35,261 nucleotides of DNA from Octopus bimaculoides (Eukaryota). The position numbers and the translations under genes were made by a program. Shown here one piece after another: positions 1-35,261 of this stretch. The stretch is from contig NC_068981.1 in assembly GCF_001194135.2 (NCBI RefSeq), positions 3,118,805 to 3,154,065 on the forward strand, given 5' to 3'. Numbering within the stretch: the first letter of the stretch is position 1; each line of letters opens with the position of its first letter. The notes under the pieces are model-generated. The model was not told the origin of the DNA, did not search any database, and worked only from the letters and a program-made list of their open reading frames with translations.

Positions 1-305
1 AGAGAGTGTAGTGGGTGCTTTTACATGTCACCTGCACGAAGGCCAGTCAGGCGGTACTGGCAACGGCCACGCTCAAAATGGTGTATTTTATGTGCCACCC
101 GCACAAGAACCAGTCCAGGGGAACTGGCAACAATCTCGCTCGAAAGGCAACGATGACGGGCTTCTTTCAGTTTCCGTCTACCAAATTCACTCACAAGGCT
201 TTGGTCAGCCCGAGGCTATAGTAGAAGACACTTGCCCAAGGTGCCACGCAGTGGGACTGAACCCAGAACCATGTGGTTGGTAAGCAAGCTACTTACCACA
301 CAGCC
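1..305 (-). mobile_element. tRNA-headed SINE fused to RTE-type 3' UTR
   Basis: Head GGCTGTGTGGTAAG...GGTTCAGTCCC, central TTGGGCAAGTGTC domain, then the RTE-tail modules. Truncated by the window edge. Confidence 0.8.
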
Positions 306-360
306 GAATAAATAATTACAGAAAATCTAATACTAAGGAAGTGGATGTGGCAGGTCTTGA

Positions 361-610
361 ATCATCATCATCATCATTTAACGTCCGCTTTCCATGCCGG
401 CATGGATTGGACAGTTTGACTGAGGAGTGCTCAAAAGGTGTTTTTTATGTGCTACCTGCACAAGAGCCAGTCCGGCAGCATTGGCAACAACTACACTTGA
501 ATGTTGTGTTTCACGTGCCACTGGCATGGAAGCCAATATGTGGCCCTGACAATGATCACACTCGGATGTGCTTTTAATGTTCCAATCAGGCAGTACTGTC
601 ATCGGCCATG
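361..610 (-). repeat. RTE-type 3' tail copy
   Basis: (CAT)n + TTTAACGTCCGCTTTCCATGC..GCATGG, i.e. reverse complement of the shared tail. Confidence 0.7.
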
Positions 611-710
611 TCAGCGATTTTGATTATTTAAAAGCAAATGTTACTGCTAATAATAAAACTGCAGAAAAATATAGAAATCTCTTATGATGTTCAGTTAATT
701 CAGGGATTGT

Positions 711-1275
711 TAACCCTTTTGTTACTGAATTTTTATTGAATTAATTTTGAAAATAATGAAGAATTTAGTAAAATATCTTTGTCACTAATCTGGTGTTTGC
801 AGAAGGAAATTTTGATGGAAGGTTTTAATTTATATCACTTGAGCCATTTGCTACCATATTTCTGTTGAAATACACTGTTTCATTTTAATGAATTTTGAAA
901 AGAATGGAGAATTTAACAAACTTTATCATTATTAAACTGGTGTCTGGAATATAAATTAACATGAAATTTTAATGGAAAGTTTTTAACTTACAACACTTTC
1001 ACCATTTAACATTCAAACAGGCCATATCCGGCCCAAATATTTTATCTGATTTTATGTTCAAACTGGCCAGATCTGGCCTCTCACACCTACCCTACAAAGT
1101 CACTCTAAACATAAACAATCACATTATCAAAACCACAAAGCTGAGATGATCAATATGAAACAATGTGGATAAAAAAGCATTAAAGATGATGGATTAATCT
1201 GAATGTTAAATGGTTAAAACTGAAATTCTGTATCATGGAACCAGATGTTTCTGATGGGTTGGTAGTAAAAATTAA
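711..1275. mobile_element. Nested TTAA-type (piggyBac-like) MITEs
   Basis: Outer TTAACCCTTTTGTTAC element, homologous to 3377-3603. It contains an inner element with a perfect 15-bp TIR ACCATTTAACATTCA (1001-1015 / 1200-1214). Confidence 0.65.
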
Positions 1276-1623
1276 CAAAAAGTTTTAGCATCACATTTTT
1301 ATATTACTCCTGTGCCCTGGTCACATTGCTCTAATATTAAGCCTACAACATGCACAAAAGTATACTGTGGTTCGTAATAATTCCTATCTTACCCTTCCCA
1401 CAAATCATCTACGTGTGTCCTCAATATACAGTTGTAGCAACAGCTTGCATAGCCACCGGGAAACTGTGAACTGCTACGATATATAATTCAGATTATTTAC
1501 TGCTTTCAAGGCTCTGCAAAATATATCAATATATCATAGGGCTCATAAATCCTACTTAGGGCTTAATAATAACAATAATAATAATAGAGTCAAAATTAAA
1601 AGAAGAGTGCCATTGTCATCTAG

Positions 1624-1664
1624 TGAACGATATTTCGACATTTTGTGTGTCTTCAACAGGCTCA
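1624..1664 (-). ncRNA. Minimal type-I hammerhead ribozyme motif with core substitution
   Basis: Minus strand: stem I TGAGC/GTTCA, core CTGTTGA (A6 changed to T) +A, stem II GACA-cacaaaa-TGTC, GAAA, palindromic stem III ATAT, triplet ATC. Confidence 0.6.
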
Positions 1665-1694
1665 ATCCTTTATATATTAATAATAATAATAATA

Positions 1695-2120
1695 TTCTGC
1701 TTAATACCACAGATTTGCTTCTCAGTTGTTTGACCGTAACCAGTTGAGCATGTCCCTTGGTGGAGGAGCATCATAGCCATGTGTTGAGAGGAATTGGGGT
1801 GGGGGGTGGGGGGTGAATAACTTACCTTTGGAAACGTGGGTGTTTTGCTCAATATCCTTAAACAAACCTTATTCAGGGACCTTTTGAGCGGAATGGGCTA
1901 CTCGATCTGAAGAAAATTCTAACTGGGCCCCACCTGCAAGGTCATGCACTGTTTATCTTGATATGAGATCACCATGTCTCACATATATGGTTGTGATGCA
2001 CGTGCCTGGTGTACCCTTATCAGACGGGTAGTCATGGTGGGTATAATGGGCTTCGTATATTTTACCCCAGTGTCACTTTGATGGCATGCACTGCTCTCTC
2101 ACTCAATAATAATAATAATA
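1695..2120 (+). repeat. Interspersed repeat bounded by (AAT)n on both sides
   Basis: Complex ~410-bp body between (AAT)n runs at about 1678-1694 and 2105-2120. This is consistent with a retroelement 3' end targeting TAA repeats, as Dong/R4 elements do. Family not identified. Confidence 0.4.
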
Positions 2121-3376
2121 GTGGTTGTCGTTTTAACGTCCAATTTTCCATGCTTGTATGCCGCAGGTTAGACAGAATTTACTGAGGCAGCTCTTCAACA
2201 GCTGGCTGCCCTTCTTGTCACCAATCTTCACTTGTTTCAAAGCAACGTAATAGTTGCCTATGGCTGGACGTTTCTAGACCCCTAGAAACAAATGATACTG
2301 ACACTGCTTGTATGGCTGTGACGCTTGCTTACAACTATCTCACAATGGCAAGACATTTGTGTATGTGTATGTATGTGTATGTATGTGTGTGTGTATACAA
2401 CAACTTCTTTCAGTTTCTGTCTACCAAATTAGCAAATCCACTCACAAGGGTTTGGTCAGCCTGAGGCTATTGTAGAAGACACATGAGCCCAACACTGGAG
2501 ATAAGAAAGCACACACACACATATATAAACATATATACACACCAGGCTTCTTTCAGTTTCTCTCTAAATTGACTCGCAATACTTTGGTTAGCCTGGGGTT
2601 GTAGTACAGGACACTTGCCTAGGGTGCCACGCAGAGGAACTAAACCCAAAACCACATGGTTGGGAAGCCAAACTTTTTAACCACGCAACCCACCATCTAA
2701 GTTAAAACACAATTCATAGCAAAAATAATAGTGAGATCTCACATGTAACGAATTCAGTTGAAAAAAAAATATTGATTAAAATTCAGATTATCCATGCAGC
2801 TAGTAGGCAAAAACTTCCTCCAGAAGGTGTAATTTTCAGCATTGTACTGAAATGCAGAATCTATGGTGACAACAACTTAGAAGCTATCTAAGATATCTTT
2901 CCCAATTTTATCTTGGAAAATGGTCCCATCCCCAGCAACTTTATGGATATTACAAGTTGCAGTGCTTTCATAGCAGTCAAAATGAATATTTCTCTCATTG
3001 TGACATCTGATCTGACTTCTTTTAGAGATAAGTGTACTTCATTGAAGTACGAGAGAGGAATCCTTGTGACCATATTATATAGAATGTATCACTAATTGTC
3101 AATCTTTCTTTCTATAAATACAGCAAATAGTTATACATGTTTGTAATCCATATAAAGCTCTCGCAGGATCTTATAAGTAATAGTCATCTGAATTTTCACT
3201 CCTTCTTTCGTTATTTCAACTTTACATTTATACACCAAACTGGAATTTCAATGTAACAACTTATCATTTTAAAATGTGTTACCAACAGAGACAGTACACA
3301 ATTTAAAGGTTAATTTTTTGCTATTCTTGGACTTAGTTATATGTACATGTAAAAAGCTGTCCAGAGTTATCTTACT

Positions 3377-3603
3377 TTAAACCTTTTGTTACCAAATTTC
3401 TATTGAAATATACTTTTATATCAATTAATTTTTAAAATAATAAAGAATTTAGGGAAATCACATTGTCATTGTTAATCTGGTGTTTGGATCATAAATTAAC
3501 ATAAAATGTTTATGAAAGGTTTTAATTTGGACCACTTGAAAACAGTGAGTTTGTATCCTGGAACCAGGAGTGGTCTCGGTTGAGTTGGTGTCAAAAGGAT
3601 TAA
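3377..3603. mobile_element. TTAA-flanked piggyBac-like MITE
   Basis: TTAA at 3377-3380 and 3600-3603; TIR CCTTTTGTTACCAA vs TTGGTGTCAAAAGG (2 mismatches). Confidence 0.65.
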
Positions 3604-3959
3604 AAGTAAATCTGAAAACAATACCACATTGAAAAAATATGGATGTTGAGAATGCAATAATTTTTCAAAATGCCATTCACTTGCAACAAGTCACATGAAA
3701 ATAATAATACAAAATTAAAAACAAAACAAACAACTGGTTAAAATAAGAAAATGATTTTATTAGCAGTTAGTACATTTCAGATGAAACAATAACTTGAGAT
3801 TTGCCAATAAAATACAACATACATTGGCCTCTGAAATAACTCTTGTTTAATAACATACCCAGAAGTAATTGAAAAATATACATAATCAAGAGATAAATAT
3901 CAAATGAAAGAGCATGACCTGCTAGAAATAGCATCAACAATTCCCTTACACCATTTCCT

Positions 3960-4265
3960 ACATCATCCTTTAATGCATGTTTTCCATGCTGGCATGGGTT
4001 GGACGGTTTGACAGGGAGCTGGCCAGCTGGAAACTTGCACCAGGTTCCTGTCTGATTCAGCTTGGTTTCTATGGCTATCTGCCTTTCCTAACACCAACCA
4101 CTTTACAGAGTATGTTGGGTACTTCTCATGTGGCCTGGCATGGGTGCTTTTTACATAGCACCACACAGGGTTCTTGCAATGCAAAAGCCCCTTCAGCTGG
4201 AAGAGGGCATTAACAATTTTGCTGTGGTGGATGGGTCTTCTTGAGTACAGCAATGCACCAAGTAT
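3960..4265 (-). repeat. RTE-type 3' tail copy
   Basis: Same tail motifs (CCATGCTGGCATGGGTTGGACGG, CCTTTCCTAACACCAACC). Confidence 0.65.
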
Positions 4266-5296
4266 CTCAGCCCTATATCATCTCTTTTGAACAGACAAGG
4301 GGGTTAAACAAAGATGCCCAAGTCTGGACAATCCTATCTTTATAGGGGCATCTAAAAATACACTATCCAAGTTTTCTTCTTGTTTTTCAAACAGTGGGTT
4401 ATGACTTGAGGGCAGTTTGGCTACTTTGAAATTCTATGGCACTGTAATATTTTAGAAATAAAATCAACAGAGCATTAGAGAAAATTATGCTGAGTTCAAT
4501 TTTGTCTTTCCTGGGTTCTAGAATTCACAAAATAAGTATCATTCAAGTTCTAGTTGACTAAATCTAATCCCAAAATATGCAGCTTGATATCTATGGTAAA
4601 AAAAAAACTCTCATCATCTTCACTTAACATGTTTTCCATACTGGTATGGGATGAATGGTTTAACAGGAGCTGGTATGCTGGACGGCTGCACCAGGCTCCA
4701 ATTGTCTGCTTTGGCATAGTTTCTACGGCTAGGATGCCCTTCCTAACGCTAACTGCTTTACAGAGTGTACTGGGGGCTTTTTACATGAACAGCACAAGTG
4801 ATTTTTATGAAGCCCCAGTACAGGTGCCTTTTATGTGGTAAAATTTGACTTTGGTGGTATTTGAACTCAGAACGTGAGGTTGGGAGAAACGCTGCAAAGC
4901 ATTTTGGTCAGCTTGGAACTATAGTTGCCCAATGTGCTACGCAGAGGGACTGAACCTGGAACTATGTGGTTGGGAAGCAAGCTTTTTACCACACAGCCAC
5001 AGTGAGTTTCAAGCTGACAAATACCCCAACCTTGCCTTCCCAACTCTGTTAATAAGAACACAAAATAGAATTTGCTTCTATATAATTCTTCTTTCTCTGC
5101 CATGAATGTTTAGAAAACCATTTTTAATTTTACTAAGCATGGCAGTTTGCCCTCCATTCCTTACTCAGTCCTCACAGCGGCAGCAGCAGCAGCACCACCT
5201 ATGAGAGATAATGCATTAAACGGTTAAAAACAGTTATCTCCCTTTAAATGAACACCTAGTGAATTATATAATCATTGTTCTTTATGCAATTTACTG

Positions 5297-5645
5297 AATA
5301 ATAATGAATTTATTGTGTACAGTGCTCAGTTGCACTATAGCTCATCAGAAAAAGGAAATCAAAACTGCATGAACAGTTACATAGAATAATGTACAGAAAG
5401 CGAACAGTGAATGAATTGTTTAAAAAGGTGTATTGTTGGCGAATGGAAGTTTTGAAGGAAGTAGTATTTTGACAGCTAACAACTGATGCATTTAGTTTAT
5501 TCCATGCTTCAGCAATTCTGAGCTTGAAAAAATGTTTCTGAACTCCAAAGTCATGCCTTCAACTTTTTTTTTCAAATATCTACAAAGAATAAATGAAAGA
5601 TTTAGCTGAAATCACACATGTTCATCGCGTATTGGATGGTCCATT
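5297..5645 (-). mobile_element. CR1/L2-clade LINE 3' end
   Basis: Minus translation SNTR*...QKHFFKLRIAEAWNKLNASVVSCQNTTSFK resembles the CR1 ORF2 C-terminal motif (TRGH...FF..R....WN.LP..VV.....FK); ends in (ATT)n. Confidence 0.7.
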
Positions 5646-6005
5646 TCTATAAATTTTGTTATTAAAAATTAGTTTATGTAAAATTAGTTGGTGATGAAGT
5701 TTATTTCAAAATCATGATTTTGAAATAATCCAATACATTATGAGCATGTGTGATTTCAACTAAATCTTTCATTTATTCTTTGTACGTGTGATTACTTTCT
5801 GCATAAGCTTGCACAATAACAAAATGCATGTTTAATATAATTTCACATACACATGTGCATGCATGTATGTGCATGTATGCGCATGAATGCTTTCATGCAA
5901 TACACTTCATCAGATATTTTATATTCAGTGTTTAGTTAGATAAACATTCCACTGTTATATCCTGTTGCATTGTAACTGTATTATTCAAGTAGGAATAGGC
6001 TAGAC

Positions 6006-6646
6006 CAGTGCTTCTCGAACTATCTGATGTGGCATACCAGCAGTTTTTTTTTTTCCAATGTGCCAGGGACTGGTAATATTTCTTGGTAATATCAATTTAT
6101 GCCAGAAACAATATATATAATGAATATAATAAAAGTTGACAATTTTTTAAATTCTTTCTTTCTTTTACTTGTTTCAGTCATTTGACTGCGGCCATGCTGG
6201 AGCACTGCCTTTAGTCGAATCAAATCGACCTCAGGACTTATTCTTTGTAAGCCTAGTATTTATTCTATCGGTCTCTTTTGCCGAACCATTAAGTTATGGG
6301 CACCTAAACACACCAGCATTCGTTGTCAAGCGATGTTGGTGGGGACAAACACTGATACACAACATACATATATATATAAAATAATATATATACATATATA
6401 CGACAGGCTTCTTGCCCAAAGTGCCACGCTGTGAGACTGAACCCAGAACCATGTGGCTGGTTAGCAAGCTACTTACCACACAGCCACTCCTGCGCCTATA
6501 TCTTTTACTTATTTTGTAAACAAATAATACAATATTCAATAAGCATTTTATAATGTTTCTTTCTTTTCTGGAAACTCACCACATACCGGCAGCTGATGGC
6601 TCGCAGACCAGCACCGGTCCGCGGGCCACCATTCTGAGTAGCACTG
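6006..6646. mobile_element. hAT (Charlie-like) non-autonomous transposon with nested SINE
   Basis: Imperfect TIRs CAGTGCTTCTC / GAGTAGCACTG; perfect 8-bp TSD GGCTAGAC (5998-6005, 6647-6654). Confidence 0.85.
6161..6510 (-). mobile_element. tRNA-derived SINE (TGGCTGTGTGG head) with alternative 3' tail
   Basis: A-box-like TGGCTGTGTGG and B-box-like GGTTCAGTC on minus; TCTTTTACTT repeated at 6161-6170 and 6501-6510. The same tail recurs at about 18985-19140. Confidence 0.8.
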
Positions 6647-7380
6647 GGCTAGACTATTCCTACTTGAGTCTATAGCATTTGAACAATAACAAAAACCAGC
6701 TATTGGTATTTGGAATGTATTCAATATGCATGTGAATATAAAATGCATCCAAAATATCAATAAATGGTTTTTTGTTATTATTCAAGTACAATACTGGACT
6801 TCTAGTCCAGTTCCCAGAAATCCAAAATTTCCAGAAATATTGTGCAATATCCTATGATATACCATACCCTGTATTGATTAAAAAGAGCGTTTTTGAAGTT
6901 GGTTAATTAGCATACGGTGTGTTGAAAATACTATTGTTCTTATCCACATGAAAGAAGGTATATCATCTTACCTATGAGCCCCACCATGACTATAATCACT
7001 AGACTTTCTGCCTCTGGCCTTCTTATCATCATATCCTAAGAAATCAACAAAGAGTTTAACCAAAACATACAAATGAACACAGATACACATACACCTCAAC
7101 ATCAGTTTAAACATTCAGAGACCCACCCAACACCTCCATCTCCATCAGAGATCCCTACACATATTTCAACCCTACTTTCACCAAACTCATGCCACCTTAC
7201 AGCACCTCAAATGTTTTGGTGCTATAAGATATAACTCTTGATAAAAGTCTTGCTCACTTTGCCTCCGACAGCTTTATTTTGTCTTTTTTCACTTCATCCA
7301 CAAACTGGATGTGAGATTTTTCACTTCCAATAACAGGGTAGTTGCCATATATTTTTCCATACATGCTGTCCCTGAAGAGA

Positions 7381-8060
7381 CATCATCATCATCGTTTAAT
7401 GTCCGCTTTCCATGCTAGCATGGGTTGGACGATTTGACTGAGGACTGGTGAACCAGATGGCTGCACCAGGCTCCAATCTGATTTGGCAGAGTTTCTACAG
7501 CTGGATGCCCTTCCTAACGCCAACCACTCCGTGAGTGCAATGGGTGCTTTTAAGTGCCACCAGCACGAGTGCCAGTCAGGCAGTACTGGCAACGGCCACG
7601 CTCGAATGTTTTTTTCAGTGCTATATAATATCCAGTTACCATTATGAACTTGGTTGATAGGATTGACTGAAAGGGATCTATAATATTGTATATATAATAG
7701 TAGCATAATACTGATTCGATGTATATTATTTCATATATTCATCATCATCATCATAGTTTAACATCCGCTTTCCATACTGGCATGGGTTGGATGGATTGAC
7801 AGGAGCTGGCCAGCCAGGAAGCTATCCAGACTCTAATTTCTATTGTGGTATGGTTTCTACAGCTGGATACCCTTCCTAATGCCAACTACTCAACAGTGTG
7901 CTGGGTGCTTTTTATGTGCCACCAGCATAGGAGCATTTACACAGCACTGGCACAAGAGCATTTTATGTGGCACCGGCACCTGTAAAAGACAAGCCTGTAT
8001 GTATGGATCACTGATTTTCTTGGCTTGATGCATTTTCTCAAGTACAGCAAATCACCATTG
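7381..8060 (-). repeat. Two adjacent RTE-type 3' tail copies (7381-7605, 7738-8060)
   Basis: Both begin with (CAT)n and contain CTGGATGCCCTTCCTAA. Confidence 0.75.
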
Positions 8061-8569
8061 TTCCTGGTCCCTAGCCATTAATATTCCAGCATTAAACTTC
8101 TGGTAATGTGTCAATGAAACAATTGTAGAACTATGCAATAAAATAAATTGCTCACTCCATTACTCTTTGTTAATGTTTATGTAAACTTTAGGGACATTTA
8201 CAGATTTTCAGATATATCAACAGTGAAGTGATCCATTTTTGTTGGACAACAGTATCTGATAGTTGATAGCTATGGACAGGCTTTATGAAGTAAACTCTAA
8301 AGTCAAAACCCAAATGGAGTGCGTGTGTGTGTGTGTGTGTTTGGCATGTGTACATCGTCATCATTTAACATCCACTTTTCCATGCCAGCATGGGTCAGAC
8401 AGTCTGACAGGTTTCAGCAAGCTGCAAGGCTGTGTAGGGCTCCAATTGTCTGTTCTGGTTCAGTTTTTACAACTGGATGCCCTCCTAGTACTAACCACTT
8501 TACAGAGTGTACTGGGTGCTTTTATCATACCCAAGCATTAGTGAGGCTGCCATGTAAACTTTCAAGATA

Positions 8570-9270
8570 GAGAAAGAACAGGGGGAGGAAAAAAAACTGT
8601 TACTACTAAATGGGGTATATTTGAGAGGGGGAAGGTGGTTTTATGTTGGATGTTGAAAGGCTAAAGTAAGATAGGGAAATAAGCACTCGTGTCTTGTTAT
8701 TGAGGAAATATATGGCTACCCTTATTATATATAGAGATGGGTTGGAGTAGTTGAGATGGAGATAAATGGGGGTAGTGCTGGAGTACCAGTGTAAATTCTC
8801 TGAGTACAAGAAGGTGAGCATAAGAGAGGATATGGATAGTGGGGCATGGAGTGGGGGAGAGAGTGGACGTATTTAGTGAGCATGAGGGTGGAGGTAAATG
8901 TAGTGAGTAATGAAAAAGGGTGAAGGTGCAATCAAAGGAAATTCCATTATAGAGAGGTGTATGGTGGGAGATGCAGGAGTGGTTCAGGGAGGAGAACAAA
9001 TTAGAAAGTAGTGGGATGATGTGCAAGATGTCGGAGTGGTGGAGAGGAAGATATAGGGAGCTGTGATAAGTAGGGTGTGATGGTAGGAATGAGAGAGTGT
9101 TGAGAACAATAACAGATAAAAGAGGTGTTAAGGATGGGGTATAGCAGAGGAAAAGAGATCAGAGGCTGAGGGCACAGAAGAAGGTGATTGGTAGAAATAG
9201 GGAGGGCAGGAATGATAATGACAAAGGGAAGTGGTTCTGGGTAGGGGTTGGGGGGAGAAGGGATGGGTTT
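8570..9270. repeat. Purine-skewed degenerate segment, probably an old retroelement remnant
   Basis: Strong G/A skew on +, with similar skewed tracts at about 12600-12920 and 30050-30300. No recognisable protein motif. Confidence 0.3.
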
Positions 9271-10499
9271 ATTTCTTATGTAAACTTACCTCAAGACAAT
9301 ACTCACAGCATTGTGTTTAATTATCTTCAGCTCTATAATCCAGATATTTCTTGCTAGAAAAAGAAAGCAACAAAATATTGAGTTATACTGAAATTACACC
9401 ACTGAATCAAGTTGCAGGGGTGTTGTACTAGTTGCCTAGGCAACACCCTTTCTAGCCGAGCCAACACCACAAATATCAGGACCAAGGTTTATTTCCAGCA
9501 GTTTCACAACATTACTGTTTTATATGCACAGGGTCTGCTACAACAAAGTTAGAATACATAAAAATGGGTCCTTTTGTTATGAATTGCGATTCCCACCTAA
9601 TACAGAATTTCTTTCTAAACTTTTGGGCAACACCCCAAAAAAGGCCTGGAGGTGTTAAAAGGTGTTTTTTTTCCTCCTAACGATTGAGTATATTAGTACA
9701 AATGAAACTCTAATAAACACAAGCAATCGTATTACAGACGCTAATGCAGACATTGTTTACACTTAAGTAATATGTCTAGTGTTCAAATAGAAATAGTTAT
9801 TTATGCAGTTAAGCTGATGAAACATTTCTTTTCCAACTCAAATATTTGCTAAATATTATCTTATCATAATGCCTACCATTTTTCAGTAGAAACAAGTCCA
9901 GACTGGCAATCTACCAGCTGCAAAAATATTAATTTTCAGCAAGTGATTTCAAATCAATGTTTGGCAGCTGCACAGATTAAAATCTTCTAAGATATAGTGT
10001 TATAGTGTGCAATGTTTGATATAGGAAAGGCCAGTTATATCCATTCATTTAACAATTTGTATAAATTCACTCAGAAAGTATTCATATTTCAATATTTTAT
10101 GTGAAGAGATTTTCACAATTGTTCAAGTGAGTCGCACAGAAGTGTTGGTACTCCAAAATGGAGAGGATTACCAACAGTTCCATGTGACACACTTTAATAA
10201 TTGTGAAGATCTCTTCGTACAAAACCATTAGTTGCCTTGTTAACCCACAAAAATAGGGAATACTTATCCACCAATGCTGTGTTGAACATTCATTTTCACT
10301 GTTCAATATTAGTGTGTATGTATATATGTACACACACACAGATATATTAATGTTTGTTTTGATGTTAAGTTACATATAGAAAATAACCTAACACTGAATT
10401 GAAGGCCTACTCAATACTTTTGGTAGAGTACATGTTTATTAAACTTTTACAAGGAAAAGGTTGTCAGTGACTTTGAAGTTTCAGCTTGCTTGCCTTCAT

Positions 10500-10533
<34 letters not shown>

Positions 10534-12039
10534 CACGCATCTGTGTACCCTTGTCTTGGTATCGTGTGATGGTTATAAATGAGCATCACCATCATACAAG
10601 TGTTACTGTTCATTTCTAGTCTTGCATGAAAAAACATGTCTGACCAATGGGGAAAAAAACATGTTGCTTGGAAACAGATAAGGGTTGGCAACAGGAAAGG
10701 CATCTGGCTGAAGAAAATCTGCCTCAACAAATTCTTTCTGACCCTTGCAAACACAGAGAAGTGGACATTGATGATGATGATGGCAACTTTAAGCTGAACA
10801 GATTTCACTGTCAAAAACTAAACTTTTTTTAAAACTCACAAAAGATTTCTAGAGACTTATAGCAAAGCTTATTCTAATCTTAATGCTCCTTGGCAATAGG
10901 AAGGGCATCCAGCTACAGAAACGATACCGAAAAAGACATTGGAGTGCAGTACAGTTAATTAAAGCCAAACCACGACAGGCATCCATGTATAAAAACAACT
11001 GGATAGCATACAAGGTAACGAGAGTTGTAGTTTCTTGTAAAAGGGTAGATAGCGTTGCACTTACTTATTCCCTGTTGTTGTCAAAACGAAAGTGAGTGAG
11101 TGAGAAAGTAAGGGAGGGGGGGAATAGGACAACTGTATCGTTGGGGAATCCCATAGCTGTCCCTCTTTGACGTTTTGTCGAGAAGGTATTTTGAACTGGT
11201 CGGCCTGCTCTCTGTCTGTTGTCTCTCCAAATGATTGTATTTCTAACAATATACACAACAGCTATACGGATGTGCATACTGTAGAGAACAAGAGGTGGGT
11301 CAATGTAGGTCAACCATTAACGTCCGTGAACTCCCTATGATACTCACGGTTCACAGGTCAAGAGAGAAGTACGTTAATCACGGTTGCCTTATTGACAGAA
11401 CAATAGGTGGAATAGCAAGATAGAATTTTTTGATTCGGTTTCAAATTTCAGCCAGGAAGAGAAATTCAGTTTCTCCAAGGCTATGTGTTTGACTCCTGAA
11501 CTGTGCAACACTTTGTATCCTTGAGCAAAACATGTCACTTTATGTTACTCCACTCTATTCAATTGTAATTCAAGAGGACCAATCAACTGCTGGTACATTT
11601 CTAACATACTCAATATTCAATTGGTTCAAATGTGGGGAAGCTAAGAGGAGTGTCTATGTCGGCTCATGACTCCAAAGACACCTAAAACATGATAGTCTAC
11701 CAGGTCATACCTGCTTCAAAGTAACAGCTAAGCAAGCTTTTCACAAGGCAGTTTTTAAGTAATCTCAACATCCTACTGGAGTACTAAGTGTTGTGTTTTT
11801 TACCTGAAACTCGTGTGCCATCCAGCACTTGATATAACATCTAAAATTTCAACCAATATCAATTTCTTTTGTACATAAACTCAGTTGGCTTGTGACCATT
11901 TTACCATCTTAGGTGCAGGTGTGACTGTGTGGTAAGACGCTTGTTTCCCTCACTACTCTGTGGACGTGCTTTTCTTCGCTGATGGAGTCACGTCGTTGTA
12001 TACCAATGCTGTGAATTATTGAAAAAGTGAAGCACAACT

Positions 12040-12246
12040 ACACCTGACTGGCTCTTATGCTGGTGGCACGTAAAAGCACCCACTACACTCTTGAAGTGAT
12101 TGGCGTTAGAAAGGGCATCCAGCTGTAGAAACTTTGCCAGATCAAATTGGGGCCTCATGCAGCCTCTGGCTCACCAGTCCTCAGTCAAACCGTCCAACCC
12201 ATGCCAGCATGGAAAGCAGACGTTAAACGATGATGATGATGATGAT
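12040..12246 (+). repeat. RTE-type 3' tail copy
   Basis: GGCACGTAAAAGCACC...GAAGGGCATCCAGCTGTAGAAAC...(GAT)n. Confidence 0.75.
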
Positions 12247-13089
12247 AATTATTATCATCACTTCATATTTGCTTCCCAAGCTGGTATGGGTTGGATAGGT
12301 CACCACAGTCCAAGTCAGTTCTTATCTACAATTACTGCCCTTCCAGATGGGTCAAAGTACCACATCTTGCTTGCATATTTCACATTGGCTTGGAATCAAC
12401 AACTGGGTGCCCTTCCTAACACCAATCCTTTTATGGAGTATGCCAAGTGTCTGTTATCCTGGAAACGGCACTAGCGAGATCATTTCCTTAACTACACAAG
12501 TTTAAAAGGTCCTCTCAACAATTTTAAGGAGTTATTGATGTGAATTTTAGTGTGGTACCAGCTGTAGTGAAGTTGTCAAGTATCCCACAAGAGAAAAGCA
12601 TACAATACTGGTCAATACTCTTACTGTTTGTTCTGAAGAATGTGATTGCTAGAGTTGGTAGAATAGATAGAATTTACAGAAAATAAGCTGGGGTAAAGTA
12701 TTAAAAGATGCCCAAGTATAAAAGGGGCAAATAGTGGCTGGGATGACATTACGAAAGGAAAAGTAGAAAAAATTAGAGTGTTGCCGGCTTGCATACAAAA
12801 AGCATGGAATGATGGAATGTTTGCTGTGAGGAAAAGTACAAGTGATAGGTAGTCCTCATAGCAATGGTAAGAGAATGATGGCAGTGAAGGAGTGCATTGG
12901 ATGCTAACAGATCTGATGCAATTGTTTGTTATTGTTACTCTTACATGGGTGACACACTGCAGTGAACAGGGGTTGGCATATGAGAGGAGCAGTAGATAGA
13001 GACTGAGGAAGTATAAAATGAACAAACGCCCAGAAGTTTGCATCATCATGATATATATATATATCGTTTAATCGTTTAACGTCCGCTTT

Positions 13090-13124
<35 letters not shown>

Positions 13125-14017
13125 NNNNNNNNNNNNNNNNNNNNNNNNNNNNNNNNNNNNNNNNNNNNNNNNNNNNNNNNNNNNNNNNNNNNNNNNNNNN
13201 NNNNNNNNNNNNNNNNNNNNNNNNNNNNNNNNNNNNNNNNNNNNNNNNNNNNNNNNNNNNNNNNNNNNNNNNNNNNNNNNNNNNNNNNNNNNNNNNNNNN
13301 NNNNNNNNNNNNNNNNNNNNNNNNNNNNNNNNNNNNNNNNNNNNNNNNNNNNNNNNNNNNNNNNNNNNNNNNNNNNNNNNNNNNNNNNNNNNNNNNNNNN
13401 NNNNNNNNNNNNNNNNNNNNNNNNNNNNNNNNNNNNNNNNNNNNNNNNNNNNNNNNNNNNNNNNNNNNNNNNNNNNNNNNNNNNNNNNNNNNNNNNNNNN
13501 NNNNNNNNNNNNNNNNNNNNNNNNNNNNNNNNNNNNNNNNNNNNNNNNNNNNNNNNNNNNNNNNNNNNNNNNNNNNNNNNNNNNNNNNNNNNNNNNNNNN
13601 NNNNNNNNNNNNNNNNNNNNNNNNNNNNNNNNNNNNNNNNNNNNNNNNNNNNNNNNNNNNNNNNNNNNNNNNNNNNNNNNNNNNNNNNNNNNNNNNNNNN
13701 NNNNNNNNNNNNNNNNNNNNNNNNNNNNNNNNNNNNNNNNNNNNNNNNNNNNNNNNNNNNNNNNNNNNNNNNNNNNNNNNNNNNNNNNNNNNNNNNNNNN
13801 NNNNNNNNNNNNNNNNNNNNNNNNNNNNNNNNNNNNNNNNNNNNNNNNNNNNNNNNNNNNNNNNNNNNNNNNNNNNNNNNNNNNNNNNNNNNNNNNNNNN
13901 NNNNNNNNNNNNNNNNNNNNNNNNNNNNNNNNNNNNNNNNNNNNNNNNNNNNNNNNNNNNNNNNNNNNNNNNNNNNNNNNNNNNNNNNNNNNNNNNNNNN
14001 NNNNNNNNNNNNNNNNN
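13125..14017. other. Assembly gap (893 N)
   Basis: N run bounded by a (TA)n microsatellite on the left and a repeat on the right. Confidence 1.
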
Positions 14018-15182
14018 GAGCGTGACCATTGCCAGTACAGCCTGACTGGCCTTGTAGGGTTTTCGAGCGAGATCGTTGCCAGTGCCCCTGGACTGGCTCT
14101 TGTGCGGGTGGCACATAAAAGACACCATTTCGAGCGTGGCCGTTTTCGTGCGGGTGACACGTAAAAGCACCCACTACACTCTGAGTGGTTGGCATTAGGA
14201 AGGGCATCCAGCTGTAGAAACTCTGCCAAATTAGATTGGAGCCTGGTGTTGCCATCCGGTTTCACCAGTCCTCAGTCAAATCGTCCAACCCATGCTAGCA
14301 TGGAAAGCGGATGTTAAACGATGATGATGATGATATATACACACACACATATATATGTAATGATTACATTGTTCAATTAAATGGAACCACTTGAAACAGA
14401 TGTACAGCATTATTACTTGACATCTTCTGTAGTTGAGGCTGATGCCAGTGTCACGTAACTGGCCTGCTAAAAGCACTGTTCAATCATTGGGTGATATGCT
14501 GTGTTTGCGAAAACCTGCTGAACTGAGTGAAATTGTAGTAGTGGCCAATGCCAGTGCCGTCTGATTGGCACCCATGCCGGTGGCATGTAAAAAGCACCAT
14601 TTGAGTGTTGGGCCTCATGGAGGGCAGGTGACCAAGACCCTTGGCAATATACCATGCTTGTGTTCATCTATCAAGCCAAGTGAGATTGTAGTCATGGCTG
14701 ATGCCGGTATCAGGTCAATGGCACCTGTGCCAGTGGCATGTAAAAAGCACCCACTACACACTCGGAGTTGTTGGCATTAGGAAGGGCATCCAGCCATAGA
14801 AACCTTGCCAAATGAGATTGAAACCTGGTGCAGCCCCCCCCCCCCAGCTTACAAGTTTTTAGTCAAACTGTCCAACCCATGCCAAGCATGAAAAGTGGAC
14901 ATTAAACAATGATGATGATGATGATTCACACACACACACACACAACAGAATTGATAACCAAAGTGTCACATAAAAAGCATTTGTGCTGGTGCCATGTAAA
15001 AGGCACTAGTGATGGTGCCATGTGAAAAGCACCCAGTACACTGTAAAGAGGTTGGCATTAGGAAGGGCATCCAGTCATAGAAACTAAGTGAAAAACAGAC
15101 TATGTGGGCCCTGGGCTTGCCAACTCCTGTCAAACTATCCAACCCATACCAGCATGGAAAACAGACATTAAATGGTGATGAT
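14018..15182 (+). repeat. Cluster of three RTE-type 3' UTR copies
   Basis: Copies end in (GAT)n at about 14333, 14925 and 15182. Confidence 0.75.
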
Positions 15183-15598
15183 ATAGGGTTGGTGATATGA
15201 ACAGGAAAATAGAACTCAAAACATGAGTAAATATATTTTTTCATTATTAATAATAATAGTAATAAATATATATGTATATCCTTGTGTCTTGAGTTCTGTT
15301 TTCCTGTTTGTATCACCAAACCTATTCTTCACTCCTTAATTGCTGAACTCTATCTACAAACACCAGCATCGAGCAATATCCGGTCCTATGTTCCATGAAA
15401 AACTGTAACTTCTGCTGATTATATATATATATACTGCATGGGACATTGAGTAAGAACCTTCTACAATAGCCTTGGGCTGACCAAAGCTTTGTGAAGATTT
15501 GGTAGGTGGAAGTTCTGTCATGATGTACATGTGTGTGTGTAAAAGTGCTCATGCCTCCTTTAATAAATAGGAGGGAAATAAATAAATAAATATATATA

Positions 15599-16690
15599 TT
15601 GGTGTTTGTATGTGGAAAATGTACAGGATCCATAAAAGCTACAAATACTGGAGAAATTGATTTTCTCAAATGCCCCGGAGGTTCTTTAGAGGTAGTGGAT
15701 AATTTCTGCTACCTAGGGGACTTAATTAGCTGTGGGGTAGAATGCATGGAAAGTGTAATTGCTAGAATAAGAAAAGGAAACCTCTCTTAGCAATCAAATG
15801 TCTCTCCAAGTAAAAGGAAGATTGTATGATGCATATATACGAATAGCAGTGCTATATGGTAGTGAGATGTGGGCCCTGAAAACAGAAGACATGCACAGAC
15901 TAGAGAGGAATGAAGCTAGTATTCTCTGCTAGAAGTTAGGCATAAGAGGAATTATATGCAAGAGAGAGGACTGGCGAGCTGGCAGAAACGTTAGCACGCC
16001 GGGCGAAATGATTAGTGGTATTTTGTCTGCCGTTACGTTCTGAGTTCAAATTCTGCCGAGGTTGACTTTGCCTTTCATCCTTTTGGGGTCGATAAATTAA
16101 GTACCAGTTACACACTGGGGTCGATGTAATCAACTTAATCCCTTTGTCTGTCCTTGTTTGTCCCCTCTGTGTTTAGCCCCTTGTGGGCAATAAAGAAATA
16201 AGAGAGAGGACTGTGTTAACTTGTTCACGTAATGCATATGGATGCAGACAGTTGTACGCAGAAGTGTCAATCACTAAAAGTGGATGGAATTTATGAAAGA
16301 GGTTGACCCAGAAGACATAAGATGAAGTATTGAACACTAGTCTCAACACATTGAAATGAGCCTTAGGAAGGAGATGACAACAGACTGAAATATCTACTGA
16401 CTTGCTGTACTCAAGAAGACCTATCCCCCACACCTGAACTTATACCAATGCTAGTGCCACATAAAAAGCACTGGTGCTGGTTCTACGTTTAAAGCACTGG
16501 TGTTGGTGCCACATAAAAAGCACCCAGTACACTCTGTAAAGTAGATGGCATTAAGAAGGGCATCCAGCCATAGAAACCATGCCAAACAGAGAATGGAGCC
16601 CTGTGTGGTTCCCAGGCTTAGCAGCTCCTGTCAAACCGTCAAACCTATCCAGCATGGAAAATGGATGTTAAATGATGATGATCATGATGA
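15599..16690 (+). mobile_element. RTE-clade LINE 3' fragment (RT C-terminus plus 3' UTR ending in (GAT)n), interrupted by a SINE
   Basis: Degenerate translation LEVVDNFCYLGDLIS...SVIARIRKG...KGRLYDAYIRIAVLYGSEMWALK, and after the SINE HVMHMDADSCTQKC..LKVDG, fit RTE ORF motifs. It continues into the GAAGGGCATCCAGC...(GAT)n tail. Confidence 0.85.
15974..16199 (+). mobile_element. tRNA-derived SINE inserted in the RTE fragment
   Basis: Head GGCGAGCTGGCAGAA...GAGTTCAAATT (A/B-box-like) and A-rich tail. 14-bp TSD AAGAGAGAGGACTG at 15960-15973 and 16200-16213. Confidence 0.85.
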
Positions 16691-16985
16691 AGATATATAT
16701 ACACACAAGTTTTACTGTGTTGAACATGTCACAAGGTTGATCAACAAGTGGATATATGCAATTGCTGAGTTGTTTCCAAGAGATCAGAAAAGATAACCCA
16801 GGAAGCCTTCATGATGAAGGGAAAATGATTTGGGCCAAGATGGAAAAGAAGGGTACAACCAAGAAAGAATCGGAACTGCATTGTGACCAGTGGTGTATAA
16901 CAGCATCCAACAGTCTGCTCTCAAGACAGGTGATACAAATGTATGTATATATGTACACGTGTGTGTGTGTGTGTGTGTATATATA

Positions 16986-17953
16986 TGTAGTGAACACCAC
17001 TCTTTCCCACTGTTATAAATATAAACAAGTGCGGGCGTAGCAGAGAGCAGCCTTCCCCGTCATCACCTGACTGACTATTCTTTGTGCAGGTAAATTATCT
17101 CCACCCGTTCACCCCAGGACGCAAACTAACCAACCATAGCCCCTAATAAGGTCACGTGATAGTGTTTTTCTAATGCTTCTCTGGAGCCTACCTTCAGCTA
17201 TAAATAGCCTGCTAGATACCCGGCAAATTCGTCGCGCTTCAGATCTCCTAAATCTGGCCGCTGGCCACACACACGCGTAACACAGCCAGCCAGTTCCAGC
17301 GACGACATCGACACCATCGTCCAACTACAAGCATCGCCCCCGACGTCGCCAACAGCATCGTCCAACTACGACTACCAGCATCGCCGCCAGCGTCAACATG
17401 ACTCTACACGTACACAAGCTACCAACAGCTAACCGCAGCACTTCTCTTCGATCCTGCTTGTGTGATTCACCTCACCACGAAAATAACAGCCAAGAATTTA
17501 GCCTGTGAAGAACATCTGTATTCAAGAACCCGGGTTGGCATAGAAGCCCTAACATCACGAGTGATCGCTCTGCCCCACACGCCTTAACTTCTTATACGTG
17601 TTACTGACTCTAATCTATACACTGTAACTCTTACATACACATACATGTAAACTCGCACACACTCTTTTGTTTACATGATGGCCAGTCTTATATTGTGTTT
17701 TATTATGTCGCATTCACACACACACAGACATACAGTTTAATGCTCCAATAAATCTTACTGTTATTCATCTCTATCGGTTGAGTTCCTATTGTCTTCCTTA
17801 CTGGCATTTACGAATTCTCTATGTCATTGAAGTATAACATATATATATCATTTGATATATTTTTGTGTTCGACTGTGTGACGCGTTTAATAAAGGAGCTC
17901 TGTTTTTCCATTCGTCACCATTTCTCCTTTTGGTTCGCACGGTCGTTCTTACA
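16986..17953 (+). mobile_element. Solo LTR (probably Gypsy-type)
   Basis: TG...CA termini (TGTAGTGAAC / GTTCTTACA), 4-bp TATA TSD, TATAAATA at 17199-17206, AATAAA near 17748 and 17888. CpG-rich, no internal domain. Confidence 0.65.
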
Positions 17954-17957
17954 TATA

Positions 17958-18346
17958 TCATCATCATCATCGTTTAACGTCCGCTTTCCATGCTAGCATG
18001 GGTTGGACGATTTGACTGAGGACTGGTGAAACCGGATGGCAACACCAGGCTCCAATCTAAATTTGGCAGAGTTTCTACAGCTGGATGCCCTTCCTAACGC
18101 CAACCACTCAGAGAGTGTAGTAGGTGCTTTTACGTGTCACCTGCACGAAGGCCAGTCAGGCGATACTGGCAACGGCCACGCTCGAAATGGTGTCTTTTAT
18201 GTGCCACCCGCACAAGCCAGTCCAGGGGCACTGGCAACGTTCTCGCTCGAAAATCCTACGGAAGCCAGTCAGACGGTACTGGCAATGGCCACGCTCAAAA
18301 TAGTGCATCTTATGTGCCACCCGCACAAGAGCCAGTCCTGGGGCAC
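17958..18346 (-). repeat. Young RTE-type 3' UTR copy with internal 114-bp tandem unit
   Basis: Near-identical (reverse complement) to 14018-14333 and 34916-35261; units start at 18147 and 18261. Confidence 0.85.
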
Positions 18347-18596
18347 ATATATATATATATTCCACACACACACACTTATGTACATATATCTCGGAGTTGT
18401 TGGCATTAGGAAGGGCACCCAGTCATAGAAACTATGCCAAATCAGACTGGTGCAGCCCCTCAGCTTACCAGCTCTGGTCAAACTGTCCAACCCATGCTAG
18501 CTTGGAGAACAAATGCTAAATGATGAGGATGATGATATGTGTGTGTGTGACACCACACACATATATATATAATATATATATATGCAAACATGTGTA

Positions 18597-18912
18597 TATG
18601 CGTAGCTGTGTGGTAAGAAGCTTGCTTCCTAACCATATGGTTCCTGGTTTGGTCCCACTGCGTGGCCCTTCAGCAAGTGTCTTCAACTATAGGTGTGAAA
18701 CCAATGATCACCTTCTGACTGGCCATCACAACAACTTCCTAGAAAATGTGCCAGAGGCACATAAAAAGCACCCACTACACTCTCGGATGGCATCCACAGT
18801 AGAAACACTGACAGATCAGATCTGGTGCAGCTGCTGGCTCTGCAGGCCTCAGTTAAACCATCCAACCCATGCCAGCATGGAGAACGGATGTTAAACAATG
18901 ATGATGATGATT
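18597..18912 (+). mobile_element. tRNA-headed SINE with RTE tail (internally deleted)
   Basis: GCTGTGTGGTAAGAAGCTTGC head, ...CATCCAACCCATGCCAGCATGG...(GAT)n tail. Confidence 0.7.
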
Positions 18913-21221
18913 ATATATATATATATATATATATATCGCTGCTCTAATATTTTAGAGTGGGCTTCTTTTTCAGATATATGAATTACAGACGATGTGTGTT
19001 TACGTCCCCGTAACTTAACGGTTCGGCAAAAATGACCGATAGAATAAGTACTAGGCTTACAAAGAATAAATCCTGGGGTCGATTTGTTCGACTAAAGGCG
19101 GTGCTCCAGCATGGCCGCAGTCAAATGACTGAAACAAAACAAAGAATATACATGTATACATAAATAAATACATGTATATATTTATATATAAAAAATACAA
19201 AAATGGGGCAAGAACGCAAAACATCCAGACAGTTAGGTGATACAAAAAGGGACAACAAAACATCCAGACAGACGATACAAGGAAAACAAGGACGGGTCAT
19301 TCGGAGTTTTCTTTCCTCAGTCGAGTTCCAGATTATCTTTGCAATTTCAGCTGGTTATACATACATACACACACGATCATTTAACGTCTGTTCTCCATGA
19401 AGGCATTGGTTGGACCATGCGTGTATATGTGTATAAGATGTATTTATATCTATCTATACTTAATATATACACAGTCATACACACGCACACGTATATGCAT
19501 GCACGTGTAATATATATATGTAACAATGTTTGTATGTATTTGTATGTATGTATGTGTAACCACTCATGAAATTATTTTTAATGCCGGCATCCACATCGAC
19601 ACTTCGAAGATGGAAATAACATTCTGTTCTCTTTTCTAACAAAAATTTTGTCGAATTATAGAGAATATAAAAGTTGTAAGCTACACAAGACCTCTAATCA
19701 TAGTCTGTAAATAAATATCAGAAGCGCCTAGTATGCTAAAGTTCGTATATCCACAGTTTAGTACCCCACTCAGTTCGGTTTCCTCATAACTATCGGAAAG
19801 AAAATTTAACAAGGAAATTTCAGTTTCGTATCATTTGTCTCGACTTTCAATATTCTTTTCAAAATGCATATATTTAAATGACATTTTACAGAAACACACT
19901 TTCGAGAAAGTTGATTATGTAATGCTGCAAAAAATGCCAAAGTTGCGGTAATTGATAAGGAAGGATGCGACGAAAATATATCCGAAATTCCTCTAAAATA
20001 AAAAGAAAATTGTTTTTCTAACTTTTATCAATATAATCGCAATCTTCGTCTTTGAAGATGTATCTCTGCTAAATTTTATTTACAAATATGCATTCTCTGC
20101 AAGGAACCAGTTAAGGGTGGGGCACCAAACTGTAGTTATACCATAAAGTTTTGTCACGGAAATTGAATTTAGTGAAAAACGATAAGTTCGTGTTTACTAC
20201 ATTACTCGGAGGAAAAAAACGGTGCCTGTATTTTTTTCTGGAGTCGTCGAGGTTAGTGTGGAAAGGAAGAAAGCCCGACCTGACATCCTCAGAATAAGAA
20301 ATCCGGATCAAATGTTTGCAATAGAGCGGCGTTAAACCGAGTATAATTGAAGCGTTACCATCCAGGAAGATGAAAAAGTCTTACCCGATGCGCTTCCCCT
20401 GTTTCCATCTGCCAAATTTCGCTAACATGTCATGAAGTAATTTGTTGTGATACATGACAATCGATTAAGATGCAATTGGATCGAACTTGCAATTACTTGA
20501 TTGCGAAATAAACTTCTTAACCACGAGGTCATTTTGCAAAATAAACAAGAACGTTGACAGCAAATAACTTTACTTACCTCTATTCTTATTTAAGAATTAA
20601 CATTCGTTATTGAACAAATGATAATTAGGGAGAATGTGATCTCTATTCTTCTTCAAAGTATGAAAGTTTCAAGAAATATGGTCAACTTTCGGTAGTTTCT
20701 TTTCGTGTTAACGAGATCATTTCCTCTTCTATTTACAAGTTTTTTTTTCTTTTAAATTTATTCTTTTCAAAATGAAACAAATGAATGATCTTCACCAGGA
20801 ATATGTTTTTCCTTTCCAATAATTTCTATTAGTATCATATCGATCAAGCCGGATTCAAAAAATACACTTCCAGTTAATTTTATTACCAGTAAAGCAATTT
20901 GACATTTCGTCACAAGACCGTGATCATATGTTTCAACGCTTTTCTTTAATGAATGACATTTATCAAAACGATTAACTAAACAAAAAAAAGTTTTACGTTT
21001 TTTTTTCTATTTTTATCCCACCAAAAGTATCAATTATCATGAGTCATTGCAATTGGCTACGTAGCATTAAGGTAAACCTAACCTGATGTAACATATTTCT
21101 TAATTTCAATCATCAACAGTTATTTACATCGATTTATATAACTTCTTAATTATGAGTTAGATCTGCCTTTATGATTTCCTTATTGAACATCGTTTGCTGA
21201 TTGTCATCAATGAAGGGAATT

Positions 21222-21341
21222 CCAATTGGTGACGAAAAACGGGAAGATACGTGTAGCTCAGTGGAGCAAACACGAAATGGAAAAATCAACCAATGGGAAG
21301 ACGCCAAGAATCTTAGAATGGACCAATCACAATTCAACACG
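21222..21341 (+). promoter_or_regulatory. CCAAT/ERSE-like cluster of the BiP promoter
   Basis: Three CCAAT boxes (21222, 21290, 21323). CCAAT-N9-CCAAG at 21290-21308 and CCAAT-N9-ACACG at 21323-21341 are each one mismatch from the ERSE consensus CCAAT-N9-CCACG. Tandem ERSEs are the known architecture of GRP78 promoters. Confidence 0.7.
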
Positions 21342-21359
21342 ACATCTAATGTGAATCTT

Positions 21360-21392
21360 CATAAAGCTAGACGCTTCTAGACTCAATCAGTT
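21360..21392 (+). promoter_or_regulatory. Putative core promoter: TATA-like CATAAAG plus initiator TCAGTT
   Basis: CATAAAG at 21360 lies 29 nt upstream of the A (21389) of a TCAGTT Inr match, directly downstream of the ERSE-like cluster. Confidence 0.5.
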
Positions 21393-21655
21393 TTATTTCT
21401 GTCACACAGTAAAGTCAACATTAGAAACGTTTCTCAGCGAATTTGTCAGTGTTTTTTGAAAAAATTTCCAACGATTTTCTGCTTGAAATATAATAACTTA
21501 TTTACGAAAACAAAAAGAAGAGTTTAAATACAATAAGTAATAATATACACAGCTTAGAAGCGACCGGATTTATTGTCACTGTTCGGAGTTATTTCTCGTA
21601 TTCATTCATCAAAAAGATTTTTAAAAAATATATTCCAGTCTGAGCACAAATATCT
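21389..21655 (+). other. HSPA5: Putative non-coding first exon of HSPA5
   Basis: The ATG exon starts at an acceptor (22767), so an upstream exon is expected. Candidate TSS 21389 and donor CT|GTAAGT at 21656. The 3' boundary is uncertain. Confidence 0.35.
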
Positions 21656-22770
21656 GTAAGTATAAATGATTCGTTGCGATTGTTATGATGTAAAGTAATT
21701 ACTTGTTACTTTTCATTCTATGGTTATAATCTTTAAAAAATGGGGAAAAGAAAGCCCAAATATTCTCGGCATTTAATGATCAACGAGGTTTTTGGTGCTG
21801 ATATAATGTCGATGCCGGTCTCTCTTTTTCTCACGTCCTTCTGTCAAACTTTTGATTTTGTAATTTTGGCAATTAGAAACAATTTTTATAAAATTGGAAT
21901 TAATTCGTATCTTGTCTGCCTCTAGATAGTCTTTATTGGCACAAATATGGGATTTTAAGTAAACTACTCAAGTAGATTACAATTAAGATACTTACCAACT
22001 TTTATATCTTCAGAACTCATTCAGTCGCCTTATTCTGTTTTAAGTTTGTTTTTGGTTTTTTTTACATATGTCTATAAAATATATAAAACCCATTTGTAAT
22101 GGTCTTTCAAATATTTCCCCCACCTTTGTCGTATAAAATCATGATGGACATACTACTGCTGCTCTACTTTTAAATACCTTCATGGTACAGTGTGCCCACA
22201 ATTTTTAAAAAGGGTACAATTCTGCAACTTTATTTTTCGGCTTTGAAATTCTCTACGCTTTCTTAAAGCTCGGAATTTTAAGTCAAATGCTTCGGTATTT
22301 CTCATGAAATGCGATCGCAGGACCTTTAAATTGGTTAATTTCGGTTTCGGCACTAAATGTTATTTTTTTCATTCAGAAATTGCCACGTTGATATAACGGT
22401 AAAAAAAAAACCTTTTATTTTAACCAAGATTGTCACTGATTTCAATGACAAACTTAATTGTAATAAATTCTCTCGCTGGAACCGAAAGTTCTGCTGAACC
22501 AATCTGACAAAATATATAAAAATCCTCGATTTTTTTTTTTTTCTCTCCTTTAAAAAAGATGTCGCAAACGGTTTTGGTGTTTGACACTTCAGAGCCACTT
22601 ACCATTAATGATGATTTTAGCTTAAAAGAGATCAGTTAATTTACTTCAGAATTGTTCCCTATTTCAGTTCCGTTAACTTGCAATGTTCAAAGATTTTATT
22701 ATTATTTTTTTTTAATGGGGCGTTTACTTTTAACTGATGTTCCGTGTTTCAATTCTATTTTATACAGAAC

Positions 22771-25588
<2,818 letters not shown>

Positions 25589-26048
25589 AAAAGAAATGTT
25601 TTAGGACTAAAAAGGAACATTTAACAAATTGTCTTGAATTCAGAAATTCCATCATTGTCTGAATGCTTTTTATATTCACATTCAAGACTTGATCTTCTTG
25701 TCTCAGAATGGGTATGGGAGGGATTCTACTGCTGCTTGTTTTTTTCATCTCCGAGACTTATGTGATTGAGACTTGTATATATTTAAATAATTTCCATTTG
25801 TTGTTGTCTTTCATGTACACATTTTTGTTGTTTTTTTTCTGTTTTGTTTTTTTGTACTTATTTTGACCTTTTGTCTGGCTACACATTGAACATCTCAATC
25901 ACAATTCCACTAACTTGTTTTATTTCCTCTTTTATTACTGGTCTGTATCAGACACAGTGAAGGACATAATTAAAATTAAACTGCAGCAGTCCAGATGAAT
26001 GAATGAACAGTGTGTCAGCCAGATAAAGATCATGTCTGTAGAAAAAAA

Positions 26049-26061
26049 AATAAATATTAAA
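26049..26061 (+). terminator. Candidate polyadenylation signals of HSPA5
   Basis: AATAAA at 26049-26054 and ATTAAA at 26056-26061; alternative ATTAAA hexamers at 25969-25980. The sequence is AT-rich, so these are not specific. Confidence 0.3.
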
Positions 26062-26211
26062 AAAAATAATTTGTAAAAAAAATTCAGATTGTTGTTTTAC
26101 ATCTATCATGTTTTTGAGTATTGAAATTGTCATTTCAACACGAGCACAAGTTTTGATTCTGTACCAATAGCACTTTGACATCAATCAAGCATTCCACCTT
26201 AACTAATCGAT

Positions 26212-26382
26212 TTAACCCTGCTGTAGCATTTATACCAACCAGATCTGGCTTCTCACACCTACCCTACAGTGCCATTCTAAAATAAACAATCACATCAAGA
26301 TCTTGAAGCTAATGCAGGATTAATTCAAAACAGATGTGAATAAGCATTGCCTTTGACAGTAATCTGAATGCTGAATGGTTCA
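26212..26382. mobile_element. Degenerate copy of the 1001-1214 MITE
   Basis: Shares CCAGATCTGGC.TCTCACACCTACCCTACA and the ...CTGAATG..AATGGTT end. Confidence 0.55.
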
Positions 26383-27014
26383 CCGAAGTTATTTCTGATA
26401 ACCCATCATATTTGACTAGAATCACTTGGCACCAGTGTTGATTCTGTCAGACTAACACAAAAATCCATGATCTCTTGCATATATGGCATATGTATGGTTC
26501 TTTAATTTCAAATACTCTGTATAATGATTTATCAGAATTACTATATGATTTGTTAATTAGTGTTGATAATTGCACCAACCACAATGTGCTCTGGGTTACA
26601 GAAAGTCGATTTTGTTAAAGATCTCACTTTTCTTTGAAATAACTTTAAGTGGTTTATTAGCTTCACAAGACCTGGCATACGTATGACCATCAGTTTTATA
26701 TAAATTTCATTGAAAAATATCGTTTTAATATCTTAAACTTAAATAAAATGCTTAAGTATATGCTTGTATCTTTTTTTTTTATCCTGGATTCGTCTTAAAT
26801 ATATGGCATGTCGGAATGTTTTGAAAATATTCTAAAGAATCTGATTTTAATTGGCAAATTGTGAAATTCGTAACAATGAAAAACACCTTGAGTCCACCTT
26901 CTTTAAAACTGACTTCGTAATTTAAATTAGAGCAATATTAATTTTAGTCGATGTCGGATCGAAAAAATGTGAATAGTATAGTTATTTATATAAACTTGAA
27001 ATCGATAAAGAAGT

Positions 27015-27051
<37 letters not shown>

Positions 27052-27094
27052 TATTAATGAAATGGTAAGGACAAATGTTTTCGAATGATTAATA

Positions 27095-27405
27095 ACGGAC
27101 ACCGTACCGAGGGGAGGGGGGGATAATATACAGGTGTGTGTATGTATGTATATATTTATATATGTATATAAGTACACACGCGTTCGTATATACGGATATA
27201 TATATATGCACGTGCGTGTATGTATATATATAAATGTAATAGGAATGCACGGACACCGTACCGAGGGGAGGGGGAGATAATATACATGTGTGTGTGTGTA
27301 TGTATGTATATATATTTATATAAGTACACACGCATTCTGTATACGGATATATATATATATGCACGTGCGTGTATGTGTATATATATAAATGTAATAGGAA
27401 TGCAC
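27095..27405. repeat. Tandem duplication of a ~154-bp microsatellite-rich unit
   Basis: Units start ACGGACACCGTACCGAGGGGAGGGGG at 27095 and 27249. Confidence 0.9.
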
Positions 27406-28027
27406 ATTGTTCAGGGGGTTTTATTATAAAAATGTAATGCGTGGGAAAGATTTTAAATAAGCTAGTTGTTTATTGACATTTCGTCATATTAAGCTATTTC
27501 CAGCCGGTTATAATCAACCGGTTATTTGCAACTCTGTTATCAGTTTGCCGGTGATTGCTTAGTTTATCTGTAACAATAAGTTATATTTCGTTTTATTTAT
27601 TAAAATAGGTTTCCAGCAAATTTTGTTTCAAATGACTATATTGCGGTGGGAAATAAACATATTTTGTTATTGTCAGCCGACGTTGTGTAATTACATGAGG
27701 CTTAAGATTAAGCATGGCGGATAGTAAGAAGGTGGAGGACATTGAAAATGGACAAAACGTTTAGTTTTTCTTTCGAAGAAACACTTCATTTGCGTTAAAT
27801 ATAATTTAACCCAAATTAACTTAAATTGATATTAAGATTTTTATTTATTTTAGTAAAGGATTAATGGACTTTTTTTTCATTCCCGGCTTCATTTTCTATC
27901 CCTTACGTATGTCCCTATTGCCAAGCACGATTATTGAATAACTATAAAACTTTATTTTATGAATGTCTTTATTATACTCTAACCTTTTACAGTAGGTTTA
28001 CTAAGTTGAAACGTACTGTAATCACAC

Positions 28028-28099
28028 GTCGACATATTTGAATATACCGGTATGTCTTATTGTGTCGACATATTTGAATATACCGGTATGTCTTATTGT
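28028..28099. repeat. Perfect 36-bp tandem duplication
   Basis: GTCGACATATTTGAATATACCGGTATGTCTTATTGT x2. Confidence 0.95.
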
Positions 28100-29704
28100 C
28101 TTAGTGATTTTCATTTGAATTACTCTCGATTAATAATTAAAATAACATTTTCGAAAGATTTTGAGTGAAAAAATTAACCCTATACACTGCTTACAGTCAA
28201 ATAGGGTTAACGGGTTCGAGGAGGGACTTGATTATTTATATCGATTTGAGCGGAATTTGAACTCGGTTCGCAACCAAATGCAAGATTGTTGATTTCTATG
28301 GAAACCCAGTGGTTAAAAACCACTAGGTTTCCATAGAAGAGACTCTTCATACTGTCGCTCGACTTGCCGGCTAATTGTAACCAAATTCGCTCATCACATC
28401 GTCTTGTCTTTTACAGTGGGCATATCTGTTGGAACTGACCTTGGGTTAAACAACTCGATTTTAATAGCTTTCGCTCATACCAATAAAAATCTCATCTTCG
28501 CAATACATCTGGTTCACTTCGTTTCCTTTAGAAAAATAACCGAAAGGTGATATGATTGGGGGAATGGGAATTCAGATTCGTAAAGATAGAGTAACATAGT
28601 ATTTTAAAACATGTACGTCTTTTCCAATGAAGAGTTAAGACGAATACGACGTGAAATGTTTAAAACCAGAAGCCGAAATTTTATTTGGTGGTTTAATCTT
28701 TACTTAACGTAGAATATCGGGTATTAATTTCGTTTGGCGACTGCGGAAGAATTTGCTTTTTCGACGCCGTGCTACGATCAGTCTACTTTGCTTAGGAGAT
28801 TATTTGATATTCATCCCCGTTTTTAAGCCCAGATTTTCTCTTAAAACGGTCTTCACCTATTTTTTTATGTATTTTATCTCAATTTCTCTTTTTCTTTTTA
28901 TTCTTTTAGTGGGTTTGTGGTTTAGTTGTAAATTTTTTGTTTGCATAGGTGGAAGCATGGCTGTGTGGTTAAGAAGCACGCTTCACAACAGCGTGGTTTT
29001 GGGTTCAGTTCCAACACGGCACCTTTCGCAAGTCTTCTTTTTTTTTAACCTCGGACCGACCAATTCCTTGTGAATTTAGTTGACAGAATCTATGAAAACC
29101 TGTCACCTCCACCCACTGCTTGACAATCTGTGTTTATATTCCCGTAAGAGCTGATTGAAGTGAGTGGATTTAATAGACTGGAACAGAGATACACCCAAGG
29201 CGCTGCTGTGTGGTAAGAAGCTGGCCGCTGTCAAATGACTGAAACAAAAGAAAATCGTTTAACGTCTCCCTTTTATGCATGCATATGTAGGATGTTTGAC
29301 AGGAGCTGGCCAAGTAGAAGACTACCCCCAGGCTACTGTGCCTATTTTGGCAGGGTTTTTACGGCTGGATGCCCTTCCTAACACCAGCCAGTGGCCTGAG
29401 TTCTTTTTATATGACACCAGCACAGGCGAGGTCAGTTTGGCATGGTTGTTACAGCTGGATGCCCTTCCAAATGCCAACCACTTAGGTGTGGACTGGCTGC
29501 TTTTTACTTGGGGACCCTGCAGCAACACCAGTAGCGTCACCAAATAGCCTGTAAGACAAGGAATTTTGAGAGGGCAGGGGGCATTGGAGAGGCAGAAACA
29601 GGTATTGTGGTACATGGTTCCCTGACCAGAGAGAGAGAGGTACAAGAAAGAGGACAAACAGTTGAGCTGATGTAAAGGAGATATTTGGCTACCTAGTTAC
29701 ATGT

Positions 29705-30050
29705 GAAGGTGCATGGCTCAGTGGTTACTGTCGAGCGTACGATCGTGAGGTTGTGAGTTCAAATCCCAGACCAGGCTGCATGTTGTGTTCTTGAGCAAGA
29801 CACTTTATTTCACATTGCTCCAGTTCACTCAGCTGTAGAATTGAGTTGTGACGTCACAGTGCCAAGCTGTATCAGCCGTTGCCTTTCCCTTGGATAACAC
29901 GTCACCAATGTTATCCAAGAGGAGAGGGGAGGCTGGTACGCATGGGCGACTGCTGGTCTTCCATAAACAACCTTGCCCAGACTTGTGCCTGGTTGGGGGT
30001 AACCTTCTAGGTGCAATCCCATGGTCATTCATGACCGAAGGGGGTCTCTC
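29705..30050 (+). mobile_element. tRNA-derived SINE (third family)
   Basis: A-box TGGCTCAGTGG, B-box GAGTTCAAATCC, central CTTGAGCAAGACAC domain. Confidence 0.75.
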
Positions 30051-30491
30051 ATCTGGAGAGAAAAGCGAGAGGAGAGAGTGTGATCAAGAATGAGGGCAGA
30101 AACAGGTGTGCTACAGTAGAGACACTCAGCCAGAGGGAAGAGCAAGGGAAAGAGAGAGAGTGGGAAATAGCAAAAATGCAAGAGAGATGAAGTGCCAGGG
30201 TATACTCAGAGCATAGATGGGATGGTAGAGTAAGGAAGAAAGAGATAAATGGTTGCAATTGCCAGGGCATGCCCTCAAGGTACAGAGGTTATAATATGAG
30301 TGTGTTTGTATTTGTACCCTACCATTGCTTGACAATGATTGTTAGACTGTTTATATTAATATAACTTAACAGTTTGGCAAAAGAGACTAGAATAAGAACC
30401 AGGGTTGAAAATATGTACTGGAATCAGTTTGTTTTACTCAGCCTTTCAAGGCCATATCCAAGAATAGTCATATTCCAAAGACTGAAACAAG

Positions 30492-30972
30492 ATAGTAAAA
30501 TATTTAGAAATAATATATTTCTAAATCTCTAGCAGAATTATGCAGTAGATACAATGAAGTAGTTGTATGCTGTCAACTTAATGTGACAATCCCCTGAAGG
30601 GAATAATACTACTGTTGGTTAGACCTAGGAAGCTGCACCGCTTCCTGTCGGCCTTGACACATTTCCTGTGTCTTTATGTTCACAAGGAGGAGACAAGCAC
30701 CTCCGCCCAGCTAAGCCTGCATCCAGAGACATGTTTCTGAGTCTTTGCTACTCCACACTGAGGACGAGCAAAGACTCAGAAACATGTCTCTGGATGCAGG
30801 CTTAGCTGGGCGGAGGTGCTTGTCTCCTCCTTGTGAACATAAGGACACAGGAAATGTGTCAAGGCCGACAGGAAGCGGTGCAGCTTCCTAGGTCTAACCA
30901 ACAGTAGTATTATTCCCTTCAGGGGACTGTCACATTAAGTTGACAGCATACAACTACTTCATAGTAAAATAT
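30492..30972. mobile_element. Inverted-duplicate Penelope-like insertion with hammerhead motif and 12-bp TSD
   Basis: Arms 30554-30749 and 30767-30962 (196 bp, 2 mismatches) around a 17-nt spacer. Direct repeat ATAGTAAAATAT at 30492-30503 and 30961-30972. The left copy has an extra ~50-nt tail. Hammerhead core on + at 30752-30794. Confidence 0.7.
30752..30794 (+). ncRNA. Minimal type-I hammerhead ribozyme motif (degenerate)
   Basis: Stem I TCCACA/TCTGGA (one C-C mismatch), core CTGAGGA, stem II GAG-caaaga-CTC (C/A mismatch at its base), GAAA, palindromic stem III ACATGT, cleavage triplet GTC. Confidence 0.65.
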
Positions 30973-32018
30973 ATATTTTATATATTCTTATATCATCATT
31001 CTTTGGCATCTGTTGACCAGGGCTGGAAGGCTGCACCAGACTCCAGTCTGATTTGGCATGGTTTTCTACGGTTGGATGCTCTTCCTAATGCCAACCACTC
31101 TGAGAGTGTAATGGGTGCTTTTACATGCCACTGGCACGGGTGCCATTTGTGTGACACCAGTATCTGCCACGACTTAGATTTTACTTGGTTTGATGGGGTA
31201 TAAGTGTCTTCTTAAGCTTTACTTCTTTTTTTCTTTTTCATAAAAGAATTTAACTTGCTGCCCTGAATTTCTCATGGCTGTGTTTATAATCTTTGTTTTT
31301 TGCTTAAGGTAAAATAAGGCATGTTTCAATAAAAAAGAAATTAAAACAGAAATTTAAGATAATGATGTTTAATGACCTAATTTTCAGCATTTGTTTTGCT
31401 TGCTACTCCAGTCATAAAATTTCTTTTCTGTAAACTTTTAAGATTTTTTTACTTCTCAAAATGAGTTGGCAATTACTTTTACATAATAAAAGAGAAATAA
31501 TAATGGCTCTTAACCTACTGTTAGCATATATTTGTTTCCCTTAGTCACAATTTCATTTATTAATATGTAATTACTTCTACATGAGAAATGACAAAAATCT
31601 GTAATAATGATGTTTGATATTTAAGTATATATTTGTGTCACTTAGTCACAACTTTATTAATAAAATCAATTTCTCTTCTATAACTTATGAAATATTTCTG
31701 TTTGCTTTTCAAAATAATTCGGAAATTTATAATTACTTTTACATGCGAAATGAAAAGCAAATCTATAATAATTGAGGAGTGAACTGATACTCCCACACAT
31801 GACTGTCAGTGGAGTGGATGAGTCTTATAAATGGATGATCCAGTAGACAGTTGAGGTTGAACTCTGAGAGCATTAGTCTTATTGTTTCTATCGCAGTATT
31901 GGATTGCTTAACGTTTATAAGATAACCAACTCTTGTCACATTTCTTATTGTTATCCGGTTATATTTGGTACTGTGATATATTGTTATACACATCATATGT
32001 TATCACTGACAAAATAAC

Positions 32019-32517
32019 AATAATGATGTTACAGTTCTATATTTAAGAGATGAGGAATTATGCACATTATTTACATTATTTACATTTGACGGATATTTGT
32101 CCTCATCTTGTTTGTTGTTAACACAACGTTTCAGCTGATATACCTTTCATCAGGTGTCTTGGGGAAATTCCAAACCTGGGTTCTCATTCCTAAGGTATTT
32201 TTCGATGTTATTATTATTATTGTTGTTATTATTATTGTTCATGTCACTGCTTGGAATCGAACTTGGAATCTTGAGGTTAGTAGCCCGCACTCTTAACCAC
32301 TACGCCATATGCCCAAGCAGTGACCTGAACAATAATAATAATAATAATCATAATAATTATAATAATAATAACATCGAAAAATACCATAGGAATGAGAATC
32401 CAAGTTCGAAATTTCCCCAAGACACCTGATGAAGGCTGGAGGGTATATCAGCTGAAACGTTGTGTTAACAACAAACAAGATGAGGACAAATATTCATCAA
32501 ATGTAAATAATGATGTT
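32019..32517 (-). mobile_element. tRNA-headed SINE-like element with hammerhead tail, plus an inverted 5'-truncated copy; 12-bp TSD
   Basis: Minus copy 32031-32314 has A box TGGCGTAGTGG (32297-32307), B box GTTCGATTCC (32253-32262), an (AAT)n linker and a tail. Plus copy 32313-32505 lacks the head. AATAATGATGTT is duplicated at 32019-32030 and 32506-32517. Confidence 0.8.
32421..32466 (+). ncRNA. Minimal type-I hammerhead ribozyme motif
   Basis: Stem I GACAC/GTGTT, core CTGATGA(+A), stem II GGCTG-gagggtatat-CAGCT, GAAA, palindromic stem III ACGT, triplet GTT. The inverted copy at 32120-32158 has a 7-nt deletion in stem II. Confidence 0.7.
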
Positions 32518-33727
32518 TAATAACCAAATTCTGGTATATATTTATTAGTTTGCCAAATTATTGCCATTGTGCTGTTGAACTCCTAAAATGTGAGTCACAA
32601 CCGTTCTTTGATTTTTGTTTTTTTGAAGCACATACATTGCAATGCCATATATATCCGTGGACCAACAACTTATGACCATAGATGGTTACATTGGTGGACA
32701 ATGACATATTCTTTCATATTATCCACATCACTCACTTTTATATTTGTCTCCTCAGAATTATCTTTTCCACGGGTTTCATTGAATAACATTCAAGCCATGA
32801 CATCACATCTCACAGATAGGTAATATCATGATGCCATTTTTGGAGTTGCTTATGATGTTGAGGACATCCTTAATACAAATTCCATAAAGCTTGCATTATC
32901 ACATCTTGAAGTTTGACTTGGGCCCTTATCCCATTTGTGTGCATGTATGTACATATGCTTGTATGTATGTATGTGTAGAGCCCTCGCTTGGCCCTACCTG
33001 TGATTTGAAATCGAATCTAGAAATTCGGACTACTGTTCTATCAAGAAGGAACATAGGTCTATGTGTTTTCCACCTGATTCTTGGCCTTTTCTATGCCATG
33101 AAAAGTTGAAATAGATAATGAGTGACCTACATTAATTTACCCATTGTTTAAACAACATACCTCTTTTACTGGCTGGGCTACATACTTATAAATACAAATA
33201 GTTCTAAGCAGATCACCAGAGGCAGGCAGACATCAGAGGGAGAGAGAAAGCAATCAGCCACTGTGATACAACTTTCCTCTGCTGTCTCTCACTTTCTCAC
33301 TGGCTCATCTTTCTCTTCTACATCATCACTGTCTCTTTCTCTATCTGCTGCTTAAATGACCTGGGACATGCAAGTCTTACGCTATCCATTTATACACAAA
33401 AATATAACACCCTTTATCTTGCATGCTTTTGACTTACATTATACATTCTTGCCCACCGTGGTGTGGCTATATATATTAAGTAACGGTAAATAAAATATGT
33501 TATCTACAACTTCAACCATTGTCCTTATTCATTGAAGTCCACCACAACATCACCATTTTCGATTGCAACATAAACAACCCATTACATTCAGGTAAACGCT
33601 GTTACATTTGGTGACTCCATCTAACTATGTTACACTTGACTTCCCAACGTAAAGATCCATTAACCATTACATTTGGTGACACCACCATCAAAAAACTTAT
33701 GTATGTACGAACATTTGTATGTGTGTA

Positions 33728-33833
33728 CAAGTTGGACCAAAAGTCAAAATCTTAATGAGGAAAAAAAAATGGAGTCTCACTCATTGCAGGTGATTTTATA
33801 TTGAAACTCATTTGTGACTTTTGGTTCAACCTG
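33728..33833. mobile_element. Tc1/mariner-like MITE (106 bp)
   Basis: TA-flanked TIRs CAAGTTGGACCAAAAGTCA / TGACTTTTGGTTCAACCTG (2 mismatches). Confidence 0.65.
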
Positions 33834-33839
33834 TATGTA

Positions 33840-34220
33840 GTGGCACTCTATCGGTTACGACGACAAGGTTCCAGTTGATCCGACCAATGGAACAGTCTGC
33901 TCAAAAAATTAACATGCAAGTGGCTGAGCACTCCACAGACACGTGTACCCTTAACGTAGTTCTCGGGGAGATTCAGCGTGACACAGAGTGTGACAAGGCT
34001 GGCCCCTTTGAATTACAGGTACAACAGAAACAGGAAGAAAGTGTGAGAGAAAGCTGTGGTGAAAGACTACAGCAGGGTTCGCCACCACCCCTTGCCAGAA
34101 CCTCATGGAGCTTTAGGTGTTTTCACTCAATGAACACTCACAACGCCCGGTCTGGTAATCGAAACCGTGATCCCTCAGCCGCGAGTCCACTGCTCTAACC
34201 ACTGGGCCATTGCGCCTCCA
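33840..34220 (-). mobile_element. tRNA-derived SINE (fourth family)
   Basis: Minus head GGCGCAATGGCCCAGTGGTTAGAG...GGTTTCGATTACC; 13-bp TSD with one mismatch (CAACCTGTATGTA 33827-33839 / CAACCTCTATGTA 34222-34234). Confidence 0.8.
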
Positions 34221-34839
34221 CCAACCTCTATGTACATAATGCTTGTATTATGTGCAGTGTCACCTTGACAAGCAAAGAACACAAAAAACACTTAACATCT
34301 TGGAAGTAGGTGTTTGGATCAATATGTTGGTTGAAACTTAATGCTATTCATATAATGTAAACAGCTGGGAGAGAAATTAGTGAAATAGGATTCATTAACA
34401 CTTCCAATGTAACACATGTATGTGTGTGTGTGTGCGTGTGTGTGTGTATGTATGTGTGTGTGTGTATGTATATATATATGGAGTAGTTGGCATTAGGAAG
34501 GGTATCCAGTTATAGAAAACCATGCCAAATTAGACTGGATCTTGGTGCAGCCTTCCAACGTGCCAACCCAGTCAAGCCATCCATCCCATGCCAGCATGGA
34601 CAACTGACATTAAATGATGATGATGTATATATATATATATATATGTATCCAATTTCTTAAAATTGGGTACATTTTAATTTTTCTTTTATATGTTTCGGTT
34701 TTTGAAAAACCTTATCAAAAATATGTACTAAAATGGAATATGTAAAGAGAAAAGAACTATTAATAAAATTAAATTCAAATTAAGATTAACATTCATAGTT
34801 TACTTTCCTTTTCCTGCAAGAGCACGTGATAATATCCGT

Positions 34840-35261
34840 TAGTTCTGGTGGCATGACAAGTTCAACTGACTGTGACCACAAATTACTACTATCATGCGTG
34901 AGAAGACCCGGCAAGCCAAGTAAGATTGTTGCCAGTGCCCCTGGACTGGCTCTTGTGCGGGTGGCACATGAGATGCACCATTTTGAGCGTGGCCGTTGCC
35001 AGTACCGCCTGACTGGCTCCCGTAGGATTTTCGAGCGAGATCGTTGCCAGTGCCCCTGGACTGGCTTGTGCGGGTGGCACATAAAAGACACCATTTCAAG
35101 CGTGGCCGTTTTCGTGAGGGTAACACGTAAAAGCACCCACTACACTCTCTGAGTGGTTGGCGTTAGGAAGGGCATCCAGCTGTAGAAACTCTGCCAAATT
35201 AGATTGGAGCCTGGTGTTGCCATCCGGTTTCACCAGTCCTCAGTCAAATCGTCCAACCCAT
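34840..35261 (+). mobile_element. RTE ORF end plus 3' UTR with tandem modules
   Basis: GAGAAGACCCGGCAAGCCAAGTAA (EKTRQAK*), similar to the AAGAAGACC ORF end near 16415, followed by the shared tail. Truncated by the window edge. Confidence 0.75.

What the first reader, a model, noticed from the sequence alone, without database searches (positions are those of the whole stretch)
30492..30972. 196-bp near-perfect palindrome that looks like a ribozyme-bearing Penelope-type insertion rather than a MITE
Seen: arms differ at only 2 of 196 positions. The 17-nt spacer is not random, because it supplies stem I and the CTGAGGA core of a hammerhead whose remainder is in the right arm. The left copy extends ~50 nt beyond the mirrored region to a 12-bp direct repeat (ATAGTAAAATAT) that recurs at the right end. 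Inference: a recent insertion of a pLTR-derived RNA, reverse-transcribed from both ends of the target break.
Basis: partly seen in the sequence, partly recalled or inferred. Interest (0 to 1): 0.85.

Follow-up and report, generated by a model that had tools for sequence, protein, structure and literature searches.

The report
Penelope-type inverted retroelement insertion
The palindrome is real and is best read as a short non-coding retroelement, inserted as two head-to-head copies in the way Penelope-like elements insert; a second, older insertion 1.1 kb away has the same layout and a clearer hammerhead-ribozyme motif, so this is a known kind of mobile DNA, not a new system.

Summary
- Arms 30554-30749 and 30767-30962 (196 nt) differ at 2 positions.
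- The spacer is 17 nt.
- A 12-nt direct repeat, ATAGTAAAATAT, flanks the whole.
- About 50 nt next to the left repeat have no partner on the right.

A second palindrome at 32019-32517 has the same layout. It has a 12-nt direct repeat, a one-sided tail of about 50 nt and head-to-head copies. The two tails share the 10-mer GAATTATGCA.

This layout matches published Penelope-like element (PLE) insertions: an inverted 5'-truncated copy, a tail at one end only, a variable target duplication and an AT-rich target. Neither insert has terminal inverted repeats at the ends set by its direct repeat, so neither looks like a MITE.

The second element has exact pol III A and B boxes. It also has a minimal hammerhead that passes a descriptor written from the literature (0.002 expected per window).

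The focal hammerhead is weaker. It passes only a relaxed descriptor, has a 3-bp helix II, an extra A before GAAA and a helix I mismatch, and folds poorly.

No other copies, no partner PLE and no empty site could be obtained.

Verdict: the PLE-type insertion is well supported, the focal ribozyme is probably a decayed motif, and a pLTR origin is not shown.

The parts
30492..30503 (.). Left copy of the 12-nt target-site duplication ATAGTAAAATAT
   Evidence: The chance of an 11-mer or longer repeat in this geometry is 0.0036.
30504..30553 (-). One-sided 'tail': the 3' extension of the left copy, absent from the right copy. It holds the 10-mer GAATTATGCA (30535-30544) shared with the tail of the second palindrome, and a terminal 9-bp hairpin.
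30554..30749 (-). Left arm: an inverted copy of the element (sense on the - strand, 5' end at the centre)
   Evidence: 194 of 196 positions complementary to the right arm.
30750..30766 (+). 17-nt unique spacer, ACTCCACACTGAGGACG. Read on the + strand it gives the helix I 5' strand, the CUGAGGA core and the first base or bases of helix II.
   Evidence: Which copy it belongs to is inferred, not shown.
30767..30962 (+). Right arm: the tail-less copy (sense on the + strand). It ends at the right target duplication, overlapping it by 2 nt.
30752..30794 (+). Hammerhead-like motif, with the predicted cut between 30788 and 30789. Helix I is 30752-57 with 30789-94 (5 of 6 pairs). The core is 30758-64. 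Helix II is GAG/CUC, 30766-68 with 30775-77. There is an extra A at 30778. GAAA is 30779-82. The palindromic CAUG is 30783-86. UC is 30787-88.
   Evidence: It passes only the relaxed descriptor and fails the a-priori one. Rfam is silent. It folds poorly.
30961..30972 (.). Right copy of the 12-nt target-site duplication
32019..32030 (.). Second palindrome: left copy of its 12-nt target duplication AATAATGATGTT
32031..32073 (-). Second palindrome: one-sided tail of 43-50 nt, depending on how a 7-nt overlap is assigned. It holds GAATTATGCA at 32055-32064.
32074..32254 (-). Second palindrome: left arm (body of the tail-bearing copy)
   Evidence: 172 matches, 9 mismatches and 19 gap columns against the right arm.
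32253..32307 (-). Second palindrome: unique centre holding exact pol III A and B boxes (TGGCGTAGTGG, 33 nt, AGTTCGATTCC). This is the tRNA-derived head of the left copy.
   Evidence: the only match in the window, and none in 100 shuffles. ARAGORN and Rfam call no tRNA here.
32313..32512 (+). Second palindrome: right arm, the tail-less copy, lacking the tRNA-like head
32421..32466 (+). Second palindrome: minimal type-I hammerhead, GACAC / CUGAUGA / A / GGCUG-(10 nt)-CAGCU / GAAA / CG / UU | GUGUU. The left copy carries a 7-nt deletion in helix II.
   Evidence: the only hit to the a-priori descriptor, 0.002 expected per window. In one search helices I and II appear in the MFE structure. One search shows the deletion.
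32506..32517 (.). Second palindrome: right copy of its target duplication

Best explanation
The 481-bp feature is one insertion of a short, non-coding, non-autonomous retroelement, made by the integration machinery of a Penelope-like element.

Shown:
- A 12-bp staggered break in an AT-rich target was duplicated.
- Two copies of the same sequence sit head to head, with their 3' ends outward.
- Only the left copy carries about 50 extra 3' nucleotides (the tail).
- The insert ends carry no terminal inverted repeats.

Inferred from published PLE biochemistry:
- The element's RT/EN nicked both target strands and primed cDNA synthesis from both.
- One cDNA started at the distal RNA site and so carries the tail.
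- The other started at a proximal site about 50 nt upstream and so lacks it.
- The two cDNAs ran toward the RNA 5' end and were joined at the centre, leaving 17 unique nucleotides.

Hammerhead. The centre and right arm carry a hammerhead-like motif of the minimal PLE type. I read it as a decayed or atypical relic that marks the element's ancestry. It is probably not an active ribozyme in this copy.

Age and present effect. The insertion is comparatively young: the arms are 99% alike, against 95% for the neighbouring insertion of the same type. Today the locus is most likely inert DNA. Any transcript crossing it would fold into a 196-bp hairpin.
For: Geometry and chance levels.

The second palindrome (32019-32517) has the same layout:
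- a 12-nt direct repeat, a one-sided tail and head-to-head copies;
- a tail sharing an exact 10-mer with the focal tail, at a similar offset from the arm boundary. These are the only two exact copies in the window. The chance of sharing a 10-mer is 0.005-0.012, or 0.003 with the offset constraint.

Hammerhead scans:
- The relaxed descriptor hits only these two elements in 35 kb on both strands, against 0.0067 expected.
- The a-priori descriptor hits only the second element, against 0.002 expected.

Literature:
- PLE insertions are 5'-truncated, often have an adjacent inverted 5'-truncated copy, and carry a 30-40 bp tail often at one end only. [quoted passage not shown] Target duplications vary in length (PMC8557442).
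- A purified PLE protein cleaves and extends both strands, prefers AT-rich sites and starts reverse transcription at two adjacent internal sites, with the tail lying between them (PMC11167929).
- Pairs of minimal hammerheads 100-700 bp apart on opposite strands have been reported in PLE-rich genomes (PMC4209133).

Against a MITE: the insert ends match at 12 of 30 and 9 of 30 positions, which is no TIR. A true TA-flanked MITE at 5579-5786 shows the contrasting layout.
Against: - No other copy of the element, no autonomous PLE and no RT or GIY-YIG domain was found. Family membership therefore rests on layout and a short motif.
- The tails are about 50 nt, longer than the 30-40 bp reported.
- Apart from the 10-mer, the two elements share no significant similarity.
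- The focal hammerhead fails the a-priori descriptor.
- The focal hammerhead fold is outcompeted by a CUGAG/CUCAG helix.
- No Rfam model detects the focal hammerhead. This counts for little, because Rfam also misses the good motif in the second element.
- In the second palindrome the unique centre belongs to the tail-bearing copy. If the same held here, CUGAGGA would lie on the antisense strand.
- The empty site was not seen, so the 50-nt tail could in principle be target DNA.
Confidence: 0.6

Rival explanations
1. A LINE-mobilised SINE-type retroposon on the - strand. Its nascent cDNA snapped back, or the RT switched template onto it, at the RNA 5' end. This copied the 5' 196 nt as an inverted repeat before joining the other side of the target. 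The hammerhead-like string is incidental.
For: - The target duplication, the outward 3' ends and the absence of TIRs fit target-primed reverse transcription in general.
- The second palindrome has a pol III tRNA-type head, as classical SINEs do.
- Its junction coincides with a 12-nt self-complementary stretch around that head that could prime snap-back.
- The near-equal 5' ends of the two copies (17 nt apart) are easy to explain from a single molecule.
Against: - Random termination of snap-back synthesis would not leave the same tail of about 50 nt, with a shared 10-mer at a similar offset, in two unrelated elements.
- Neither element ends in poly(A) or a simple repeat.
- Hammerhead motifs in both elements would be a coincidence.
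- One-sided tails and inverted copies are reported as absent from non-LTR TPRT (PMC8557442).
- The focal junction shows no priming microhomology (inspection).
Confidence: 0.15
2. A foldback or MITE-type non-autonomous DNA transposon with about 200-bp inverted repeats and a long target duplication (for example Mutator-like).
For: Long, nearly perfect inverted repeats, small size, an AT-rich target and flanking direct repeats. Another hairpin element lies nearby.
Against: - The ends set by the duplication are not inverted repeats (12 of 30 matches).
- 50 nt on one side only lie between the duplication and the repeat.
- From general knowledge, a 12-bp duplication fits no common TIR superfamily.
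- The genuine MITE in this window (5579-5786) has its TIRs directly against TA.
- The second element carries pol III boxes and a hammerhead, which are features of retroelements.
Confidence: 0.07
3. A local inverted duplication from replication or repair, or an assembly artefact of a draft genome.
For: The window is a draft with an 893-N gap. PLE-type structures are known to trouble short-read assemblies (PMC8557442). No second copy of the sequence was found anywhere.
Against: - A precise 12-nt duplication flanks the whole structure (p about 0.004).
- The two arm differences and the asymmetric tail are not what chimeric reads produce.
- The second palindrome has the same layout but 9 substitutions and several indels between its arms, so the pattern is biological and recurrent.
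Confidence: 0.06
4. A functional hairpin-RNA locus (a source of siRNA or an ADAR substrate) kept for its 196-bp stem.
For: A near-perfect 196-bp stem. Rfam hairpin models (miRNA precursors, SRP) score it only because it is a hairpin.
Against: There is no evidence of transcription or conservation. The flanking duplication and tail mark it as a recent insertion. The older neighbouring palindrome is decaying, with 95% identity and indels, which argues against selection on such stems.
Confidence: 0.04

Closest known systems
Penelope-like element insertions (inverted 5'-truncated copy plus one-sided tail; Evgen'ev & Arkhipova 2005; Craig et al. 2021, PMC8557442; Frangieh et al. 2024, PMC11167929)
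   Same: Head-to-head 5'-truncated copies. An extension present at one end only. A target duplication of a length that varies in the family. An AT-rich target. A hammerhead-type motif upstream of the 3' end.
   Different: No RT/GIY-YIG ORF and no direct pLTR repeat are present. The tail is about 50 nt rather than 30-40 bp. The element is only about 250 nt long, and no autonomous relative was identified.
Minimal hammerhead ribozymes of metazoan PLEs (Cervera & de la Pena 2014, PMC4209133)
   Same: A CUGANGA...GAAA...UH core. One nucleotide after A9. A G-C pair closing helix II in the best reading. A short palindromic insert in place of helix III (ACAUGU). A GUC cut site. Type I topology.
   Different: In the focal motif helix II is 3 bp rather than 6-8. 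There is an extra A between helix II and G12. Helix I has a C.C mismatch at its second pair. The neighbour's motif (32421-32466) fits much better, with a G.U closing helix II.
Metazoan non-LTR retrozymes, and hammerhead-bearing SINE-like repeats such as Schistosoma Sm-alpha (Cervera & de la Pena 2020, PMC7229834; bioRxiv 10.64898/2026.07.22.740005; Sm-alpha recalled from general knowledge)
   Same: Small, non-coding, hammerhead-bearing and presumably dependent on PLEs. The second palindrome combines pol III boxes with a hammerhead, as I recall for Sm-alpha.
   Different: Retrozymes are defined by head-to-tail tandem repeats of about 150-450 bp that yield circular RNAs. Here the copies are inverted, not tandem, and no circular RNA evidence exists.
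MITEs / foldback DNA transposons
   Same: Small size, long inverted repeats, flanking direct repeats.
   Different: The true insert ends are not inverted repeats, the structure is asymmetric by 50 nt, and the duplication is 12 bp.

Membership tests
PLE-type insertion (layout) | An inverted 5'-truncated copy directly adjacent, giving inverted repeats | tested here: met
   Arms of 196 nt, 194 of 196 complementary, with 5' ends 17 nt apart at the centre. The definition is from PMC8557442.
PLE-type insertion (layout) | A short 3' extension (tail, 30-40 bp) present at one end only | tested here: met
   50-52 nt at the left end only. This is somewhat longer than reported. The second palindrome shows the same with 43-50 nt.
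PLE-type insertion (layout) | A target-site duplication of variable length at an AT-rich site | tested here: met
   12-nt repeats at both palindromes, both AT-rich. Chance is 0.0036 each.
PLE-type insertion (layout) | Sequence homology to an autonomous element encoding a PLE RT and GIY-YIG endonuclease, or such an ORF in the insertion | tested here: not met
   - No Pfam domain in open frames of 25.1-35.2 kb.
- No protein-level relative of any of the six frames.
- The source genome and TE libraries were not available, so a partner elsewhere is untested.
PLE-type insertion (layout) | Direct pseudo-LTRs from partial tandem copies | tested here: not met
   No direct repeat of the element in the window. 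The literature allows inverted-only arrangements.
PLE minimal hammerhead | Conserved core CUGANGA ... GAAA ... U-H in type I order | tested here: met
   CUGAGGA at 30758-64, GAAA at 30779-82, UC at 30787-88.
PLE minimal hammerhead | One nucleotide between A9 and 10.1, and a G10.1-C11.1 pair next to the core | tested here: inconclusive
   If C30765 is the extra nucleotide, G30766-C30777 forms, but A30778 then intrudes before G12. Without the extra nucleotide the closing pair is C.A (inspection). The feature list is from PMC4209133.
PLE minimal hammerhead | Helix II of at least 4 bp (typically 6-8) and a contiguous helix I of 4-5 bp | tested here: not met
   Helix II is 3 bp. Helix I is broken at its second pair. 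The motif fails the a-priori descriptor, whereas 32421-32466 passes it.
PLE minimal hammerhead | Palindromic positions 15.2-16.2 / loop 3 | tested here: met
   A-CAUG-U is palindromic in the focal motif, and A-CG-U in the second element.
PLE minimal hammerhead | Self-cleavage activity (as a dimer or with protein) | not testable with these tools
   Only folding could be done. The hammerhead fold is -0.7 kcal/mol against an MFE of -6.2, with z = +0.83.
Rfam hammerhead families | A score against the covariance models | tested here: not met
   - No hit at the gathering threshold.
- No hit at E<=10 on 701 nt or on 61 nt.
- The test is weak, because the better motif at 32421-32466 is also missed.
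MITE / TIR DNA transposon | Terminal inverted repeats directly against the target duplication on both sides | tested here: not met
   The first 30 nt against the reverse complement of the last 30 nt of the insert match at 12 of 30. 50 nt intervene on one side only.
tRNA-derived SINE | Pol III A and B boxes near the 5' end | tested here: not met
   The consensus pattern matches only the second palindrome (32253-32307, - strand), not the focal element.
Metazoan non-LTR retrozyme | Head-to-tail tandem repeats, each with a type I hammerhead | tested here: not met
   No tandem copies. The copies are inverted.

The most novel reading that the evidence does not exclude
Both palindromes are products of a so far undescribed set of PLE-dependent short elements in this animal. 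One of them is a pol III (tRNA-promoter) SINE carrying a minimal hammerhead. Their shared 3' module (around TGCATAATTC) would be the recognition and initiation signal. Their insertions would preserve in vivo the pattern of two start sites and both-strand priming that has so far been shown only in vitro for one lizard PLE.
Probability: 0.3. Interest if true: 0.55.

Novelty: new member of a known kind. Interest (0 to 1): 0.4.

Why it matters
How PLEs integrate is poorly understood, and the only biochemical work is on one reptile element. Two short, independently inserted elements show clean target duplications, a one-sided tail of about 50 nt and head-to-head copies. They are compact natural records of that pathway. 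If their family and partner element can be found, they would let the two-start-site, both-strand model be tested genome-wide in an invertebrate. The pairing of a tRNA-type promoter with a minimal hammerhead in the neighbouring element also bears on how retrozyme-like and SINE-like parasites of PLEs arise. For annotating this locus, the result is plain: it is repeat DNA downstream of a BiP/GRP78 gene, not a gene or a new RNA system.

Tried and rejected
- Rfam at the gathering threshold on the whole window, and at E<=10 on 701, 61, 561 and 64 nt. No hammerhead was found. Hits to miRNA and SRP models only reflect the long hairpin. Rfam also missed the good motif in the second element, so its silence is weak evidence.
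- Looking for other copies:
  - blastn of both elements against the window and against the related-species contigs found only self hits.
  - Protein searches with the 48-aa frame and with all six frames joined found nothing.
  - Exact-pattern scans of metagenome and viral contigs found nothing.
- The empty-site test through the neighbouring BiP gene:
  - The closest exon product is 98% identical, from Logan run SRR11869391, and lies on a 4.3-kb contig.
  - That contig aligns only up to about window position 28,865, some 1.6 kb short of the palindrome.
  - An exact look-up of the 87-aa ORF across the right junction found nothing.
- Global similarity between the two elements or their 3' ends is not above shuffles. 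Only the exact 10-mer stands out.
- Shared structure at the arm/tail boundary: hairpins can be drawn in both elements, but their energies are ordinary.
- tRNA detection by ARAGORN or Rfam in the second palindrome found none. The pol III box consensus does match.
- Snap-back priming at the focal junction: by inspection, the 3' end of either candidate cDNA does not pair next to the first copied base.
- Identifying the organism from the SRA run numbers in the literature gave no hit.

Full report
**1.

- The arms 30554-30749 and 30767-30962 are 196 nt long. They differ at two positions, 30589 (A against G) and 30673 (T against C).
- The spacer 30750-30766 is ACTCCACACTGAGGACG.
- ATAGTAAAATAT occurs at 30492-30503 and again at 30961-30972. 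The second copy overlaps the end of the right arm by 2 nt.
- The 50 nt at 30504-30553 lie between the left repeat and the left arm and have no counterpart on the right.
- A direct repeat of 11 nt or more between flanks placed this way arose in 0.36% of random placements in this window. The repeat is therefore very probably a target-site duplication.

**2. Context**

The window is a draft animal sequence with an 893-N gap at 13125-14017.
- It holds exons of a BiP/GRP78 gene on the + strand. The last exon ends in KDEL at 25588.
- It contains many copies of a SINE-like repeat.
- The palindrome lies 4.9 kb downstream of the BiP stop codon.
- No open frame of 60 aa or more between 25.1 and 35.2 kb matches any Pfam family. 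So no reverse transcriptase or GIY-YIG endonuclease lies nearby.
- The element has no second copy in the window.

**3. The key lead is a second palindrome with the same layout**

A window-wide scan for inverted repeats showed another palindrome 1.1 kb downstream.
- Its arms are 32074-32254 and 32313-32512, with a unique centre of 58 nt.
- The arms show 172 matches, 9 mismatches and 19 gap columns. It is older than the focal one.
- A 12-nt direct repeat, AATAATGATGTT, lies at 32019-32030 and 32506-32517.
- Between the left repeat and the left arm are 43-50 nt with no mirror on the right. The range depends on how a 7-nt overlap is assigned.
- This is the focal layout again, in the same orientation.
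- The two one-sided tails share the exact 10-mer GAATTATGCA (30535-30544 and 32055-32064). These are its only exact occurrences in the window.
- Shuffled or randomly sampled sequences share a 10-mer with the focal tail in 0.5-1.2% of trials, and in 0.3% at a similar offset.
- Beyond this word the two elements are not significantly alike.

**4. Neither element is a MITE**

For both inserts, the ends defined by the duplication are not inverted repeats. They match at 12 of 30 and 9 of 30 positions. By contrast, a genuine small TIR element at 5579-5786 has 57-nt terminal inverted repeats directly against TA on both sides.

**5. What the layout matches**

- Craig et al. 2021 (PMC8557442) describe Penelope-like element insertions as highly 5'-truncated. 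[quoted passage not shown] The target duplication varies in length.
- Frangieh et al. 2024 (PMC11167929) worked with a purified PLE protein. It cleaves and extends both target strands, prefers AT-rich DNA, and starts reverse transcription at two adjacent internal RNA sites. The genomic tail is the stretch between those sites.
- Cervera & de la Pena 2014 (PMC4209133) noted pairs of minimal hammerheads 100-700 bp apart on opposite strands.
- Together these account for every feature here: the two outward-facing copies, a tail on one copy only, the 12-bp duplication and the AT-rich target.

**6. The hammerhead question**

Rfam gives no hammerhead hit at the gathering threshold, at E<=10 on 701 nt or on a 61-nt slice. 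The hits it reports are generic hairpin matches.

I then wrote two descriptors in Python.
It requires at least 5 of 6 pairs in helix I, CUGANGA, at least 3 bp in helix II with 0-1 nt offsets, GAAA, a palindromic insert of 0-8 nt, then U and H.
- It found exactly two hits in the whole window on both strands: the focal motif and 32426-32461, inside the right arm of the second palindrome. Random Markov sequences give 0.0067 hits per window.
- The a-priori descriptor follows the text of Cervera & de la Pena. It requires a contiguous helix I of at least 4 bp, an optional nucleotide after A9, a helix II of at least 4 bp, and a palindromic 15.2/16.2 or loop.
- It found one hit, the second element, against 0.002 expected.

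The second element's motif is GACAC / CUGAUGA / A / GGCUG-10 nt-CAGCU / GAAA / CG / UU | GUGUU.
- Helices I and II appear in its minimum-energy fold, at -11.7 kcal/mol with z = -1.33.
- Rfam misses this motif too. Its silence therefore says little about hammerheads that lack helix III.

The focal motif is weaker.
- In its best reading, C30765 is the extra nucleotide after A9 and G30766-C30777 closes a helix II of only 3 bp.
- A30778 intrudes before G12.
- Helix I has a C.C mismatch at its second pair.
- The hammerhead fold is worth -0.7 kcal/mol, against -6.2 for a competitor that pairs CUGAG of the core with CUCAG (z = +0.83).

It does keep several features typical of PLE hammerheads: the exact core, the nucleotide after A9, a palindromic ACAUGU in place of helix III, and a GUC cut site. 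A better motif sits in the sister insertion. I therefore judge it more likely than not (about 0.6) to be a decayed or atypical descendant of a PLE-type hammerhead. I judge it unlikely (about 0.1-0.15) to cleave.

One caveat concerns strand. The hammerhead reading requires the 17-nt spacer to belong to the right, tail-less copy. In the second palindrome the unique centre belongs to the left, tail-bearing copy.

**7. The second element is a tRNA-promoter SINE with a hammerhead**

- Its centre matches the pol III consensus TGGCNNAGTGG-N33-GTTCGANNCC exactly on the - strand (32253-32307).
- This is the only match in the window, with none in 100 shuffles.
- In sense orientation it reads: tRNA-like head, an AAT-type microsatellite, the hammerhead, then the tail.
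- The hammerhead cut site is about 94 nt from the distal 3' end.
- This is close to the 85-92 nt between the cut site and the RT start site in the lizard PLE, a figure I derived from the positions given.
- The left copy has lost 7 nt of helix II.

**8. Mechanism, with shown and inferred steps separated**

Shown:
- the target duplication;
- two inverted copies with their 3' ends outward;
- the tail on one copy;
- no TIRs and no coding capacity;
- arm identity of 99%, against 95% for the neighbour.

Inferred:
- mobilisation in trans by a PLE RT/EN;
- nicks on both strands 12 bp apart;
- cDNA synthesis from both nicks, started at two RNA sites about 50 nt apart;
- joining of the two cDNAs near the RNA 5' end;
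- the hammerhead as a relic of a pLTR-like ancestor.

Not shown:
- any homology to a PLE;
- an empty site;
- ribozyme activity;
- transcription.

**9. Rivals**

- A LINE-driven SINE with snap-back synthesis explains the palindrome. It also explains the near-equal 5' ends of the two copies. It does not explain the matching tails, the shared word or the hammerheads.
- A foldback transposon fails on the missing TIRs and the asymmetry.
- An artefact or local duplication fails on the precise duplications, and on an older, partly decayed example of the same design.
- A selected hairpin-RNA gene has no support.

**10. What could not be done**

The species is not in the protein collection. The best BiP exon match is 98%, from a Logan assembly whose contig ends 1.6 kb short of the palindrome. 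No copies were found through protein space or in metagenome or viral contigs. The decisive tests remain open: the family census, the partner element, the empty site and cleavage assays.

**11. Verdict**

- A Penelope-type insertion rather than a MITE: yes, on layout and on a second example.
- Ribozyme-bearing: only as a degenerate motif in the focal copy.
- pLTR-derived: not shown.

This is a new member of a known kind and of moderate interest, mostly to people who study PLE integration and hammerhead-bearing repeats.

Noticed in passing
window 32019-32517: A second palindromic insertion with the same layout as the focal one: a 12-nt duplication, a one-sided tail and head-to-head copies. It carries exact pol III A and B boxes at its centre and a minimal hammerhead in its right arm. 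The left copy has a 7-nt deletion in helix II.
   Followed up: yes
window 5579-5786: A small TIR element with 57-nt terminal inverted repeats (91% complementary), directly flanked by TA on both sides and with about 90 nt between the repeats. It looks like a Tc1/mariner-type MITE and serves as a contrast to the two palindromes.
   Followed up: partly
window 22982-23497 and 24842-25588 (+): Exons of a BiP/GRP78 (HSPA5) gene, with the last exon ending in ...DKDEL. The closest product in the collection is 98% identical, from Logan run SRR11869391. Its contig is about 87% identical in DNA over the exon and 3' region and falls to 67-75% further downstream, so it is a related species, not the same one.
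   Followed up: partly
window, e.g. 1-283, 3963-4253, 7389-7706, 12100-12474, 14020-14265, 18036-18428, 29275-29657, 31010-31160, 34786-35152: Many copies, in both orientations, of one SINE-like repeat. Its open frames read ...LQLDALPNANHSE..., and the DNA holds GATGC(C/T)CTTCCTAA(T/C)GCCAACCACTC. One copy directly follows the focal palindrome. The family was not identified. From memory it recalls cephalopod SINEs, but this was not tested.
   Followed up: no
window 13125-14017: A run of 893 N (a scaffold gap), flanked on the left by an (AT)n run at 13092-13124. The assembly is a draft.
   Followed up: no
window 28028-28099: A perfect tandem duplication of a 36-bp unit (GTCGACATATTTGAATATACCGGTATGTCTTATTGT), 2.0 copies at 100% identity.
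   Followed up: no
window 30504-30526 and 32031-32110 (- strand): The focal tail ends in a 9-bp hairpin (UUAGAAAUA-UAU-UAUUUCUAA). In the second element a 9-bp stem (AGAUGAGGA/UCCUCAUCU) brackets the arm/tail boundary and the shared 10-mer. The fold energies are not above shuffles.
   Followed up: partly

Follow-up and report, generated by a model that had tools for sequence, protein, structure and literature searches.

A composite insertion in the genome of Octopus bimaculoides, made up of two copies of one short element joined head to head, appears on balance to have arisen by a single retrotransposition of a tRNA-derived, Pol III-type SINE that was mobilised by the RT/GIY-YIG enzyme of a Penelope-like element (PLE). 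The first-pass annotation of this DNA had described the locus as a Penelope-mobilised, self-cleaving SINE. The anatomy of the element, its one target-site duplication (TSD), its one-sided tail and its head-to-head copy all agree with the first half of that description, whereas the word self-cleaving fits less well, because cleavage would remove the sites at which cDNA synthesis started. The PLE reading is drawn from one locus and from one protein-level trace of a third copy.

Genomic setting

The composite lies in a 35,261-nt stretch of DNA (the window, meaning the whole of the sequence that was analyzed), 6.4 kb downstream of the gene for BiP/GRP78. In assembly GCA_001194135.2 this stretch corresponds to CM046601.1 at about 3.12-3.15 Mb. 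This gene has six coding exons, which when spliced encode a protein of 658 aa with a KDEL end that is identical to XP_014785400.1 from Octopus bimaculoides. The cephalopod origin proposed in the first-pass annotation is correct. The stop-to-stop segments of the window, taken in all six frames, consisted of the BiP exons and of repeat-derived frames, none of which was longer than 153 aa outside BiP, and no PLE or RT open reading frame was found among them. There was also no second locus of the SINE elsewhere in the window. The contigs from the closest relative (Logan SRR11869391 and SRR11869394, approximately 90-95% identical) stop 3 kb before the SINE site, and in an ENA contig (L003) only the BiP exons were conserved and the SINE copy was absent. 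No copy of the SINE was found across the three related contigs. The features of the locus are listed in Table 1.

Table 1. Positions of the two SINE copies, their parts and the neighboring BiP exons within the window
Feature	Position	Strand	Basis or remark
BiP coding exons	22771-22913, 23014-23493, 23590-23744, 23864-24099, 24212-24361, 24776-25588		
Left TSD copy, AATAATGATGTT	32019-32030	+	Exact 12-mer repeat
Full-length SINE copy, 284 nt (head, linker, body, tail)	32031-32314	-	Sequence reading, pairwise alignment
One-sided tail, 43 nt, full copy only	32031-32073	-	Pairwise alignment of the two copies
One-sided tail, alternative register, 34 nt	32031-32064	-	Inverted repeat
Degenerate minimal hammerhead, full copy	32120-32158	-	Predicted cut between 32125 and 32124
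(AAT)n-rich linker, full copy	32210-32242	-	Sequence reading, copy alignment
tRNA-derived head (sense 1-72)	32243-32314	-	Pol III box consensus match (regex)
B box, AGTTCGATTCC (sense 52-62)	32253-32263	-	10 of 11 positions of GGTTCGANNCC
A box, TGGCGTAGTGG (sense 8-18)	32297-32307	-	Exact fit to TRGCNNAGTGG
CC/GG 2-nt microhomology at head-to-head junction	32313-32314	.	Sequence reading; inverted-repeat arms start at 32313
Inverted partial copy (last 12 nt of head, linker, body)	32313-32512	+	Inverted repeats, pairwise alignment
Linker, partial copy	32325-32369	+	
Body, partial copy, 3'-truncated at AATAATG	32370-32512	+	
Minimal type-I hammerhead motif	32421-32466	+	Descriptor match
CUGAUGA core, followed by unpaired A (32433)	32426-32432	+	
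Hammerhead GAA, followed by ACGU palindrome (32457-32460)	32454-32456	+	
Hammerhead U17	32461	+	Predicted cut directly after
Right TSD copy, AATAATGATGTT	32506-32517	+	Overlaps the end of element homology by its first 7 nt (AATAATG)

Structure of the two copies

Read on the minus strand from 32314 to 32031, the full-length copy begins with GGGCAT and consists of a 72-nt head (GGGCATATGGCGTAGTGGTTAAGAG...AGTTCGATTCCAAGCAGTGAC), an AAT-rich linker and a 179-nt body. A tRNA-like head with a perfect A box and a B box had been reported for it. Both boxes were present, 34 nt apart and thus spaced as in a tRNA, and the A box was exact, but the B box departed from the consensus at one position and the head was not recognized as a tRNA, either by ARAGORN, which made no call on it, or by the Rfam tRNA model, which had no match to an 86-nt head slice at E ≤ 10. 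Among five tRNAs tried, tRNA-Arg(ACG) was the most similar to the head (51 of 72 positions identical), a comparison that serves as a lead only; the head is probably derived from tRNA-Arg. The 284-nt element is non-coding, with stops closing every frame somewhere, and it has no poly(A) or microsatellite 3' end. TTTT is absent from the sense strand of both copies, and the first run of four T residues occurs 17 nt past the 3' end.

The partial copy, on the plus strand, opens with CCAAGCAGTGAC at position 32313. It has the CC at 32313-32314 in common with the 5' end of the minus-strand copy, and the head-to-head fusion through this microhomology, as originally annotated, is seen directly in the sequence. 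The partial copy had been said to be without the head and the last ~45 nt of the tail. It is indeed truncated at both ends, but only the first 60 nt of the head are missing and the last 12 nt are retained, and the tail is short by 43 nt, or by 34 nt if a 9-nt internal duplication is aligned in its alternative register. Its linker is longer than that of the full copy.

A repeat search found the two inverted arms to be 95% complementary between 32074-32149 and 32437-32512 and 89% complementary between 32146-32239 and 32340-32433. In the body, 128 of 136 aligned positions were identical, the differences being seven transitions and one transversion, plus one 7-nt indel. The copies are inverted with respect to each other, not arranged head to tail as in the tandem arrays of retrozymes or SMalpha. 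An Rfam match of this region to MIR1222 was rejected as being merely the inverted repeat.

A single insertion flanked by one target-site duplication

One 12-bp TSD bracketing both copies, and with it a single event of insertion, had been proposed. The same 12-mer does flank the composite on both sides. However, 7 of its 12 bases (AATAATG) are also element sequence, the minus-strand copy reading ...AAATGTAAATAATG|TAAATAATGTGC..., so that the unambiguous part of the duplication is 5 nt (ATGTT) and 12 nt is its maximum length. The 12-mer was also found a third time, at 31603, because the target sits in a diverged local repeat unit; as the mark of another insertion this third occurrence was rejected, since it belongs to such a unit.

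The local repeats provided an empty-site comparison. When the composite (32031-32517) was cut out, the restored sequence could be aligned, without interruption at the junction, with the paralogous units at 31312-31412 and 31557-31660. Both of these hold the TSD motif once, followed by TTTAAT or TTTGAT, and behave as unfilled sites. Excision thus restores a continuous unit that is colinear with two unfilled paralogs, which argues for one insertion, and the best reading of the sequence is that the composite represents a single insertion event with a duplication of 5-12 bp.

Two separate events, either adjacent independent SINE insertions or one insertion followed by a replication-based inverted duplication, are quite improbable. 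The arms do differ by 6% in the body, by the 7-nt indel and in the length of the linker, and the occurrence of the flanking 12-mer at 31603 means that local repeats could mimic a TSD. Against this, no separate TSD surrounds the full copy, which is bordered on the right by the partial copy, and the partial copy has no 3' end, a product that target-primed insertion cannot yield by itself. The colinearity of the excised locus with the unfilled units also speaks against two events, and the ratio of seven transitions to one transversion is that expected from decay after a shared origin.

A minimal hammerhead motif in the tail

The first-pass annotation had placed a hammerhead core in the tail of the element, with a predicted cut after 32461. 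Both copies carry the core, and the position of the cut is correct for the plus-strand copy. The motif was identified with a descriptor modelled on the published features of PLE minimal hammerheads (PMC4209133): CUGANGA, 0-1 unpaired nt, a helix II of at least 4 bp with a loop of 3-14 nt, GAAA, a palindromic helix III with a loop of 0-4 nt, U16.1 and H17, and a helix I of at least 4 bp. On both strands of the window the only match was the one at 32421-32466, and the minus-strand copy passed only when a helix II of at least 2 bp was allowed. The descriptor had no matches in 400 shuffled windows, nor in 200 Mb of composition-matched first-order Markov sequence, and it is very unlikely that the motif arose by chance within the 200-nt tail.

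In the plus-strand copy the motif reads GACAC-CUGAUGA-A-GGCUGG-(8 nt)-UCAGCU-GAA-ACGU-U|GUGUU. Helix I (GACAC/GUGUU) has 5 bp, there is a bulged A after A9, and helix II (GGCUGG/UCAGCU) has 6 bp, including two G.U pairs, and closes a loop of 8 nt. The catalytic core (C3-A9, G12-A14, A15.1-U16.1 and H17) is in register in both copies, which are identical in the hammerhead core apart from the indel, and the ACGU palindrome (15.2-16.2) could give helix III only in a dimer. The minus-strand copy has the core boxes and helix I intact, but a 7-nt gap (it is without GGCUGGA) cuts its helix II to 2 bp. The missing 7 nt are flanked by GG repeats, and the gap looks more like a deletion from the full copy than an insertion into the other. 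The pair at 10.1-11.1 is G.U (A-U without the bulge) in both copies, in place of the conserved G10.1-C11.1.

A search with RF00163 or with a minimal-hammerhead descriptor had been suggested as a check, and the two gave different answers: the descriptor matched the plus-strand copy, but the minus-strand copy was without helix II and the Rfam hammerhead models had no match at the gathering score or at E ≤ 10, also with a 66-nt slice, the scores being below about 7 bits. The lack of an Rfam match would be expected if loop III is absent. Predicted folding was equivocal. For the 46-nt core of the plus-strand copy the hammerhead fold had an energy of -10.1 kcal/mol, compared to a minimum free energy of -10.7 kcal/mol, and for the minus-strand copy the values were -2.5 kcal/mol for a hammerhead-like fold and -6.0 kcal/mol for the minimum. 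In longer context competing folds won (the UCAGCUGA palindrome and a GUUGU..ACAAC hairpin), and the folding energy was not unusual (z = -1.1). The fold energies neither support nor refute the motif, because the hammerhead was near the minimum only in the 46-nt core and z was just -1.1.

It could also be asked whether the CUGAUGA...CUGA boxes belong to a ribozyme at all, or whether they are debris of a C/D-box-like snoRNA or have no function. This is improbable. The sole weak Rfam matches, which fell far short of the model thresholds, were to snoRNAs of the C/D-box type, and an intact motif is present in one copy but not in the other. However, the boxes are about 20 nt apart and have no terminal stem, unlike those of a snoRNA, and helices I and II, the bulged A and the ACGU palindrome are all in hammerhead register.

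Minimal hammerheads occur in the pseudo-LTRs of metazoan PLEs, where A9 is followed by one additional nucleotide, helix II is long, helix I has 4-5 bp, the 15.2-16.2 pair is palindromic and loop III is absent (PMC4209133). The octopus motif is like these in its CUGAUGA and GAAA cores, in the absence of loop III, in its ACGU palindrome, in the unpaired nucleotide after A9, in its 5-bp helix I and, for the plus-strand copy, in its 6-bp helix II. It is also like them in its occurrence as an opposite-strand pair, which in PLEs are 100-700 bp apart. It differs in having G.U instead of G-C at 10.1-11.1 and in its location, which is not beside an RT open reading frame but inside an element of 284 nt whose head is of the tRNA-like, Pol III type.

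Insertion geometry and the enzyme probably responsible

The target is AT-rich, the nicks are 12 bp apart, and the bottom strand is cut after CATTATT. On the plus strand the target end (...GATGTT-3') abuts the element's terminal 3' end, and on the minus strand the target end (...AACATCATTATT-3') abuts an internal site, the last 7 nt of this second target end, CATTATT, being complementary to AAUAAUG of the element RNA. Each copy is antisense to the element on its own strand, and both target strands carry cDNA. One copy spans the element from its terminal 3' end to its 5' end, and the other starts 34-43 nt further in on the template and ends 60 nt before the 5' end, the junction between them being resolved by the CC/GG overlap. 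The two 3' ends are located at +44 to +51 and at +94 nt from the predicted hammerhead cut. The outer start site has no required homology to the target, and the inner site has AATAATG in common with it.

This geometry is closely similar to that published for PLEs. The premises on which the first-pass annotation had relied, namely that PLE pseudo-LTRs contain minimal hammerheads and that PLE insertions have an inverted copy, a one-sided tail and TSDs, hold in the literature (PMC4209133, PMC3846280, PMC8557442). PLE insertions typically have an inverted, 5'-truncated copy beside the 5' end and a tail of 30-40 bp at one end (PMC8557442), and rotifer PLE composites have TSDs of 8-10 bp, slightly shorter than the octopus duplication of up to 12 bp, and a 31-bp tail (PMC3846280). 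PLE pseudo-LTRs are by themselves enough in cis for the mobilisation of foreign sequence in trans (PMC3846280). Purified Poseidon protein of Anolis cuts an AT-rich target on both strands and extends both, with a preference for 5'-ATT-3', and starts reverse transcription at two sites, the interval between which is the tail; one start site is 111-118 nt into the open reading frame and the hammerhead cut is 26 nt into it (PMC11167929). The two start sites of the PLE protein are 30-40 nt apart and lie about 85-92 nt downstream of the hammerhead cut. Insertion by Poseidon needs no hammerhead cleavage, and its main template is uncleaved RNA (PMC11167929). This in vitro study dates from 2024 and strengthens the fit beyond the premises of the first-pass annotation.

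The octopus insertion resembles those of Penelope and Poseidon in its inverted, 5'-truncated, head-to-head copy, its one-sided tail of 30-40 nt, its short TSD, its AT-rich target cut after ATT, and the use of both strands as primers, and in both cases the start sites are some tens of nucleotides downstream of the hammerhead. It differs in that the unit is a SINE without an open reading frame and in that its inner start site has 7 nt in common with the target.

That last difference bears on the main alternative, which is that the element is an ordinary SINE dependent on a LINE of the RTE, CR1, L2 or Dong-R4 type, with a tail derived from a LINE 3' UTR, that the inverted copy is an accident of twin priming or template switching, and that the hammerhead is a relic or a coincidence. 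In L1 twin priming, the inverted and direct segments come from different parts of one RNA that are adjacent and barely overlap, if at all. The octopus composite instead has ~200 nt duplicated in both orientations, and its 3' end is neither poly(A) nor a microsatellite. In addition, a full match to the minimal-hammerhead descriptor is expected less than once per 200 Mb, and a one-sided tail of the length seen here (34-43 nt) together with extension of both strands has been described as specific to PLEs (PMC11167929). On the other hand, there is perfect complementarity between the primer end CATTATT-3' and the internal AAUAAUG, and 2 nt of microhomology at the junction, both of which are classic signs of twin priming, and the microhomology at the inner start is the chief argument for an L1-like accident, given that the start sites of PLEs were reported to be without homology to the target (PMC11167929). 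Octopus SINEs have also generally been classed with LINE partners, LINEs are abundant in octopus (PMC13282606, PMC8967140), and the hammerhead was not recognized by Rfam. Taken together, a LINE-dependent origin is considered rather unlikely.

If the element was mobilised by a PLE, transcription by Pol III would start from the head and continue into a flanking T run. The 3' module of the RNA, of roughly 120-180 nt and including the minimal type-I hammerhead motif, would mimic the pseudo-LTR/5'-ORF region of a PLE, so that the PLE RT/GIY-YIG protein would bind it as it binds its own hammerhead and RT-initiation region. The protein would then nick both target strands and prime on two RNAs. The hammerhead region would be mainly part of the module recognized by the protein, both inserted copies would be made from uncleaved RNA, and the full copy would have lost the 7 nt of helix II by a later deletion.

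It is doubtful, judging from the layout of the element, that self-cleavage is the functional point of the hammerhead. Both inserted copies run past the predicted cut site, which is ~190 nt from the 5' end. A role in recognition is likelier than that of a processing ribozyme, because a cut would remove the 94 nt that hold both cDNA start sites.

Comparison with other elements and evidence for a family

The closest precedents for an element of this type fall into two groups. SMalpha and Sjalpha of Schistosoma (reviewed in PMC6765202) are likewise short, non-autonomous retroposons that combine Pol III with a type-I hammerhead. However, the hammerhead of SMalpha is canonical and active, and SMalpha is found for the most part in tandem arrays, from which cleavage frees monomers, while the octopus element is a dispersed copy with a minimal, dimer-type motif. 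In the octopus element, moreover, the promoter is 190 nt upstream of the cut site, and cleavage would strip off the priming region. The second group comprises the non-LTR retrozymes of animals and a set of short Penelope elements (PMC7229834, bioRxiv 10.64898/2026.07.22.740005, PMC6685494). Like the octopus element, its members are non-autonomous and carry a hammerhead, and they are presumed to rely on the enzymes of PLEs. Retrozymes are made up of 170-400-nt units repeated in tandem, with expression as circular RNAs and without a Pol III head, in contrast to the single dispersed octopus unit with its A and B boxes. The combination of a tRNA-type head, a minimal PLE hammerhead and the architecture of a PLE insertion is absent from all of these precedents (SMalpha/Sjalpha, retrozymes and short Penelope elements).

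Three families of tRNA-derived SINEs from Octopus, named OK, OR1 and OR2, were reportedly described by Ohshima and Okada in 1994, and the OR families are said to have heads derived from tRNA-Arg, as the present head possibly is. As described, these families are similar to the present element in host and in their tRNA-derived head. No report of a hammerhead in OK, OR1 or OR2, and no paper linking cephalopod SINEs with hammerheads, was found in the searchable literature.

An exhaustive HMMER search with the open reading frame that crosses the junction had a single match, P0121 (UniParc UPI0006952653). The C-terminus of this protein, ...KIPSSIPGCDLNNNNNNNNNDKKNIGKYLRNENPGSKFPQDT-stop, corresponds to the same frame of a further copy, from the B box through the linker to CC-UGA. 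P0121 thus spans the part of the head with the B box, the linker and the body, which therefore occur together at least once elsewhere. Translated frames of the SINE, including those that span the tail, had no match in a collection of 5.8 billion proteins, and two conserved 20-22-mers had no exact matches in metagenome, viral and prokaryote-genome collections. Active Penelope families are present in octopus genomes, together with about 900 SINE families, most of them unclassified, and unclassified SINE families make up ~11.6% of the O. vulgaris genome (PMC13282606).

Implications

The locus preserves a natural example of priming on both DNA strands from two start sites, of the kind recently reconstituted in vitro for the Anolis PLE. 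SINEs are generally described as dependent on the enzymes of LINEs, and PLEs are a separate class of retroelement whose mechanism is only starting to be understood. It can be suggested, tentatively, that octopuses have a class of Pol III-transcribed, tRNA-headed SINEs that parasitize PLEs, not LINEs, through a mimic of the hammerhead and RT-initiation region. If so, this would be the first clear class of PLE-dependent SINEs, and PLEs would also sustain a Pol III-driven parasite. The element would then provide a natural minimal substrate, of roughly 280 nt, for dissecting the target-primed reverse transcription of both strands by PLEs, and the minimal hammerheads scattered in animal genomes would be tied to a defined non-autonomous element. 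Such a class could explain part of the large and mostly unclassified SINE expansion in octopods, and would open a way to assign some of the still unclassified SINE families, which number in the hundreds.

Insertion target and neighboring repeats

The target into which the tRNA-headed hammerhead SINE inserted is one unit of a diverged local repeat. The 12-mer that forms the target-site duplication around both SINE copies occurs a third time, at 31603, because the target sequence belongs to this repeat, of which there are further units. The remaining units serve as paralogous empty sites for the insertion.

Features of the window and of the hammerhead SINE
Feature	Position	Strand	Description
Diverged local repeat unit	31346-31760; SINE flanks 32011-32030, 32518-32570		~100-245 bp; carries ATAATGATGTTT(A/G)AT
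GC-richer repeat family, part 1	1-435, 3955-4102, 7381-7890, 12043-12318	both in family	
GC-richer repeat family, part 2	14061-14875, 17953-18545, 31024-31177, 34477-35261, plus others	both in family	
tRNA-like head	231-305, 2614-2688, 4924-4998, 6411-6485		…GGTTCAGTCCC…
Palindrome arms	30550-30757 / 30759-30966		208 nt each, 97% complementary, 1-nt spacer
BiP/GRP78 (HSPA5), complete gene	22771-25588	+	six coding exons, 658 aa, C-terminal KDEL
Open tail frame	32031-32150	-	
Open tail frame	32424-32517	+	
8-nt palindrome UCAGCUGA	32448-32455		overlaps helix II 3' strand and G12-A13
GUUGU-GUUA-ACAAC hairpin	32458-32473		overlaps helix I 3' strand

A GC-richer repeat family was also abundant, with many copies in the window and some pairs 95-99% identical. 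These repeats, together with tRNA-like heads of a type unlike that of the hammerhead SINE, look like common octopus SINEs. Within a cluster of repeats there is an assembly gap of 893 N (13125-14017). A near-perfect palindrome of 417 bp (30550-30966) is located ~1.1 kb upstream of the hammerhead SINE composite. Possible identities for this palindrome are a foldback element, a MITE-like element, and a further head-to-head insertion, and a descriptor built from published minimal hammerheads of Penelope-like elements (PLEs) had zero matches inside it. The BiP/GRP78 protein encoded by the window exons was matched exactly by XP_014785400.1 (Octopus bimaculoides), which puts the window on CM046601.1 at about 3,118,805-3,154,065.

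The tail of the hammerhead SINE

A further copy of the hammerhead SINE was found at the protein level. The C-terminal 42 residues of a deposited protein of 109 aa, P0121 (UniParc UPI0006952653), are a translated copy that spans the B box, linker, and body and ends where the hammerhead box reads UGAUGA. P0121 probably reflects either an erroneous gene model or exonisation of a SINE.

In both copies of the composite, one sense frame has no stop codon between the hammerhead region and the 3' end of the element (…KVYQLKRCVNNKQDEDKYPSNVNNVNNVHNSSSLKYRTVT). An open frame of this length is statistically ordinary, and its translation had no match among database proteins. The ORF of PLEs, the proposed mobilisers of this SINE, starts inside the hammerhead, and the open tail frame could therefore be a remnant of a partner's N-terminus.

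In longer RNA segments, the hammerhead fold has two rivals in the plus copy, the UCAGCUGA palindrome and the GUUGU-GUUA-ACAAC hairpin. The hairpin is followed by an AC-rich stretch, AACAACAAACAAG, which recalls the AC-rich stem-loop at which reverse transcription of an Anolis PLE begins (PMC11167929).
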